DNA from: an uncultured Polaribacter sp.
GTDB taxonomy: Bacteria; Bacteroidota; Bacteroidia; Flavobacteriales; Flavobacteriaceae
DNA length: 64,000 nt
Direction: 5' to 3'
Assembly: GCA_963975825.1 (NCBI GenBank)
Contig: CAXBIR010000001.1
Location: 26,699-90,698, forward strand
In this document: in pieces, positions 1 to 64,000 of the stretch
How positions within the stretch are numbered: the first letter of the stretch is position 1
Layout of the letters: the number at the start of each line of letters is the position of its first letter
Position numbers and translations under genes: made by a program
Notes under the pieces: generated by a model
Databases searched by the model: none
Told to the model about the DNA's origin: nothing
The model's input: the letters and a program-made list of their open reading frames with translations, nothing else

Positions 1-2
1 TA

Positions 3-1388
3 ACATTAGCTGCTATTAAAATAGGAGGAATAATGCTAGGTATTCAACCTTGGGAAGTAGTAGTATATGCAGGTTCTATTACTGTTATTTTTTCTGCTTT
101 TGGAGGCTTTAGAGGTGTTGTTTATACAGATTTTTTACTTTTTATAATAGCAATGTTTGGTGCTTTAGCAGCAGCGTACTATTCAGTTAATTTACCAGAA
201 GTTGGTGGTTTAGAAAAACTATTTAGTAATGAATTAGTAGCTTCTAAAACTAGTATTTTACCAGATTTTAACGATACTGAAACAGTAATTACTATTCTAA
301 TTATTCCTTTAGCTTTACAATGGTGGAGTTCTTGGTATCCTGGTGCAGAACCTGGTGGAGGTGGTTATATAGCGCAACGAATGTTGGCAGCTAAAGATGA
401 AGATCATGCAATTGGTGCTACTTTTTTCTTCAATTTTGTACATTATGCATTAAGGCCTTGGCCTTGGATTTTAGTGGCTTTAGCATCATTGGTTATTTTT
501 CCAGACATTGCAAGTTTACAAAGTGCTTTTCCAAATATTCCTGCAAATAAATTAGGCCATGATTTGGCGTATCCTGCAATGTTAAATTTTCTTCCAAATG
601 GTATTTTGGGTATTGTTTTAGCATCTTTAATCGCTGCTTATATGAGTACTATTTCTACTCACTTAAACTGGGGTTCTTCATATGTAGTTAATGACTTTTA
701 TAAACGTTTTGCTAAAAAGAATGCAAGTGAAAAGGAGTTAGTTAATGTAGGGAGACTAAGTACTATTTTAATGATGGTTGTTAGTGGTGTTTTAGCTTTA
801 ATATTAACGAATGTAAAGCAGGTTTTTGATATAATTATAATGTTTGGAGCAGGTACAGGTCTTATTTTTATTTTACGTTGGTTTTGGTGGCGAATAAATG
901 CGTGGAGTGAAATTTCTGCAATGTTTTCATCTGGTATAATTTCTATTTTATTAAACTTTACATCATTAAAAGTAATTTTATTTGATAGTAATTTAGGTGT
1001 TTTTCCAAGTTGGTTTCAATTTCCTTTTGTCGTTTTAGTAACTACATTTGTTTGGTTGCTTGTTACTTTTTTAACAAAACCAGAAAAGGATGAAACACTT
1101 AGGTTGTTTTATGAAAATATTCAACCAGGAGGTTCTGGTTGGGCTAAAGTTATTGCAAGAGCAAATGATGCAGGTGTTAATATTGTAAAAGATAATAATA
1201 AATGGAGTGTGCCTTCTGGTGTTTTAGCAATGTTGGTTAGTTGTATTTTAATTTACAGCTGTCTATTTGCCACTGGATATTGGATTTATGGTGAATATGC
1301 TAAAGCAATAATTCTAACCTCCTTAACTATAATTTCTAGTTTTGTTCTTATTCGAGTTTGGAAAAACATTAAAAAATCAATTTTATAA
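3..1388 (+). CDS. Sodium:solute symporter family protein (5' end lies upstream of the window)
   Basis: The frame is open from position 3 (TLAAIKIGGI precedes the ATG at 33). Many TM helices; SSF-like GGFRGVVYTD, YIAQRM and AAYMSTISTHLN segments. Confidence 0.85.
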   Translation, partial: TLAAIKIGGIMLGIQPWEVVVYAGSITVIFSAFGGFRGVVYTDFLLFIIAMFGALAAAYYSVNLPEVGGLEKLFSNELVASKTSILPDFNDTETVITILIIPLALQWWSSWYPGAEPGGGGYIAQRMLAAKDEDHAIGATFFFNFVHYALRPWPWILVALASLVIFPDIASLQSAFPNIPANKLGHDLAYPAMLNFLPNGILGIVLASLIAAYMSTISTHLNWGSSYVVNDFYKRFAKKNASEKELVNVGRLSTILMMVVSGVLALILTNVKQVFDIIIMFGAGTGLIFILRWFWWRINAWSEISAMFSSGIISILLNFTSLKVILFDSNLGVFPSWFQFPFVVLVTTFVWLLVTFLTKPEKDETLRLFYENIQPGGSGWAKVIARANDAGVNIVKDNNKWSVPSGVLAMLVSCILIYSCLFATGYWIYGEYAKAIILTSLTIISSFVLIRVWKNIKKSIL

Positions 1389-1417
1389 TTTCCTTGGATT
1401 TATTTTCCTTGGTAAGT
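1387..1417. promoter_or_regulatory. Tandem imperfect copies of a TTTCC-TT-GG palindromic operator (candidate MarR site)
   Basis: AATTTCCTTGGATTTA (1387-1402) and ATTTTCCTTGGTAAGT (1402-1417). A perfect version lies at 3481-3496. Confidence 0.55.
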
Positions 1418-1439
1418 AATTTTTTATTTATTATCTTTG
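1409..1439 (+). promoter_or_regulatory. Bacteroidota housekeeping promoter (-33 TTG / -7 TAnnTTTG) for the DoxX operon
   Basis: TTG at 1409-1411, a 20-nt spacer, then TATCTTTG at 1432-1439. Confidence 0.6.
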
Positions 1440-1461
1440 TCTAGAATTTAAAATATTCAAG

Positions 1462-1827
1462 ATGAAAACAGCAAAAATTATTTATTATATTTCTACAGGT
1501 TTGTTAACTTTATTAATGTTATTTTCTGCTGGAATGTACTTTTTTAATCATGAAGAAGTAGCAGTAATGTTTACTAATTTTGGTTACCCAACATATATTA
1601 TTTATCCATATGCAGTTGCAAAATTATTGGGCTTAGTTGCTTTGTGGTTTGTAAGTAATAAAGCTATTAAAGAATGGGCTTATGCAGGTTTTTTCTTCGC
1701 TTTTATATTCGCTTTTTTTGCACATGTAATGAATAGCGATGGAGAACAAATGGCAGCAATTTTAGCAATGATTTTTCTAACAACTTCTTATATAACCCAT
1801 AAAAAGATTTCTAATGGCAAATTCTAA
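1462..1827 (+). CDS. DoxX-like family membrane protein
   Basis: 121 aa, 4 TM helices; FGYPTY...AKLLG and KEWAYAGF motifs. Confidence 0.8.
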   Translation: MKTAKIIYYISTGLLTLLMLFSAGMYFFNHEEVAVMFTNFGYPTYIIYPYAVAKLLGLVALWFVSNKAIKEWAYAGFFFAFIFAFFAHVMNSDGEQMAAILAMIFLTTSYITHKKISNGKF

Positions 1828-2200
1828 GGTAGTTTTAACAAACAAAAACTATTTAACAGAAGCAAAAACAAGAAATCATTTTCTAATGATGGATCAATCT
1901 GTTACTTCTGGTGGAGGTGATAGTGGAGCAACACCGGTAGAATATTTGTTAACTGCAATTGGTGGTTGCGTCTCTATGACTTTAAGAACATACGCAGAAA
2001 GAAAAAATTGGGATGTTGGAGAAATAACAGTAAATGTTTCTCAACTTAAAGATGAAAATGGTACTTATTTAACAGAAGAAATTTCTTTTGAAAAAGAAGT
2101 AACAGAAGAACAAAGAAAAAAGCTGTTAATATTTGCAGGTAAATGTCCTGTAGCTAAAATGGTTAAAGGAGAAACAATAATAGAATCTAAAATTATTTAA
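1814..2200 (+). CDS. OsmC/YhfA family protein
   Basis: GGGDSGATPVEYLL, AIGGC and KCPV carry the two conserved Cys. Confidence 0.85.
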   Translation: MANSKVVLTNKNYLTEAKTRNHFLMMDQSVTSGGGDSGATPVEYLLTAIGGCVSMTLRTYAERKNWDVGEITVNVSQLKDENGTYLTEEISFEKEVTEEQRKKLLIFAGKCPVAKMVKGETIIESKII

Positions 2201-2211
2201 AGAAAATTATT

Positions 2212-2745
2212 ATGAAAAAAATATTAGCATTTGCAGGTAGCACAAGCTCAACATCAATAAACAAAAAATTAGCAACATTTGCTGCAGAAAATTTAGAAAA
2301 TACTGCTTTTGATGTTATTGATTTAAGAGATTTTAAATTACCAATTTATAGTGAAGACGAAGAGAAAAATGGTTTCCCAGAAGATGCTACAAAGTTTTCA
2401 TCATTATTAGATAATTACGACGGTTTTATGCTGTCTTTAGCAGAACATAATGGTTCTTATGCCACAGCTTTTAAAAATATTTTTGATTGGAGTTCTAGAG
2501 TAGAAGCTAAAATTTTTAGAGATAAACCATTATTACTTATGGCAACTTCACCAGGAGCAAGAGGAGGTCAATCTGTTTTAGAAGCTGGTTCAGAAAGATT
2601 CTCTAGAATGGGAGCAAAAGAATTAATCTCTTTTTCTTTTCCTAGTTTCTACGATAATTTTAAAGAAGGAAAAGTTGTTAATGAAGAACTTTTAACGGCT
2701 TTAAAACAAGAAGTAAATAAATTTGAAAAATCTGTAAATCAATAA
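2212..2745 (+). CDS. NADPH-dependent FMN reductase family
   Basis: AFAGSTSSTSIN, EHNGSY...KNIFDW and ATSPGARGG motifs. Confidence 0.85.
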   Translation: MKKILAFAGSTSSTSINKKLATFAAENLENTAFDVIDLRDFKLPIYSEDEEKNGFPEDATKFSSLLDNYDGFMLSLAEHNGSYATAFKNIFDWSSRVEAKIFRDKPLLLMATSPGARGGQSVLEAGSERFSRMGAKELISFSFPSFYDNFKEGKVVNEELLTALKQEVNKFEKSVNQ

Positions 2746-2747
2746 AA

Positions 2748-2996
2748 ATGAAAATAATTTTATACGGAAGACAAGGTCACGCTTACACTGTTGCATTTAA
2801 GAATTTTCTAAATTCTACAGATGAATCTTATGTTTACAAAGATGTTGCTAAAGATGCAGAAGCAAGAGAACATAGTAAAGAATTGTACGGTGGTACTGTA
2901 AAATATCCAACTTTGTTTGTAGATGATAAAGTGTATTTAACACCTACAACAGAAGAGTTTAATAAAATAATGCAAGATTTAAATTTAAGAGCATAA
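2748..2996 (+). CDS. Glutaredoxin-like protein lacking cysteines (HAYT at the CxxC position)
   Basis: 82 aa; pattern ILYG..HAYT..KNFL...Y...DV and KYPTLFVD (cis-Pro motif). No Cys codon. Confidence 0.65.
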   Translation: MKIILYGRQGHAYTVAFKNFLNSTDESYVYKDVAKDAEAREHSKELYGGTVKYPTLFVDDKVYLTPTTEEFNKIMQDLNLRA

Positions 2997-3026
2997 TTTT
3001 TAGTTTTTAACACTGAATACTGAAAA

Positions 3027-3464
3027 ATGGGAAATATTTCTAAAGACATACAATCTAAATTTGTTAGCGATAAGGTAAAAGCGCTAATTAATATAAAATA
3101 TACTGCTAATTGGTTAAGTAGTAAAGAAAATGAGTTTTTTAAACCGTTTGGAATTTCACCACAACAGTATAATATTTTAAGAATTTTAAGAGGTGCTAAA
3201 GAAAGGGTTAAGGTGCAAATTGTTAAAGATAGAATGATAGAAAGAGCGCCAAATGCAACACGTTTAATGGATAAATTGTGTGATAAAAACTTTATTGAAA
3301 GAGAGCGTTGCGAACATGATAGGAGAGTGGTTTATGTTAAAATAAAAAAAATAGGTTTAGAGTTGTTATCTAATATTGATGAAAATAAAAATCTATCTTT
3401 TTTAGAAAATTTAACTGATGAAGATGCTATTGTTTTAAGTGATTTATTAGATAAAATAAGATAA
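3027..3464 (+). CDS. MarR family transcriptional regulator
   Basis: GISPQQYNILRIL, PNATRLMDKL and DRRVVYV winged-helix motifs; two Cys. Confidence 0.9.
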   Translation: MGNISKDIQSKFVSDKVKALINIKYTANWLSSKENEFFKPFGISPQQYNILRILRGAKERVKVQIVKDRMIERAPNATRLMDKLCDKNFIERERCEHDRRVVYVKIKKIGLELLSNIDENKNLSFLENLTDEDAIVLSDLLDKIR

Positions 3465-3480
3465 AAAAAATTGTTTTAAT

Positions 3481-3496
3481 ATTTTCCTTGGAAAAT
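3481..3496. promoter_or_regulatory. Perfect 7-2-7 inverted repeat ATTTTCC-TT-GGAAAAT (candidate MarR operator)
   Basis: Located 11 nt upstream of the pirin ATG; same core as 1387-1417. Confidence 0.55.
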
Positions 3497-3507
3497 TAAT
3501 TAGAAAA

Positions 3508-4377
3508 ATGAAACAACTAAAATCTATACAATATAAAGCAGTAAGCCCGTTGGTAAATATGGGGCCTATAAAACTGCGTCAGCCATTGCCAACAGAAGGA
3601 ATTGAAAATGTTGATCCGTTTTTGTTATTACATCATTATGGACCATATGCTATTTCAGAATTTAACAATCCGTTTGATTTAGGACCACATCCTCACAGAG
3701 GTTTTGAGCCAATTACATTACTTTTTAAAGGAGAACAATTGCATAGAGATTCTCTAGGAAATGAAATGGTTGTAAAAGCTGGTGGAGTTCAATGGACTAC
3801 AGCAGGACGAGGAATTATTCATGCAGAAGCACCAACGAAAGATTTTGTTAAAAAAGGTGGTGAGTTAGAAGGAATTCAGTTGTGGTTAAACCTACCTGCT
3901 AAGTATAAAATGATAACCCCACATTATCAGCACTTAGAAAAAGAACAAATTCCTTTTATTATTTCAGAAGATAAAAAAGTACAATTAAACATTGTTGCTG
4001 GTAATCAAAAAGATATTTTAGGAAATATAAAAACACAAACTTCTGTAAATGTTTTTACTGTAAATTCTGAAGAAAATGGAGAAATGGAAATTGAATTGCC
4101 TAAAAATCATCAATCTTTAATTTATCTTTTAGACGGAGAAATTTCAGTTAATAATTCAATTGTATTGAAGAAAGGAGAAAATCAAATGGTAACATTTAAT
4201 TTAGATGGAGAAATAATTCAGTTTAAAGCAACAAAAAAGAGTACACTTTTAGTTTTATCTGGAGAGCCAATTAAAGAAAATGTAACACAATATGGACCTT
4301 ATGTTATGAATACGCAAACAGAAATTTTAGAAGCTATGCGTGATTATCAACAAGGAAAAATGGGGCATTTATATTAG
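3508..4377 (+). CDS. Pirin family protein
   Basis: HPHRGFE and HAE metal ligands; YGPYVMNT C-terminal motif. Confidence 0.9.
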   Translation: MKQLKSIQYKAVSPLVNMGPIKLRQPLPTEGIENVDPFLLLHHYGPYAISEFNNPFDLGPHPHRGFEPITLLFKGEQLHRDSLGNEMVVKAGGVQWTTAGRGIIHAEAPTKDFVKKGGELEGIQLWLNLPAKYKMITPHYQHLEKEQIPFIISEDKKVQLNIVAGNQKDILGNIKTQTSVNVFTVNSEENGEMEIELPKNHQSLIYLLDGEISVNNSIVLKKGENQMVTFNLDGEIIQFKATKKSTLLVLSGEPIKENVTQYGPYVMNTQTEILEAMRDYQQGKMGHLY

Positions 4378-4462
4378 AAATTTATAAGAAATAATATTAA
4401 TTTAATTTCTAAGTAAAAACAACGTAAGAATAATTATTCTAATTTATTTATAAGTGTAGAAA

Positions 4463-5167
4463 ATGAAAAAAGTAATTCATAAATCGGCAAGTAGAGGTTT
4501 CGCAAATCACGGTTGGTTAAAATCTTATCATACTTTTAGTTTTGCAAATTATCAGAATTCAGAAAGAATGAATTTTGGAATGTTACGCGTTTTAAATGAC
4601 GATGTTGTGCAGCCAAAAATGGGTTTTGGTACACACCCTCATAAAAATATGGAAATTATTTCTATTCCAATTTCTGGTGCTTTATCTCATAAAGATAGCA
4701 TGAATAATAAACGTTCTATAGAAATTGGTGAAATACAAGTTATGAGTGCTGGAACAGGTATAACACATTCAGAATTTAATGATAGTAATACAGATGAAGT
4801 TAATTTTTTACAATTATGGATTATCCCAGAAGAAGAAAATGTAACTCCATACTACAATCAAAAATCTTTTAATTTTTTAGAGAGAAAAAATAAGTTTCAA
4901 ACTGTGGTTTCTCCAAGAAATAAACAAGTTGAAGGTTCTTTACCAATACATCAGCAAGGTTATATTTCTCTAATAGATTTAGATGAGAATTTTGAAATTG
5001 AATATGAACTTAAAAATGGCGCATACTTTTTTTTACTAGAAGGAGAAATTTCTATTGCAGAAGAAACCTTAACGAATAGAGATGCAATTGGTATTACAGA
5101 GGTAGAAAAAGTTCTTGTAAAAGCCAATAAAGAAAGTAAATTATTAATTATAGACGTACCTGTTTAA
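4463..5167 (+). CDS. Pirin family protein (YhhW-like)
   Basis: HGWLKSYHTFSF, HPHKNME, HSE and LQLWI motifs. Confidence 0.9.
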   Translation: MKKVIHKSASRGFANHGWLKSYHTFSFANYQNSERMNFGMLRVLNDDVVQPKMGFGTHPHKNMEIISIPISGALSHKDSMNNKRSIEIGEIQVMSAGTGITHSEFNDSNTDEVNFLQLWIIPEEENVTPYYNQKSFNFLERKNKFQTVVSPRNKQVEGSLPIHQQGYISLIDLDENFEIEYELKNGAYFFLLEGEISIAEETLTNRDAIGITEVEKVLVKANKESKLLIIDVPV

Positions 5168-5188
5168 TAATTGATAAACTAAAATAAT

Positions 5189-5225
5189 AAAAAAACTGTT
5201 TAGTAAAATACTAAACAGTTTTTTT
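5189..5225. terminator. Bidirectional intrinsic terminator
   Basis: AAAAAAACTGTTTAGTA-AAA-TACTAAACAGTTTTTTT, a perfect inverted repeat between convergent genes. Confidence 0.85.
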
Positions 5226-5242
5226 ATTGATTAATTTTAGAA

Positions 5243-6625
5243 TTAACTAAAAATAACAGATTTTATATTTACAAATTCTTTAATTCCAAAACCTCCATGC
5301 TCTCTTCCAAAACCAGAATCTTTAACACCACCAAAAGGCATTTCTGGATTTGCAATTCCAAAGGTATTAATGAAAACCATTCCAGTATCAAAATATTTTT
5401 GGGCTAGTTTTGTTGCTTTTTCTTCATCTTTAGAAAAAATTCCACCACCTAGACCAAATTTACTATCGTTTGCAATTCTCATTGCATCATTCTGGTCTTT
5501 AGCTTTAATTAAAGAAGCAACTGGTCCAAAAAGTTCATCATCATAAGCAGGTTGTCCTGGTTTTACATTTCCTAAAACGGTAACAGGGTAAAAGAAACCA
5601 TCTCCATCTGGCATTTTACCACCACATAAAATTTCTGCACCATTTTCTACACTTTCTTCAACTTGTTTGTGTAAAGTATCTCTTAAATCTTCTCTTGCAA
5701 TTGGTCCCATATCAGTAGAATCTTTCATAGGATTACCAATTTTTACATCTTTCATTGCTTTTACAAAAGCCTCTTTAAATTTATCGAAAACAGCATCTAC
5801 AACAACAAATCTTTTTGCAGCAATACACGTTTCTCCATTATTATAAATTCGTCCTTTTACAGATTTTTCTACAGCAAGTTCTATATCTGCATCTTCTAAA
5901 ACAATATAAGCATCATTACTACCTAATTCTAGAACTACTTTTTTTAATTCTGCGGTTGCTTTTTGTCCAATATTTCTACCAGCATCTGAACTACCAGTTA
6001 AAGTTACACCTCTAACAAGTTTGTTTTTAATAATTTCATCAGATTGTTCATGTTTAATTAATAGCGTTTTAAATAAATGCTTTGGTAAACCAGCTTCTGT
6101 AAAAATTTTCTCTAAAAGAATTCCTGTTCCTGTAACATTAGATGCGTGTTTCAGTAAAACAGCATTACCAGCCATCAAGTTTACAATGGCATATCTTATT
6201 ACTTGGTAAGAAGGATAATTCCAAGGCTGAATTCCGTAAATAATTCCTATTGGAGAATAAGTTACAATACCTTTACCACCATTACTAAGTGTTCTTTTTT
6301 CATCTTTTAATTCTTTTGAAGCATTAGTTGCAGTATAATTACACACTCCAGAACATAAATCTACTTCTTGTAAACTTTGGCTATATAATTTACCCATTTC
6401 TTTGGTCATTAATGTAGCCAATTCTTCTTTGTATTCTTGAAGTTTTTTACCAATTGCTCTAATAATTTTTCCACGATTTTCTAAACTTTCGTGTTTCCAT
6501 TCTAAAAATGCTTCGTTACAATTTTCTATTGCAGCGTTCATTTCTGCATTAGATATATAATTATATTCTTCTATTTCTTTACCCGTTGTAGGGTTTATTG
6601 TTGTAATATTATTTTGTTTGCTCAT
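5243..6625 (-). CDS. NAD(P)-dependent succinate-semialdehyde dehydrogenase family aldehyde dehydrogenase
   Basis: IQPWNYP, LTGSSDAG, LELGS, NGETCIA, ELFGP and PFGGVKDSGFGRE. Start set at MSKQ because the upstream frame overlaps the SDR gene. Confidence 0.85.
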   Translation of the reverse strand: MSKQNNITTINPTTGKEIEEYNYISNAEMNAAIENCNEAFLEWKHESLENRGKIIRAIGKKLQEYKEELATLMTKEMGKLYSQSLQEVDLCSGVCNYTATNASKELKDEKRTLSNGGKGIVTYSPIGIIYGIQPWNYPSYQVIRYAIVNLMAGNAVLLKHASNVTGTGILLEKIFTEAGLPKHLFKTLLIKHEQSDEIIKNKLVRGVTLTGSSDAGRNIGQKATAELKKVVLELGSNDAYIVLEDADIELAVEKSVKGRIYNNGETCIAAKRFVVVDAVFDKFKEAFVKAMKDVKIGNPMKDSTDMGPIAREDLRDTLHKQVEESVENGAEILCGGKMPDGDGFFYPVTVLGNVKPGQPAYDDELFGPVASLIKAKDQNDAMRIANDSKFGLGGGIFSKDEEKATKLAQKYFDTGMVFINTFGIANPEMPFGGVKDSGFGREHGGFGIKEFVNIKSVIFS

Positions 6626-6632
6626 AATTTTC

Positions 6633-7373
6633 TTATTGTTGTTCACTTGGTAATATGTGAATATTGTTAATGTTTGTTCTTTTTGGTTGAGAAACTGCAT
6701 AGAAAATTGCATTAGCAATATCTTCAGCTTCTAAAGTTGTCATCTCTTTCATACCTTTTAATTCTTCTTTAATATCTTCATCTGTAATTGTTTCAAATAA
6801 AGAAGTATCTACAGCTCCTGGTTCAATTGAAGTAACGTTTATTCCGTGTTTTGGAGCTAATTCTTTACGTAATCCTTCAGATAACATTTTTACAGCAGAT
6901 TTTGTTGCACAATAAATTGCTCCTCCGGGAAAATAATTATAGGCAGCTGTAGAGGAAATATTAATAATATGACCTCCTTTATTTTCAATTAAAGTTGGTA
7001 AAACAGCAGCAACTCCATTTAAAACACCTTTAATGTTCACATCTACCATTGTGTTCCATTCATCTGTTTTTAGTTTTTCTGCGTAAGAGAGTGGCATTAA
7101 ACCAGCATTATTAATTAATCCGTTAACAGTACCAAACTCTTTCTTAGTTTTTTCTATGACATTTTTAAAATCTTCGCTATTTGTAACATCAGAAGTTATT
7201 ACAATGGCATTACCACCATTTTCTTTAATTTCTGTCTGTAAATCTTTTAATTTGTTTTCGCTTCTTGCTGTTAAAACAACTTTAGCACCTTCTTTAGCTA
7301 ATTTTTTAGCAGTTGCTTTTCCAATTCCGCTAGAAGCACCTGTAATTATAAATACTTTATCTTTTATGTTCAT
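6633..7373 (-). CDS. SDR family oxidoreductase (YdfG/NADP-dependent type)
   Basis: TGASSGIG, NNAG and YCATK (YxxxK) motifs. Confidence 0.9.
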   Translation of the reverse strand: MNIKDKVFIITGASSGIGKATAKKLAKEGAKVVLTARSENKLKDLQTEIKENGGNAIVITSDVTNSEDFKNVIEKTKKEFGTVNGLINNAGLMPLSYAEKLKTDEWNTMVDVNIKGVLNGVAAVLPTLIENKGGHIINISSTAAYNYFPGGAIYCATKSAVKMLSEGLRKELAPKHGINVTSIEPGAVDTSLFETITDEDIKEELKGMKEMTTLEAEDIANAIFYAVSQPKRTNINNIHILPSEQQ

Positions 7374-7512
7374 GATTGTTTTTTTTTATGTTACACAAAG
7401 TTCTAAAAATTGTATATTTCTAATTATTGCATTTCGTAGAGATATTAGCTGATATGATATGGAGTTTGTTAAAGTTTTCTAAAGAAGGTGAGTTTCTAAA
7501 TAGATTGAATAA

Positions 7513-9606
<2,094 letters not shown>

Positions 9607-9641
9607 TTCTTTTTATACTTTTGTTTCTCAAAATAAAAAAA

Positions 9642-10193
9642 ATGAAAAAATCATTAATTGTATTAGTATTATTTATAAGTTATTTCTCGTTTGCTCAAGA
9701 AGCTCCTGAGTTTCCAAAGTATAATGCTAAAAATGCAGCAAATATTTTTTATTATAATTTTTCTGAAGTTCCGAAGGAAATTAAAGTAAAAGATGAGGTA
9801 ACAGCTGCAAAAACTATAAAATTACTAAGAAGTTATAATGATAAGGTTAAGAAAATTTCTTTTCTAAATATGCCAAAACTGCAAGAGTTGGAGCTTACTA
9901 TTAATACTTTAGGTAAGCAATTATACTCTAATAGAGATTTAGCAGAAAAAGTAAGAAAAGATATAGAAGCAACTATTTTACCTGTAAGAGATAGTATTAG
10001 TCTTTATGAAAAGACTTTAAATGAAGATTTAAAAAGTTTTTTATCTAAAAAACAATTAAAGAAATGGTTAAAGTATCAAAGATCTGAAAAAAGAAATCTT
10101 TTACCCAAAGCACCAAAAAACTCTAATGGTTCTTCTCAAGGTATGGGTAGAAGGAGTATGAGAGGTGAAGGTGGTAGAGGAAGTAGGTATTAA
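9642..10193 (+). CDS. Hypothetical exported helical protein with Gly/Arg-rich tail
   Basis: Signal peptide MKKSLIV...SFA|Q; tail GMGRRSMRGEGGRG. Confidence 0.7.
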   Translation: MKKSLIVLVLFISYFSFAQEAPEFPKYNAKNAANIFYYNFSEVPKEIKVKDEVTAAKTIKLLRSYNDKVKKISFLNMPKLQELELTINTLGKQLYSNRDLAEKVRKDIEATILPVRDSISLYEKTLNEDLKSFLSKKQLKKWLKYQRSEKRNLLPKAPKNSNGSSQGMGRRSMRGEGGRGSRY

Positions 10194-10305
10194 CTTTAAA
10201 CTATTTGAGGTGTTTTCTCACCTATAAAAAAATATACTTTTCTACTGGTTTAAGAAACAAAATATTTTAACGATATTTGCCCACTAAACTAACTAATTAT
10301 TAAAT

Positions 10306-10488
10306 ATGGGAATGAACAAGAATACAGTGCTTGCTTGGGCAACGTTTATTATGATTATGGTAGGCTTGGGCTTAATTGCTTTAGGTGCTTTTAGATATGA
10401 TGATGTAGCTGGATGGGGCTTTGCAGCAGTTGGTGTTGGATTTTTTGCAATTGCATGGGTTTTTAATGCATTAAAAGGTAGAGTTTAA
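10306..10488 (+). CDS. Small 2-TM membrane protein (CAL67264 family)
   Basis: 60 aa, MGMNKNTVLAWAT...LKGRV, recalled as a conserved Flavobacteriaceae family. Confidence 0.7.
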   Translation: MGMNKNTVLAWATFIMIMVGLGLIALGAFRYDDVAGWGFAAVGVGFFAIAWVFNALKGRV

Positions 10489-10559
10489 ATAGTAGATTAC
10501 AATCTTCTGTAGTTATTAACTACAATTTTCAATAATAAATTTCAAAAAATATATAAAAA

Positions 10560-12251
10560 ATGAGCGACGATAAGAAAGTAATCTTTTCGATGAATAAGTT
10601 GTCTAAAACTTATCAATCTACAGGTAAACAAGTTTTAAAAGATATTTATTTAAGTTTTTTCTACGGAGCAAAAATTGGTATTCTTGGTTTAAACGGATCA
10701 GGTAAATCAACTTTATTAAAAATTATTGCAGGTGTAGAAAAGAATTTTCAAGGTGATGTAACTTTTGCTCCAGGGTATAAAGTTGGATACTTAGAACAAG
10801 AGCCACAATTAGATCCAGAAAAAACAGTTTTAGAAATTGTAAAAGAAGGAGTTGCAGAAACAGTTGCAATTTTAGATGAGTACAATAAAATAAACGACAT
10901 GTTTGGTTTGGAAGAAGTGTATTCTGATGCAGATAAGATGGATAAACTAATGGCACAGCAAGCAGTATTGCAAGATAAAATTGATGCTGCTAATGCGTGG
11001 GAATTAGATACCAAATTAGAAATTGCAATGGATGCTTTAAGAACTCCAGATTCTGATAAGAAAATTGGAGTACTTTCTGGTGGTGAAAAAAGACGTGTTG
11101 CCTTATGTAGATTGTTGTTACAAGAACCAGAAATTTTATTATTAGATGAGCCTACCAACCACTTAGATGCAGAATCTGTACACTGGTTAGAGCATCATTT
11201 AGCACAATATAAAGGAACTGTAATTGCTGTAACGCATGATAGATATTTCTTAGATAATGTTGCTGGTTGGATTTTAGAGTTAGATAGAGGAGAGGGAATA
11301 CCTTGGAAAGGAAATTATGCTGAATGGTTAGATCAAAAATCTAAGCGTATGGCACAAGAAAGCAAAACAGCTTCTAAACGACAAAAAACATTAGAAAGAG
11401 AATTAGATTGGGTTCGTCAAGGTGCAAAAGGTCGTCAAACAAAGCAAAAAGCGCGTTTGAAGAATTATGACAAATTAATGAGTCAAGATCAGAAGCAAAC
11501 AGATGAGAAATTAGAAATATACATTCCTAATGGACCACGTTTGGGAACAAATGTTATTGAAGCTTCAGGTGTCTCTAAAGCTTTTGGAGAAAAACTATTA
11601 TATGATAATTTAGAGTTTAATCTACCACAAGCAGGAATTGTAGGTATTATTGGTCCCAATGGAGCTGGTAAAACTACTATTTTTAAAATGATTATGGGAG
11701 AAGAAACTCCTGATGCAGGAAGTTTTAGTGTAGGTGAAACTGCTAAAATAGCTTATGTAGATCAAGCGCATTCAGATATTAACCCAGACAAAACAATTTG
11801 GGAAAACTTTTCTGACGGACAAGATTTAGTAATGATGGGAGGTAAGCAAGTAAATTCTAGAGCTTATTTAAGTCGTTTTAATTTCTCTGGAAGTGAGCAA
11901 AATAAAAAAGTAAATACACTTTCTGGTGGAGAGCGTAATCGTTTGCATTTAGCAATGACTTTAAAGGAAGAAGGTAACGTGTTGTTATTAGATGAGCCAA
12001 CAAATGATTTGGATGTAAATACATTAAGAGCATTAGAAGAAGGTTTAGATAATTTTGCAGGTTGTGCAGTAATAATTAGTCACGATAGATGGTTTTTAGA
12101 TAGAGTATGTACGCATATTTTAGCTTTTGAAGGTAATAGTGAAGTATATTTCTTTGAGGGATCTTTCTCTGATTATGAAGAAAATAAAAAGAGCCGTTTA
12201 GGTGGAGATTTAATGCCTAAGCGACTTAAGTATAAGAAGTTGATTAGATAG
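10560..12251 (+). CDS. ettA: Energy-dependent translational throttle protein (ABC-F)
   Basis: Two ABC domains (GLNGSGKS and GPNGAGKT; LSGGE twice), a PtIM linker and LELDRG..PWKGNY. Confidence 0.92.
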   Translation: MSDDKKVIFSMNKLSKTYQSTGKQVLKDIYLSFFYGAKIGILGLNGSGKSTLLKIIAGVEKNFQGDVTFAPGYKVGYLEQEPQLDPEKTVLEIVKEGVAETVAILDEYNKINDMFGLEEVYSDADKMDKLMAQQAVLQDKIDAANAWELDTKLEIAMDALRTPDSDKKIGVLSGGEKRRVALCRLLLQEPEILLLDEPTNHLDAESVHWLEHHLAQYKGTVIAVTHDRYFLDNVAGWILELDRGEGIPWKGNYAEWLDQKSKRMAQESKTASKRQKTLERELDWVRQGAKGRQTKQKARLKNYDKLMSQDQKQTDEKLEIYIPNGPRLGTNVIEASGVSKAFGEKLLYDNLEFNLPQAGIVGIIGPNGAGKTTIFKMIMGEETPDAGSFSVGETAKIAYVDQAHSDINPDKTIWENFSDGQDLVMMGGKQVNSRAYLSRFNFSGSEQNKKVNTLSGGERNRLHLAMTLKEEGNVLLLDEPTNDLDVNTLRALEEGLDNFAGCAVIISHDRWFLDRVCTHILAFEGNSEVYFFEGSFSDYEENKKSRLGGDLMPKRLKYKKLIR

Positions 12252-12269
12252 TGTTTAATTAATCTTTAT

Positions 12270-12308
12270 AAAAAAAAAGCAGCTAATTTAATTAGCTGCT
12301 TTTTTTTT
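12270..12308. terminator. Bidirectional intrinsic terminator after ettA
   Basis: A9-GCAGCTAAT-TTA-ATTAGCTGC-T9. Confidence 0.85.
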
Positions 12309-12431
12309 ATAAGAGGTTTTTCTTTTCCCTATTACTATTTATAAATGTAGAAATAAGGTGTTAACCTGGTTTTCATTAGAAAGTTTAAATTAGTTGTCTA
12401 ACAATACTTTCTAAAACGTAATTATTAATTA

Positions 12432-12464
12432 AAAAGCCTTATCTCTATTAAAGATAAGGCTTTT
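12432..12464 (-). terminator. Intrinsic terminator, probably for the 12578-13492 gene
   Basis: AAAAGCCTTATCT-CTATTAA-AGATAAGGCTTTT. Confidence 0.7.
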
Positions 12465-12577
12465 AACTTTTACTTTTTCTATTGCAATAAGTAGTTAGTT
12501 CATAAATAAATTCATTTTATTTACATTACAAAATTAGTATAAATACTTTTTTTATTTATGGGTATAAATACCTGTTT

Positions 12578-13492
12578 TTAACTTCTTCTACGATTAGTAT
12601 TTACTTCTTTCTTTTTATCTGTTTTTCTAACAGTAGATTTTCTAGTGTTATCTTTTTTAATTACTGTATTTCTAGAATTTGCTTTTCTAACGATAGGTTT
12701 TTTAACACTCTCAATTTTTCTTCTAGTATTTACATTGTTATTACCTCTAGTATTTGTAACTCTGTTAGACCTTGTATCTAGTTTTCTATCTGTGTTAGAT
12801 TTTCTGTAAGAAACATGTTCACGTTTTTTATATGTGTTGTTATTTCTATTTGTAGAAACTGGTTTTCTTCTTTTTAAAATCTTACTTTTATTACCAATTT
12901 TAGCATTTCTATTAGATTTGTAGTAATAATATCTATTGTCTTCTCTAAACTTTGTGTAGTTTCTTTTAAAATCATTCTTAAAAAAGAAAGCATCATTATA
13001 ACTCCAGATAGTTCCTAAGTTTAGGTTTATTCTAACACCATTATCATAATAGTAATTGTCTTTTACATTTCCATAAAATACAGGATCTCCAAATCTATTA
13101 TATTCAACATTTAAATTACCAACTCTAGTTAATCTATTTCTGTAATACCTCATATATGTATTACCAATTCTAGATACATTTCCTTTATAATCATAACTAA
13201 TTCCAACAGAACCAACACGTCTAACTCTACCTCTGTAATCTCTATCTATTGATACGTTGTTTCTTCTTACTCTTACTCCGTTATAGTTGTAATAAGCATC
13301 ATTAAAATTAGCATCAAAATCAAAATCTCCGTTAGTGAAAATAAAAAATTCTACACCTCTTTCTATAAAGTTTACAGAGTTATCATAAGAGTACATAACC
13401 CCAATGTTGTTTGGTAAATAATTGCCGTTTTTGGCTTCAACAGTAGAAACCATCATGAACATTCCTATTAATATAAGTACACCTTTTTTCAT
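12578..13492 (-). CDS. Hypothetical exported protein with ~16-aa beta-hairpin repeats and a Lys/Arg/Asn-rich tail
   Basis: CAT at 13490-13492; signal peptide; four repeats ending R(V/I)G or similar; basic C-terminal ~100 aa. Confidence 0.75.
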   Translation of the reverse strand: MKKGVLILIGMFMMVSTVEAKNGNYLPNNIGVMYSYDNSVNFIERGVEFFIFTNGDFDFDANFNDAYYNYNGVRVRRNNVSIDRDYRGRVRRVGSVGISYDYKGNVSRIGNTYMRYYRNRLTRVGNLNVEYNRFGDPVFYGNVKDNYYYDNGVRINLNLGTIWSYNDAFFFKNDFKRNYTKFREDNRYYYYKSNRNAKIGNKSKILKRRKPVSTNRNNNTYKKREHVSYRKSNTDRKLDTRSNRVTNTRGNNNVNTRRKIESVKKPIVRKANSRNTVIKKDNTRKSTVRKTDKKKEVNTNRRRS

Positions 13493-13558
13493 AATATATG
13501 GTTTTAAGGGTTTTGTCTACTCTAATTGCTTTTCGACTTCCGCATTTGATTTAGTATT

Positions 13559-13575
13559 TTCAAAGAACGTGCCAA
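13559..13575 (-). promoter_or_regulatory. sigma54-like -24/-12 element upstream of the 304-aa gene
   Basis: Minus strand TTGGCACGTTCTTTGAA: GG-N10-GA, compared with consensus YTGGCACGRNNNTTGCW. Confidence 0.45.
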
Positions 13576-13723
13576 AAAAATATTAAGTTGTTTGTGTAAT
13601 GTTGTTTTTGTTGAAAAATTAATATTTAATTAATTGTTTTTTAGGGATTTATGTTTTTTATAAATTCGCTTAAAACTCGTAAATTACAAGAAGTTTTTAC
13701 GACCATTAAAAGAAATAAAATTT

Positions 13724-14221
13724 ATGATTGAAGCTATTGAGCAAAATTTACAAAAAGGGATTCAACTATTAAAAAATATTTCTGATGAACAATATTCAAA
13801 TAAATCTGTAGCACCATATAATTCTAGTATTGGTTGTCATATGCGCCACATACTAGATGTTTTTTCTTGTGTTTTTAAAGGTTTAGACAATGGTTTAATA
13901 GATTTATCTGTAAGAGAAAGAAATGAATGTGCAGAAAAAGAGACATTAGTTGGTATTCAGTATTTTGAATTAATACTAAATCAGTTAGAAAAAATAAATA
14001 AAGAAGATTTTTATAATGAAATAAAAGTGATTGATGATATGGGTTTGGGAAAAGAAACGGCTAATTATACAGTTGGTGCTATTCTAATGCAAGCGCAAAG
14101 TCATGCTACACACCATTATGCAAGCATTGGTTATTTAGTTTATCAATTGGGTATTAAATTACCAAGCTCTAATTTTGGTTTTAACCCTACAACACCTAAA
14201 AAAATTGAAGTTAAGTTTTAG
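13724..14221 (+). CDS. DinB family protein
   Basis: SIGCHMRHILD and HATHHYA His motifs; FGFNPTT tail. Confidence 0.8.
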   Translation: MIEAIEQNLQKGIQLLKNISDEQYSNKSVAPYNSSIGCHMRHILDVFSCVFKGLDNGLIDLSVRERNECAEKETLVGIQYFELILNQLEKINKEDFYNEIKVIDDMGLGKETANYTVGAILMQAQSHATHHYASIGYLVYQLGIKLPSSNFGFNPTTPKKIEVKF

Positions 14222-14248
14222 AGAATATTAACATTATTATCTTGTAAG

Positions 14249-14265
14249 CTGGCATATATATTGTA
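14249..14265 (+). promoter_or_regulatory. sigma54-like -24/-12 element upstream of the serine hydrolase-NTT operon
   Basis: CTGGCATATATATTGTA: GG-N10-GT, 35 nt before the ATG at 14300. Confidence 0.4.
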
Positions 14266-14299
14266 TTATAAGTATAGTTATTAATAAAAATAAATAATT

Positions 14300-15211
14300 A
14301 TGTATTTACAGAAAATTAAGAAGCATTTATTAACAGTAACTTTATTAATATTCTCTATAGTTATCTATGGGCAAAATACTTTACCTATTAGTCATGTTGA
14401 CGATATTGATCCAATTTCGGGAATAGAAGACGTAGAACTTAAAGCAATACTTGTAAAAGAAATAAACTCTAATAAAAAATGGAAACGTTTAGTTGCGGGT
14501 AAACAAATGTCTTTAGGAATTGTAGATCTTAGTAATCCTAATAAATTTAGGTATGCAGGTATGAATGATAATTTTATGATGTATGCTGCAAGTTTACCTA
14601 AAATAGCTATTTTATTAGCAGCCATGGATGCTATAGAAAATGGAGAAATGGAATATACAGATGAAATTAAAAAAGATTTACGATTAATGATAAGTAAATC
14701 GAATAACCAAGCATCTACAAGAATGATTGATAGACTTGGTTATAAAAAAATTGAAGATGTTCTAAGAGCTCCAAAAAATAAATTATATGATGAGAATGTA
14801 GGAGGAGGTCTTTGGGTTGGTAAAAGGTATGCAGCATCTGGTAAGAGAAACCCAGACCCATTAAAAGGGCTTAGTCATGCAGCAACAACAAGACAGGTTT
14901 GTAGTTTTTATTACCAATTAGCGTTAGGTAATTTAATTAGCACAGAACGTTCTGCAGAAATGTTAGAAATTATGAAAGATCCTAAATTACATCATAAGTT
15001 TGTAAACACGTTAGATAAAATAGCACCCAAAGCAACTATTTATAGAAAATCTGGTTCTTGGAGAAACTATCATTCAGATTCTGCATTAGTTTGGGGACCA
15101 GAAAGAAAATATATTATTGTAGCTTTAATAGACAATGATTATGGTGAACAAATTATTAGAAATTTAGTAAAACCGCTAGAAAAGGTATTAAAAAAAGAAC
15201 GTTCTTTATAG
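14300..15211 (+). CDS. Exported serine hydrolase, class A beta-lactamase/PBP fold
   Basis: Signal peptide ...IYG|Q; SLPK (SxxK, Ser98), SNN (SxN) and KSG motifs. Confidence 0.85.
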   Translation: MYLQKIKKHLLTVTLLIFSIVIYGQNTLPISHVDDIDPISGIEDVELKAILVKEINSNKKWKRLVAGKQMSLGIVDLSNPNKFRYAGMNDNFMMYAASLPKIAILLAAMDAIENGEMEYTDEIKKDLRLMISKSNNQASTRMIDRLGYKKIEDVLRAPKNKLYDENVGGGLWVGKRYAASGKRNPDPLKGLSHAATTRQVCSFYYQLALGNLISTERSAEMLEIMKDPKLHHKFVNTLDKIAPKATIYRKSGSWRNYHSDSALVWGPERKYIIVALIDNDYGEQIIRNLVKPLEKVLKKERSL

Positions 15212-15232
15212 TCTACTATATGAAGTAAAACT

Positions 15233-18046
15233 GTGAGAAAAATTATAACAAAAACTTTTGGCTTAAGAGATGATGAAATACGCATCTCTTTTTTAATGCT
15301 CTTATATATCTTTATAGTTATTACTGTTTTGTTAATTGTAAAACCTACAGTTAATGCACTTTTTGTTTCCAAATTAGGCGCAGATAATTTACCATTTGGT
15401 TATTTATTAGTAGCAAGTGTTGCTGTTTTATCATCTTATTTTTACAATAAAGCAATTAGAGTTTTTTCGCTTGTTAAAGTAACAGTAATATCTCTTATTG
15501 TTTTTTGCTTAGCTTTTATAGCTCTTGGTTTAGTTATTAAGTATGCTTTAGTAAATACTTGGGTTCTGTATTTTTACTATACTTTTATTTCTCTTTTTGC
15601 TGTGGTTGCAACATCGCAATTTTGGTTGTTTGCCAATATGGTTTTTAATGCTAGAGAAGCAAAAAGAAATTTTGGTTTTATTGGAGCAGGAGCCATTGCT
15701 GGAGGAATTTTTGGTGGCTATTTAACAAGTATAATTGCTACAACATTTGGTAATGAATTTGCTATTTTTCTTTCAGCAATATTAATTTTACTTTGTATTC
15801 CTATTTTAAAGAAAGTATATAATTTAAAAATTAAGTTTTTAAATACCTTTAAGAGAAAACAAGTAATTGCAGACCAAGAAAATTTAGAAAGTTCTTCTTT
15901 AAGACTAATTTTAAAATCTAAACATCTAACGTATATTGCTTTAATTACCGGAATTGGAGTAGTTGTTGCAAAGTTGGTAGATTTTCAGTTTAGCGATTTT
16001 GCTCAAAAAGCAATGCCAGATTCTGATGATTTAGCCGCTTTTTTTGGTTTTTGGTTCTCAACTTTTAATGTTTTAGCATTGGTTATTCAACTATTTTTAA
16101 CCAACAAGATATTAACTAAATTAGGTGTTTCATCAACTTTATTAATTTTACCATTAACAATTGCACTTGGAAGTTTATTATTTTTAACGTTTCCAGAACT
16201 TTGGGTTTTAATTATTATAAAAGGTATAGATGGTAGTGCAAAACAATCTGTTAATAAAGCGGCCGTAGAATTGTCTATTATGCCAATTCCTATTCAAATT
16301 AAAAACCAAGCAAAATCTTATATAGATGTTGTTATAGATAGTGTTGCTACAGGTTTTGCAGGCTTTTTATTAATTTTTTTAATTAAAAGATTAGACTTAG
16401 ATACCTCTTATATTACCGTAATTATTTTACTATTCACCTTTGTTTGGATTCTCTTTATTTATCGTTTAAGAGAAGCTTACTTTTCTTCTTTTAAAGAAAA
16501 TATTCAAAAAACATTAACTACAGAATTCAATAAAAGTAAAAAGAATGAAAATACAATTTCAGACATTAAAAGTATATTTATTAACGGAGATGAAACTTCT
16601 ATTTTAAACGCATTAGATCGACTAAAAGATTACAAACAATCTTCTTTTAATAACTCTGTGGTAAAGCTGTTAGAGCATCCTTCAAATAAAGTAAAAGCAA
16701 GAGCAATAGAGTACTTAGATGCTTTTGAAGAGGTAGATGTTTTAGGTAAAATTGAAGAACTAGTTTATGTTAAAGACGACTTGTTAGTATATGTTTCTTT
16801 AGATTATATTTTAGCGCATTCGCCAATTACAGATGAGTCGTTTTTTAATAAATATTTAAATCATACTAATGAATATATTTCTAACGGAGCTTTACTTTCT
16901 TTATCTAAACAGAGTTTTAATAATGCTAAATTAGGTAATAAATACAATGTTTTAAGCAGATTAGAAGAGAAGGTAATAGCTTTAAATAAAGGCGATTTAT
17001 CTGATAGAAAAGAAGTTTTAGCAGGTTTATTAATGAGTATAGCTTATGCTAGAATGACTGATTATTATCATTTGATAAGCAAACATTTAAAAGATGAAAA
17101 TTCTTACATTGTTAAATTCGCAACAATTTCTGCAGGAATTACTTCTGATGAGATATTTATTGAAGATTTGTTAGATTTACTGTCAGTAAAAAAACACAGA
17201 AAAAGGGCCATTAAAGCACTCAGAAATTATGGACCAAAAATTATTGATTTTATATTTAAGTTAGATAAAAAAGGAATTTTAAAACCATCAACAAAAAAGT
17301 ATCTTCCTAAGATTATAGAATCTTTTAATAACGAAAAAGCATTAAGAGTTTTAATACGCCTTTTAAGAAATAAAAATGCTTTAACAAGGTTATATGCTTC
17401 TAACTCATTAATAAAAATACTTAAGAAAAACACTAATTTGTCTGTTGCTCCTAGAGTTATTAAAAACCAAATTTTAAGAGAAAGTAGTTATTATAAAAAT
17501 ACTTTAGAAATTATAGCTTCTTTACAACACTTAATTAACAAAGATCTTGATAATAAAGAGGGTTTAGAACTTTGTGAAGCAAGAGTAAATTTAATACCAG
17601 AATTAGAAATTTTACTAGACAATAATTTAAAATGCATTTTTAACTTACTAAGTCTTGTTTATAATGAAGAAGACATAAAAATGACTTATGTTGGTATACA
17701 AAGTGAAATAAAAGATGCTAAAATTAATTCTTTAGAGTTTTTAGATAATATTTTGCAGCGTAAAATAAAAACAATGATTTTACCAATTATAGAGCATTAT
17801 GTGGTTGATGATAAAAATTATAAATCTTCTGTTATAAATTTAAACATAATTAGAGAGAGAAAACTTTTACAGAGAATTGTAAGAATGGGTAATTTAAAAC
17901 TAAAAATTCTTGTTATTAAATACGTGGAAGTATCTAATAACAAGAATTTAATTGGTGTTTTGTTGCCGTTAAGTAAGTTTAAAAATATTGAAGTTAAAGA
18001 ATTGGCAACAAAAACATATCACTTATTTATTTCCAATAACAATTAA
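15233..18046 (+). CDS. NTT/TLC (Npt1/Npt2 ATP/ADP translocase family) transporter fused to a HEAT-like helical repeat domain
   Basis: GTG start; ~12 TM helices with FWLFAN..FNAREAKRNFG and IMPIP..IKNQAKSYIDVV; soluble C-terminal ~520 aa with LLEHPSNKVKARAIEYL-type repeats. Confidence 0.8.
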   Translation: MRKIITKTFGLRDDEIRISFLMLLYIFIVITVLLIVKPTVNALFVSKLGADNLPFGYLLVASVAVLSSYFYNKAIRVFSLVKVTVISLIVFCLAFIALGLVIKYALVNTWVLYFYYTFISLFAVVATSQFWLFANMVFNAREAKRNFGFIGAGAIAGGIFGGYLTSIIATTFGNEFAIFLSAILILLCIPILKKVYNLKIKFLNTFKRKQVIADQENLESSSLRLILKSKHLTYIALITGIGVVVAKLVDFQFSDFAQKAMPDSDDLAAFFGFWFSTFNVLALVIQLFLTNKILTKLGVSSTLLILPLTIALGSLLFLTFPELWVLIIIKGIDGSAKQSVNKAAVELSIMPIPIQIKNQAKSYIDVVIDSVATGFAGFLLIFLIKRLDLDTSYITVIILLFTFVWILFIYRLREAYFSSFKENIQKTLTTEFNKSKKNENTISDIKSIFINGDETSILNALDRLKDYKQSSFNNSVVKLLEHPSNKVKARAIEYLDAFEEVDVLGKIEELVYVKDDLLVYVSLDYILAHSPITDESFFNKYLNHTNEYISNGALLSLSKQSFNNAKLGNKYNVLSRLEEKVIALNKGDLSDRKEVLAGLLMSIAYARMTDYYHLISKHLKDENSYIVKFATISAGITSDEIFIEDLLDLLSVKKHRKRAIKALRNYGPKIIDFIFKLDKKGILKPSTKKYLPKIIESFNNEKALRVLIRLLRNKNALTRLYASNSLIKILKKNTNLSVAPRVIKNQILRESSYYKNTLEIIASLQHLINKDLDNKEGLELCEARVNLIPELEILLDNNLKCIFNLLSLVYNEEDIKMTYVGIQSEIKDAKINSLEFLDNILQRKIKTMILPIIEHYVVDDKNYKSSVINLNIIRERKLLQRIVRMGNLKLKILVIKYVEVSNNKNLIGVLLPLSKFKNIEVKELATKTYHLFISNNN

Positions 18047-19356
18047 TTGTCACTTTCATCTTTATCACTTTTATACTCCTCTTCTTTAATAACTGGTTTT
18101 TTAGCAACATTTGTTTCATCTATAATATCGTCTATTTTACTAGCCATGTACATGTGTGCCCCAGCAGAATTCTTATTTAAAACGTTAGACATTAAACAAA
18201 CAATGTATTTTAAACCATTAGGATGTTCTACTATAATTACAGAATTCATATAGTTAAAAACATTACCAGCGTAACTTTTACAATCAGGGTTTTTCTCTCT
18301 ATCACATTTGTAATAACTACCAGATTTAAAATAAACAGCTGCACTGTCTAACCTTGGCGATTTTGCATATCTAATTCTTCTATCCGTTAAATAAAGCAAT
18401 CTTTTCATCTCTAAACTAGATTCTTTATCTACCACATTACCTTGCTCTAATTGAACTAAAAACTTCATTAAACCTTTAGGCGTACCAATGCTTCCTCCTT
18501 TTCTACCTACATATTTTCCTGCAGGTCTTGTAAACATTCCTCCTAATTTCCATTCGTCTTCTTTAATACCTAGTTTTCTTAAAGGCTCATTAACAACAGA
18601 GTTAGCTAGGTTTGTAAGAGAATCTCTAGAAGTTTCTTTAAAGTAGTTTTCTGCTTTTTCTGCATCCAAGAAAAAGTAATCTTGTCCAAATGCAGCCATT
18701 AGCATAGCTTCTCTGTACATAACGCTTGCTGCGCCATTATTACTTACAGAAACCATATGATCTAACCACTCGTAAAGAGAAAATTCATCACTTGCAATTA
18801 CCTGTCTTTTGGTTAATTTATCTTTTTCAATATCGTAAACTGGTATTGTATGATGATCTCCTGTTCCCCAATATCTAGAAGTTACTTTTATATTTTTTAA
18901 ATATCCAGCTCTGTCTTCCCAAGAATTAGGGCAAAGTTTTTGTAGTTGATCAAAAACAGCTAATAAAACGGCTATTTTACCAACACTTCCTGGTTGGTAA
19001 CCTACATTTTCTCTATGTTCTGCGTATCTTAATTTGTCAGGATTACTCATATCCATAACTGTCATAGAATAAGCTCCTGCAGGAATAATTCTACTTAGTT
19101 TTCTTTCAAAATCTTTATCTACAACAAGTAAATCTTTAACACTATCTTTATTTCTATTAACTAAGTTTAATTTAATATCTGCTAATTTTTTATAAGCTCC
19201 AGCAGGTATTCTATTATACTTAACACTATCTAACTGAAATTTTCTAAGCTGATACAATCTTGCAATTCCTGTTGTTTCATACCCATCTATAGGGTATTTA
19301 ATAAAACCAAGTGATGTTACTATTAAAACGATTAATATGATGTTTTTTACTCTCAT
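18043..19356 (-). CDS. Exported serine hydrolase, class A beta-lactamase/PBP fold, with large insertion
   Basis: CAT at 19354-19356 (minus strand; track mislabelled). N-terminal signal/anchor; SVGK (Ser124), SNN and KSG motifs. Confidence 0.8.
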   Translation of the reverse strand: MRVKNIILIVLIVTSLGFIKYPIDGYETTGIARLYQLRKFQLDSVKYNRIPAGAYKKLADIKLNLVNRNKDSVKDLLVVDKDFERKLSRIIPAGAYSMTVMDMSNPDKLRYAEHRENVGYQPGSVGKIAVLLAVFDQLQKLCPNSWEDRAGYLKNIKVTSRYWGTGDHHTIPVYDIEKDKLTKRQVIASDEFSLYEWLDHMVSVSNNGAASVMYREAMLMAAFGQDYFFLDAEKAENYFKETSRDSLTNLANSVVNEPLRKLGIKEDEWKLGGMFTRPAGKYVGRKGGSIGTPKGLMKFLVQLEQGNVVDKESSLEMKRLLYLTDRRIRYAKSPRLDSAAVYFKSGSYYKCDREKNPDCKSYAGNVFNYMNSVIIVEHPNGLKYIVCLMSNVLNKNSAGAHMYMASKIDDIIDETNVAKKPVIKEEEYKSDKDESDN

Positions 19357-19357
19357 T

Positions 19358-22267
19358 TTATATTTTTTCTGTTAGCTTAATTTCTGTATTACTTTCTACT
19401 TTTGGCGCTATTGAGTTTAAATAATCTGAACTTTTAGCTTGTTTATTTTCTACAAATGGTCTTATCTGAAACAACCAAAGTTTATTGTCTTTAAATCCAA
19501 ATTCAACATCATAAGCATGTGATTCTTCAGTAGATTTATTTCCAATTTTATTTCTAATTTCAGAAGCCAGTTCTCTAATGTCATTCACATTACTTGTATT
19601 TAATATTGGCTGATTAAATGTTGTATAATATTTTTTTGTACTTCCTGTTGTTGGTAAACGTATATAATCTGGTTGTCTGGCAGGACTAAGTAAATAACTA
19701 CTTTCTGCTGTTATTAATCTTGTTTCTGCAGATTGCCCATCTACAGCGCCACCAGCTCCTCTACTAAATGCAACTGTTAAGTCGTTTTCAGAACCTTCAT
19801 TAATACCTTTTGTAATCATAACGCCAGAATAATCTACATCTACACTTGGTATTATTAATATTGATGGATATACATTTTCTGGATTTAATAAGTATTGCTG
19901 ACGCCACTTAAAACTTCTTTCTGTGTAAGCAGAAGCCCAAACTTGTTTAATTCCTTGAATAATTTTTTCTTCTTTTAAAATATTAAATAACGTTAAATTT
20001 AAGCCAGCTCCAGTAAATTCTTTTAAGTCTTCCATATTGGTGTCGCTTCTTAAGAATACAGGTACATTTCCTAATTTATCTCCAAATACATTTTTAAAAT
20101 TATCTTTTAAATCATCCGTAAAACTTTCGTCTAAATTGATGTTTAAAATAGCAGCATGTAATTCTGATAAAGAATTTATTAGAAACTTTTCTACTGCTTC
20201 ATCTGAAGTATTATTGCTTTTTAATTCTTTCGCTTTTGTAAAAGTTGCATTTAAAAATTCCCAATAACTTTTATTTTTATTAGGCATTTCTTTGTTCATG
20301 TGAGATTTAAAAATTCCAAACGGAATAATTATTCCTTCAACTACTTTATTTGGAAATAAGTTTTTTAACTCTCCTAAATTAGCAGCTTTTGGGCCGCATA
20401 AAATACCAGAATCTGTAGCTTTTACATCTCTCATGTTAATAATTTTAGAAACATCTAACTTTAATTTGTCAGTTGGTACTTCAATCATATTTTTAGTTCT
20501 CTCCTTCTTATCAAATAATTTTTTCTCTTCAGCAGTCATTTCATTTTCTAATTTTAAAATGACGTTTCCTTTATTGGAAACTGCGTAAAAAACGTTTTTA
20601 TCGGTGTACTTTTCTAGAGATTTTAAGTTTTCATTTGATAAAGCAGCATTAGGTATTCCTAAGTTTCTTGCTAATAATTGTACATGAGAAACTAAATTTC
20701 CTTCAGAAACAGTCATAATTCCTGCAACTGGTTTTAAATCTGCAGGTGGTTTTTGAAAAATATAAATGTTGTTTGTATTTACTTCAACTTTATCTGGGTT
20801 ACCATCTACAACAATTAATTTACCAAATGCATAACCAGGGTTTAAACCTCTTATAGCGCCTTGGTTAGTAATACTCATTACATTGTTATTTACTTCAGAA
20901 ATTTTTGCAGCAAAATTATTTAGTTTGCTAACAGTTTCCCCTAAATTTAAAGTAATAGAATTTCTAATTCTATCGTCTATAAAACCGTAAGCTAAAGACT
21001 CAAAAGCTGCGTATTCATTTACATCTTCTTGGTAATTTGCTTTTACTAAAGAAGTACTCCATTCTACAATTCTTCTAGCATTTGTAACTAGAGAATTTAA
21101 CTCTCCTAAAGTTGTTTTTTCTTTATTTAAAGCAGAGGAAAAAACAGGTTTTACTACATCAAATTCCCAAGCTTCTACAAGACCGGTTGCGTAGGAAGCA
21201 CAGGTTAAAGTTTGTGTTTTTAAAATTGTTTCTTCTAATGTATCAGTATTCCAATTTTGACTTTCGATTAATAAAATTTTTTCTAATTGATTTGTTAAAT
21301 CTAAAAGGATTAAACGGTCTTTACTATCTTTAAATAACGCAATATTATATCTTAAAAAATCTAAATTATCTGTAATTTTTATAACAATATCTTTTGCAGA
21401 AAAGCTAGTTTTATCTTCATTAATAAAAGCTTTTAAATTTTTAAGAACTTCATTATCATCATTAACTTTAGATAGTTCTTTTGAAATGGTTTTATAGTTT
21501 AATGGCGCATAAAACTCATTCATGGTACTTAATAGTCTGTCAAAAAGTTTTTTTTCCTTAATAGAAATTTTAGAAGCATTTTTCTTGATGTAATTCTGAA
21601 CTAAATAAATATCTGTCTTTTGTGGATTTCCATGAATTTTAATTCTAATATCCATAAAGTCAGGAATTTCTTCAGCTAATATTTTAGACTCGCTTCGCAT
21701 TAATTGCGCAATATTAGAATCTCCATTATGTGGAATATCTTTCAAAGATTGTCTAATTAAGTAATAATTAGAGTTTAAAAAAGAATCGTCTTTTAAAACA
21801 GTTTCATAAAATTCCTTTCCCCAAGCTTCTTCATCTTCAGATTGAATAGCACCTCTATAATATTGTCCTTTTTTTAAAACCCAACCATTATCTAAGCTTG
21901 CTAAATATAGTCCAATTTGATATTGTTTTAATCTGCTAAAATTATGTGTAGCATCTAAAAAATCTGTTGTTTTTAAACTAGCTAATATTTCACCAAAAAA
22001 TAAATGATTACTCTTTCTTAAATCTAATGCAGATTGTTTAAAAGATGCATGTTGAATTCCCCCACCTATAGAATCTGGGCAAGGGTCTTTAGAATCTCTA
22101 ACAGAACCATCTTTACAGAACCATTTAATTCTGTAATATGGACCTCTGATATCATTTTTGTAAGAATCTATTAATTGTTTTATATCGTTATTACTTTTTT
22201 TCTGTGAAGTAGCTTTTAAGCTAAAAAGCAATACAATTGTAAAGGTAAGTAGTAGTTTTTTTTTCAT
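19358..22267 (-). CDS. Signal-peptide-bearing PEP-utilizing/dikinase-family protein (helical domain, phospho-His swivel domain, C-terminal ATP-grasp)
   Basis: CAT at 22265-22267. MKKKLLL...ATS|Q; GNLVSHVQLLARNLGIP (His528); GPKAANLGEL, LRSDTNMEDL..FTGAG, VWASAY, SGVMIT and DVEFGF...LFQIRP. Confidence 0.85.
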   Translation of the reverse strand: MKKKLLLTFTIVLLFSLKATSQKKSNNDIKQLIDSYKNDIRGPYYRIKWFCKDGSVRDSKDPCPDSIGGGIQHASFKQSALDLRKSNHLFFGEILASLKTTDFLDATHNFSRLKQYQIGLYLASLDNGWVLKKGQYYRGAIQSEDEEAWGKEFYETVLKDDSFLNSNYYLIRQSLKDIPHNGDSNIAQLMRSESKILAEEIPDFMDIRIKIHGNPQKTDIYLVQNYIKKNASKISIKEKKLFDRLLSTMNEFYAPLNYKTISKELSKVNDDNEVLKNLKAFINEDKTSFSAKDIVIKITDNLDFLRYNIALFKDSKDRLILLDLTNQLEKILLIESQNWNTDTLEETILKTQTLTCASYATGLVEAWEFDVVKPVFSSALNKEKTTLGELNSLVTNARRIVEWSTSLVKANYQEDVNEYAAFESLAYGFIDDRIRNSITLNLGETVSKLNNFAAKISEVNNNVMSITNQGAIRGLNPGYAFGKLIVVDGNPDKVEVNTNNIYIFQKPPADLKPVAGIMTVSEGNLVSHVQLLARNLGIPNAALSNENLKSLEKYTDKNVFYAVSNKGNVILKLENEMTAEEKKLFDKKERTKNMIEVPTDKLKLDVSKIINMRDVKATDSGILCGPKAANLGELKNLFPNKVVEGIIIPFGIFKSHMNKEMPNKNKSYWEFLNATFTKAKELKSNNTSDEAVEKFLINSLSELHAAILNINLDESFTDDLKDNFKNVFGDKLGNVPVFLRSDTNMEDLKEFTGAGLNLTLFNILKEEKIIQGIKQVWASAYTERSFKWRQQYLLNPENVYPSILIIPSVDVDYSGVMITKGINEGSENDLTVAFSRGAGGAVDGQSAETRLITAESSYLLSPARQPDYIRLPTTGSTKKYYTTFNQPILNTSNVNDIRELASEIRNKIGNKSTEESHAYDVEFGFKDNKLWLFQIRPFVENKQAKSSDYLNSIAPKVESNTEIKLTEKI

Positions 22268-22286
22268 TTTCTTTTCTTTGGTAATA

Positions 22287-22294
22287 CAAATCTA
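22287..22294 (-). promoter_or_regulatory. -7 TAnnTTTG element for the dikinase-hydrolase operon
   Basis: Minus strand TAGATTTG, 19 nt upstream of the ATG. Confidence 0.45.
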
Positions 22295-22414
22295 ATTTTT
22301 TAAAAGTCAGTAATGAACTTTAGAACTTATTAAGACTAATAAAAAAACGAAATGAGTTAAAAAAAGTTTAGTTTTTAAGAAAATTGAAGAAAAAAGAGAA
22401 TCGAATAACTGTTT

Positions 22415-23407
22415 TTATTGTTTTAAGAAGGTGTAAGTCTGTTTATTTTGCTGAATATAAACCTCTTTACAACTTGTAGGGTGAATAAAATTATACGTTT
22501 CTAAATGATTAAAATTAGTTTTTTCTGCATAAAACAAACCTTCAAAATCTTTAATTCCATCAGAATTATATCTAGATATTTTGTAAGCACCTAAATCAAT
22601 TTTGTCTTCAATTTTAAACCAAGCACCACTTCCAATTCCTCCTAACCAAGTTCCGTTTTCTAATTTAAAAACCTTTAAATTAGGTTTTTCTGTTCCTATT
22701 AAATTGGGTTCTCCTTCAAACTTGTTTAAAAAAGAAGATTTATATTCTTTAACAATAGATCTATTTTTATAGTATGTAATTTCTTGATTATAAACATTAA
22801 AGATTTTATTGTCTGTATTTGCTTTTATTACGTTTCCAATAGGACTTGGTGTTAATAAATTAGATTTTTTTAATTGTTTACCAATTTTTTTATTCTCTGA
22901 AGAAGCAATAATTGTATCTGTTACAAATCTTGCACAATTTGTTCCGTTTTTAATAAAAGCACCATAAGGTATTTCTTTTTCGTCTATTAATTCTTGAATA
23001 AATTTTTGCGCTTTTTTAAAATTTATTTCATTGTGAATGCTAGCTACTAATCTACCATCTCCATGTGTTTTCTCAGGATGATTTTCTATCCAAAGTAAAA
23101 TTTCTTCAACGTTTAAAATTTCATTATTCTTAAAATTTGCCTTAATTGTAACTTCTAATTCTGGGTCTGTTTCTTTACATCTAACTCTACCATTTCCGTA
23201 ACTTGTAATGTATCTTCCAAAATCGAAATAATTTATTTCTGAATTGTTTTTTTGAAGTAATAACAACGCAGCATGACCAGCTTGTACAGCATGCTCGCCA
23301 CCAATACCAATTTTAGGCCAAAAATTACTTAAAGTTTCCCAGTAAGCAGGCCTTACAATCGTATCTGGATACGAAAGTATAATGATGATTCCATCAGAAA
23401 TTTGCAT
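22415..23407 (-). CDS. DUF6695-like protein; predicted permuted papain-like His/Cys catalytic pair
   Basis: CAT at 23405-23407; AGHAALL, YFDFGRY and GTNCARFV. Confidence 0.65.
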   Translation of the reverse strand: MQISDGIIIILSYPDTIVRPAYWETLSNFWPKIGIGGEHAVQAGHAALLLLQKNNSEINYFDFGRYITSYGNGRVRCKETDPELEVTIKANFKNNEILNVEEILLWIENHPEKTHGDGRLVASIHNEINFKKAQKFIQELIDEKEIPYGAFIKNGTNCARFVTDTIIASSENKKIGKQLKKSNLLTPSPIGNVIKANTDNKIFNVYNQEITYYKNRSIVKEYKSSFLNKFEGEPNLIGTEKPNLKVFKLENGTWLGGIGSGAWFKIEDKIDLGAYKISRYNSDGIKDFEGLFYAEKTNFNHLETYNFIHPTSCKEVYIQQNKQTYTFLKQ

Positions 23408-23408
23408 T

Positions 23409-23654
23409 TTATGAATTATTAAAGATAGCTTTTAGTAAAATCTGAAATGTTTTAAAAGCGAAGAAAATTGTAAAAATTATTAGTATTGCTGCAACTGTAA
23501 TAATAATGTAAGATAAAAACTCTTGCGGTGTGTTATTAAACTTTTTTAAAGCTTTAAAACCCATTGTAAGCGTAATTGGCGATGCTATAAAAAGGAAAAT
23601 TAAAATACCCAAGTATTTTAAACCTTTACCTAATAAGTTAACGTTTGTACTCAT
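23409..23654 (-). CDS. Small 2-TM protein (DUF6095-like)
   Basis: 81 aa; GKGLKYLG...ASP followed by two hydrophobic helices. Confidence 0.65.
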   Translation of the reverse strand: MSTNVNLLGKGLKYLGILIFLFIASPITLTMGFKALKKFNNTPQEFLSYIIITVAAILIIFTIFFAFKTFQILLKAIFNNS

Positions 23655-24463
23655 TTTTTATAATTTTTTATAGAATTTCTAACATTACCATACTTTTCTA
23701 ATAATGTAGCAGCTTCAGTTTGGTCGATATTTAATTCTTTAGCTAACATTTTTTGACCTCTTTCTACTAACTTGTTGTTAGATAGTTGCATATCTACCAT
23801 TTTGTTACCTTTAATTTTTCCTAATTGAATCATTGTAGCTGTAGAAATCATATTTAGAACTAATTTTTGTGCGGTTCCAGCTTTCATTCTCGAGCTTCCA
23901 GTAACAAACTCTGAGCCAACAACAACTTCTATAGGGTACATAGAAACTTTAGCCAAAGGACTATTATTATTACAAGCAATACAACCAGTAATAATATTAT
24001 TCTCGTTACATTTTTCTAAAGCAGAAATTACATAAGGCGTTGTGCCAGATGCAGCAATACCAATTACAACATCTTTTTCTGTTATTTGGTGTTCTTTTAA
24101 GTCTAACCAACCTTGCGTTTTAGAATCTTCTGCAAATTCTACAGCTTTTCTAATAGCAATATCTCCACCAGCAATAATACCAACTACAAGTTCATGTGGT
24201 ACACCAAAAGTTGGCGGACATTCTGAAGCATCTACAACACCTAATCTACCAGAAGTTCCTGCTCCAATGTAAAATAATCTTCCTCCTTCTTTTAATTTTT
24301 TAACAATATTAGTTGTTAGAATTTCTATTTGAGGTAAAGATTTTTCTACAGCAATTGGTACTGTTTTATCTTCGTTATTAATGTTGCTTAATAATTCTTT
24401 AACACTCATCTTTTCTAGATGGTTGTATTTAGAATCTTGTTCTGTAGTTTTTATAAAAGTCAT
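23651..24463 (-). CDS. murQ: N-acetylmuramic acid 6-phosphate etherase
   Basis: GAGTSGRLGVVDASECPPTFG, GIAASGTTPYV and GSSRMKAGTAQKLVLNMIST. An alternative ATG lies at 24466. Confidence 0.93.
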   Translation of the reverse strand: MTFIKTTEQDSKYNHLEKMSVKELLSNINNEDKTVPIAVEKSLPQIEILTTNIVKKLKEGGRLFYIGAGTSGRLGVVDASECPPTFGVPHELVVGIIAGGDIAIRKAVEFAEDSKTQGWLDLKEHQITEKDVVIGIAASGTTPYVISALEKCNENNIITGCIACNNNSPLAKVSMYPIEVVVGSEFVTGSSRMKAGTAQKLVLNMISTATMIQLGKIKGNKMVDMQLSNNKLVERGQKMLAKELNIDQTEAATLLEKYGNVRNSIKNYKK

Positions 24464-24467
24464 CATT

Positions 24468-24475
24468 CAAAAATA
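24468..24475 (-). promoter_or_regulatory. -7 element placing the TSS at about the murQ ATG (possibly leaderless)
   Basis: Minus strand TATTTTTG-AATG-ATG. Confidence 0.4.
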
Positions 24476-24516
24476 CAGTTTTTTTGTATTCTTGAATGAT
24501 GATTTAAACTGAAGTT

Positions 24517-25347
24517 TTAGTTTTTTTCTACCAAATTAACACTAAAAGTGTCTATTTCTGAAATATGAAAATAACCTAAAGGAAAATTAGCTTCGTTTGT
24601 AGTGTTTATCATATTTCCTAATAAAGAAGAAGGAACTGATTGAAAAGGACCACCACCATTTACACCACTTTGATCTAATAATATTCTAAAATAGGTGTAA
24701 TAGTCTTTAGAGATTCCAGCCATTTTTATATTTACAGTTGTAGGTAATTCGATATCATCTTCATCATAAAAAAAAGAAAAATTATAATCTGTACCATTAA
24801 AAAAACGATCTTCTATGGTTAAAAATCTATTGTTAGTAAAATCGAATAAATAATAATTTTCTTCATTTATATTATCGCTAAAATCAACTTTTATCTCTGT
24901 TTCTTTTCCACTGAAAAGTGTCTTATCACCTTGTTCTACGCTGTTAAAAACTGTAGATTTAATTTTTGTAGCTTTCCCTTTATAGGTTTGGTTATTATAT
25001 GCTACAGTTAATTCATATGTAATATTATCTTCTGGTACAAATGAAGTTGCAGGTGTGTAATTACCATCTGCATTTGTGTCTAAAAAAGGGATTACAGAAT
25101 TGTTAGATAAATTTGTTAAAAATACGTTCGCGTTTGTTACAGTTGGTATGTTTTCTTCAAAATAATCTGCAGATAATTTTAATTTTACAACTGTATTAGC
25201 AACAACAGGGCTTTCATCAAATAGAACTTCAAAAGAGGCATCTATTATTAATTTAGGCTCTATAGTTGGTAAATCTATATCTACTACTTTTTCACAATTA
25301 GAAAAAAGTAATACTATTAAAACAGGAAGTATGTATATTTTTTTCAT
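24517..25347 (-). CDS. DUF4249 family lipoprotein
   Basis: Lipobox FSNC followed by EKVVDIDL; NMINTT...PLGYF C-terminus; follows a TonB-dependent receptor. Confidence 0.8.
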   Translation of the reverse strand: MKKIYILPVLIVLLFSNCEKVVDIDLPTIEPKLIIDASFEVLFDESPVVANTVVKLKLSADYFEENIPTVTNANVFLTNLSNNSVIPFLDTNADGNYTPATSFVPEDNITYELTVAYNNQTYKGKATKIKSTVFNSVEQGDKTLFSGKETEIKVDFSDNINEENYYLFDFTNNRFLTIEDRFFNGTDYNFSFFYDEDDIELPTTVNIKMAGISKDYYTYFRILLDQSGVNGGGPFQSVPSSLLGNMINTTNEANFPLGYFHISEIDTFSVNLVEKN

Positions 25348-25351
25348 TGCT

Positions 25352-27730
25352 TTAAAATTTAAAATTATAGGTTACAGATGGTACAAGACCAAAAATTGAT
25401 GTCTGAATTGCTTCGTTTCTAAAGGTTTCTTGGTTTTGTTTAAAAGCTAAAGAAGCAGCGTTTTGTCTTCCGTATAAATTATAAATTCCGAAAACCCATT
25501 CTCCTTGCCACTTTCTGTTTTTATTTTTTTCTGGTGTTAAAGTTGCAGAAATATCTAATCTATGATATGCAGGAAGTCTGTCTGCATTTCTTCTATTATC
25601 ATCATAAATTGGTACATTTAAACCTTGTACTTCATATTGGCCAACTGGGTAATTTGTTGGTTGTCCTGTTTGAAAAACAAAGTTACTATTGAATTTCCAT
25701 TTCTCGTTTAACTTATAACTGGCGTTAATAGAAAAATCGTGCGTTTTATCATAAGGTGTGCTGTACCATTGGCTATTATTAATTCCTGGTTCGTTTGCAT
25801 TTCTACCTTCTGTTAATTGTTCAGATCTAGAAAGTGTGTAAGAAATCCATCCTTGAAAATTTCCTTCGTTCTTCTTAAATAGTACTTCTAAACCATAAGC
25901 TCTGGCTTTACCATTTAAAATTACGGTTTCAATTTCATTATTAGCAATTAAGTTTGCTCCATTTATATAATCTATTCTATTCTGAATATCTTTGTAAAAA
26001 GCTTCTGTTTCTAAAGTGTATTTTCCGTCTTTAAAAGATTTAAAATAACCTACAGCATATTGATCTAAAAGTTGAGGTTTTACATATTTACCACTAGGCG
26101 TCCAAACATCTAATGGAGTAGGAGAGGCAGTATTAGAAAGTAAATGTAAATATTGTGCCATTCTATTGTAACTTGCCTTTACAGAAGTGTTATTGTCTAT
26201 AATATAAGACATAGAAACTCTTGGTTCAAAATTATTAAAACTTGCAATAGCATCGCTTCTTTTATAGTTTTCTGTACCTGTTGCTTCTGCAGATTCGTAT
26301 TTTTTAAATTCGGTATTGTAAATTACAGCTTCATCATTTGCATAGGTGTTTAGTTCATCTTGTCCTAATCTTGTAAAATTGCTAAAACGAACTCCATATT
26401 GTAGCCTAAAATTATCGCTAATTTTATGTTCTGCGTCTATATAAGCAGCAAATTCATTTGCATATTTATCTATAAGTTTTTCAGCTACAATACCAGAATC
26501 TTCTCTATTAGGAATAATTTCTCCTGGATTAAATTTTATATAAATATTGTTAACACCATAACTTAATTTTACTTTTTCGCTTACATAATGATTGAAATCA
26601 TACTTCAAATTGAAATTAGTTATACCAGAATCCCATTCGAAACCAACAAAGTCTAAAGTTAATCCGTAGAAATAATCCGAATAAATTAAAGATAAATTAG
26701 AGAAAAGTTTATCTGTAAAAAGATGATTCCAGCGTAAATTAACAACAGTGTTTCCATAAGTATTTACAAAATTATCGCTAATTCCAAAAACATCTTTACC
26801 AAAATAAGTAGATAAGAAAACGTTATTTCTATCGTTAAAACGGTAGTTAATTTTACTATTTAAATCGTAAAAATATGCTTTGTTATCATTATCAAAAAGA
26901 GGTAAAAATAAATGAGCATAAGAAGATCTTCCGCCAATTAAAAAAGAACTTTTTTCTTTTTCTAAAGGCCCTTCAATTAATAATCTAGAGGAAACTAAAC
27001 CAATACCGCCAGTAATACTAAAATCTTTACTGTTTCCTTCTTTTTGATAAATATCTAGTACAGAAGATAAACGGCCACCGTATTTTGCAGGAATTCCTCC
27101 TTTATATAATTTTACGTCTTTAATTACATCTGGATTAAAAACTGAGAAAAAACCAAATAAATGAGAAGAATTAAAAACAATAGCCTCGTCTAATAATATT
27201 AAGTTTTGATCTGCAGCGCCACCTCTTACATTAAAACCAGAAGCGCCTTCACCAGCACTTGTAACTCCTGGTAAAAGAATTAAAGATTTTATAATATCTG
27301 CTTCTCCAAGCACTACAGGAATCTGTTTTATTGTAGAAGATGTTAATCTATTAACGCTCATTTGTGGCGTTTTTAAATTAAGTTTTTCAATATTACTTTC
27401 TATAACAATTTCATTTAAACTCTCAGATTCCTCTTTTAATTTAAAGTTTTTAGATGTTTTTTCTAAAAGTTCTATATTTTCTACAAGTGTGGTGTAGCCT
27501 AAATAGCTTATTTGAAATTTGTAAGTTCCTTTTGGAATTGTAATTGAGTAAAAACCATATTCATTTGTGGTTGTTCCAGAGTTCAATTCAGGAAAATAGA
27601 TAGAAACGCCAATTAAGGTTTCATTATTAGAATCATCGTAAACTGTACCACTAAGTGTAATTTTTTCTTGTCCAAGCACCGATAAACTTATCAAAAAAAA
27701 GAGAAAAAATAATTTTTTAAAGTGTAGCAT
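25352..27730 (-). CDS. TonB-dependent receptor with N-terminal CarboxypepD_reg-like domain
   Basis: ETLIGVSI..., plug GEADIIKSLILLPGV...VRGG..DQNL, YGGRLSSV, and terminal YNFKF. Confidence 0.9.
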   Translation of the reverse strand: MLHFKKLFFLFFLISLSVLGQEKITLSGTVYDDSNNETLIGVSIYFPELNSGTTTNEYGFYSITIPKGTYKFQISYLGYTTLVENIELLEKTSKNFKLKEESESLNEIVIESNIEKLNLKTPQMSVNRLTSSTIKQIPVVLGEADIIKSLILLPGVTSAGEGASGFNVRGGAADQNLILLDEAIVFNSSHLFGFFSVFNPDVIKDVKLYKGGIPAKYGGRLSSVLDIYQKEGNSKDFSITGGIGLVSSRLLIEGPLEKEKSSFLIGGRSSYAHLFLPLFDNDNKAYFYDLNSKINYRFNDRNNVFLSTYFGKDVFGISDNFVNTYGNTVVNLRWNHLFTDKLFSNLSLIYSDYFYGLTLDFVGFEWDSGITNFNLKYDFNHYVSEKVKLSYGVNNIYIKFNPGEIIPNREDSGIVAEKLIDKYANEFAAYIDAEHKISDNFRLQYGVRFSNFTRLGQDELNTYANDEAVIYNTEFKKYESAEATGTENYKRSDAIASFNNFEPRVSMSYIIDNNTSVKASYNRMAQYLHLLSNTASPTPLDVWTPSGKYVKPQLLDQYAVGYFKSFKDGKYTLETEAFYKDIQNRIDYINGANLIANNEIETVILNGKARAYGLEVLFKKNEGNFQGWISYTLSRSEQLTEGRNANEPGINNSQWYSTPYDKTHDFSINASYKLNEKWKFNSNFVFQTGQPTNYPVGQYEVQGLNVPIYDDNRRNADRLPAYHRLDISATLTPEKNKNRKWQGEWVFGIYNLYGRQNAASLAFKQNQETFRNEAIQTSIFGLVPSVTYNFKF

Positions 27731-27818
27731 TTTATTTTTATTGTTTAATTATTGCTAGAATAACTAAAACAAAAGTACAATTCTAAAACGATATTAAAAT
27801 ACAATTTTTTACTAATTT

Positions 27819-27843
27819 AAAAAGCTAGTATTTACATACTAGC
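27819..27843 (-). terminator. Intrinsic terminator after tolC
   Basis: GCTAGTAT-TTAC-ATACTAGC preceded by an A-run (U-tract on the minus strand). Confidence 0.65.
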
Positions 27844-27894
27844 ATTAGTTTATATTATAATTACTAAATATTTATAAGGATAACCTAATATATT

Positions 27895-29358
27895 TTAATC
27901 GTAAATTATGTCTTCAACTTCTATTTTTTTGTCTTTAACAAAATCATATAAAGTTAATCTTCTAAGTGTGTAGTAGTCTACCCAAAATTTCTCTAAAGAA
28001 TTTAGGTATTGTAAAACAGATCTATCTTTTTCTTGTAAAGCTAGGTTTAAATCTGTGATGGTAATTTTACCTAAAATAAATCTCTTATTAGTAATTTCAT
28101 ATCTTTTGGTTGCAATGTCTTGTGCTTTTTTAGAGGTTTCTAAAAAATTACGCTGATTTTGCCAATTTAAAGTATGAAGATAAATTTCTTGTTCAAACTC
28201 TTGTTCATCTTGTGCTACATTGGTGTTTAGTAAATCTCTATTTGCTTCTACCAGTTTTCTTCTAGATTTAGAAACACCCCAATCTAATATTGGTATTCCA
28301 ACTCCTAAAGAGATGTTTTGTTGCTGGTTATAATCTTGAAAAAGTTCATTAAATACATTTCCTTGTTGCGATACACCAAAGTTTGCATTTAACCTTAATT
28401 GCAATCTATTGCTACCTTTTACTTCTGCAACCTCTTTATCTGCTTCTAATCTTTTTCTTCTAAATTCTATTACTGCTTTTCTGTTAGATTTTGCTTCTTC
28501 TAATGCTTTTTCTACCGTTACAGAAAATATTGATAGTTCTTTTGGTATATTTAATAGAAGATTTTCACTCTCTAAACTTAAATATCTAGATAGGTTTTGA
28601 GAACTTCTTTTAAAATCAATTTCGTTTGTAGTAACTGTATTTTGAGAGTTTAATACAGATAACTCTAGCTGTAATAGATCGTTTTCTGCAATTTTACCCA
28701 TTTTAAATCTTCCTTTAGCTATTTGAAACAATGTATCTTGATTAGATAAATTTGTTTGTGCAATTTTAGATTGAACTTGAGATTTTAATAAAGAAAAATA
28801 ACGTCTGCATGTGTTTAAAGAAATTTGCTCCATACTTTCTATAAAGCCTCTTTTTGCTTCTTCATAGATTAACGGTTCTATTTTTTTATCCCATTTAAAT
28901 TCATTGTAAAAAAGTGAATTTTGTCTATAATTTATAGAAAACGGAATAACAGAATAACCAGTTGTTGCATTGTCTCCAAAAACGTCAACTCTTTCTAATT
29001 GAGAACTTAAAGAAATTGTACCACCTGTTAAAGCAACATTTTGGTTTATTGATAACGCTGCATCTAAACTAGATTGATTTGAACGTACAAAAATATCTTG
29101 ACCACTGTCATTTGTTAATCTATTTACAGAATTAGAATATCTGGGTAAAGTTGCATCTAATCTTAACTGGGGTAAAAAACTTGCTTTGTATCTTCTGTAC
29201 CTCCAATAACTAGCCTGATTTTGATTTAATAAAGCCTTGTAGTCTGGAGATTTTTCTTGAGCAATTTTAATTGCTTCTTCTAAGGAAATAGACTTTTTTT
29301 CTTGCCCTACACTAATTCCTGTTACAAGAAAGCATAGAGATATTATAATTTTTTTCAT
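27895..29358 (-). CDS. TolC family outer-membrane efflux protein
   Basis: Signal peptide; SLEEAIKIA, GRFKMGKIAENDLLQLEL and RFILGKITITDL repeats. An alternative start lies at 29370. Confidence 0.85.
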   Translation of the reverse strand: MKKIIISLCFLVTGISVGQEKKSISLEEAIKIAQEKSPDYKALLNQNQASYWRYRRYKASFLPQLRLDATLPRYSNSVNRLTNDSGQDIFVRSNQSSLDAALSINQNVALTGGTISLSSQLERVDVFGDNATTGYSVIPFSINYRQNSLFYNEFKWDKKIEPLIYEEAKRGFIESMEQISLNTCRRYFSLLKSQVQSKIAQTNLSNQDTLFQIAKGRFKMGKIAENDLLQLELSVLNSQNTVTTNEIDFKRSSQNLSRYLSLESENLLLNIPKELSIFSVTVEKALEEAKSNRKAVIEFRRKRLEADKEVAEVKGSNRLQLRLNANFGVSQQGNVFNELFQDYNQQQNISLGVGIPILDWGVSKSRRKLVEANRDLLNTNVAQDEQEFEQEIYLHTLNWQNQRNFLETSKKAQDIATKRYEITNKRFILGKITITDLNLALQEKDRSVLQYLNSLEKFWVDYYTLRRLTLYDFVKDKKIEVEDIIYD

Positions 29359-29362
29359 AGTT

Positions 29363-30730
29363 TTATTCATGTCTAATAGCTTCAATAGGACTTTTGTTAG
29401 CAGCAGCTTTGGCAGGAGCGATTCCGAAAATTAAACCAATTAAAGTTGCTACAAAAAATGATAATAAAATAGAACTTAAAGATAAAATTGTTTCAATACC
29501 AGTTGTAACTTCTAAAATATAGGAAGCAAAAATGCCCAAAATAATTCCAATAATTCCACCACCAATACTAACCAAAACAGATTCTGTTAAAAATTGAAGA
29601 ATAACATCTTCTTGGGTAGCACCAATTGCTCTAATAATACCAATTTCTTTAGTTCTTTCTAAAACAGAAGCTAACATTATATTCATAATTCCAATACCAC
29701 CAATTAGCAAAGAAATTCCTGCAATAATACTTAATACAATATTAAATATTTGTTTAGTTTTTTGTTGTTGTTTTAAAAGTTGAATTGGTATAGAAATTTC
29801 AAAATCTAACATATCATTATGTCTTCTTTTCAACATTCTACTTAAAAGATCTGCAGTTGCGTTTAATTCTGAAGAATTATTAACTTGCACAACAAGTTTG
29901 TCTATTTGATGATAATTACCTCTAGGAATTCTTTTTTTTGGACCTTGTTGATTTCCCATAACGATAACACCACTTCCCAAGTCTAAAGGTTGATCGCTAA
30001 TAATTTTACGGTCTTTGTAACGAACTAGAAATGTTTTTATTGGTATATAAATATCTTGATTCATGTCTCTTATTCCTAAATTTTCTTGTGCATTTTCAGA
30101 AATAAACTTTTCTTCAATTACGCCGATAACTTGTAGCCAAACATCTTTAACTTTTATTTTTTTTCCAATGGCGCTTTCTCCAGTAAATAATTTCTTTTCA
30201 ATCTTTTTACCAATAACACAAACAGGAAGTGAGTTTTCTGCCTGTGCGTTAGAAAAGTTTTTTCCACTTTCTATGGTTATGTTTGAAGTTGCAAAAAAAT
30301 CTTTAGAGACTCCTATTAATTTAACAGGGCTTTGTCTTCCTTTTTTTATAACGTAGGTTTCTAAAACTATTTCTGGACTTACCGTTTTTACTGAAGGAAC
30401 ATTTTTTTGAATGCTAATTACATCTAGCATATCTAAGCCTTTAGAAAAACGTTTTGCAGATATTGCACCATCATCTGCTTCTTCTTCATTTTCATTATCC
30501 TTTTTGTCTGGAATAGGAGTAATTACAATGTTGTTAACACCAACTAATTCTAGTTGAGCTAAAATTTCTTTTTCTGCACCACTACCAATTGCAAGCATTG
30601 TTATTACTGCAGCAACACCAAAAATAATACCTAAAGACGTTAGTAGAGTTCTTATTTTGTTAGCTAGAATAACACGAACAGCTTCACTAAAATTAGATTT
30701 TAATTTTTCAATATAGATTTTGTCTATCAT
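29363..30730 (-). CDS. MacB/FtsX-type ABC transporter permease (no ATPase domain)
   Basis: RTLLTSLGIIFGVAAVITM, GGIGIMNIMLASVLERTKEIG and AAANKSPIEAIRHE. Confidence 0.9.
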   Translation of the reverse strand: MIDKIYIEKLKSNFSEAVRVILANKIRTLLTSLGIIFGVAAVITMLAIGSGAEKEILAQLELVGVNNIVITPIPDKKDNENEEEADDGAISAKRFSKGLDMLDVISIQKNVPSVKTVSPEIVLETYVIKKGRQSPVKLIGVSKDFFATSNITIESGKNFSNAQAENSLPVCVIGKKIEKKLFTGESAIGKKIKVKDVWLQVIGVIEEKFISENAQENLGIRDMNQDIYIPIKTFLVRYKDRKIISDQPLDLGSGVIVMGNQQGPKKRIPRGNYHQIDKLVVQVNNSSELNATADLLSRMLKRRHNDMLDFEISIPIQLLKQQQKTKQIFNIVLSIIAGISLLIGGIGIMNIMLASVLERTKEIGIIRAIGATQEDVILQFLTESVLVSIGGGIIGIILGIFASYILEVTTGIETILSLSSILLSFFVATLIGLIFGIAPAKAAANKSPIEAIRHE

Positions 30731-30738
30731 AAGAAAAA

Positions 30739-31986
30739 CTAATTTAATTTGGCTATTTGTTCTTTATCATAACCTTCTGGTTTGTTTAAATATACAATAT
30801 CATTTTCTGCTAAACCTTCTGTTATTATTACAGAATCATTGTTAGAAATGCCTATTTTTATTTCTTGCTTAGTTACAGAAAAGCCAGATTTTTTATATAC
30901 GTAAGTTGTAGATTCTTTAGAAAAAACAGCTTCTAAAGGAATACTTAAAACATCTTTTCTTTCAAAAGTTAATATTCTATTAGAAGTTGTCATTCCTGGT
31001 CTAATACTATTGTCATAACCCTTTAAAAGTATCATTACTTGAAAAACTTTAATATCAGAACCTCTTTTCTTTTCTCCAACATTAGCTACACTTGTAACAG
31101 TCCCTTCTAGTTCAATATCAGGAAAAGCATCAAAACCAACCTTTACAGGTAAGCCTTTTTTAATTTTTCTAATATCTACTTCATTAGCATATGTTTTAGA
31201 TTCCATCTTAGTTAAATCTGGTAAACTAGCTATAGAAGGATCCCAAGGGCTAATGCTAGAACCTACTTTCTTTTTAGAACCATCCCAATTTTTGTCATAA
31301 GTAATCATTCCATTACCATCAGAATAAATAGTAAAAGATTTTAATAGATCTAATAAATCTGTTAGTTTTTTATTTATTTTAGAAACTTGATTACCAACTT
31401 CTACCATTTTAGCATTGGCTTGTCTCTTTTTTATTATGTAGTTTTCTAATTTCTCAGTTAATCCTCTTTCAGATTTTTCTAAACTAATTTCTAGTTTTTT
31501 AATGGTTGCTGGTGGTTCATATATAGATTGTTTTAGTTCTAGTTTGGTTTCTTCCATGCTAAAACGTAAATCTTTTATAGAATTTCTTTCTTGCTTTAAA
31601 GATAATGTTGTGTCTAATTGTTGTTGTGTGTATTTAGATCTAGCTGTTTCTAAATTTAAACGCGCATCTAATATTTGCTCATTTACACTACTTGGATCTA
31701 GCCTACCAACGTAGTCTCCTTTTTTTACAATAGTACCTTCTGCAACTAAATCTTGAATTTTTAGATTATTTAATCTAAACTTTCTAAGGTTATTTGGGCC
31801 ATTTATTTTTTTAGAACTTGTAGATTGTGCTTCTCCAGATGTAATTACTTCACTTATAAAATTTCCTTTTATAGCTTTTGCTTCAAGGTAAGTTTTATCG
31901 TCTACAGAAGGTAAAAAGTAGCTGTAAATTATATACACAGCAATTACTGTTGCTATAGATATTATAGCAATTTTTTTCTTAGTCAT
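30739..31986 (-). CDS. Efflux RND/MacA-type periplasmic adaptor subunit
   Basis: N-terminal TM anchor, biotinyl-lipoyl halves (EGTIVKKGD; KKVGSSI), coiled coil and IRPGMT. Confidence 0.85.
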   Translation of the reverse strand: MTKKKIAIISIATVIAVYIIYSYFLPSVDDKTYLEAKAIKGNFISEVITSGEAQSTSSKKINGPNNLRKFRLNNLKIQDLVAEGTIVKKGDYVGRLDPSSVNEQILDARLNLETARSKYTQQQLDTTLSLKQERNSIKDLRFSMEETKLELKQSIYEPPATIKKLEISLEKSERGLTEKLENYIIKKRQANAKMVEVGNQVSKINKKLTDLLDLLKSFTIYSDGNGMITYDKNWDGSKKKVGSSISPWDPSIASLPDLTKMESKTYANEVDIRKIKKGLPVKVGFDAFPDIELEGTVTSVANVGEKKRGSDIKVFQVMILLKGYDNSIRPGMTTSNRILTFERKDVLSIPLEAVFSKESTTYVYKKSGFSVTKQEIKIGISNNDSVIITEGLAENDIVYLNKPEGYDKEQIAKLN

Positions 31987-32019
31987 TAGTTTTTGGTTTG
32001 ATTAATAACCAAAGCTAAC

Positions 32020-32046
32020 AAAAAAAGAGTGCTAGTTAGCACTCTT
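32020..32046 (-). terminator. Intrinsic terminator after icd
   Basis: AAGAGTGCT-AGTT-AGCACTCTT with an upstream A-run. Confidence 0.75.
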
Positions 32047-32075
32047 AATGTTAATGTTTTATGAAAATTTTAAGA

Positions 32076-34322
<2,247 letters not shown>

Positions 34323-34597
34323 TTATACTTTTAACGAAATGGTTTTCGTAAAAAAAGCGTAGCAAATTTATGAATTTAATATCATTTTTTTGTTGATTAA
34401 TTGTTATTAATTCAACTGATTTTATGTGTATTTGATAATAAATTAAGGGTATTTTTAAGAATTTCTGTTTATGTTAAAATTATAGAATTATGGGTCTTAT
34501 TTTAAAGGTTTACTGTCTTAATTAAAATGTAATTTAGACTATTTAATAATATAAGAAAATTACATATTTAAGTCTGTGCTATTAAATTATTAGACAC

Positions 34598-34630
34598 AAA
34601 AAAAAGCGTTGTAATTATACAACGCTTTTT
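34598..34630 (-). terminator. Intrinsic terminator after rplS
   Basis: AAAAAGCGTTGTA-ATTA-TACAACGCTTTTT. Confidence 0.85.
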
Positions 34631-34652
34631 AGTTTTTTTATAAGTTGAAGAA

Positions 34653-35003
34653 TTATCTTCTTTTTTCAGTAATTCTAGCTTTTTTACCAGTAAGACCTCT
34701 AAAGTAAAAGATTCTTGCTCTACGAACTTTACCTCTTTTGTTAACTTCAATCTTTTGAATAGAAGGTAAGTTTACAGGGAAAATTCTTTCAACACCTACA
34801 GTACCAGACATTTTTCTGATTGTAAAAGTTTCTGAAGCTGCAACTCCTTTTCTTTGAATAACTACACCTCTAAAAAACTGAGTACGTACTTTTTCTCCTT
34901 CCTTAATTTCGTAATAAACAGTGATTGTATCACCAGCTCCAAATTCTGCAAATTCTTTTCTTGCTACGAATTCGTCTTGTACAAACTTTACTAAAGCTTC
35001 CAT
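34653..35003 (-). CDS. rplS: 50S ribosomal protein L19
   Basis: FGAGDTITV, FTIRKMSGTVGVERIFP and RGKVRRARIFY. Confidence 0.97.
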   Translation of the reverse strand: MEALVKFVQDEFVARKEFAEFGAGDTITVYYEIKEGEKVRTQFFRGVVIQRKGVAASETFTIRKMSGTVGVERIFPVNLPSIQKIEVNKRGKVRRARIFYFRGLTGKKARITEKRR

Positions 35004-35024
35004 ATTTTTTTATTTAATTAGTTT

Positions 35025-35069
35025 TGTAAAATAACGTTCACGATTTTTTCGTCAGAGGTTAATTTAGCG
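35025..35069 (-). promoter_or_regulatory. Candidate rplS 5' leader (L19-Flavobacteria r-leader-like)
   Basis: Minus strand AACCTCTG-ACGA-AAAAA-TCGT-GAACGTT small hairpin between the promoter and the ATG. The family match is from recall and was not computed. Confidence 0.4.
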
Positions 35070-35073
35070 TTTG

Positions 35074-35081
35074 CAAAAGTA
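35074..35081 (-). promoter_or_regulatory. -7 TAnnTTTG promoter of rplS
   Basis: Minus strand TACTTTTG followed by CA. Confidence 0.55.
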
Positions 35082-35115
35082 GTACTTTTTTTTTGTTGAT
35101 AAAATTAAAATTCAA

Positions 35116-36594
35116 CTATTTTTTAGGTTGATAGTCAGTACAATAGAAAACCCAAAATTTTCTGCTTTCTTTTCCGTTTATTTTTATAATAATAGGTTCT
35201 AATTCAGTTACTTCTTTAAAGTTTACTGTTAATAGAGAATTAATTTCACCTAATTTATTATTGTTTTTAAAACGTTTGTCTGAATCTATAAAAATGGCGT
35301 TTTTACCTTTTAAAGTAGTTAAATTATCACCTAAATAATCAAAATGTAATGCAGGTAAACCTATAATGTTTTGTGCATAAACTTTTTCTTCCATAAAAAA
35401 GTTTAAACACGCAGAGGTTTTATAATTATCATTAGAAAAAATAAAAGTATTAGGTTCTTTTTCCTTTATATTTTCTATTTCAAGAGCCAACTCTTTCCAG
35501 CCAACCCAAGTATCGTCACTTTTTATTGGTACTAGATAAAAGATAATTTGTAAGCCAACCAACACATGAAAAACAATAGATATAATAATCTGAATTTTTA
35601 ATAGTTTTTTGCTAATAAACATTCCTGCAATTATAACTCCTGTAATATAAGAAGGCATCATCCAATTTAATTTTACCCAATAAATAGGAGTTAGTAAAAA
35701 GAATCCTAAAAAAGTTGGAATAAAAAAAGCTAATAAAAATAAAGTTTTGGCGTTAGGAAGTTTAAATTTTAATAAAGCTCTTTTACAATATTTAAAAGTG
35801 AACGTAATAAAGATTAAAAATAAAACAGGTAGTAACAAAAACATTTGATGACCAACTGCTCCAAAGAAATTTTTAGGAGATATTTTAAATTCTGAAATAG
35901 AACTTGTTCTTTCTGAAGACTGAAAAGCAAAAGAAGCAAACTCGTTTTGATAGTTCCAATACCAAACCGGAAATGTAACTGCAGCAGAAATTAATAATGA
36001 TAACCACAACCAAGGAGATAATAAGAGTTTTCTGTACTTATTAGAAAATGCTAAGAAAGCAATTAAGCCAATTTGCAATAATAGTGCAGTATATTTACTA
36101 TCGAAAGCCAATCCCATTGCTATTCCTCCAAAAATAAAAAACCATTTCTTTTCTTCAAAAATTGCTTTGTATAAACAAATTAAGCTTAATGTCCAGAATA
36201 ATAATAAAGGTACATCTGGTGTAGAATTAAAGGATAAAATGGAAATAAATATGGTAGAAGTTAATAAGACAAATGCTTTTTGAAGTTTGTTTTTAGATAA
36301 AAAATAAGATGCTAGTTTGTAAAAACTAAGAATAGTTAAAGATGTAATAAAGAAGTCTGCAAATTTTACAACAAAAATAGAAGTTCCAAAAATATCTGTA
36401 AAAAACCTTAAAATATAACCAATCATTCCTGGATGATCGAAATAAGAAAGAGATAAATTCTGACCGTATAAATAATAGTACGCATCTTGTGGCATTAAGC
36501 CCATAAATGGTAATAAAAGCAATCTAAATAACTGAAAACCTAAAACCCAAGAAATTGCTTTGTTATTCTTTATAAATCTTTTTAGTGTTTCCAA
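35116..36594 (-). CDS. GT-C fold glycosyltransferase, family 39/83 (ArnT/PMT-like)
   Basis: TTG start; PQDAYY, SYFDHPGM, TPDVPL and SKYTA motifs; multiple TM helices. Confidence 0.85.
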   Translation of the reverse strand: METLKRFIKNNKAISWVLGFQLFRLLLLPFMGLMPQDAYYYLYGQNLSLSYFDHPGMIGYILRFFTDIFGTSIFVVKFADFFITSLTILSFYKLASYFLSKNKLQKAFVLLTSTIFISILSFNSTPDVPLLLFWTLSLICLYKAIFEEKKWFFIFGGIAMGLAFDSKYTALLLQIGLIAFLAFSNKYRKLLLSPWLWLSLLISAAVTFPVWYWNYQNEFASFAFQSSERTSSISEFKISPKNFFGAVGHQMFLLLPVLFLIFITFTFKYCKRALLKFKLPNAKTLFLLAFFIPTFLGFFLLTPIYWVKLNWMMPSYITGVIIAGMFISKKLLKIQIIISIVFHVLVGLQIIFYLVPIKSDDTWVGWKELALEIENIKEKEPNTFIFSNDNYKTSACLNFFMEEKVYAQNIIGLPALHFDYLGDNLTTLKGKNAIFIDSDKRFKNNNKLGEINSLLTVNFKEVTELEPIIIKINGKESRKFWVFYCTDYQPKK

Positions 36595-36626
36595 TTTTTT
36601 TGCTTTAATTATTTTAATTTAAAATT

Positions 36627-37310
36627 TTATAAAGTTTCATCTAATAAGTCTGGTCTTATCTGTTTAGTTCTTTCGTAAGCTTGATCGCTTCTCCAGTCTT
36701 CAATTTTAGGAAAATTCCCAGACAATAAAATTTCTGGAACCTTAGTTCCTTCAAAATCTGAAGGTCTAGTATATACTGGTGGAGATAATAAGTTGTCTTG
36801 AAAAGAATCTGTAAGTGCAGATTGCTCGTCTCCAATTACACCAGGTATTAAACGTACTACTGCGTCTACTAAAACTGCAGCAGCCAACTCGCCACCTGTT
36901 AAAACATAATCTCCAATAGAAATTTCTTTAGTAATAAATAATTCTCTAATTCTATGATCTACACCTTTATAATGTCCTGTTAAAATTAAAATATTTTCTT
37001 TTAATGAAAGTGTATTTGCTGTAGATTGATTTAAGGTTTTTGCATCTGGTGTCATATAAATAATTTCATCATATGTTCTTTCAGATTGTAGTTTTCTTAT
37101 ACAGTTAGCAATAGGTTCAATCATCATTACCATTCCTGCACCGCCACCAAATTGTGTGTCATCTATTTGTTTGTAATTACCTAAACCATAAGCACGTAAA
37201 TCGTGAATTATAATTTCTGCCAAACCTTTTTCTTTAGCACGTTTAATTATTGAATGATTAAACGGACTTTCTAATAAATCTGGGGCAACTGAAATAATAT
37301 CTATTCGCAT
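36627..37310 (-). CDS. trmD: tRNA (guanine37-N1)-methyltransferase
   Basis: [30 protein letters not shown] and LSGNF motifs. Confidence 0.96.
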
Positions 37311-37314
37311 TCTG

Positions 37315-37322
37315 CAAATGTA
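37315..37322 (-). promoter_or_regulatory. -7 element placing the TSS at about the trmD ATG (possibly leaderless)
   Basis: Minus strand TACATTTG-CAGA-ATG. Confidence 0.5.
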
Positions 37323-37627
37323 GGTTTTTTAATGATTTTGTTAAAAATAAATAAAAATAGAAATATAATTTTAATTAGTAAGTTTTGTTCTCTATTGGTG
37401 GTAATTAATATTATATTAAAATTCATAGAATGTTTTTTAGTATAAATATGATAAGAAATTTTACTTCTAGATTATACCTTTGTTTTATTCTCTTTTTGAC
37501 AAAAAAAATCTTGAGATAAAACTACTATTTTCTTTAATTTCACACAATAAAATTCTTTTTAGAAACTAGGTTTAAAAAGGCTTAAAAAAAATATTTTTTT
37601 TTACCTTTAAAGTTCAATACCATACCT

Positions 37628-38482
37628 ATGAATTTAGACGAATACAAAGTTTCTAAACAAATTAAACTAACAGATTTTAAAACAAAAATAGTTTTAGAAG
37701 ACGCTGAGAAAAAACTTAAAAAGCTACGAAAAAAAATAAGTAAATTACAAGATGCAATGTATGCTGAAGGTAAATATAGTGTATTAATTTGTTTACAAGG
37801 TATGGATACTTCTGGTAAGGACAGCTTAATTAGAGAGGTTTTTAAAGATGTAAATGCACGTGGTGTAGAAGTACACAGTTTTAAAGTACCAACAGAATTA
37901 GAGTTGAAACATGATTTTATGTGGAGACATTATATAGCTTTGCCAGCTAAAGGTAAAATAGGTGTTTTTAACAGAACCCATTATGAAAATGTGTTGGTAA
38001 CAAGAGTGCATCCAGAATATGTTTTTGGAGAAAATATTCCAAACGTAAAAAGTTTAGAAGATTTAGATGACGCTTTTTATCATGATAGAATGGAAAGAAT
38101 AAATGATTTTGAAAGTCATTTAGAAAAAAACGGAACAATTGTTTTAAAATTCTTTTTAAATTTATCTAAAGACGAACAAAAAAACAGATTGCTAAGAAGA
38201 TTAAATATTCCTGAAAAGAATTGGAAATTTTCTGCAGGAGATTTAAAGGAACGTAAATTGTGGGACAAATATCAGTTCTGTTATGAAGATTTATTAAATA
38301 GAACATCTAAAGAAAAGGCACCTTGGTTTATAGTACCTGCAGATGACAAACCTTCAGCTAGATATATTTTAGCAGAAATTTTATTAGAAGAATTAAAAAA
38401 ATGTAATTTTAAAGAACCAGTACTTTCTGCAAAAGTTCAGGCGCAAGTATCAGAATTTAAAGAACAATTAAATAACGAGTAG
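37628..38482 (+). CDS. ppk2: Polyphosphate kinase 2 family (class III-like)
   Basis: QGMDTSGKD Walker A, NRTHYE Walker B, WKFS and APWFIVPADDK. Confidence 0.88.
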   Translation: MNLDEYKVSKQIKLTDFKTKIVLEDAEKKLKKLRKKISKLQDAMYAEGKYSVLICLQGMDTSGKDSLIREVFKDVNARGVEVHSFKVPTELELKHDFMWRHYIALPAKGKIGVFNRTHYENVLVTRVHPEYVFGENIPNVKSLEDLDDAFYHDRMERINDFESHLEKNGTIVLKFFLNLSKDEQKNRLLRRLNIPEKNWKFSAGDLKERKLWDKYQFCYEDLLNRTSKEKAPWFIVPADDKPSARYILAEILLEELKKCNFKEPVLSAKVQAQVSEFKEQLNNE

Positions 38483-38545
38483 AATTTTTTTCAATTAAAA
38501 CTTAATAAGAAATTTAAGTTTTAACAGAAAAATTAAATAAAAGAA

Positions 38546-39373
38546 ATGAATTTAAATTTAAAACAACCTATAGTATTTTTCGATTTAGAAACTACAGGAG
38601 TTAATATAGCAACAGATAGAATTGTAGAAATAGCAATCTTAAAAGTATTTCCTAACGGAAATAAAGAAAGCAAAACTTGGTTGGTAAATCCTGAAAGAGA
38701 AATACCACAAGCTTCTATTGATGTTCATGGAATAACAAATGAAAAAGTAGTAGCAGAACCAACTTTTAAAGAATTGGCACAAGAAGTTAGTAAAATGATT
38801 GCTGGTTGCGATTTGGCAGGTTTTAATTCTAATAGATTCGATATTCCATTATTAGCAGAAGAATTAATGCGTGCAGGAATAGATTTTGATATGAATGGTA
38901 GAAAAGCCATTGATGTACAAGTTATATTTCATAAAAAAGAACAAAGAACATTAAGTGCTGGTTACCAATTTTATTGCGGTAAAGAATTAGAAGGAGCTCA
39001 TGGTGCAGAAGCAGATACCAATGCAACTTATGAAATTTTATTAGCGCAATTAGATAAATACGATGATATAGAAAACTCTGTAGACGCTTTAAGTGAATTT
39101 TCTACACATGGAGAAAGAGCAGATTTTGCAGGTTTTATTTTAATGAATGAAGAAAAACAAGAGATTTTTTCTTTCGGAAAATATAAAGGAAGAACAGTAG
39201 AAGAAGTTTTTAAAGAAAACCCAGGTTATAATAATTGGATGCAAAATGCAGATTTTCCATTATACACAAAAAAGGTTTTAAATGAAATTAAAAAAAGAAT
39301 GTCTGCCCCAAAAGAAACCATGTCTGATGCTGAAAAATTACAAGCATTGCAACAAAAGTTTAATTTAAGATAA
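38546..39373 (+). CDS. DEDDh 3'-5' exonuclease (DnaQ-like)
   Basis: FDLETTG, GFNSNRFD and HGAEAD; C-terminal FGKYKG motif. Confidence 0.88.
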   Translation: MNLNLKQPIVFFDLETTGVNIATDRIVEIAILKVFPNGNKESKTWLVNPEREIPQASIDVHGITNEKVVAEPTFKELAQEVSKMIAGCDLAGFNSNRFDIPLLAEELMRAGIDFDMNGRKAIDVQVIFHKKEQRTLSAGYQFYCGKELEGAHGAEADTNATYEILLAQLDKYDDIENSVDALSEFSTHGERADFAGFILMNEEKQEIFSFGKYKGRTVEEVFKENPGYNNWMQNADFPLYTKKVLNEIKKRMSAPKETMSDAEKLQALQQKFNLR

Positions 39374-39449
39374 TTACTTTGTTGTTTTATTTAAGCAGAT
39401 TTTTCTTTTGAAACAGATGAATTAAAAAACTTTATTAAAAATAAATAAG

Positions 39450-40328
39450 ATGAATAAACTAATTTTCTTTTTACTAATCAGTTCGCAGTTATTTGGTCAG
39501 AAAATAAATTTTAGCGGAAAATTACTAGATTTAGATACCAAAGAACCTGTAGTTTATGCAAATATTAGTTTTTTAAATTCTAATAAAGGAATTTCATCAC
39601 AAGAAAACGGTGCATTTAATTTATTAATAGATAAAAAATATTTAGAATCTAAAATTCATATTTCTTGTCTAAATTATAAAGACACTATTGTTAATGCAAA
39701 AGATTTACACAAGAATACCTTGTTTTTAAAACCAGTTTCAGAGGTTTTAGAAGAAATTATTTTAACAAAAAAAATAGAAAGAAGCGTTACGTTAGATGAA
39801 GTAAAAAAGAAAGTAGAAGCAGTACATACTTCTGGAATGAGAATGATTGCTAAATATTTTCCAAGTTCTAAGAAAACGGAATGCTGTAATTATATTTCTA
39901 CTATAGAAATTCATTTTTCTAAAAGACATTCTAAACAATCTAAATTTAGATTTAGAATATTTAATAAAGATGAAAAAACAGGATTACCTAAAGACGATTT
40001 ATTAAAAGTGAACTTGCCATTAGTTTTAAAAGAAGGGGAATTAAAGTTAACTGTAAATTTAGAAGCATATGATATTGAAATGCCAAAAGATGGTTTATTT
40101 GTTGCTTTCGAAAAACTGTTTATTCCCTTTAATGAATATGGAGAAGATGTAAATAATCCTGAAGCTGAAACTTATTATTCGCCAGTTGTAGGTTTTACAA
40201 AATATCCTAAAAAGAAAGAAAATATGCTGTATTTGTATGTGAAAGGAAAATGGCAAAAATCTCCTTTAACTAAAATAAAGCATTTTAAAAAATATGCGCC
40301 TGCAATATCAGTAACGCTAACAAATTAA
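39450..40328 (+). CDS. Exported protein with CarboxypepD_reg-like domain
   Basis: Signal peptide; SGKLLDLDTKEPVVYANI...G.F.L...ISCLNY pattern. Confidence 0.75.
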   Translation: MNKLIFFLLISSQLFGQKINFSGKLLDLDTKEPVVYANISFLNSNKGISSQENGAFNLLIDKKYLESKIHISCLNYKDTIVNAKDLHKNTLFLKPVSEVLEEIILTKKIERSVTLDEVKKKVEAVHTSGMRMIAKYFPSSKKTECCNYISTIEIHFSKRHSKQSKFRFRIFNKDEKTGLPKDDLLKVNLPLVLKEGELKLTVNLEAYDIEMPKDGLFVAFEKLFIPFNEYGEDVNNPEAETYYSPVVGFTKYPKKKENMLYLYVKGKWQKSPLTKIKHFKKYAPAISVTLTN

Positions 40329-40368
40329 TAAAGTGCTTTAACAAAAGCACAATTAAACGACTTTAAAT

Positions 40369-40854
40369 ATGTTTACAGAATATAAAAATTTACCTAATAA
40401 CTCTCGTGTTTGGATTTACCAAGCAGATAGAGAATTTACACAGAATGAAATAAACTTTATTTCAGAAAAAGCAGAAGATTTTATAAACCAATGGACGCGT
40501 CATGGAGATGATTTAAAAGGTTCTTTTACGGTAAAATATAATCAGTTTTTAGTTTTAGCTGTAGATGAAAGCTTTAATGATGTTTCTGGTTGCTCTATAG
40601 ATAGTTCTGTACGTTTTGTGCAAGCTTTAGAAAAAGAATTAAAACTAGATTTAATGAATAAAATGAACGTTACTTTTAAAGATAACGACAATATTAATTT
40701 AGTAAAATTAGCAGATTTTCAGCGTTTTGCTAAAGAACAAAAAGTAACTTCAGAAACCATAGTTTTTAATAACATGGTAAATACAAAAGAAGATTTTGAA
40801 AATAATTGGGAAGTTCCTGCAAAAGAAAGTTGGCATAAACGCTTTTTGGTATAA
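40369..40854 (+). CDS. Conserved Bacteroidota hypothetical protein (SGCSID motif)
   Basis: RVWIYQ, WTRHG and VSGCSIDSS; no Walker motifs. Confidence 0.75.
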   Translation: MFTEYKNLPNNSRVWIYQADREFTQNEINFISEKAEDFINQWTRHGDDLKGSFTVKYNQFLVLAVDESFNDVSGCSIDSSVRFVQALEKELKLDLMNKMNVTFKDNDNINLVKLADFQRFAKEQKVTSETIVFNNMVNTKEDFENNWEVPAKESWHKRFLV

Positions 40855-40893
40855 CTATTGATTTTAAATTATTGTATTTAAACTACAAGTAAG

Positions 40894-40985
40894 TTGCGTT
40901 AAGGATAGAGCGCATGTTTGAGCTCTTTTTTATTTTTGAAAAAAAATAAAAAAAGCGAGTAGCGAAAGCCTGTTAAAACGCCCAA
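40894..40985 (+). repeat. Structured intergenic element, copy 1 (Flavo-1-like RNA/repeat)
   Basis: GCGTT/AACGC and AGG/CCT stems; AGG-ATAGA-GC...T-run/A-run...TA-GC-GAAAG-CCT architecture. Confidence 0.55.
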
Positions 40986-41008
40986 AAAACATATTGAAAA
41001 AAAATAGA

Positions 41009-43927
41009 ATGAAAAAGAATTTACTTTTACTATTATTAATTACTATTGGTTACAATTTAAGCGCCCAAAGATTAGATCCTCTTAGAACTAAAGATTTTGT
41101 TGCGCAAGAAATTTGGGTAGATAGTATTATGAATGCAATGTCTGTTGATGAAAAAATAGGGCAGCTATTTATGGTGCAAGCATATTCTAATTTAGATAAA
41201 AAGCACGAAGATTTTATTATAAAAATGATTACTAAATATCATGTTGGTAATTTAATTTTTATGCAAGGAACACCAAGAAAACAAGCAGAGTTAAATAATA
41301 AATATCAAGATTCTGCTAAAGTGCCTTTATTAATTGGTTTTGATGGAGAATGGGGTTTAGATATGCGTTTAAAAAACACATACAGATTTCCTTGGAATAT
41401 GACTTTAGGCGCCATACAAAACGATTCTTTAATAAGACAGTTTGGTAAACATTTAGGGCAACATGCTAAAAGAATAGGTATTCATGTAAATTTTGCGCCA
41501 GTAATAGATGTAAATGTTAATCCAGAAAACCCTATTATTGGAAATAGGTCTTTTGGAGAAAGTAAAGAAAATGTTACAGAAAAAGCAATTGCTTTTATAC
41601 AAGGTATGCAAGGCGAAGGAGTTTTAGCTAATGGTAAGCATTTTCCTGGACATGGAGACACAGCTTCAGATTCTCACCATACTTTACCGCTTTTAGATTT
41701 TGATGAAGCACGTTTAGATTCTATTGAATTATATCCTTACAAAAAAACATTTGACGTTGGTTTAGCAAGTGTTATGACAGCGCATTTAAATATACCAAGT
41801 TTAGAGTCTGATAAAAACTTACCAACATCTTTGTCTAAAAGCGTTGTAACAAACTTGTTGCAAGAAAAGTTAGGTTTTCAGGGTTTAATTATTACAGATG
41901 GTTTAAACATGAAAGGTGCTAGTAATTATGCGTCTTCTGCAGAAATAGATTTGGCAGCAATACAAGCAGGTAACGATTTATTATTAATACCACAAGATGT
42001 ACCAGCTTCTATAGCAATAATGAAGAAAGCATTAGAGACAAAAACATTAACTGAAGAACGTTTAAATTTTTCTGTTAGAAAAATATTAAAATCTAAATAT
42101 TGGGCAGGTTTACATAATTATAAACCTATTGTTTTAGAGAATATAGAAGAAGACTTAAATAGGGTAGAAGATGAGTTGTTACACAGAGAATTAGTGAAAA
42201 ATTCTTTAACTCTTGTAAAAAACATAAATGGTAATTTACCAATTAGAGATTTAGAAAAACAGAAAATAGCTTATGTTAAGTTAGGTGATGCAGATAATAC
42301 TGCTTACGTAAACATGCTTAAGAACTATACAAAAGTAGATGTAATTTCAGATACTAATTTAGATGGTTTAATTACAAAGCTAAAACCTTATAATTATGTA
42401 GTTATTGGTTTTCATAAATCTAATTTAAATCCTTGGAAAAGTTATAAGTTTTCAAATAAAGAGTTGGTTTGGTTGCAAGAAATTTCTAGAGAAAAATCTG
42501 TGATTTTAGATGTTTTTACAAGTCCTTATAGTTTGTTGCAAATAAAGAGTTTTGCAAATATAGAAGGCTTAATTGTTTCATATCAAAATAGTAAATTAGC
42601 ACAAGAACTTTCTGCACAATTGTTATTTGGTGCTATTACAGCAAAAGGGAAATTACCAGTTTCTATTGGTAACATATATAAAGAAGGTTTTGGTCTTGCA
42701 AGTAGTAATTTAAGTAGATTTGAATACACTATACCCGAAGCTGCAGGTTTATCTTCTAAAATGTTAGGATTAATAGATAAAATGGCAGACACCATTATTA
42801 AACAAAAAATGGCTCCTGGTTTACAAATTTTTGTAGCAAGAAACGGAAAAGTAGTTTTAGAAAAAAGTTATGGTTATCATACACATAACAAAAAGCTGAA
42901 AGTACAAAATTCAGATATTTATGACTTGGCTTCATTAACTAAAATATTAGCTTCTTTACCTTTAATGATGAAAGCAGAGGAAGAAAATAAAATACCTTTA
43001 TCGGCAAGTTTAAGAGATATTTTACCTAGTTTTTCTAATTCAAATAAAGAAAAAGTTACGGTTAAAGAAGTGCTATCTCATTTTGGTAGATTAAAAGCGT
43101 GGATTCCTTTTTACATTGCTACACAAGACAGCGTAACTCATAAAAACTTACCAACATTTTATAGAAATAAGAAGTCTAGTAAGTTTAATATTAAGGTTGC
43201 AGAAAACTTATTTATCAATCAGAATTATAAAGACAGTATTTACAAATACATTAAAGATGCAGACCAAAGAGAAAGAGTTGGTTATAAGTATAGCGATTTA
43301 GGGTATTATATTTTTAAAGAAGCATTAGAATTAAAATATGAAAAACCTTTAGAAACATTGGTAGATGAAGAGTTTTACAAATCTTTAGGAGCAGATAGAA
43401 CCACCTATTTACCGCTAAAAAAGTTTAACAGAAACCAAATTGTGCCAACAGAAAAAGACGATTATTACAGAAACCAGTTATTGCAAGGTTATGTACATGA
43501 TATGGGAGCTGCAATGTTGGGTGGCGTTGGTGGTCATGCAGGTTTATTTGCCAATGCCAATGATGTTGGTAAAATAATGCAAATGTACTTACAGAAAGGT
43601 TTTTATGGCGGTAAACGTTATTTAAAATCAGAAACTATAGACAAGTTTAATCATAGATATTTTTCAGACAAGAATGTAAGAAGAGGTTTAGGTTTCGATA
43701 AACCACAGCTAAACCCTAATGTAAAAGCTACTTGTGGTTGTGTTTCCGAAGAAAGTTTTGGACATTCTGGTTTTACAGGTACTTATACTTGGGCAGATCC
43801 AAAAAGTGGTTTAGTGTATGTTTTTCTATCAAACAGAGTTTACCCTAACATGAATAACAGAGGTTTAATAAGAAGTAACATGAGAACCAAAATTCAGCAA
43901 GTAATACAAGATGCTATTATAGATTAG
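41009..43927 (+). CDS. GH3 beta-N-acetylglucosaminidase (NagZ-type) fused to a beta-lactamase-family serine hydrolase
   Basis: KHFPGHGD...DSH and ITDGLNM; C-terminal ASLTK, YSD and GHSGFTG. Signal peptide from the ATG at 41009. Confidence 0.9.
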   Translation: MKKNLLLLLLITIGYNLSAQRLDPLRTKDFVAQEIWVDSIMNAMSVDEKIGQLFMVQAYSNLDKKHEDFIIKMITKYHVGNLIFMQGTPRKQAELNNKYQDSAKVPLLIGFDGEWGLDMRLKNTYRFPWNMTLGAIQNDSLIRQFGKHLGQHAKRIGIHVNFAPVIDVNVNPENPIIGNRSFGESKENVTEKAIAFIQGMQGEGVLANGKHFPGHGDTASDSHHTLPLLDFDEARLDSIELYPYKKTFDVGLASVMTAHLNIPSLESDKNLPTSLSKSVVTNLLQEKLGFQGLIITDGLNMKGASNYASSAEIDLAAIQAGNDLLLIPQDVPASIAIMKKALETKTLTEERLNFSVRKILKSKYWAGLHNYKPIVLENIEEDLNRVEDELLHRELVKNSLTLVKNINGNLPIRDLEKQKIAYVKLGDADNTAYVNMLKNYTKVDVISDTNLDGLITKLKPYNYVVIGFHKSNLNPWKSYKFSNKELVWLQEISREKSVILDVFTSPYSLLQIKSFANIEGLIVSYQNSKLAQELSAQLLFGAITAKGKLPVSIGNIYKEGFGLASSNLSRFEYTIPEAAGLSSKMLGLIDKMADTIIKQKMAPGLQIFVARNGKVVLEKSYGYHTHNKKLKVQNSDIYDLASLTKILASLPLMMKAEEENKIPLSASLRDILPSFSNSNKEKVTVKEVLSHFGRLKAWIPFYIATQDSVTHKNLPTFYRNKKSSKFNIKVAENLFINQNYKDSIYKYIKDADQRERVGYKYSDLGYYIFKEALELKYEKPLETLVDEEFYKSLGADRTTYLPLKKFNRNQIVPTEKDDYYRNQLLQGYVHDMGAAMLGGVGGHAGLFANANDVGKIMQMYLQKGFYGGKRYLKSETIDKFNHRYFSDKNVRRGLGFDKPQLNPNVKATCGCVSEESFGHSGFTGTYTWADPKSGLVYVFLSNRVYPNMNNRGLIRSNMRTKIQQVIQDAIID

Positions 43928-43936
43928 AAGCTATTT

Positions 43937-44063
43937 CCTGCTTTTCGCTATATCTTTTTTACAATTTCTAAGAAGTAATTGCTAACATTAACAAGCAATT
44001 GCTTTTTTTTATATTATTTATTTGCTTACAAGTTTTGTAAAAAAGGATGTCGCTTCAATCAGG
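43937..44063 (-). repeat. Structured intergenic element, copy 2 (Flavo-1-like RNA/repeat)
   Basis: Minus strand CCTG-ATTGAA-GC-GAC-ATC-CTTTTTT...AAAAAA-GAT-ATA-GC-GAAAAG-CAGG, with an extra inner AATTGCT/AGCAATT hairpin. Confidence 0.6.
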
Positions 44064-44064
44064 G

Positions 44065-45147
44065 CTAAACTTGTTTGCTAGTTTCATTAAATTTTAGATA
44101 TTCTTTAGTATTTGTAGGTGCAAATTTTGAATAAATAAAAACGAGTAAAGCAGAAAATGTTAGGTAAAATAAACCAATTAAATTACCGTATAAAAAGCTA
44201 ATTACCAAAGCTTGTATGCTGTAAAATAAACTGCAAAGAAATAGATTTAAACTAAACCTAAAAGTATCTATAAACTCAATTTCATCAATTTTTTTAAAAG
44301 CTTGTTTCCAAACTAAAAACGGAATTAGACTATTTAGTATTATTAGATAATATAAAGGTTTTAAATAGTTTTTCTTTGGTGTTTTCTTTTCAGGAAAAGA
44401 GTTTGTTTCTATTAATTTATTTACAACATCAACCTTTGTAAAATCTACTTGTGCATCATTTAACTTCTTAAGAATAACTTCGTAATTCTCATTATCGGAA
44501 ATATGAACACTTAACGTTTCTAATTGTTTTGTAACCTTGGCTTTTAAAATATTAATAGATTTAGCTAAACTATATTCTTCATAAATAGTTCTTGTTTTAA
44601 TTGGTTTCCCGTAGTTTATAGTAACTTTTGCTGGAAAATGAGAAGGATGTTGGTAGGTTATTCCAACAGGAATTATTGTAATTTCTAAATCATCATATTT
44701 TTCTAAAGCTCCAAAAACAATTCTTGTAAAACCTTTACTTAGAGGTCTAACTGTTCTTTTTTTATCATGACTTCCTTCAGGAAAAATCATTAAAGTTTCT
44801 CCTTTTCTTAGAATATTATAACATTTTTCAAAAATCTGTTGGTTATTTGCTAATTGCTGAATACCATCTCTAATTCTATAAATTGGCATTAAGTATAAAG
44901 ATTCTAAAATCTTTTTTACAATAGGGTTTTTAAAAGAAGCAGCTCTAACTAAAAAATGATTTTGTCTATTGTTAGTTGTGGTAACATATAAAGGATCTAC
45001 TAAGCCATTAGGATGATTTACTGCAAACAAAACTGCTCCTTTTTTTGGGATATTCTCTTTTCCTAAAACCGTTATTTTTTTAGTGTAAAAAAACAAACCT
45101 AGTTTTATGTAAGCCCAAACAAGTGTAAACCAAATTTTCTGAATCAT
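44065..45147 (-). CDS. Lysophospholipid/1-acylglycerol-3-phosphate acyltransferase family
   Basis: NHPNGLVD (HxxxxD) and IFPEGSH motifs. Confidence 0.87.
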   Translation of the reverse strand: MIQKIWFTLVWAYIKLGLFFYTKKITVLGKENIPKKGAVLFAVNHPNGLVDPLYVTTTNNRQNHFLVRAASFKNPIVKKILESLYLMPIYRIRDGIQQLANNQQIFEKCYNILRKGETLMIFPEGSHDKKRTVRPLSKGFTRIVFGALEKYDDLEITIIPVGITYQHPSHFPAKVTINYGKPIKTRTIYEEYSLAKSINILKAKVTKQLETLSVHISDNENYEVILKKLNDAQVDFTKVDVVNKLIETNSFPEKKTPKKNYLKPLYYLIILNSLIPFLVWKQAFKKIDEIEFIDTFRFSLNLFLCSLFYSIQALVISFLYGNLIGLFYLTFSALLVFIYSKFAPTNTKEYLKFNETSKQV

Positions 45148-45177
45148 AAATTATACGTCTATTATAAAAATACTTTT

Positions 45178-46107
45178 CTACTCAATTTCTTGTTGCGTTT
45201 TTCTTCCCCAATAGGTTGCCAAAAGAATTCCAGAAAAAACGTCCCAAATACCCCAGAAAGCTGCAAGTAAAGCCATTCCTCCTAAACCATCAAAAAAACC
45301 AAATATTAACAGTAAGCCTAAACCTCCATTTTGTATACCAGTTTCTATAGCAATTGTTTTGGTATCCTGTTTATTCAAACCAAAGCTTTTAGCTGTAAAA
45401 TAACCTAAAATAAAAGCAAAAATATTATGTGCAATCACTAAAATAGCAACATGATGAATGTGATTTTTAAAAACATCTAAGTTTTGTGAAAAAGCAATAA
45501 AAATTAAAGCAATAAAAACCAACATAGAAAGTGGTTTTAGTACTTTTTCTATTTTTTCTGCCATTACAGAATGGTAGTGATTAATTAGCATTCCAAAAAA
45601 TAAAGGAATTCCTAAAATTAGAGAAACTAGTTTTAATAAATCTACCCAATTTAATTCTACAGTTTCTAAAATTACGTTTGTAGGTTCGTATAAACTTCCC
45701 CAAAACTGTAAGTTAAAAGGAGTCATAAAAATACAAATTAATGTTGCAAAAGCTGTTAGACTAACTGATAAAGCTGCATTTCCACCAGCCATTTTACTAA
45801 AAAAGTTAGAAACATTTCCACCTGGGCATGCTGCGATCATCATCATTCCTAAAGCAAAACTTGGATGAGGTTTTATAATTAGTATGGCAAGAAAAGTAAA
45901 TGCTGGTAATAAGAAAAATTGCGAAAAAACACCCACAAAAAGTATTTTAGGGTTTTTAAACAGTCTCTTAAAATCTTCTATAGAAATACCCAAAGCTACG
46001 CCAAACATAATTATTGCAATTGCAATATTTAAAACCCATAAACCACTTGAGTCGAAGTTTATTTTTATGGCGTCTATGTCTATTTCTTGATTAATTTTTA
46101 AAAGCAT
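45178..46107 (-). CDS. Bile acid:sodium symporter family transporter
   Basis: MFGVAL, ACPGGNVSN and IETGIQNGGL. Start uncertain. Confidence 0.87.
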   Translation of the reverse strand: MLLKINQEIDIDAIKINFDSSGLWVLNIAIAIIMFGVALGISIEDFKRLFKNPKILFVGVFSQFFLLPAFTFLAILIIKPHPSFALGMMMIAACPGGNVSNFFSKMAGGNAALSVSLTAFATLICIFMTPFNLQFWGSLYEPTNVILETVELNWVDLLKLVSLILGIPLFFGMLINHYHSVMAEKIEKVLKPLSMLVFIALIFIAFSQNLDVFKNHIHHVAILVIAHNIFAFILGYFTAKSFGLNKQDTKTIAIETGIQNGGLGLLLIFGFFDGLGGMALLAAFWGIWDVFSGILLATYWGRKTQQEIE

Positions 46108-46732
46108 ATTCAATAATATTTGCACCCATTTTTAATGCTTTTTCTCTTACACTTTTAGGATTGTTGTGTATAATTTCATCTTCCCAACCATCACTTAAGT
46201 CCGTTTCATAATCGTAAAAAACTATTAATCTGCCTTCATAGAAAATACCAAAACCTTGTGCTGCTTTTTTATCATGTTCATGAATTTTAGGCATTCCGTT
46301 TGGGAATTTAAAAGTCTGGTTATAGATTTGGTGATTACTAGGTATTTCTTTAAAATCTAGAGTTGGAAACACTTTTTTTATTTCTTTTCTAATAAATTTA
46401 TCTAAACCATAATTGTCTGAAATATGTAAAAAACCTCCTGAAATTAAATAGTTTCTTAGGTTTTCTGCGTCATCATCAGAAAAAAATACGTTTCCATGAC
46501 CAGTCATAAAAACCATTGGAAAATTATAAATATCTTCATTACCTACAGCAACCGTTTGTGGGTTTTTAGAAATTTTTGTTTTAATATTTGTATTTGCAAA
46601 AGCCACTAGATTAGGAATTGCTGTAGGATTCGAATACCAATCTCCACCACCATTATATTTTAAAATGGCAACATCTTGTGCATTTACCGTAAAAAATAAA
46701 AAAGTAAAAATTATACCTATAATGTGTTTCAT
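46091..46732 (-). CDS. DUF4159 domain protein
   Basis: Signal peptide; LKYNGGGDWYSNP, FMTGHG, GGFLHISDNYG and DLSDGWED. Confidence 0.82.
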   Translation of the reverse strand: MKHIIGIIFTFLFFTVNAQDVAILKYNGGGDWYSNPTAIPNLVAFANTNIKTKISKNPQTVAVGNEDIYNFPMVFMTGHGNVFFSDDDAENLRNYLISGGFLHISDNYGLDKFIRKEIKKVFPTLDFKEIPSNHQIYNQTFKFPNGMPKIHEHDKKAAQGFGIFYEGRLIVFYDYETDLSDGWEDEIIHNNPKSVREKALKMGANIIEYAFKN

Positions 46733-47111
46733 AAATTACTCTTAGTAGAATTTAAAGCAAGATACTAATTTCAATGTTGGTTATAAAGTAAGGTTTGTAA
46801 AATGTATGAGTAAATAGTATTTGGTAATTTTATTTAATTGATAATAAGTGTTTTAGGTTTTTATTTTTCTCCGTTTTATTACGTGTTAGTGTATAAACGT
46901 ATAATTACTTATTTCATTTCTTTATATACCCTTTTTAGAAAGAAGGTAGTTGTACTCTAAAATGAGGTTTTAGTTTGTTGTTACTTTGACATATAGATTT
47001 ATACTATTGATTGCAGTGTCGACAACAATCAACTGGAGTTCAGAAACCATTTAAACGAGGCGAAATCCGAAAAGCCAAATGAGTAGGAATTTATATTAAA
47101 TTATAATTATT

Positions 47112-47510
47112 ATGAGTACAATAAACGTATTAATAGTTGTTGACGCATTAGGTGCAGCAACAAGTGGAAACTTACAAGACAATGTTTACTTAATAGATAC
47201 CAACAAGCATGATGGTTCTGGAAGTGAAGGGCAAGCCGAATTATATACAGCATGTAAAAGTACAAACCAAGGTGGAGACACAATTGTTTGGGCTGTTGCG
47301 CCTGTAGATCCAGGTTCTGATGTTAGTATAGATTCGTTTACAGGGCAAATGATAACAGAAAGAGCATTGTTACCTTCTGTAAATTCTAATGGTTCTTGGA
47401 GTGGTTCTTTATCACCAAACTTAGCTTCTGGAAATATTCAATATTCTGCAGTTTTAAATATTGATGGCAAATTAATGACATTTGACCCATTTTTAAAAGT
47501 ATCAAATTAA
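47112..47510 (+). CDS. AidA/PixA (inclusion-body)/MakC-MakD-like small beta-sandwich protein
   Basis: INVLIVVD, VYLID, SEGQAEL, GDTIVW and FDPFL match the recalled family pattern; no signal peptide. Confidence 0.6.
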   Translation: MSTINVLIVVDALGAATSGNLQDNVYLIDTNKHDGSGSEGQAELYTACKSTNQGGDTIVWAVAPVDPGSDVSIDSFTGQMITERALLPSVNSNGSWSGSLSPNLASGNIQYSAVLNIDGKLMTFDPFLKVSN

Positions 47511-47530
47511 TTAATGAAAATGTTTTATTT

Positions 47531-47568
47531 GTAAAGAAGAGGTGTTTCTTATTACATCTTTTCTTTAC
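47531..47568 (+). terminator. Hairpin/terminator between convergent genes
   Basis: 15-bp stem GTAAAGAAGAGGTGT/ACATCTTTTCTTTAC with two G-U pairs that form only on the + strand. Confidence 0.6.
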
Positions 47569-47592
47569 TTTTAATGTATTGTTATTAAGAAC

Positions 47593-48300
47593 TTACTGAT
47601 TTATGAAAGAAACAATATTAACAGCAACCAATGCTGCAGTTTCTGTTCTTAATCTGCTTTCTCCCAAAGAAATAGGAGTGTAATTTTTATCTAAAGCTTT
47701 TTTAATTTCTTCTATAGAAAAATCACCTTCTGGTCCAATAAGAATTATTGTTTTTTCTGAAGGTTTTACTACAGATTGTAATATGTTTTTGTCTTGTTCT
47801 TCACAATGGGCTATATAAACTTTACCATCTAAATCTTGATTTATAAAATCATTAAATTTAATAGGAGCATTTAGCTTTGGTAGAGTAAATTTTAAAGACT
47901 GTTTCATAGCAGATTGAATAATTTTTTCAAATCTTTCTAGTTTTACAATTCTACGTTCAGAATTAGAACAAATAATTGGTGTAATTTCATCGATACCAAT
48001 TTCTGTTGCTTTTTCTAAAAACCATTCTATTCTATCGTTATTTTTAGTTGGTGCAATTGCAATATGAAGGTAGTAATTCCAAGGTTTTTGTTTTTCTTCA
48101 ACATTAATAATTATAGCAGAACACCTTTTATCGTTAGCAAAACTAATTTCTGCATCAAATAATAACCCTTTCCCGTTAGTTATTTTAAGAATATCTCCTT
48201 CTGTTTTTCTTAAAACGCGTACAATATGTTTGCTTTCAATTTTATCAAAAGTAATTTGTGTGGTTTCCTTAGAAATTTCAGAATTATAGAATAATTGCAT
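47593..48300 (-). CDS. rsmE: 16S rRNA (uracil1498-N3)-methyltransferase
   Basis: HIVRVLR, EKATEIG, SAMKQS, LIGPEGDFS and RLRTETAA. Confidence 0.93.
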   Translation of the reverse strand: MQLFYNSEISKETTQITFDKIESKHIVRVLRKTEGDILKITNGKGLLFDAEISFANDKRCSAIIINVEEKQKPWNYYLHIAIAPTKNNDRIEWFLEKATEIGIDEITPIICSNSERRIVKLERFEKIIQSAMKQSLKFTLPKLNAPIKFNDFINQDLDGKVYIAHCEEQDKNILQSVVKPSEKTIILIGPEGDFSIEEIKKALDKNYTPISLGESRLRTETAALVAVNIVSFINQ

Positions 48301-48353
48301 TTTTTAGAATTTTATAAATTGTTTAAGCTCTACTGTTTCTGTTTCAAACTTAA

Positions 48354-49475
48354 TTACAAGATACTTTTCTTGTAGGTTCTTCTTCTTTTATGAGTTATGG
48401 GATTAAAGTTTTCCCATAGTTTTTTAATAGCTTCATTATCTTCAAGCTCTGGCGTTCTTATACAATTGTCTATTCCTAAAGGCGCAAAAGTTTTTGTGTA
48501 CTGGTCGAAAATAATAGCATGCACACCTTTATTTTGATAATCTGGATGTACACCAATTAAATAAAAAGTAACATCTTTAGAGTGTTTTCTTGCTTTTAAT
48601 AAATGAAACAAGCCAAAAGGAAATAGTTTTCCTTTTGCTTTCTGTAGCGCTTCCGAAAAAGAAGGCATTACAATGGCAAAAGCAACTACTTTATTATCCT
48701 CATCTACTACAAATTTTATGTATTCTGGGTTGATAAATGAAATGTATTTCTTTTTAAAGAAAGCAATTTGACTATCTGAAATAGGTACAAAAGTAGATAG
48801 CTTAGAATAAGACTTATCAAAAACTTCAAACATTTCATCTACATAAGGCATAATGTCTTTTGTCTTTGTAAAATCTAAAGCTTTTAGTTTAAAACGTCTT
48901 TTTATGATGTTACTAATTCTATCAAAATAAACACCATCTACATTTTTAAACTTAAATTTATTTTCTAAATATTCTTTCTCTTTTACAAAGCCTAATTGTT
49001 CTAAATGGTCTTTGTAATATGGGTGGTTGTACCAAGTAATCATTGTGCCAATATGATCGAAACCTTCTATTAAAACACCAGTTTTGTCTAAATTATTAAA
49101 ACCTACAGGTCCTTCTAAATATTCTAGTTTATTTTCTAGACCTATTTCTTTCACTTTTTCTAATAAAATTTTAGAAACTTCAATGTCATCTATAAAATCG
49201 AACCATCCAAAACGCATCTTTTTAATTTGTTGTTTTTCAACTTCAAACCAATTAATAATGGCAACAACTCTACCAACAATTTCTCCGTTTCTAATAGCTA
49301 CAAAAAACTGAGCATCCGCATTTTCGAAAACAGGATTTTTTTTAGGATCAAAATTATCAACTTCATCCTTTATAATAGGAGGAACCCAATACTTGTTGTT
49401 TTTGTATAATGAAAAAGGAAATGTAACAAATTGTTTCATTCCCTTTTTATTTGTTATTTTTTTTAGTGTAATCAT
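48354..49475 (-). CDS. Tandem-GNAT N-acyltransferase (YghO/bacterial ceramide-synthase-like)
   Basis: PFSLY...WVPP, VGRVVAI, RFGWFD, YNHPYY and LIGVHPDYQNKG. Confidence 0.65.
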   Translation of the reverse strand: MITLKKITNKKGMKQFVTFPFSLYKNNKYWVPPIIKDEVDNFDPKKNPVFENADAQFFVAIRNGEIVGRVVAIINWFEVEKQQIKKMRFGWFDFIDDIEVSKILLEKVKEIGLENKLEYLEGPVGFNNLDKTGVLIEGFDHIGTMITWYNHPYYKDHLEQLGFVKEKEYLENKFKFKNVDGVYFDRISNIIKRRFKLKALDFTKTKDIMPYVDEMFEVFDKSYSKLSTFVPISDSQIAFFKKKYISFINPEYIKFVVDEDNKVVAFAIVMPSFSEALQKAKGKLFPFGLFHLLKARKHSKDVTFYLIGVHPDYQNKGVHAIIFDQYTKTFAPLGIDNCIRTPELEDNEAIKKLWENFNPITHKRRRTYKKSIL

Positions 49476-49490
49476 GTTAAGAAATCAATT

Positions 49491-50666
49491 CTAATTATTA
49501 CCGTTTTTTTTCTTTTTCTTGTCTTCTTTTTTAACTTCTTCTTCTAGCTCTTTAATTTCTCTTTCTAACTTTTCAATGTCGGTTTCTTCCTTTTTAGCTT
49601 TTGTTTTTTTCTTACCAAAAATGCCTAGGAAACCACCACTTTTCTTTTTAGATTTAGATTTTCTTGTTCTTGTAGGTCTAGTTCTTGTTGTTTTGTCTTT
49701 CTTCTTAAAGACATTAAAAAGTCTACTAAAAAATCCTCCTTGATTTTTATTGTATCTAGAAATTGGTGTGTCTTTAATTTCTAATCCATTATCATCTAAT
49801 TCTATGTAAGAATCTCTATGTCTATTAATTCTATATGAAACACCTAAGCCAGCATAATAACCTTGGGCTTTTCCTTCAAAAAGTAACCTTGCAGAAGTGT
49901 TAAATTGTAAATCTCTACTATATAAATAAGCAAGACCTAACCCTAAATTTGTGTTGTTTTGATATTCTTGAAAAATAGTTTGATTTTCAAAAAAAGCAGA
50001 CCATTGATCGCTAAAATTATGAGTTGCTGTTATTATATATGAAAATTCAGAAAAATCTGAACCTATATTATCATAAAAAACATTGGTAATTACATTAAAA
50101 TCTTTGGTAAGGTTATGTTGTAATAAGATACCAACTTTTGGTGTAATGCTTCCTGTTTTATGTATTTCGTTTACAAAATCTGTATTCATTCCTAAATAGA
50201 CAGCAACAGAAGGAATTAATCTTTTAGTATCAAAAGCATGTCTTCTTTTCCAACTTCTAACTTCTTTAGATTTATCTTCATATTCTTGCTGATAAACTAA
50301 ATATTTTGCACCAATTGTAATTCTACTAAAACCAGAGCTAAAATAATGTGATGTAAAAATATTTTTAAAAGCTACTTTATCATTCTGGTAAGTTAACTGT
50401 GCATTTAATTCTAATTTTTCTAAAAATAAACTAGTTCTAAACATTAAATCTAAACCTAAAGATTGTGGTTTAGAAAAAGTTGGTTCTATAGATGTATTTC
50501 TAAAAAAAATATTACTTTCAAATTGATAAACGCCACTACCAACACTATAAGGGCTCTCTGAGAAACCAGGTTTATTTGAGTTAATTACATCTGTGTATTG
50601 TGCAAATAAAGACAGGTAACCAACAAAAAAGAACACAATAAAAAGTTGTAATTTACTTACATTCAT
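49491..50666 (-). CDS. Outer-membrane beta-barrel 'transporter' (MetA/phenol-degradation-like) with a long basic C-terminal tail
   Basis: Signal peptide; NSNKPGFSESPYSVG..YQFE start and alternating beta-strands. Start set at MNVSK. Confidence 0.7.
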   Translation of the reverse strand: MNVSKLQLFIVFFFVGYLSLFAQYTDVINSNKPGFSESPYSVGSGVYQFESNIFFRNTSIEPTFSKPQSLGLDLMFRTSLFLEKLELNAQLTYQNDKVAFKNIFTSHYFSSGFSRITIGAKYLVYQQEYEDKSKEVRSWKRRHAFDTKRLIPSVAVYLGMNTDFVNEIHKTGSITPKVGILLQHNLTKDFNVITNVFYDNIGSDFSEFSYIITATHNFSDQWSAFFENQTIFQEYQNNTNLGLGLAYLYSRDLQFNTSARLLFEGKAQGYYAGLGVSYRINRHRDSYIELDDNGLEIKDTPISRYNKNQGGFFSRLFNVFKKKDKTTRTRPTRTRKSKSKKKSGGFLGIFGKKKTKAKKEETDIEKLEREIKELEEEVKKEDKKKKKNGNN

Positions 50667-50843
50667 AGTTAAAAAAAAGGGTTTACATTTTAAGTATAAC
50701 AAGCTACACAAACATAGGATAAAAAAGCTATTTTATAAAGGCAAACGCTACTTTTTTAGCTTTAAGAAAGTTTTATAGATTCATAACGCTTCAATTGTAC
50801 GCAAATTGTTATTTTTGATATATTTTTTAATTTAATTTTATAA

Positions 50844-51107
50844 ATGGGTTTACTTAAAACAATCTTTATTATCGTTTTATTTTATTATGGATTTAAGTTT
50901 TTAGCAAGACTTTTCGCTCCTTTTTTAATGAAAAAAGCTGCAGAAACAATTCAAAAAAAGGCAGAACAACAATTTGGAGGCCAACAAAGACAACAACAAA
51001 CATCTTCTGTAAAAGAAGGTGAAACAATTATTGATAAAAAACCAGGAAGCCAACAAGAGAGTAAAAAAACTGTTGGTGAATATGTAGATTTTGAAGAAAT
51101 AGATTAA
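50844..51107 (+). CDS. DUF4834 family protein
   Basis: N-terminal TM helix and C-terminal GEYVDFEEI. Confidence 0.8.
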   Translation: MGLLKTIFIIVLFYYGFKFLARLFAPFLMKKAAETIQKKAEQQFGGQQRQQQTSSVKEGETIIDKKPGSQQESKKTVGEYVDFEEID

Positions 51108-51149
51108 ATTTCTGTCAAAAAAAATCATCAACAAAAAAACAAAACCATA

Positions 51150-53576
51150 TTGAAACTTACTAAAATATTTCCTTATCTAGTTGCTATTCTTGTTTTTGCA
51201 TTGGCTTCTATTATTTATTTTCATCCTGTATTAAAAGGGCAGAAACTTAATCAATCTGATATTACACAGTTTACCGGTATGGTAAAAGATATTAATGATT
51301 ACAGAGCAGAAAATAATACAGAACCTTATTGGACAGGTGCTTCTTTTAGCGGAATGCCAGCTTACCAAGTAAGTGCTTATTACCCAAATGATATTGTTAG
51401 AGGTTTAGATAAATTACTCCGTTTTTTACCAAGACCAGCAGATTATACATTTTTATATTTTTTAAGCTTTTTTGTTTTAATGATGGCTTTAAAAGTAAAT
51501 TGGAGATTGGCTATTTTAGGCTCTTTAGCCTTTGGGTTTTCAACATATTTAATAATTATTTTTGGTGCAGGGCATAACGCTAAAGCACACGCAATTGCTT
51601 ATATGCCTTTGGTTTTAGCAGGAGTTTTGTGGGTTTTTCAAAGAAAATTTGTGTTAGGTTTTATTGTTACTGGTTTAGCAATGGCTTTAGAAATCTACAC
51701 AAATCACATTCAAATGACTTATTATTTAGGTTTTTGTTTATTCATTTTAGGTATTGTAGAACTTATAAATGCAATTAAAGAAAATCAACTTCCTCTTTTT
51801 ATAAAGCAAGCAGCAGTAATAATTGCAGCGGTAGTTTTAGGAGTTGGTGCAAATGCGCCACGTTTAATGGCAATGAAAGAATATGCAGACCACAGTACAA
51901 GAGGTAAATCTGAATTGACAATAAATTTAGATGGTTCTGCAAAAAAAGTTACCAAAGGTTTAGATAAAGAATATATTACACAATACAGTTATTCGAAATT
52001 AGAAACGTTTAATTTATTTATTCCTCGTTTTATGGGAGGAGGAACTGTAGAAAAATTAGGGGAGAATTCTAATTTTTATGAATTTATTGAAGAAAAAGCA
52101 GGTAAAAAAGCAGCAAAAAATTATTCTGAACAAGTTTTAACGTATTGGGGAGATCAACCAATTGTTGAAGCGCCAGCATATATTGGAGCCGTAATTTTCT
52201 TTCTATTTTTCTTAGGAATGTTTTTAGTAAAAGGAAGGTTAAAGCAATGGTTAGTTGCTGCAACAATCTTTTCTATTATTTTAAGCTGGGGAAGAAATTT
52301 TGATATAATTACTAACTTTTTTATAGATTATATTCCTCTTTATAATAAATTTAGAGCAGTTTCTTCTATACAAGTAATTGCAGAATTATGTGTGCCAATT
52401 TTGGCAGTTTTAGGCTTAAAAGAGTTGTTTTCAACAAAATTAAATACCAAAGAAAAACAAGATGCTTTAAAAAGAGCAATGCTTGTTTTTGGCGGATTAA
52501 TTATTGCTGGTTTTGGTTTAGCACATATGTTTGGTACGTTTGAGGGGCTAAGAGACGCACAGCAATACAGTGAAGTTCCTGGTTTTTTAGATGCAGTAAT
52601 TGCAGATAGAAAAGCTATGTTATTTTCAGATACAATACGTTCTTTAGTTTTAGTTTTAATTTCTAGCGGTGTTTTGTGGTTCTTTTTAAAAAATAAATTA
52701 AAAGCTGTTTTAGTAATTATTGGTTTAACTGTTTTAATACTTTTCGATTTAATTTCTGTTAATAAGAGATATGTAAGTTCAGACGATTTTAAGTCTTCTA
52801 GAAAAATAGAAAAACCATTTACTGCTTCTTCTGCAGATAAAATGATTTTACAAGACAAAACACATTATAGAGTGGCAAATTTTGCTGTAGACCCAATGAA
52901 TGATGGAAGTACATCTTATTTTCATAACTCAATTGGTGGTTATCATGCAGCTAAACTAGGTCGTTACCAAGAGTTATTCGACTTTCAAATAGCAAAAAAT
53001 AACATGCAAGTTTTAAACATGTTAAATACAAAATATTTTATTATTCCTGATGATAAAGGCAATTTACAAGCACAACAAAATGTAGAAGCAAATGGAAATG
53101 TTTGGTTTGTAAATAATTTAGTTACTGCACAAAATGCAAACGAAGAAATGCAAGCTTTAGATTCTTTAAATACAAAAACAACAGCAGTTATTTTAAATTC
53201 AGATATTAAGAATATCAATTTAAAACAGCCAATTCAACAAGATTCTACAGCAACTATTAATTTATTAGATTATACTGTAACTTCTTTAAATTATGAATCT
53301 AAAACAACCAAAGAGCAGTTTGCAGTTTTTTCTGAGATTTTTTATGAAGATGGTTGGAACGCTTATATAGATGGAGAATTAAAACCACATGTTAGAGTAA
53401 ATTATGTTTTAAGAGGGATGAAAATTCCTGCAGGAAACCATAAAATTGAATTTAAGTTTGAGCCAGAAGTAATTAAAAACGGAAAAGTTTTCTCTTTAAT
53501 TTCTTACGGTTTACTTTTATTTGTCTCAGTAGGTTGGTTTTTTTATGATGAAAAAAAGAAGCGTAAAGAATCATGA
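51150..53576 (+). CDS. YfhO family GT-C membrane protein
   Basis: TTG start; QSDI, PYWT...FSGMPAY, HIQMTYY, YNKFRA, GGYHAAK and RVNYVLRG. Confidence 0.85.
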   Translation: MKLTKIFPYLVAILVFALASIIYFHPVLKGQKLNQSDITQFTGMVKDINDYRAENNTEPYWTGASFSGMPAYQVSAYYPNDIVRGLDKLLRFLPRPADYTFLYFLSFFVLMMALKVNWRLAILGSLAFGFSTYLIIIFGAGHNAKAHAIAYMPLVLAGVLWVFQRKFVLGFIVTGLAMALEIYTNHIQMTYYLGFCLFILGIVELINAIKENQLPLFIKQAAVIIAAVVLGVGANAPRLMAMKEYADHSTRGKSELTINLDGSAKKVTKGLDKEYITQYSYSKLETFNLFIPRFMGGGTVEKLGENSNFYEFIEEKAGKKAAKNYSEQVLTYWGDQPIVEAPAYIGAVIFFLFFLGMFLVKGRLKQWLVAATIFSIILSWGRNFDIITNFFIDYIPLYNKFRAVSSIQVIAELCVPILAVLGLKELFSTKLNTKEKQDALKRAMLVFGGLIIAGFGLAHMFGTFEGLRDAQQYSEVPGFLDAVIADRKAMLFSDTIRSLVLVLISSGVLWFFLKNKLKAVLVIIGLTVLILFDLISVNKRYVSSDDFKSSRKIEKPFTASSADKMILQDKTHYRVANFAVDPMNDGSTSYFHNSIGGYHAAKLGRYQELFDFQIAKNNMQVLNMLNTKYFIIPDDKGNLQAQQNVEANGNVWFVNNLVTAQNANEEMQALDSLNTKTTAVILNSDIKNINLKQPIQQDSTATINLLDYTVTSLNYESKTTKEQFAVFSEIFYEDGWNAYIDGELKPHVRVNYVLRGMKIPAGNHKIEFKFEPEVIKNGKVFSLISYGLLLFVSVGWFFYDEKKKRKES

Positions 53577-54763
53577 AAATAGGAATGATTCTAGACGCGC
53601 CATTTCCTCCAGATCCTAGAGTAGAAAATGAAGCGGTTTCTCTAGTAAAAAAAGGACATGAAGTTTTTCTTTTTTGTTTGAAGTATGGAAATGAAAAAAC
53701 TTCTGAAATTGTAAATGGCATTCAGGTAAAAAGATACAATTCTAATAAATTAGAATACAAACTTTCTGCTTTGGCTTATACAATACCTTTGTATTCTTTT
53801 TTAATGAAAAAAAAGATTTCTAAATTTATAAAAGAAACAAATATTGAAGCTTTACATATTCATGATATTAGAATAGCAGAAGCTGTTTATAATGCTAATA
53901 AAAAAAGTAATTTACCAACAGTTTTAGACCTGCATGATAATATGCCAGAGGTAATGAAACTGTATCCTCATCTACAAAAGTTTCCAGGAAAATATATTAT
54001 TTCACCAAAAAAATGGAAACAAAAAGAAGAGCAATTTATAAAAAAAGCAGATAAAGTAATTTCAGTTTCTCCAGAATTTTTAGAAACTTTAGCAACCAGA
54101 TTACCTTCAGAAAAAGAAAAGTTAGTTTTAGTACCAAATACCATTAGAAAATCTTTTTTTGAAGAATATACTGTTGAAGAATCGATTATAGATAAGTATA
54201 AAAATAATTTTGTAATTCTTTATTTAGGAGATACACACCTAAGAAGAGGCTTGCAAACAGCTATTGATTCTTTAATAAAATTGAAAAACAAAATACCAGA
54301 AGTAAAACTGGTAATTGTAGGTAAAAACACCACAGATACAATTTTAAAAAAGCAAGTAAAAGATTTACAATTAGAAGAATTTGTAGATTTTGAAGGTTGG
54401 CAAAATGTATCGCTTTTTCAATCTTACATTTTAGCTAGTGAAGTTTGTATTTCTCCTTTACATAGAAATTTACAGCATGATGTGGCGTATGCAAATAAGA
54501 TTTTTCAGTACATGAGTTTTGCAAAACCTTTATTAGTAAGTGATGCCATTGCTCAGAAAAAATTAATTGAAAAGGTAGGTTCTGGTTTGGTGCATACAGA
54601 AAAAGATGTAGAAGATTTTTCTAATAAAGTTTTGGCCTTGTACAAAAGCAAACCTTTAAGAATTGAGTTAGGAAATAATGGAAAAGAATTTATTAAGAAT
54701 GAATTTTGTTGGGAAGAAACTTCCAAAAAACTTATTAATTTATATAATAATTTAAACGTTTGA
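53573..54763 (+). CDS. Glycosyltransferase family 4
   Basis: DPRVENEA and ANKIFQYMSFAKP (GT-B nucleotide-binding motif). Confidence 0.85.
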   Translation: MKIGMILDAPFPPDPRVENEAVSLVKKGHEVFLFCLKYGNEKTSEIVNGIQVKRYNSNKLEYKLSALAYTIPLYSFLMKKKISKFIKETNIEALHIHDIRIAEAVYNANKKSNLPTVLDLHDNMPEVMKLYPHLQKFPGKYIISPKKWKQKEEQFIKKADKVISVSPEFLETLATRLPSEKEKLVLVPNTIRKSFFEEYTVEESIIDKYKNNFVILYLGDTHLRRGLQTAIDSLIKLKNKIPEVKLVIVGKNTTDTILKKQVKDLQLEEFVDFEGWQNVSLFQSYILASEVCISPLHRNLQHDVAYANKIFQYMSFAKPLLVSDAIAQKKLIEKVGSGLVHTEKDVEDFSNKVLALYKSKPLRIELGNNGKEFIKNEFCWEETSKKLINLYNNLNV

Positions 54764-56025
54764 AAGTCTTAATAATTACATATTATTGGCCACCTGCAGG
54801 TGGTTCTGGTGTACAACGTTGGTTGAAATTTGTAAAATATTTACATAGTTTTGATATAGAACCCGTAGTTTATACTGTTGATAATGGTAGTTATTTAAAA
54901 GAAGATACTTCGCTTTTAAAAGAAGTTCCTAAAAATATAGAAATTTTAAAACAACCAATTTGGGAACCAACAGATGTGTTGTTTTGGAAAAAAAAGAAGC
55001 AACAAAAAAAAGGAATTTCTAATGTTAGTAAAAGCGGATTTCTATCTTTTATTCGTGGGAATTTTTTTATTCCAGATCCTAAAATATTTTGGGTAAAACC
55101 TTCTATAAAGTTTCTTCAGAAATATTTAAAGGAAAATAAAATTGATGTAATTATTTCTACTGGTCCGCCACATAGTATGCATTTAATAGCGAAGAAATTA
55201 CATCAAAAAAATAATATAAAATGGTTGGCAGATTTTAGAGATCCTTGGTCAGATTTGTATTACAATAAAGATTTTAATCAATTATCTTTTGCTAAAAATA
55301 AAAATATAAAATTAGAAAAATCGGTTTTAAAAAATGCAGATTGTGTTTTAACTGTTAGTAATGCTTTAAAAAATGAATTTGCAAAAACTGCAAGTAGAGT
55401 AGAGGTAATTACAAATGGTTTTGATGATGAGGTTTCAACAAAGAATATTGTTAGATTAGATAAAAAATTTAGTATTTCTTATATTGGTTTACTGCCAAAG
55501 CAAAGTAATCCTAAAATTTTATTTAAAGTTTTAAAAGCAATTTGTATAGAGAATATACAGTTTAAAGAAGATTTACAAATCAATTTTATTGGTGATATTT
55601 CAGACGAAGTAAAAACTGAAATTAATTCTTATAATTTAGATAATAAAACTAATTTCTTGGGCTATGTTTCTCATCAAAAAGCAATAGAATTTCAAAACAA
55701 ATCTCAAGTTTTATTATTGTTAATTCCTAATGTAGAAAATAACAAGGGTATTTTAACTGGTAAGTTATTTGAATATTTAAAAGCAAAAAGACCAATTTTG
55801 GCCATGGGACCAGAAGATGGAGATTTAGCTGCTGTTTTAAAGGAAACAAAGGCAGGAGTTCTTGTAGATTTTAACGAAGAGGAAAAATTAAAAGCTGAAA
55901 TATTGCAAATGTACCAACAATATAAAGCAAATAACTTGTTTGTAACTTCAATAAATATTGAAAAATATCATAGAAAAGAACTTACAAAAAACTTAGCATC
56001 TGTATTAAAAAGTTTAAATTCGTAG
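54760..56025 (+). CDS. Glycosyltransferase family 4
   Basis: TTG start; YYWPPAGGSGVQRW, STGPPHS, DFRDPW and GKLFEYL. Confidence 0.85.
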   Translation: MKVLIITYYWPPAGGSGVQRWLKFVKYLHSFDIEPVVYTVDNGSYLKEDTSLLKEVPKNIEILKQPIWEPTDVLFWKKKKQQKKGISNVSKSGFLSFIRGNFFIPDPKIFWVKPSIKFLQKYLKENKIDVIISTGPPHSMHLIAKKLHQKNNIKWLADFRDPWSDLYYNKDFNQLSFAKNKNIKLEKSVLKNADCVLTVSNALKNEFAKTASRVEVITNGFDDEVSTKNIVRLDKKFSISYIGLLPKQSNPKILFKVLKAICIENIQFKEDLQINFIGDISDEVKTEINSYNLDNKTNFLGYVSHQKAIEFQNKSQVLLLLIPNVENNKGILTGKLFEYLKAKRPILAMGPEDGDLAAVLKETKAGVLVDFNEEEKLKAEILQMYQQYKANNLFVTSINIEKYHRKELTKNLASVLKSLNS

Positions 56026-56026
56026 T

Positions 56027-57514
56027 ATGGGAATTGTATTTAAGCAGTCGTTAAAAAACACTTTTTTTATTTACTTAGGCTTTGCCTTTGGAGGAATTAA
56101 TACGTTGTTTTTATACACTCGTTTTTTAGAGGATGAATATTATGGTTTGGTAACTTTTTTATTGTCAACTTCTAATCTTTTAATGCCTTTAATAGCATTA
56201 GGAATTCATCATACTATTGTAAAGTTTTTTTCTAGTTATTTTACTAAATTAGAGAAAGATAGGTTCTTATCTTCTGTACTTTTTCTACCATTATTAATTG
56301 CAATTCCTATTGCTTACTTTGGAAATATATTTTACGAACAAATAGGAGATTACTTATCAGAAGAAAATCCAATTATTAAGAATTATACTTCAGTAATTTA
56401 TCTAATAGCTGTTGCTTGTGCTTATTTTGAAATTTTTTATTCTTGGGCTAAAGTTCAGTTTCAAACTGTTTTTGGTAATATTTTAAAAGAATTATGGAAC
56501 AGAGTAGTAGTTATGATTTTGCTATTTGCTGTTTACTTAGAGTTCATAACAAAAGCAGAATTTATTTATTATTTAACTGGTGCTTACTTTTTAAGAATGC
56601 TAATTATGATGTTTTATGCATTAAAATTATATGTTCCTAAATTTACGTTTGCTAAACCAGAAAACTATAAAGAAGTTTTACGTTTTTCTGGTTATATTAT
56701 TTTGGCAGGAAGTGCTGGTGCAATTATTTTAGACATAGATAAATTTATGATTCCTGGTAAAGAAACCTTAGCAATTGCGGCTTATTATTCTGTAGCAGTT
56801 TTTATAGGTTCTTTTATAGAAGCACCAAGTAGAGCAATGCTAAATATCTTGCAACCATTAACTTCTAAAACTTTAAATGAAGACAACCACACAGAGGTTG
56901 CTTCTTTGTACAAAAAGAGTTCGATAAATCTATTATTAATTAGTGGTTTTTTCTTTGTGTTGATAAATACAAACGTGCACCAGCTTTTTAATTTATTACC
57001 AAAAGAATATGCTGGTGGAACTTTAGTAGTATTAATGATTTCTTTCTTAAAAATGTATAATGGTTTCTTAGGAAATAATGGAGCAATTATAAATAACTCT
57101 AAATTTTATAAAGTTACTTTACCTATTGGTATTATAATGGCTGTTTCTGTTTATTTTTTAAATAAATTATTTTATTATAATTTAGATTTGGGTACTAATG
57201 GATTGGCATTATCTACCTTAATTGTAATTTTTTGTGCTAATACTTTTAAATTATATTTTGTAAAAAAGAAGTTTTCTATCACTCCTTTTACAAATAAATC
57301 ATTTAAAATGGTTGTAATAATAGCAGTTTTATATTTAGCTTTTAATTTCTGGGATTTTCCTATTAACAATATCTATTTATGGAAATTTCCTATTCATCCT
57401 ATAATTAATATTGCTCTAAAAAGTGTGTTAATTGTGGCTGTTTACATCTTTTTAATTTTTAAAATGAATATCTCTCCAGAGCTAGATAACCTTCTTAAAA
57501 AGTACTATAAATAA
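56027..57514 (+). CDS. Oligosaccharide flippase (Wzx/MOP family)
   Basis: MGIVFKQS; ~14 TM helices; DIDKFMI and AAYYSVA. Confidence 0.85.
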   Translation: MGIVFKQSLKNTFFIYLGFAFGGINTLFLYTRFLEDEYYGLVTFLLSTSNLLMPLIALGIHHTIVKFFSSYFTKLEKDRFLSSVLFLPLLIAIPIAYFGNIFYEQIGDYLSEENPIIKNYTSVIYLIAVACAYFEIFYSWAKVQFQTVFGNILKELWNRVVVMILLFAVYLEFITKAEFIYYLTGAYFLRMLIMMFYALKLYVPKFTFAKPENYKEVLRFSGYIILAGSAGAIILDIDKFMIPGKETLAIAAYYSVAVFIGSFIEAPSRAMLNILQPLTSKTLNEDNHTEVASLYKKSSINLLLISGFFFVLINTNVHQLFNLLPKEYAGGTLVVLMISFLKMYNGFLGNNGAIINNSKFYKVTLPIGIIMAVSVYFLNKLFYYNLDLGTNGLALSTLIVIFCANTFKLYFVKKKFSITPFTNKSFKMVVIIAVLYLAFNFWDFPINNIYLWKFPIHPIINIALKSVLIVAVYIFLIFKMNISPELDNLLKKYYK

Positions 57515-57816
57515 CAGTCTATGTAATCTGTAAGCATGTGAAAAAGCAAAGCAATACAGATAATTCTGGTTTTTTTTAAAAACAAACCTAAAACATAAAA
57601 TGCCATTGCATAAATAGTATGCAAAGGATGAAAGTTAATGCTACATCTATTTTTATCGAAAATAGGGGTTGCTAATAAATGATCTAAATCTACTAACATA
57701 GAAAGAATGAAGATTAAATATACTATCTTCCATTTATCTCTAAAGAAAAACAAAGCAATTAATAGCGGAACGAAATAATGTAAACCGTAATGAATTATAA
57801 ATTTTGAAGTTATCAT
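57505..57816 (-). CDS. DUF6122 family membrane protein
   Basis: HYGLHY, VDLDHL, RCSINFHPLH and HMLTD. Confidence 0.75.
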   Translation of the reverse strand: MITSKFIIHYGLHYFVPLLIALFFFRDKWKIVYLIFILSMLVDLDHLLATPIFDKNRCSINFHPLHTIYAMAFYVLGLFLKKTRIICIALLFHMLTDYIDCYL

Positions 57817-57824
57817 TCTAAATG

Positions 57825-58403
57825 TTATTTCTTAGAATATAATTCTCTTCTAATTCTACTTAATTGTACGGGTGTAATATTTAAAAAAGAAGCTATGTGG
57901 TATTGTGGTATAAGATTTTCTATTTCTGGAATTTGCTTTTTAACCTTTAAATATCTTTGTGTTGCATTTAAAACTGATAAATCATAAACTTTAGACTCTA
58001 ATTCTAAAAAAATACGTTCTAAAGTTTTCGAGTAAAAGTTACCAATTTCTAAATTTGTTTTAGATAATTCTTTAAAATCGTTATAGTTAACAACTTTTAA
58101 CTTACAGTTGGTTAAACAATCGTAAGAAAATTTAGATGGTTTTTGTAAAATTAATGCGCCTAATGGTCCTATTGCTCTAATAGGTGTAAATAAGTTTCTA
58201 ATGTATTCTTTTCCTTTATCATCTTCATAATAAGACCTAGCTAAACCTTCTTCTAAAATATAGATATATTCAGGGATTTCACCAGATTTAGTTATCGATT
58301 CTCCTTTTTTTAGCTCTATAGTTGTAGCTAAAGAAAAAAGGAGTTCTTGAGATTTTTCTGAAATCTCACAAAAACTTTGTAATGTGTCTTTTAAGTTCTT
58401 CAT
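57825..58403 (-). CDS. Crp/Fnr family cNMP-binding regulator
   Basis: GLARSYY and IPQYHIASFLNITPVQLSRIR. Confidence 0.88.
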   Translation of the reverse strand: MKNLKDTLQSFCEISEKSQELLFSLATTIELKKGESITKSGEIPEYIYILEEGLARSYYEDDKGKEYIRNLFTPIRAIGPLGALILQKPSKFSYDCLTNCKLKVVNYNDFKELSKTNLEIGNFYSKTLERIFLELESKVYDLSVLNATQRYLKVKKQIPEIENLIPQYHIASFLNITPVQLSRIRRELYSKK

Positions 58404-58466
58404 TAGTTAAGGACACTAACATACATTGGGGAATTTTTGTTAAGAAAGTGTTCTACAAAGTTACGT

Positions 58467-59069
58467 TTATTTTTTAAGAAAACTAATTGCATTTGGTCCT
58501 TCCATAAAAAGTAAATCTAAAATTGATAAATTAGGTATAAAACCATGCTTGTCATCAAACATTTGTATGTACCGGTCAACCAATGTATGTGGTTGGTATT
58601 TAACCTCTGCTAATTGCCTAAAATCGTTTTGGTCTATATCAGTAATATAAGATTTCGTTTTTTCAAAATTTGAATTTATTTGAAGCGCTTCAGATACAAA
58701 TAAATGAGTATCTATATTTAAATCTTGAAGAAATTTATATTCTTTTTCAAAAATAGGAGCAATATCATCTACATAAAACTCAAAGAAAGGAGAGTTTCTA
58801 TATGCTGTTTTTAAAGACTTAAAATGTTGGTCTTGCCATGGTGTTATGTTTTCTATTAGAGTATCTTGTGTCTTTTTTCTACCAGAAGAAATAGGATGTT
58901 TCACAGGTATATTTAATAACTGTTTGCCATTTGTATTAAAAATGTAACACCTGTTTCTGTAGCTTTGTTTCTGAAAATTGTCATCAATTTCAAAAACAAC
59001 TTCATCTGTATTTATAATTTCTGAATATTGAGAAATTGGAGAGAAGTATGTAGGTATAAATAACGCCAT
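58467..59069 (-). CDS. WbqC family protein
   Basis: FQKQSYRNRC, AYRNSPFFE and LSILDLLF..GP. Confidence 0.88.
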   Translation of the reverse strand: MALFIPTYFSPISQYSEIINTDEVVFEIDDNFQKQSYRNRCYIFNTNGKQLLNIPVKHPISSGRKKTQDTLIENITPWQDQHFKSLKTAYRNSPFFEFYVDDIAPIFEKEYKFLQDLNIDTHLFVSEALQINSNFEKTKSYITDIDQNDFRQLAEVKYQPHTLVDRYIQMFDDKHGFIPNLSILDLLFMEGPNAISFLKK

Positions 59070-59071
59070 TG

Positions 59072-60775
59072 TTATTTTTTAGCAGACTTTTTATTTCCTT
59101 TAAAAACACTATAACCAATATATAAAGCTATTAAACCAAATACTAGATATCTATAAGAAACAGGTTTTCCTTCTCCATGAACTGTTGTAAACATTCTGTC
59201 CCATCTTATAGATTTAATTTTTGCTCCAAAAGTAGGTGCATTTGCATCCCAACTAAACCAAACCATTACAGGTTTTCCTAAAACATGATCAAAAGGAGTA
59301 TACCCAAAGTAACGAGCATCTAAAGAGTTGTGTCTATTATCTCCCATCATCCAATAATAATCTTGCTTAAATGTATAAGACTCTACTTTTTCTCCGTTAA
59401 TAAAAATTGCATCTCCCACAATTGCCAAATCATTATTTTCGTAATTTTTAATAATTTGTTCGTAATAAGGTAAAGATTCTGAATCTAATTTTACAGTTAC
59501 TCCTGCTTTAGGAATGTATATAGGTCCAAAATTATCTTGACTCCAATTGTTACTTTCTACATGAGGAAATATTGCATTATCTGCACCAAAATTTAATTTC
59601 TTAACAGAAACAGTTTCAGCTTGCTTTTCTAACAAAGCAACTTCATCTTCAGTTAAATTAATATTTATTTTATTAGAAACAGATTCCATTTTTAAACGTC
59701 TTGCAAAATCAGGATTTATTCCTCCTGCAACTTCTGTATATAAAGAATCTGAACTTATTTTAGATAAATTTCCGTTTTCTTTAATAGCTTCTTGTACTTT
59801 AGAATTATTCCAATATTCTGATAAGATTCTATATACACCAGTTCTTTCTTTTTTAATTAAAAATTTAGGAAAGTTATTACCATCTATAGCAGACTTTGCT
59901 TCGTAAGTATAATAAAATTGAATTTTAGCTCTATTTGGAAGTACGTTTTTCTTACCATTTATGTAAACGTAACCGTTTCTTAATTCTAAAGAATCTCCTG
60001 CAACACCAACAGCACGTTTTACATAGTTTGTTTTTTTGTCTAATGGTTTGTATGTAAATTTACCAGAAGTATCTCCCCACATTGTTGCAAGCGAATCTGC
60101 TGGCCAGTTAAAACAAACAATATCATTATTTTTTATATTCTGTAAACCAGGTAATCTAGTATATGGTAATTGTGGCTTTTTAAGATAAGAAGCAGATTTA
60201 GTAAGTGGTATAGAATCATGTACCATTGGTAAAGCAACTACTGTCGAAGGTACTCTTGCACCATAATGAAACTTACTTACAAATAAGTAATCTCCTACTA
60301 ATAAAGACTTTTCTAAAGACGAAGTTGGTATTGTAAAAGGCTGCATAAAGTATGTGTGTACTAATGTAGCAGCAATAATAGCAAAGGTTATAGAGCTTAC
60401 CCATTCACCTAATTCTGAACGTGGCTTTAAACTTCTTTCTGCATTATAAGTAGCATCTTTACCATAATTTATATAAAAAATGTACAATCCTAAAGTAACA
60501 ATTACTAAAAATGAGTCTAATTTTTTATAAAAACCAAAAGTTCTAATAGTTTCAATCCAAATTACAGGAAACATTAACAGATTTACAATAGGTATAAATA
60601 ATAAGATAATCCACCATTTTGGTCTATTAATAATTTGCATTAATACAACGCCGTTATAAACAGGTATTGCTGCTTCCCAAGCTTTTCTACCAGCTTTTAC
60701 ATATAACTTCCAAGTTCCTAAAAAATGCAACACTTGTATTACAAGGAAAAAGATAAACCATTCAGTAAAATTCAT
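59072..60775 (-). CDS. lepB: Signal peptidase I with N-terminal DUF5684-like membrane domain
   Basis: PTSSLEKSL (Ser), NYVKRAVG (Lys) and MGDNRHNSLDARYFG. Confidence 0.92.
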   Translation of the reverse strand: MNFTEWFIFFLVIQVLHFLGTWKLYVKAGRKAWEAAIPVYNGVVLMQIINRPKWWIILLFIPIVNLLMFPVIWIETIRTFGFYKKLDSFLVIVTLGLYIFYINYGKDATYNAERSLKPRSELGEWVSSITFAIIAATLVHTYFMQPFTIPTSSLEKSLLVGDYLFVSKFHYGARVPSTVVALPMVHDSIPLTKSASYLKKPQLPYTRLPGLQNIKNNDIVCFNWPADSLATMWGDTSGKFTYKPLDKKTNYVKRAVGVAGDSLELRNGYVYINGKKNVLPNRAKIQFYYTYEAKSAIDGNNFPKFLIKKERTGVYRILSEYWNNSKVQEAIKENGNLSKISSDSLYTEVAGGINPDFARRLKMESVSNKININLTEDEVALLEKQAETVSVKKLNFGADNAIFPHVESNNWSQDNFGPIYIPKAGVTVKLDSESLPYYEQIIKNYENNDLAIVGDAIFINGEKVESYTFKQDYYWMMGDNRHNSLDARYFGYTPFDHVLGKPVMVWFSWDANAPTFGAKIKSIRWDRMFTTVHGEGKPVSYRYLVFGLIALYIGYSVFKGNKKSAKK

Positions 60776-60857
60776 AATTATAATATTTTTATACCCTAAT
60801 TGAAGGATAATTTTTTAGTTATTAATAAGGCGTTAAATAATGAAAACGTTACAGTAA

Positions 60858-61559
60858 TTAACGGATGTTTAACACATCTTTCATGCTAAAAACGCCTGTT
60901 TTACCTAGAATCCATTCTGCAGCAACAACAGCACCTAAAGCAAAACCTTTTCTACTATGTGCTGTATGTTTTATTTCTATAGAATCTACTTCAGAATCGT
61001 ACCAAACTGTATGTGTACCTGGAACTTCTGGAATTCTTTTAGCAGCGATAGGTATGTTTTCTTCGGATGATTTTTCGTCTAATTCCCAGTTTTCTTTAGT
61101 AGAATTTTCTATAATCCCTTCAGCTAAAGTAATTGCTGTTCCACTAGGAGCATCTAATTTTTTGGTGTGATGAATTTCTTCCATAGAAATATTGTAATCT
61201 TCTAGATTACTCATCATTTTAGCTAATTGCTTATTTAATTCAAAAAAGATATTTACACCCAAACTAAAATTAGAAGCATAAATAAAAGCACCTTTTTCTT
61301 TTTCACAAAGAGCAATTGCTTCTTTATGTTTATCTAACCAACCCGTTGTTCCAGAAATTACAGGAACTTTACTTTTTATACAGTTAGAAATATTGTTGAA
61401 AGCAGAAGATGGTACGCTAAAATCTATAGCTACATCTGCCAAAGTAATGTCAATAATATCATTAACATCTTTTTTTATAACGATTTCATGACCTCTAGAA
61501 ATTGCAATTTTTTCAATTTCTTTTCCCATTCTACCATAACCTAATAATGCAATTTTCAT
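60858..61559 (-). CDS. dapB: 4-hydroxy-tetrahydrodipicolinate reductase
   Basis: GYGRMG, GTTGW, ASNFSLG and EIHHTKKLDAPSGTA. Confidence 0.95.
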   Translation of the reverse strand: MKIALLGYGRMGKEIEKIAISRGHEIVIKKDVNDIIDITLADVAIDFSVPSSAFNNISNCIKSKVPVISGTTGWLDKHKEAIALCEKEKGAFIYASNFSLGVNIFFELNKQLAKMMSNLEDYNISMEEIHHTKKLDAPSGTAITLAEGIIENSTKENWELDEKSSEENIPIAAKRIPEVPGTHTVWYDSEVDSIEIKHTAHSRKGFALGAVVAAEWILGKTGVFSMKDVLNIR

Positions 61560-61560
61560 T

Positions 61561-62151
61561 TTAAAAAGTATATTTTATTGTAAAGCCAACCTTTGGAGCA
61601 TCAAAGAGCGTAGGATCTTGAACAAATGTAGGTCTAAAAGATAAGTTATCATCCGTATTAAATTGTAATAAATGTGCATTTACACTAGCTTCTACAATCT
61701 GTAAAACGTATAAAATAACTCCCCACATTAAAGATAAATCTCTGTTTTCTCTTAATTGTTCTTGCGCTCTTTCTAAAGTTTCTATTGAAACAGAAACATT
61801 TCCTAAGTCGTCTGTAAATTCGTCTTGAAAACCAGTTTTTCTTAATTTATAAGCTCTTCTGTAGCGTTTATATTCACTGTTATTTTCTAAATAAAAATAA
61901 GTTGGTGCTGCTAAAGCTCCCCAAACTATTGGAGCTTTCCAATATTTCTTGTTGTAAATCTGTCCTAGACCAGGAAAAATAGCAGAATAAAAAGCAGCTT
62001 TAGAAGGTGCTAAAGGTTTATAAACGCCTTCTTGCACAATAATTGTTTCTTTAACCTTTACTTTTTTAACTTTTGTAGAGTCTTTTTGACTAAAAATACT
62101 CAAAGAGATACATAAGATAGAAAGGGTGAATATGATTTTTTTTGAAATCAC
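61561..62151 (-). CDS. DUF5683 domain protein
   Basis: GTG start; PSKAAFYSAIFPGLGQIYNKKYWK and VEASVNAHL. Confidence 0.8.
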   Translation of the reverse strand: MISKKIIFTLSILCISLSIFSQKDSTKVKKVKVKETIIVQEGVYKPLAPSKAAFYSAIFPGLGQIYNKKYWKAPIVWGALAAPTYFYLENNSEYKRYRRAYKLRKTGFQDEFTDDLGNVSVSIETLERAQEQLRENRDLSLMWGVILYVLQIVEASVNAHLLQFNTDDNLSFRPTFVQDPTLFDAPKVGFTIKYTF

Positions 62152-63036
62152 TTATTTTAATAAATTTTTTATGCGGTTAAAATCTTCTTCAGAAGTAAAA
62201 GGAATTGATATTTTTCCTTTACCGTTGCTACCTATAGAAACGTCTACTTTGTTACCAAAGTATGCACTTATGTCTTTTATGCTACTTTTAACAAATGTTG
62301 GTATTGCTTTTTTCTTTGGTTTTGCAATAGAACCTGTTTTTAAGCTTTTTACTAACTCTTCTGTTTGTCTAACAGATAATTTATCTCTTAAAATTTTCTC
62401 ATAAATAGCTAATTGATCTTCTGTATTATCTACATTAATCATAGCTCTACCATGTCCCATAGAAATAAAACCATCTCTCATACCAGTTTGTAAAATAGGG
62501 TCTAATTTTAACAAACGTAAATAATTGGTTACTGTAGATCTTTTTTTACCAACTCTAGTACTTAGTTCTTCTTGTGTTAACTGAATTTCATCAATTAAGC
62601 GTTGGTAAGAAAGTGCAACTTCTATTGGATCTAGGTTTTTACGCTGTATATTTTCTACCAAGGCCATTTCTAGCATTTCTTGGTCGTTAGCTAATCTAAT
62701 ATATGCTGGTGCAGTTTTGTTTCCTATTAATTTTGAAGCTCTAAATCTACGTTCTCCAGAAACTAATTGAAACTTATTTCCTTCTAGTTTTCTTACTGTA
62801 ATTGGCTGTATAACACCTAATTCTTTAATAGAACTAGCTAATTCTCTTAAAGCTTCCTCATCAAAATAAGTTCTTGGCTGATATGGATTTACCTCAATTA
62901 AATCTAATTCTATTTCTACAATGCTTCCTACTAATTTATCTGCATGTTTATCTGTTGCAGAATTAATATTAGGTGTATCTTGTAATAAAGCAGATAAACC
63001 TCTTCCTAGAGCTTGTTTTTTAGTTGCTTTTGCCAT
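62152..63036 (-). CDS. parB: ParB/Spo0J chromosome partitioning protein
   Basis: LGRGLSALL, NPYQPR, VSGERRFRA, ENIQR and HTH. Confidence 0.93.
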   Translation of the reverse strand: MAKATKKQALGRGLSALLQDTPNINSATDKHADKLVGSIVEIELDLIEVNPYQPRTYFDEEALRELASSIKELGVIQPITVRKLEGNKFQLVSGERRFRASKLIGNKTAPAYIRLANDQEMLEMALVENIQRKNLDPIEVALSYQRLIDEIQLTQEELSTRVGKKRSTVTNYLRLLKLDPILQTGMRDGFISMGHGRAMINVDNTEDQLAIYEKILRDKLSVRQTEELVKSLKTGSIAKPKKKAIPTFVKSSIKDISAYFGNKVDVSIGSNGKGKISIPFTSEEDFNRIKNLLK

Positions 63037-63039
63037 TTT

Positions 63040-63804
63040 TTACGAATTCTTTTTTAATAATTCTTGGGCTAAATTTAAATAATTTACAGCGCCTTTACTT
63101 GTTGCATCATATGCAATAATACTTTCACCATAACTTGGTGCTTCTCCTAAACGTGTATTTCTTCTAATTATAGTATCAAAAACCATAGCAGAAAAATGTT
63201 TTCTAACTTCGTCTACAACTTGGTTAGATAGACGTAATCTAGAATCGAACATGGTTAATAAAAGACCTTCTATTTCTAAATTTGAGTTATGAATATTTTG
63301 AACACTCTTAATGGTGTTTAGTAATTTACCTAAACCTTCTAATGCAAAATATTCACATTGTATAGGAATAATTACAGAATTTGCAGCTACTAAAGAGTTT
63401 AAAGTAATTAAACCTAAAGAAGGTGCACAGTCAATTATAATATAATCATAATCATCTTTAATTTCTTCCAATGCTTTTTTTAGCATGTACTCTCTATCTT
63501 CTTTATCTACAAGTTCTATCTCAATAGCAACTAAATCTATATGAGCAGGAATAATATCTACATTTGGCGAATCTGTTTTTATAATTGCATCTTTTGCAGA
63601 AAGTGTATGTTCTAAAACATGATATGTTCCACCTTCAACAGTATCAACATCTATTCCTAAACCAGAAGACGCGTTTGCTTGTGGATCTGCATCTATTAAC
63701 AATACTTTTTTCTCTAAAACACCTAAAGAAGCTGCTAAGTTTATGCTTGTGGTAGTTTTTCCAACTCCACCTTTTTGATTTGCTATTGCAATAATTTTAC
63801 CCAT
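63040..63804 (-). CDS. parA: ParA/Soj ATPase
   Basis: NQKGGVGKTTT, DADPQAN, IDCAPSLG and RLGEAPSYG. Confidence 0.95.
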   Translation of the reverse strand: MGKIIAIANQKGGVGKTTTSINLAASLGVLEKKVLLIDADPQANASSGLGIDVDTVEGGTYHVLEHTLSAKDAIIKTDSPNVDIIPAHIDLVAIEIELVDKEDREYMLKKALEEIKDDYDYIIIDCAPSLGLITLNSLVAANSVIIPIQCEYFALEGLGKLLNTIKSVQNIHNSNLEIEGLLLTMFDSRLRLSNQVVDEVRKHFSAMVFDTIIRRNTRLGEAPSYGESIIAYDATSKGAVNYLNLAQELLKKNS

Positions 63805-63955
63805 GAAAATTAGTCGATTTTTCTAAATGTAAAATTACATTTTTTTATGACTTTTAGAAGTGAAAGATGTTAACAAAAGAATAAAATTTTAAAAAACTGA
63901 TTTTCAGTAATTTAAATTTATATTTGAATTCTTTTTTCACAAAATAGCGCATAAA

Positions 63956-63980
63956 AAAACCGAAGAAAATCTTCGGTTTT
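63956..63980 (-). terminator. Intrinsic terminator of a gene beyond the window end
   Basis: AAAACCGAAGA-AAA-TCTTCGGTTTT with a longer A-run on the left. Confidence 0.7.
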
Positions 63981-64000
63981 AAACTTTTACAATTTGATTA

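Follow-up and report, generated by a model that had tools for sequence, protein, structure and literature searches.

The window analysed here, a stretch of 64,000 nucleotides from an uncultured Polaribacter sp., holds between positions 14300 and 22267 four intact open reading frames that we call HydA, NTT-HEAT, HydB and DIK (Table 1). They form two convergent units whose stop codons overlap by 4 nt, with a gap of 21 nt between HydA and NTT-HEAT and of 1 nt between DIK and HydB; our ORF check reproduced all four genes, the coordinates and both gaps as given in a preliminary description of this DNA. GC content runs from 0.25 to 0.33 across the whole window with no distinct compositional block at the four-gene cluster, and no mobility genes flank the cluster.

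Table 1. Genes and domains of the four-gene locus (positions in the window; domain functions are predicted).
Feature	Position	Strand	Extent	Description
HydA	14300-15211	+	303 aa	Predicted exported serine enzyme of class-A beta-lactamase/PBP-A fold; PF13354
NTT-HEAT	15233-18046	+	937 aa	TLC/NTT carrier with HEAT tail; GTG start
NTT-HEAT, membrane domain	15233..16507	+	residues 1-425	TLC/NTT-family carrier, about 12 TM helices
NTT-HEAT, C-terminal HEAT-repeat domain	16550..18046	+	residues about 440-937	Predicted cytoplasmic
HydB	18043-19356	-	437 aa	Predicted exported serine enzyme of PBP-A/class-A beta-lactamase fold with insertions; PF13354
DIK	19358-22267	-	969 aa	Signal peptide, N-domain, phospho-His swivel, ATP-grasp
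DIK, signal peptide	22205..22267	-	residues 1-21	MKKKLLLTFTIVLLFSLKATS, followed by Q
DIK, N-terminal domain	20873..22204	-	residues 22-465	Probable acceptor-binding domain, fold unmatched
DIK, phospho-histidine swivel domain	20588..20860	-	residues about 470-560	Predicted catalytic His528
DIK, C-terminal ATP-grasp domain	19358..20470	-	residues about 600-969	Nucleotide-binding

DIK matches the Pfam family PPDK_N (PF01326) over residues 624-948 at 6.7e-28, with 98 bits against a cut-off of 27, and its ATP-grasp domain finds PEP synthase 8a8e in the PDB at 3.8e-15. Ahead of this domain, residues 474-552 (GNLVSHVQLLARNLGIP) align to the phospho-His domain of the same PEP synthase. The swivel alignment to PEP synthases 8a8e and 9dae centres on TSHAAIVSRELGIP and pairs His528 with their catalytic His; taken alone it is weak (i-Evalue 0.65), and PF00391 did not reach E 0.01 on DIK in the Pfam scan. 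G523, N524, S527 and H528 (VQLLARNLGIPN) are invariant in 50 orthologues, as is the SHVQLLARNLGIPN block around the swivel His in the orthologue alignment. The nucleotide/Mg motifs GPK627AANLG, R740SDTNMED747, E922 and Q934IRP937 are likewise invariant in the 50 orthologues, and the constancy of these motifs together with that of His528 argues for an active enzyme.

With a PPDK_N domain and a predicted mobile phospho-His domain, DIK falls within the PEP-utilising/dikinase superfamily. By sequence it is closest to two PEP synthases (8a8e, 9dae) and to structures of rifampin phosphotransferase (e.g. 5hv1, 5fbs), and it would have the ATP-grasp (PF01326) and swivel-His chemistry in common with PEP synthase, PPDK, rifampin phosphotransferase and PigC-type enzymes, whereas its domain order is permuted, it has neither the TIM barrel nor the rifampin-binding domain and the protein is predicted to be exported. 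The Pfam scan gave no match of DIK to the PEP/pyruvate-binding TIM barrel PF02896, and in NCBIfam DIK matches the N-terminal regions of PEP synthase far under every equivalog cut-off (95 against 598 bits). The missing PF02896, the permuted order and these sub-cut-off scores set DIK apart from PEP synthase and PPDK proper. In databases, DIK proteins are annotated as 'phosphoenolpyruvate synthase' or 'PEP/pyruvate-binding domain-containing protein'.

The order of N-domain, His and ATP-grasp, with the swivel preceding the ATP-grasp, is that of the glucan-water dikinases. Like plastid GWD/PWD, in which a substrate-binding N-terminal part is followed by the phospho-His swivel and a C-terminal PPDK_N ATP-grasp, DIK does without the PEP/pyruvate TIM barrel. 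It differs from them in having no CBM45/CBM20 starch-binding modules and an N-domain that matches no solved fold, in its predicted bacterial Sec signal, which would place it in the periplasm and not in a cytoplasm-equivalent stroma, and in being genetically tied to two PBP-fold enzymes. Residues 1-470 have no match in Pfam. Modelled with AF2 at pLDDT 86, the N-domain has an all-alpha part after a small beta-sheet, and this model matched no fold in the PDB (best E 0.23, TM below 0.2). Within the domain 42 residues are invariant, including Y137, R138, G139, Q142, E144, D145 and E146 and further on H180, R191, R208, K210, H212 and D219, and a Cys pair (C51 with C63/64) is present in 50 of 50 orthologues. 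The family comprises 799 clusters and, among the 150 listed, full-length members share the architecture of DIK. This domain probably binds the acceptor.

HydA and HydB both match Beta-lactamase2 (PF13354) in Pfam, at 5.1e-20 and 3.1e-10, respectively. The motifs S98xxK101, S134xN136 and K250SG252 of HydA are invariant (at least 97%) in 44 orthologues, and S124xxK127, S205xN207 and K344SG346 of HydB are invariant in its orthologue alignment; the alignments gave no confident assignment of an omega-loop Glu166 equivalent in either protein. Against the NCBIfam profile bla_class_A, HydA scores 21 bits with a cut-off of 200 and HydB has no match, and searches of the PDB by sequence, profile search included, found no relative of HydA or of HydB. 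Foldseek with the AF2 model of HydB (pLDDT 87) returned PBP-A 2j7v as the best hit (E 3e-10, TM 0.72 on target) along with class A beta-lactamases, and as modelled HydB is closest in fold to cyanobacterial PBP-A. Compared with PBP-A of Thermosynechococcus elongatus and class A beta-lactamases, HydB has the same predicted fold at an identity of just 11-16%, and both HydA and HydB have the SxxK, SxN and KSG motifs, whereas HydB has about 170 additional residues that include a conserved mature N-terminus, YP(I/L)DG(Y/F)xxTGIxRL. HydB also has a nearly invariant Cys pair, C351/C359, which is lost jointly in L027 and L028. The likeness of the HydB model to the DD-peptidase PBP-A only suggests that the two SxxK enzymes may act on peptidoglycan or peptides.

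Signal peptides were seen in the window at the N-termini of DIK, HydA (MYLQKIKKHLLTVTLLIFSIVIYG) and HydB, the calls being made by reading the sequences. The DIK leader consists of a positively charged n-region, an h-region of only about 13 residues and then A-x-S/A-x-A sites; hydropathy gives a single hydrophobic stretch, at residues 5-19, and conservation of mature DIK begins directly past the signal peptide (RGPYxxIKWFCKDG). Signal-peptide character is kept in 50 DIK orthologues from four phyla though the sequence varies, with AxA-type cleavage sites in Proteobacteria, and it is kept across four phyla in all three soluble proteins. These conserved export signals agree with what had been claimed for the dikinase and for the two SxxK hydrolases, and point to a periplasmic and not a cytoplasmic DIK. 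The invariant Cys pair of DIK and the co-varying pair of HydB would fit with disulfides. As the export call comes from sequence reading, the N-terminal stretch of DIK might still come from a mis-called start or serve as an anchor that is not cleaved, with the catalytic domains in the cytoplasm and a link to the carrier that is regulatory or coincidental. We regard this as highly improbable in view of the leader features retained in the 50 orthologues, the mature conservation that starts immediately after them and is followed by the invariant Cys pair, and the partners HydA and HydB, which both bear signal peptides and have an exclusively extracytoplasmic fold.

NTT-HEAT joins TLC (PF03219) and HEAT_2 (1.7e-9) in a single ORF. 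The TLC match is at 2.5e-14, its 53.4 bits lying above the cut-off of 21, and there is also a match to MFS_1 at 2.8e-8 with 33.5 bits, which is at the MFS_1 cut-off. In the PDB the protein comes closest to ADP,ATP carriers of plastids and bacteria (9j3j at 5e-7, 9j3n), with no other MFS family among the matches of the membrane domain, and the HEAT domain finds alpha-repeat proteins. Hydropathy and sequence reading gave 12 helices, the N-terminus and the central loop being rich in K/R; the HEAT tail is predicted to be cytoplasmic because it comes after TM12 and should hence share the side of that N-terminus. Judged by Pfam score and nearest solved relatives the carrier is a member of the TLC/NTT family (PF03219, TC 2.A.12), in line with its earlier identification as an NTT transporter, and its substrate cannot be read from the sequence because characterised NTTs are only distantly similar (PDB best E 5e-7). 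Paralogous NTT-HEAT genes (27-31% identity) occur without DIK, the DIK-linked carriers forming one subfamily, and NCBIfam places an NTT-HEAT paralogue in the 'NTP/NDP exchange transporter' superfamily. Every characterised member of the family transports nucleotides (PMC5381601). NTT-HEAT fusions with the same TLC/NTT domain and C-terminal HEAT repeats have been described by Major, Embley and Williams 2017 (PMC5381601), who report a wide bacterial distribution, call the fusions uncharacterised and list 43 Bacteroidetes NTT sequences; that paper makes no link to an exported dikinase or to PBP-fold enzymes, and the carrier of the window differs from its fusions in that the Pfam scan found no cNMP-binding domain.

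Co-occurrence was scored in 200 Flavobacteriaceae genera, one genome each, with the window's own genome in addition. All four genes were found in the same 39 of the 200 genomes and in the window's own, and the per-gene counts, which are not phylogenetically independent, were 40 for DIK and 39 each for full-length NTT-HEAT, HydB and HydA. The sole exception was a fragmented assembly of 610 contigs with a partial DIK only, and the remaining 160 genomes had none of the four genes at the thresholds used. Because the four genes share one presence/absence pattern over the 200 genera, their grouping exceeds chance. Joint absence is seen within a genus too: two same-genus genomes lack DIK as well as NTT-HEAT, and one of them, G179, has neither HydA nor HydB. 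In a sample of the whole phylum DIK was present in 7 of 300 Bacteroidota genomes, and 7 of these 7 also had an orthologous carrier.

The four genes are kept in all Flavobacteriaceae and Fulvivirga loci while the flanks vary, and the same arrangement was seen in 37 of the 42 metagenome loci with enough flank; in four metagenome loci DIK-HydB stands alone within 8-11 kb, and this is the tightest pair of the module. Rearranged forms include the order DIK>HydB>NTT-HEAT> <HydA (G340), two half-clusters with one NTT-HEAT in each (G038), a carrier 2 Mb off (G149), a HydA 3.3 Mb off (G114) and two gene pairs 70 kb apart (G197), all four genes being present in these last three genomes. In Burkholderiales MAGs, at about 30% identity, a HEAT-less TLC-only carrier lies upstream of DIK>HydB> <HydA in 11 of 11 loci with enough flank, and these carriers score equally for TLC and MFS_1. 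DIK, HydB and HydA are also present in a Bryobacterales MAG; no TLC gene was found in this short contig, nor within 7 kb upstream in a Steroidobacteraceae contig. Co-occurrence, synteny that survives rearrangement and conservation across phyla strongly support a joint module of the four genes, as the preliminary description had supposed from the window; its remark that each half carries one hydrolase holds for the arrangement found there, but other lineages order the genes differently. Our literature search turned up no account of this module.

A shared mobile or variable genomic island might by itself explain why the four genes travel together, with no joint function. The spread is indeed patchy (about 20% of Flavobacteriaceae genera, with some same-genus genomes lacking the module), and the occurrence in distant phyla is consistent with horizontal transfer. 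We nevertheless give this explanation very little credence: mobility genes are absent from the flanks and composition shows no separate block, the four genes stay where the flanks vary among genera, they are co-retained though unlinked by 70 kb to 3 Mb, their order varies by lineage, and Burkholderiales link another carrier architecture to the set.

The periplasm is usually taken to have no ATP, and the modifications known to occur there draw on donors that are lipid-linked or otherwise pre-activated. The gene set suggests that bacteria may feed ATP into this compartment. In what we consider the best explanation, with a probability of roughly 0.45, the four genes would constitute a single envelope module in which the carrier supplies ATP to an exported DIK. 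DIK would be exported to the periplasm by Sec, where its ATP-grasp domain would bind a nucleotide triphosphate and transfer the beta-phosphate to His528 on the swivel, and from there the phosphate would pass to an acceptor that the family-specific N-terminal domain would bind, following dikinase chemistry in which ATP, acceptor and water or phosphate yield AMP, phospho-acceptor and Pi or PPi. As ATP has no source within the periplasm itself, the co-inherited TLC/NTT-family carrier is proposed to bring it across the inner membrane. The simplest mode would be to exchange ATP for the spent adenine nucleotide, and the cytoplasmic HEAT tail of the carrier would serve as a regulator or scaffold. HydA and HydB would work on the substrate that is phosphorylated, ahead of this step or after it; a peptide containing D-amino acids or a component of the cell wall is the most plausible candidate. 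ATP as the cargo, the direction in which it is carried, what accepts the phosphate and what the hydrolases do are inferences of this scheme.

Plastid GWD/PWD offer a parallel, since there too a dikinase is paired with a carrier of the NTT family, in a compartment that produces no ATP itself and is supplied through this carrier. If DIK is likened to GWD, which phosphorylates starch, its envelope substrate could possibly be peptidoglycan or a peptide derived from it. We hold slightly more tentatively the fuller proposal that the NTT carrier feeds periplasmic ATP to a dikinase phosphorylating an envelope substrate and that the two PBP-A-like enzymes act on that same substrate. Several points count against ATP supply. 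The carrier is a distant NTT relative that fits generic MFS_1 nearly as well, and its cargo may not be a nucleotide. Dikinases release AMP, which characterised NTTs are not known to take; as far as we know, what these carriers exchange is ATP/ADP, other NTPs or NAD. Periplasmic ATP could also escape via porins, which looks wasteful unless it is channelled.

Within a real module the carrier could instead import a nucleotide or a periplasmic phosphorylated product in a scavenging role, with DIK using environmental nucleotide or running in the ATP-forming direction from AMP and a phosphorylated donor. Characterised bacterial NTTs are importers or exchangers serving uptake (PMC5381601). In a different family of Bacteroidota, NTT-HEAT paralogues adjoin genes for a lipoprotein metallophosphoesterase and an Omp85-like outer-membrane protein, and such a set could take up and process phospho-compounds from outside the cell; Burkholderiales loci add an uptake device, a fusion of SDF symporter and periplasmic binding domain, and a PhoD phosphatase adjoins HydA in the Bryobacterales locus. 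These neighbours are however lineage-specific and outside the conserved core. Dissolved ATP in seawater and soil is far too dilute for driving a dikinase, and we know of no high-energy phosphate donor in the periplasm for the reverse reaction; an importer is in our judgement unlikely. We think it rather improbable as well, and give it still less weight, that the carrier moves a non-nucleotide cargo, be it acceptor, precursor or hydrolase product, and that DIK obtains its nucleotide via another route. AmpG, a muropeptide permease, would be a precedent, and a muropeptide-like cargo is conceivable given the resemblance of HydB to a DD-peptidase; the TLC match is weak (53 bits) with MFS_1 at its cut-off, and the Burkholderiales carriers score alike on both. 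Yet the nearest solved relatives are ATP/ADP carriers to the exclusion of other MFS families, the NCBIfam placement of the paralogue is with NTP/NDP exchangers, and such a cargo would leave unexplained how an exported enzyme whose ATP-binding motifs are fully conserved obtains its ATP.

If the carrier does supply ATP to an exported DIK, the module would be the first ATP-driven enzymatic pathway of the periplasm and would give NTT carriers of free-living bacteria their first function. The co-inheritance of a relative of ATP/ADP carriers with a motif-conserved ATP-grasp/swivel-His enzyme that is predicted to be exported challenges the assumption of an ATP-free periplasm. The module is present in cultured marine genera, namely Polaribacter, Kordia, Dokdonia, Winogradskyella, Aquimarina and Tenacibaculum, and it offers the NTT-type carriers of free-living bacteria, which have been described as widely distributed (PMC5381601), a concrete role that can be put to the test. 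Two divergent penicillin-binding-type enzymes together with a domain of unmatched fold may moreover point to an unrecognised modification of the cell wall or of peptides.

The four open reading frames of the preliminary description encode the serine enzymes HydA and HydB (beta-lactamase/PBP-A fold), the carrier NTT-HEAT (a TLC/NTT-family membrane domain with C-terminal HEAT repeats) and the predicted exported dikinase DIK. All four are intact at the positions it gave, and its gaps are correct (HydA to NTT-HEAT 21 nt, DIK to HydB 1 nt); the convergent units share 4 nt at their stop codons. The G+C content of the window is about 28% and by locus its closest relatives are Polaribacter species. 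Pfam searches detected Beta-lactamase2 in HydA (5e-20) and HydB (3e-10), TLC (2.5e-14) plus HEAT_2 in the carrier, and PPDK_N in residues 624-948 of DIK (6.7e-28). Comparison with solved structures aligned the C-terminal part of DIK to the PEP synthase ATP-grasp and residues 474-552 to the PEP synthase phospho-histidine swivel, with His528 falling on the catalytic histidine, and together with the Pfam match this gives the order N-domain, swivel-His, ATP-grasp. The database names of DIK, 'phosphoenolpyruvate synthase' and 'PEP/pyruvate-binding domain-containing protein', are unsupported because the PEP/pyruvate TIM barrel is absent by both Pfam and structure comparison, the domain order is permuted and the scores lie far under the equivalog cut-offs. 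Among solved structures the carrier is nearest to ADP,ATP carriers from plastids and bacteria, 9j3j (5e-7) and 9j3n. A scan of 13500-23500, using a consensus that does not cover Bacteroidota promoters, was uninformative, with 50 promoter-like and 3 terminator-like sites where 56 and 2.4 were expected.

Coordinates of the four genes, their neighbours and related loci
Feature	Locus	Position	Strand	Description
HydA	window	14300-15211	+	303 aa
NTT-HEAT	window	15233-18046	+	937 aa
HydB	window	18043-19356	-	437 aa
DIK	window	19358-22267	-	969 aa
Signal-peptide protein	window	12578-13492	-	304 aa, no Pfam match
TseH-like protein	window	22415-23407	-	330 aa; type VI effector-like (PF25218, 1e-65) with C-terminal DUF6695
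DUF6095 protein	window	23409-23654	-	small membrane protein
MurQ-like protein	window	23651-24466	-	SIS domain, N-acetylmuramic acid 6-phosphate etherase type
Symporter fusion	L043	6864-9896		sodium:dicarboxylate-symporter family/family-3 solute-binding
Symporter fusion	L052	50-2281		same
Symporter fusion	L055	7007-9634		same
Symporter fusion	L046, L050			same
Paralogous NTT-HEAT cluster	L059	7940-15337		not linked to DIK
Paralogous NTT-HEAT cluster	L060	97-10934		not linked to DIK
Paralogous NTT-HEAT cluster	L061	4048-11422		not linked to DIK
PhoD-type phosphatase	L040	6973-8508		Bryobacterales MAG
ATP-grasp/protease fusion	L064	10224-11618		genome G149
Half-cluster	L065	6071-12807		genome G038
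Half-cluster	L066	6126-10303		genome G038
Module with frame changes	L053	10001-17051		Lacinutrix neustonica HL-RS19

To follow the inheritance of the cluster we searched each of the four proteins in 200 Flavobacteriaceae genera, one genome per genus. Counted over genomes (and, for synteny, loci) that are not phylogenetically independent, DIK was present in 40 and full-length NTT-HEAT, HydB and HydA in 39 each. The genome sets are identical except for one 610-contig assembly holding a partial DIK only, and none of the four genes was detected in the remaining 160 genomes at the thresholds used. An unrelated TLC protein of 430 aa (22-26% identity) occurred in six genomes. Of the window's own genus, two genomes have neither DIK nor NTT-HEAT; in G179, the one of the two in which HydA and HydB were searched as well, these are also missing. 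The genes are retained together when unlinked: in G149 the carrier is found 2 Mb away from HydA, HydB and DIK, HydA is 3.3 Mb away in G114, and 70 kb separate the two gene pairs in G197. Order varies too, being DIK>HydB>NTT-HEAT> <HydA in G340 from another family, while the set in G038 is split into two half-clusters with one carrier copy apiece, HydA>NTT-HEAT> <DIK and NTT-HEAT> <HydB. Within a sample of 300 Bacteroidota genomes DIK was found in seven, across three families and two classes, and an orthologous carrier in all seven.

Synteny was examined in 58 fetched genome loci with a DIK relative, in which the four genes and the neighbours from the window were located by tblastn. The arrangement DIK>HydB> <NTT-HEAT<HydA is kept in the Flavobacteriaceae loci with enough flank and in a Fulvivirga locus, the sole Flavobacteriaceae exception being Tenacibaculum adriaticum (L020), where HydA is not within the flank. 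Among 80 further metagenome loci, all Bacteroidota-like (43-62% identity) and adding no new phyla, 42 had at least 8.5 kb downstream; 37 of these showed the canonical arrangement, four had DIK-HydB alone and one had no HydA in the flank. DIK-HydB is the tightest pair. A functional unit would be expected to show an all-or-none pattern, co-retention when unlinked and variable order, as seen here. The joint module first proposed from gene order is thus borne out by co-occurrence, co-retention and synteny among these related genomes, and we put the probability that a functional four-gene envelope module exists at about 0.9.

The DIK-linked carriers fall into two subtypes, with 44-56% and 35-42% identity to that of the window and differing N-termini; in G038 one subtype adjoins HydA and DIK and the other adjoins HydB. 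The complete genome of Lacinutrix neustonica HL-RS19 has at least three frame changes in DIK and NTT-HEAT in two frames, with HydA and HydB intact, which points either to indel errors in the assembly or to decay of the ATP-using enzyme together with its carrier.

Export of three of the proteins, read earlier from the window, is consistent with the orthologues. The N-termini of DIK, HydA and HydB have a positive n-region, a hydrophobic core of 12-15 residues and a small-residue cleavage site; this predicted signal-peptide character persists across all four phyla while the sequence itself is not conserved, and the proteobacterial versions have AxA-type sites. Conservation of the mature protein begins right after the signal (RGPYxxIKWFCKDG in DIK, YP(I/L)DG(Y/F)xxTGIxRL in HydB). 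A cysteine pair is present in 50 of 50 DIK orthologues, and that of HydB is nearly invariant, both members missing together in two sequences; these pairs would fit disulfides of extracytoplasmic proteins. Since His528 and the ATP-grasp motifs GPK627, R740SDTNMED747, E922 and Q934IRP are invariant, DIK is predicted not to be a dead enzyme, and HydA and HydB both keep the SxxK, SxN and KSG motifs. The carrier has about 12 helices, and its K/R-rich N-terminus and central loop place the HEAT domain in the cytoplasm, where it should be out of reach of the exported proteins.

The model of the DIK N-domain (residues 1-465; pLDDT 86) shows a small sheet and, after it, an all-alpha domain, and has no fold match in the PDB (best E 0.23, TM < 0.2), and the acceptor is therefore not guessable from structure. 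A profile of this domain found 799 clusters among 1.84 billion representatives. Among the best 150 of the 799, full-length members measure about 930-1050 aa (960-1000 in most) and carry the domain N-terminally, so the architecture of the family is uniform among the matches listed. Arg, Lys, His, Asp and Glu are frequent among the 42 residues of the domain that are invariant, which no more than hints at a polar or anionic ligand. The HydB model (pLDDT 87) is nearest to PBP-A of Thermosynechococcus and then to class A beta-lactamases, at 11-16% identity; searches of PDB sequences with HydA, HydB and a 24-sequence HydB profile gave no matches. PBP-A is a DD-peptidase and a close relative of class A beta-lactamases.

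Outside Bacteroidota, full-length DIK relatives of about 30% identity are found in Burkholderiales MAGs, a Steroidobacteraceae MAG and a Bryobacterales MAG, with HydB downstream and with HydA convergent in the loci reaching far enough, except in L055 where none was seen. In each of the 11 Burkholderiales loci that extend far enough, a HEAT-less carrier of 430-450 aa (TLC 3e-12) is encoded upstream of DIK on the same strand; DIK and a TLC-type carrier are therefore linked in two lineages that are very distant and differ in carrier architecture. The Burkholderiales carrier scores roughly alike, about 100 bits, against the DIK-linked and the paralogous NTT-HEATs, and may be either orthologous or independently recruited. 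No TLC gene was found in the available sequence of the Bryobacterales and Steroidobacteraceae contigs. Five of the 11 loci have, between the carrier and DIK genes, an unusual fusion of an SDF-family symporter with a family-3 periplasmic binding domain; in NCBIfam it comes closest to GltP, DctA and the cystine-binding protein, all far under cut-off. In L050 its reading frame seems continuous with the TLC carrier (1159 aa). The acidobacterial cluster has a PhoD-type phosphatase gene beside HydA.

The TseH-like, DUF6095, MurQ-like and DinB neighbours of the window are common almost only to Polaribacter loci. The TseH-like gene, immediately upstream of DIK and encoding no signal peptide, neighbours the module in most of these, and lies on the opposite strand near DIK in L027 and L045. 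The MurQ-like and DUF6095 genes, which adjoin the module only in Polaribacter, hint weakly at cell-wall sugar-phosphate metabolism; as a clue to peptidoglycan we gave the MurQ-like and TseH-like neighbours little weight because their adjacency is mainly confined to Polaribacter loci. Also conserved beside the module in Polaribacter is the 304-aa signal-peptide protein, with an Asn/Tyr/Arg-rich body and an extremely basic C-terminal third rich in Lys, Arg, Asn and Thr. In another Bacteroidota family (genomes G301, G454) paralogous carriers of about 910 aa (27-29% identity) have a conserved cluster of their own, with an Omp85-like outer-membrane protein, a 565-aa lipoprotein without family match, a lipoprotein calcineurin-like metallophosphoesterase and a MarR regulator, a second predicted case of an NTT-HEAT carrier beside exported phospho-enzymes. 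The distant NTT-HEAT gene of G149 adjoins a fusion of a RimK-like ATP-grasp ligase and a putative zinc protease.

We found no published description of the module in the literature searched. The NTT-HEAT fusion family is widespread and uncharacterised according to Major et al. 2017 (PMC5381601), where such a gene neighbourhood was not reported. The domain order of DIK is that of plant glucan water dikinases, and the module would work in a manner like GWD/PWD with the plastid NTT; the absence of starch-binding modules from DIK and its unmatched N-domain place the system outside the GWD/PWD family. A beta-lactam or other antibiotic resistance island is not favoured: the inheritance of all four genes as a strict set, carrier included, and scores far under the beta-lactamase and rifampin phosphotransferase cut-offs argue for one pathway and not for independent resistance genes. 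An antibiotic is nevertheless a possible acceptor of DIK.

The carrier would bring nucleotide triphosphate into the periplasm for DIK, which would phosphorylate an acceptor held by its own N-domain, and the PBP-A-like HydA and HydB would work on the same substrate. This proposal draws on necessity and on association: an exported enzyme whose ATP chemistry is intact must obtain nucleotide from somewhere, and the sole membrane protein co-inherited with DIK comes from a family in which every characterised member transports nucleotides (PMC5381601). With cytoplasmic ATP high, an exchanger would need no special mechanism to export it. Three points count against the proposal: by sequence the carrier is a distant family member, ATP could leak through porins, and AMP, which dikinases release, is to our knowledge not among the known NTT substrates. 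Taken together, a carrier feeding DIK, which phosphorylates an acceptor on which the PBP-A-like pair acts, is the best-supported reading, at somewhat less than even odds for the full scheme. For the acceptor our leading guess is peptidoglycan or a D-amino-acid peptide, based on the likeness to PBP-A and, weakly, on the amino-acid-type uptake fusion of Burkholderiales.

Follow-up and report, generated by a model that had tools for sequence, protein, structure and literature searches.

The window analysed here is a 64,000-nucleotide stretch of DNA from an uncultured Polaribacter sp. Four of its genes, two on each strand, concern us: one for a predicted exported dikinase (P0001), one for a transporter of the NTT family and two for serine enzymes with a penicillin-binding-protein (PBP) type fold. 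These genes and the parts of the dikinase are as follows.

14300..15211, plus strand: exported PBP-A-like serine enzyme of 303 aa, bla303 (PF13354, 72 bits)
15233..18046, plus strand: NTT-family (ATP/ADP-carrier-type) transporter with 12 TM segments and a cytoplasmic HEAT-repeat domain (Pfam TLC, MFS_1, HEAT_2)
18043..19356, minus strand: PBP/class-A-beta-lactamase-fold serine enzyme of 437 aa, exported or membrane-anchored, bla437 (PF13354)
19358..22267, minus strand: gene of the exported permuted dikinase of 969 aa, P0001 (ORF list and translation, Pfam PPDK_N)
22205..22267, minus strand: Sec/SPase I signal peptide of the dikinase, residues 1-21, predicted cleavage between ATS and Q (sequence)
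20858..22201, minus strand: all-helical N-terminal domain, residues 23-470, putative acceptor-binding domain (AF2 model)
20468..20857, minus strand: phospho-histidine swivel domain, residues ~471-600, with the putative catalytic H528 (invariant motif, weak PpsA alignment, beta-rich prediction)
19424..20398, minus strand: C-terminal ATP-grasp nucleotide-binding domain, residues 624-948 (PF01326)

The dikinase is encoded on the minus strand; in the plus-strand frame, stops occur throughout 19358-22267. The domain order can be read directly from the protein: from the N- to the C-terminus it has a signal peptide, a Cys pair, a 448-aa all-helical N-domain, the H528 motif and a PPDK_N ATP-grasp. Our homologue search found more than 2,800 relatives, and this genome has a single copy of the gene. 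Scans for sigma-70 promoters and terminators did not find more sites than the same scans of shuffled sequence. We searched the literature on NTT-HEAT proteins, periplasmic ATP and kinases, signal-peptide-bearing water dikinases and the family's database name, and found no description of the enzyme or of the module that it belongs to.

The first-pass annotation placed a C-terminal ATP-grasp from about residue 624 onwards, and Pfam agrees. PPDK_N (PF01326) matches residues 624-948 with an E-value of 6.7e-28 (98.4 bits, cut-off 27 bits). In Foldseek this domain matches the ATP domains of RPH, HpeI, PpsA and PPDK (E about 1e-10), and the nearest solved structures are RPH, HpeI and phenolic phosphate synthetase. 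When we compared the family profile with PDB sequences, the matches fell on the ATP domains of PpsA (8a8e, E 4e-32) and RPH only. K627, R740, E746/D747, E922, Q934 and R936 are conserved in the ATP-grasp, and the ATP-site residues are invariant or near-invariant across phyla.

Many genome records name, or misname, the family "phosphoenolpyruvate synthase". These annotations, and the fact that PpsA models are the best NCBIfam matches, are what can be said for an ordinary cytoplasmic enzyme of this kind, and the ATP-grasp is indeed homologous to that of PpsA/PPDK (E 3e-27). However, NF005057 reaches only 94.9 bits against an equivalog cut-off of 598, with the ATP-grasp alone aligning, and TIGR01418 reaches 78.9 bits against 739.75. 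P0001 also has no PEP/pyruvate-binding TIM barrel, nor any further Pfam domain even at E≤10; its domain order is permuted, its acceptor domain is a different one and its export signal is conserved. PEP synthase (PpsA, EC 2.7.9.2) is refuted at the sequence level, and we see practically no chance that this reading is correct. That the barrel is missing and that the protein is not a PEP synthase had both been proposed earlier. The other dikinase identities that we considered fare no better. Residues ~608-950 match the N-terminus of the PpsA, PigC and RPH models, which means that the order is permuted, and the scores lie far under the cut-offs (46.7 bits against 999 for the RPH model NF041857). 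We rejected all three identities.

The phospho-His motif is intact, as claimed before, and the recomputed codon of H528 lies at the same position, 20684-20686. In all 48 Flavobacteriaceae homologues compared, H528 and the 20-residue motif around it do not vary. Among 44 cluster representatives with 25–53% identity H528 is at least 90% conserved, and across phyla (n=74 sequences) the motif is almost invariant. Two Pfam models match the same place with scores below their thresholds: PEP-utilizers (PF00391) with 13.2 bits (E 0.071, threshold 23.1 bits) and GWD1_pHisD (PF22973) with 12.1 bits (E 0.26, threshold 27 bits). Hence, we take the support for this domain from the invariant motif, from the beta-rich fold that the structure model predicts for residues 473-585, and from a weak match in phmmer to the His domain of PpsA, which shares the S/T-H phospho-His motif. 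With these directly observed catalytic motifs, the data favour the view that P0001 is equipped for catalysis as a His-swivel dikinase.

The signals for export can likewise be observed directly. The N-terminus starts with a positively charged MKKK, followed by a run of 13 residues without charge and by ATS and Q, which bears out the Sec signal proposed in the first-pass annotation. A signal peptide with a small-x-small site and Gln at +1 occurs in all 19 genera examined; counted by sequence, 45 of the 48 Flavobacteriaceae homologues have it. Gln at this position after the signal peptide is known as the Bacteroidetes Q-rule (PMC5837995, PMC10653852). Homologues beyond Bacteroidota have hydrophobic, signal-like N-terminal leaders, several of which end in small/Ala residues. 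We also count in favour of export that the first downstream Met does not occur before residue 190. The N-terminal Cys pair noted previously is C51 and C63 (codons 22115-22117 and 22079-22081); it lies inside the N-domain and is at least 90% conserved among the 44 cluster representatives. The prediction that P0001 is exported draws support from signal peptides and a Cys pair that are both conserved, and from agreement with the Q-rule. Since no other Pfam domain is found at E≤10, there is no T9SS C-terminal domain in P0001. Each of the 80 best cross-phylum matches belongs either to a lineage whose name is that of a diderm group or to an unclassified MAG.

The genes next to the dikinase are part of the story. 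The bla437 gene begins 1 bp downstream of the dikinase gene, and the two probably share an operon. On the other strand bla303 lies upstream of the NTT-HEAT gene, and these two genes also probably share an operon. Both serine enzymes have complete sets of motifs that are invariant across phyla: S124-x-x-K127, S205-x-N207, K344-S-G and the C351/C359 pair in bla437, and S98-x-x-K101, S134-x-N136 and K250-S-G in bla303, which has a signal peptide with Q at +1. The best solved relative of the bla303 profile is the cyanobacterial PBP-A Tll2115 (E 8e-5), a class-A-beta-lactamase-like DD-peptidase; the two share the fold signature and the SxxK/SxN/KxG motifs, although the similarity is very distant. 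For the 437-aa paralogue, which differs from PBP-A by an additional N-terminal region and the conserved Cys pair, we found no significant solved relative. In the NTT-HEAT protein the transporter spans residues ~1-446 and the HEAT domain residues ~450-937. TLC (PF03219) scores 53.4 bits (cut-off 21), and the family profile matches the solved NTTs 9j3n (E 7e-37) and AtNTT1 (9j3j, E 1e-28) over profile positions 7-410. Judged by these profile matches to solved ATP/ADP carriers, the partner is a true NTT.

What is newly found here is the genomic context, that is, a four-gene module around the dikinase. Both the module and its co-inheritance are direct observations. Of 20 Flavobacteriaceae genera examined, 19 have the two PBP-type genes and NTT-HEAT beside the dikinase, and the four-gene module recurs in Pseudomonadota, Desulfobacterota, Myxococcota, Nitrospirota and Spirochaetota. 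Among the 38 complete cross-phylum loci (at least 6 kb on both sides of the dikinase), 38 contain bla437, 37 bla303, 30 the NTT and 30 all four genes. The NTT is not adjacent in the remaining 8 loci; of the genomes of this kind, 10 of 10 tested encode an NTT elsewhere. In other phyla the NTT partner comes without the HEAT domain. Within the Flavobacteriaceae 30 of 151 genera carry the dikinase, and 29 of these 30 carry NTT-HEAT, the exception being a 610-contig assembly. NTT-HEAT is found in none of the 121 dikinase-negative genera (Fisher p = 3e-30, uncorrected for relatedness and based on phylogenetically non-independent counts).

No fifth gene is conserved: all-against-all clustering of the ORFs in 80 cross-phylum loci gave only the four families, the remaining clusters being antisense shadow ORFs, ABC ATPases and PanB. 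Neighbours that could have served as functional context (MurQ, a TseH-like protein, DUF6095 and a TonB receptor) lie beside the dikinase in 0 of 20 genera, and the hint that the first-pass annotation took from the adjoining MurQ gene fails with them. The module with an NTT and two exported PBP-type enzymes, which is absent from that annotation, is the strongest evidence that we have. Taken together, P0001 is very probably an exported dikinase within a conserved module.

What could such an enzyme phosphorylate? The helical N-terminal region that had been noticed before would be expected to bind the acceptor. The AF2 model of this 448-aa domain (pLDDT 91, pTM 0.84) has 20 helices and a small sheet, and the domain is restricted to the P0001 architecture (440 clusters). 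Searching the PDB with this high-confidence model gave no fold relative at E≤0.001, and a search with the full-length model (pLDDT 70.9) gave none either. In the structural comparison with GWD and RPH that had been suggested, the ATP domain matched RPH, whereas the N-domain matched no PDB fold. D432 and R435 are near-invariant in the alignments and lie ~95 residues before the catalytic His.

The likeness in domain order to the plant glucan dikinases GWD and PWD, in contrast to PpsA, PigC and RPH, relative to which P0001 is permuted, stands in light of both the models and the recent literature. GWD/PWD and P0001 have in common the order of specificity domain, His domain and C-terminal PPDK-type ATP domain; in the linear order of GWD the His domain precedes the C-terminal ATP-binding domain (PMC13553574). 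The central domain of the recently solved potato enzyme StGWD1 is in a similar position and almost the same size as the N-domain of P0001 (444 and 448 aa, 20 helices each), and its proposed residues E900/E901/R904 lie 92 residues before H992 (PMC13553574). The presumed chemistry is the same as well: ATP + acceptor + H2O -> AMP + acceptor-P + Pi, by way of a swivelling His. The differences are also considerable. GWD and PWD are plastidial enzymes of plants and algae (GWD1 is EC 2.7.9.4) with an N-terminal starch-binding CBM45 or CBM20, whereas P0001 is bacterial, carries a Sec signal and shows no CBM when scanned with Pfam at E≤10. Beyond the ATP domain the sequences have no detectable similarity (GWD1_pHisD gives just 12 bits), and GWD/PWD lack the dedicated NTT and PBP-type partners. 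Neither Foldseek nor the PDB-sequence profile search returned a GWD entry, 9HA9/9QVI possibly being outside the sets searched. The GWD-associated Pfam model DUF7067 has an uninformative E 0.2 match at an unrelated genome position.

One could argue from these parallels that P0001 is a glycan dikinase in the strict sense of GWD, phosphorylating hydroxyls of a polymeric envelope glycan. Candidates would be peptidoglycan strands (the C6-OH of MurNAc/GlcNAc), periplasmic glucans or ingested algal polysaccharide. Phosphorylation would change how the polymer packs or how readily lytic enzymes attack it, and this polymer would also be the one that the PBP-type enzymes remodel. The core of P0001 (a ~445-aa 20-helix domain, His and a C-terminal ATP domain) does parallel the StGWD1 catalytic core (PMC13553574), as does the spacing of the conserved residues to the His, and the partner enzymes are peptidoglycan-type. 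However, P0001 carries no carbohydrate-binding module of any kind, the conserved genes of the module include no glycoside hydrolase, and most of the Flavobacteriaceae that degrade polysaccharides lack the module (121 of 151 genera). We regard this strict version as unlikely.

A second comparison is with RPH and its relatives. These have three domains with a substrate domain that is not a TIM barrel, and if read circularly (ATP-grasp, substrate domain, His) their order equals that of P0001. They differ in that the ATP-grasp comes first and the His last, and in being cytoplasmic. The likeness in order, the ATP domain that is structurally nearest to RPH and HpeI, and the beta-lactamase fold of the partners would fit a system for inactivating antibiotics or xenobiotics in the periplasm, in which the dikinase phosphorylates a hydroxylated toxin while the partners hydrolyse or sense related compounds. 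We consider this very improbable, for the following reasons. First, besides the low score of the RPH model, Foldseek finds the N-domain unrelated in fold to the rifampin-binding domain of RPH. Second, the partners resemble a DD-peptidase-type PBP; with the class A beta-lactamase model NF033103 (cut-off 200 bits) the 303-aa enzyme scores 21.3 bits and the 437-aa enzyme has no match. Third, the module is chromosomal, with 0 plasmid matches at E≤1e-20, and its cross-phylum identity of 25–45% is the pattern of an old housekeeping module.

The PBP-type partners tilt the substrate question towards the cell envelope. An acceptor related to peptidoglycan is a possibility that we hold tentatively, somewhat short of an even chance given the sequence data. 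Of the earlier proposal of an extracytoplasmic kinase for a glycan, cell-wall fragment or antibiotic, export and dikinase hardware have held up, while the acceptor is still a list of candidates.

Any periplasmic kinase faces the objection that there is no ATP in the periplasm, and the conserved module with its NTT offers an answer to this objection. NTTs work by antiport. As they are exchangers, and as ATP is high in the cytoplasm and none is available outside, the net flux would be outward. From the sequences, a modest balance of probability favours a supply of ATP by the NTT. Alternatively, the NTT might export no ATP and instead import a nucleotide or a phosphorylated product, as part of a scavenging system. 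In that case the exported enzyme would depend on a different donor, or it would make ATP from an external high-energy phosphate; the PPDK reaction is reversible. All characterised NTTs import nucleotides, and the NTT-HEAT fusion clade, to which the partner belongs by its TLC and HEAT matches, has been reported as uncharacterised, with no link to a dikinase or PBP-type enzyme described (Major et al. 2017, PMC5381601). In contrast to that published clade, the NTT here is tied to an exported ATP-dependent enzyme. A water dikinase running in reverse would require a phosphoryl donor of PEP grade, which is unexpected outside the cell, and two acyl-serine enzymes would be left without a role. Scavenging therefore seems improbable to us.

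The mechanism that we propose instead is a periplasmic His-swivel dikinase in a four-gene module, fed with ATP by the NTT. What we infer here is that ATP is the donor, which way the NTT transports, and what the substrate is. The C-terminal ATP-grasp would bind ATP. H528 on the mobile middle domain would accept the beta-phosphate, and the gamma-phosphate would leave as Pi, with AMP as the other product. Phosphorylated H528 would then swing to the 448-aa helical N-domain and phosphorylate the acceptor bound there, with D432 and R435 as the likeliest base and phosphate stabiliser. In the inner membrane the NTT would most likely send ATP out of the cytoplasm in return for AMP/ADP (+Pi) from the periplasm, which would fuel the dikinase. 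Both exported acyl-serine enzymes would act on the dikinase's substrate in the envelope, the best candidate being peptidoglycan or a molecule derived from it. We count against this proposal that the His domain scores below both Pfam thresholds, that the NTT is not adjacent in 8 of the 38 complete loci, that periplasmic ATP could escape via porins, that canonical NTTs import ATP, that no fold relative of the N-domain hints at a substrate, and that the PBP-type partners could have a target other than peptidoglycan. On the whole we lean, if only slightly, towards accepting the proposal as far as the supply of ATP by the NTT.

A bolder version is that some diderm bacteria deliberately energise their periplasm with NTT-exported ATP, and that the dikinase phosphorylates peptidoglycan itself, at a glycan C6-OH or a stem-peptide carboxylate. 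This is decidedly speculative and quite unlikely to be right as it stands. If it were, phosphorylation of the C6-OH would block attack by lysozyme-type enzymes and lytic transglycosylases, akin to O-acetylation. Phosphorylation of the carboxylate would yield an acyl-phosphate, from which the two PBP-type enzymes could form cross-links without needing D-Ala-D-Ala. In both cases this would be a new type of ATP-driven cell-wall chemistry beyond the cytoplasm.

According to the textbooks, ATP is absent from the bacterial periplasm, and the phosphorylations, ligations and cross-linkings known there accordingly depend on donors activated beforehand, for example lipid-linked pyrophosphates, the D-Ala-D-Ala bond or phospholipid head groups. 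This rule is directly challenged by an exported enzyme whose ATP site and phospho-His relay are both intact and which is co-inherited with an NTT in at least six phyla, and the module suggests that the bacteria carrying it supply ATP to their periplasm. For the large NTT/NTT-HEAT clade found in free-living bacteria, this would be the first function that can be put to the test. It would also indicate a novel modification of the envelope, made jointly with two penicillin-binding-type enzymes.

Our analysis indicates that this stretch of DNA very probably encodes an exported dikinase that is part of a conserved gene module. The open reading frame at 19358-22267, which the first-pass annotation had read as a secreted dikinase resembling plant glucan water dikinases (GWD), is genuine, but its strand is the minus strand; the plus-strand frame of the same coordinates is riddled with stops. 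The 969-aa product (P0001) carries the features noticed earlier: a signal peptide (MKKK, 13 uncharged residues, ATS/Q), a Cys pair (Cys51 and Cys63), a long helical stretch, an S-H motif with H528 (recomputed codon 20684-20686) and a C-terminal ATP-grasp domain (Pfam PPDK_N, residues 624-948, E 6.7e-28). It also lacks a PEP/pyruvate TIM barrel, as claimed. Even at E<=10, Pfam finds nothing beyond PPDK_N and a sub-threshold PEP-utilizers match on residues 511-539 (E 0.071); hence there is no TIM barrel, carbohydrate-binding module or T9SS C-terminal domain. The sole match in the genome to the GWD-specific His-domain model (GWD1_pHisD) falls on residues ~514-572 of P0001 and is weak (12 bits, E 0.26), which leaves the His domain below the threshold of both curated models. 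The domain order runs from a putative acceptor domain through the His domain to the ATP-grasp.

Could P0001 be a known dikinase? The NCBIfam models of PEP synthase (PpsA), PigC/RedH and rifampin phosphotransferase (RPH) cover only residues ~608-950, always through the N-terminal part of the model, and score 47-95 bits against cut-offs of 600-1350. It follows that the ATP-grasp, N-terminal in these models, has moved to the C-terminus in P0001, as first proposed, and that P0001 belongs to none of the three families; we rejected these identities because the ATP-grasp alone aligns, at such scores. By the defining membership tests of PpsA, RPH, PigC and GWD, P0001 falls outside all four. It shares the order of its catalytic core with GWD and the phosphoglucan water dikinases (PWD). 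With RPH, whose ATP domain is the nearest, it shares a non-barrel substrate domain. Judged by its sequence, P0001 is predicted to work like GWD/PWD and RPH but lies outside both families. We found no description of the exported dikinase or its four-gene module in the literature. Its nearest named relatives are from Polaribacter (87% identity), and the more than 2,800 homologues scored go under the name "PEP/pyruvate-binding domain-containing protein" or the erroneous "phosphoenolpyruvate synthase".

A full-length AF2 model of moderate quality (pLDDT 70.9) is helical at 26-456, beta-rich at 473-585 and an ATP-grasp at 626-945. Foldseek matched its ATP domain to that of RPH (also to HpeI, PpsA and PPDK, pyruvate phosphate dikinase; E ~1e-10), and nothing beyond this domain was matched. 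The N-domain (residues 23-470) modelled alone from a 74-sequence cross-phylum alignment (pLDDT 91, pTM 0.84) consists of 20 helices plus a small sheet of three strands bearing the Cys-pair region. Against the PDB it gave nothing at E<=0.001 (top match E 0.65, TM <0.2). The "central domain" of potato GWD1 has 444 aa and 20 helices, likewise without an evident counterpart in the PDB; the loop that links it to the His domain is very short, the ATP-binding domain comes next, and the His domain, seated on the central one, swings over to the ATP site (2026 paper, PMC13553574). Size, helix count and position are the same in the N-domain of P0001, a likeness taken from the published description rather than from a superposition. 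The GWD structures 9HA9 and 9QVI were not among the matches in either library searched, copies of which may not contain them. In GWD1, the proposed acceptor-site residues E900/E901/R904 lie 92 residues ahead of the catalytic His (PMC13553574); in P0001 a near-invariant D432/R435 pair (D-D-R-I-R) lies ~95 residues ahead of H528.

H528 and ~20 residues around it do not vary among 48 Flavobacteriaceae sequences. H528 is also conserved at >=90% in 44 cluster representatives (25-53% identity), as are C51 and C63, and its motif is nearly invariant in the cross-phylum alignment (n=74). Conservation is similar for the ATP-site residues predicted from PpsA/PPDK: K627 (G-P-K-A-A-N-L-G), R740-S-D, E746/D747, E922 and Q934-x-R936-P. 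Conserved basic residues of the N-domain are R84, R138, R191, R208, H212, R306 and R435.

Export is predicted from conserved features. Homologues of 19/19 Flavobacteriaceae genera, and 45 of the 48 aligned family members, begin with a basic stretch followed by a hydrophobic core and a small-x-small/Gln site. In Bacteroidetes, such a site follows the Q-rule described for substrates of signal peptidase I (PMC5837995, PMC10653852). Representatives from other lineages have hydrophobic, signal-like leaders, several with small/Ala residues at the end. The first Met after the start of P0001 is residue 190, which lies in a conserved stretch; a truncated cytoplasmic version is therefore implausible. 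The conserved Cys pair, in a protein with few other Cys residues, would fit an oxidising compartment. Because P0001 has no T9SS domain, its predicted location in the Bacteroidota cell is the periplasm.

Three further genes adjoin the dikinase gene.

18043-19356, minus strand: 437-aa Beta-lactamase2-family protein (Pfam), immediately downstream of the dikinase gene
15233-18046, plus strand, convergent: 937-aa TLC(NTT)+HEAT protein (Pfam)
14300-15211, plus strand: 303-aa Beta-lactamase2-family protein (Pfam), just upstream of the NTT-HEAT gene

NTT-HEAT and the 437-aa gene converge and share 4 bp where their 3' ends meet (18043-18046), and an inverted repeat with a 20-bp stem (17904-17949), terminator-like on the minus strand, lies within the 3' end of the NTT-HEAT gene. 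When we compared 20-kb neighbourhoods from 20 other Flavobacteriaceae genera (tblastn), both PBP-type genes (the 303-aa and 437-aa proteins) and NTT-HEAT adjoined the dikinase in 19. On the opposite side, directly upstream of the dikinase (22415-24466, minus strand), are a TseH-like (PF25218) + DUF6695 protein, a DUF6095 protein and the MurNAc-6-P etherase MurQ, followed at 24517-27730 (minus strand) by a DUF4249 protein beside a TonB-dependent receptor with a CarboxypepD_reg N-terminal domain and no obvious SusD partner. One could argue that the cell-wall-flavoured TseH-like, DUF6095 and MurQ genes belong to the module. We reject this, as 0/20 genera kept them beside the dikinase; DUF4249 and the TonB receptor were likewise found there in none.

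Dikinase and NTT-HEAT are also inherited together. Among 151 Flavobacteriaceae genomes, one per genus, 30 have the dikinase, and in 29 of these NTT-HEAT is present at full length; the remaining one is a 610-contig assembly in which a 1.9-kb contig bears the dikinase. NTT-HEAT is missing from all 121 genomes that lack the dikinase, one of which carries just a plain 427-aa NTT. Fisher's p for the co-occurrence is 3e-30, which overstates the case because the genera are related. In one Flavobacteriaceae genome (G038), NTT-HEAT is present twice at full length.

The module extends beyond this family. The dikinase gene is present in 12 genomes of a 401-genome Bacteroidota sample; at the more distant loci both PBP-type genes are still adjacent, and an NTT is somewhere in the genome in 5/5 tested (four distant Bacteroidota and one Flavobacteriaceae). 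Searching 1.84 billion representatives by phmmer with just the N-domain as query gave 440 clusters. Every full-length match is ~930-1040 aa long with the domain at ~25-470, hence the N-domain is confined to this architecture. A one-genome-per-species scan yielded at least 589 dikinase loci. For the best 80 of these, the source lineages are Gamma-, Beta- and Zetaproteobacteria, Desulfobacterota, Myxococcota, Nitrospirota and one Spirochaetales MAG; cultured species among them are Agaribacterium haliotis, Parahaliea aestuarii and Parahaliea maris. When the ORFs of the same best 80 were screened with an HMM for each of the four families, the 437-aa type turned up at 75 loci, the 303-aa type at 66 and an NTT at 52. 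For the 38 of them with >=6 kb on both sides, the counts are 38, 37 and 30, with all four genes in 30. In five genomes tested where the NTT is not adjacent, strong homologues are encoded elsewhere (E 1e-81 to 1e-164). Outside Bacteroidota the NTT is usually plain (~410-450 aa, without HEAT), so the conserved partner is the membrane core and not the HEAT domain. Several genomes have at least two NTT homologues, often short and long side by side near the module (loci L091, L099, L122, L147; genomes G038, G547, G548, G550). The ORFs of the best 80 loci contained no fifth conserved gene, and the module was not found on known plasmids.

What could the partners do? The NTT-partner profile matches both solved ATP/ADP carriers across approximately the whole 12-TM core (9j3n, E 7e-37; Arabidopsis NTT1 9j3j, E 1e-28). 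Family-wide, K37, K361 and D365 are invariant and K144, K330 and R370 nearly so; K361/D365 lie within a motif that the family has in common with both carriers. The clade of NTT-HEAT proteins has been reported but not characterised; its paper mentions no dikinase or lactamase-type neighbours (PMC5381601). Both PBP-type proteins keep their motifs invariant across phyla: S98/K101 (SxxK), S134/N136 (SxN) and K250-S-G in the 303-aa protein; S124/K127 (SxxK), S205/N207 (SxN) and K344-S-G in the 437-aa protein, which has an additional invariant Cys pair (C351/C359). Neither comes near the cut-off for a class-A beta-lactamase proper, a candidate we therefore rejected. The nearest solved relative of the 303-aa family is the cyanobacterial PBP-A Tll2115 (E 8e-5), a DD-peptidase. 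The 303-aa protein has a Q-rule signal peptide. The 437-aa protein has an N-terminal hydrophobic segment that contains a Cys in some genera, so it may be a lipoprotein or a signal anchor. The Cys (...C-S-A-F...), suggestive of a lipoprotein, is seen at the Flavobacteriaceae loci L039 and L041-L046; the window's copy has no Cys there. At residues ~20-35 of the 437-aa protein, directly after the segment, Y-P-I-D-G-Y...T-G-I-x-R-L is strongly conserved across phyla.

The dikinase cycle can be proposed from the established mechanism of PpsA, PPDK, GWD and RPH. ATP would bind at the C-terminal domain, H528 would take up a pyrophosphoryl or phosphoryl group as AMP and Pi are released, and the His domain would then swing to the helical N-domain and phosphorylate an acceptor bound there. 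NTTs are exchangers by family. Since ATP is abundant in the cytoplasm but not in the periplasm, the NTT of the module would run outward for ATP and bring back AMP/ADP and Pi, a flux that the cytoplasmic HEAT domain may gate in Bacteroidota. We lean slightly towards the NTT as the dikinase's ATP supply. The PBP-A-type partners and the many conserved Arg, His and Lys residues of the N-domain suggest an anionic envelope molecule as acceptor. This is speculative, with peptidoglycan or a muropeptide as leading candidate, and a peptidoglycan-related acceptor is a tentative proposal that we would rather doubt than assume. If ATP is indeed delivered to the periplasm, the whole system would be categorically new.
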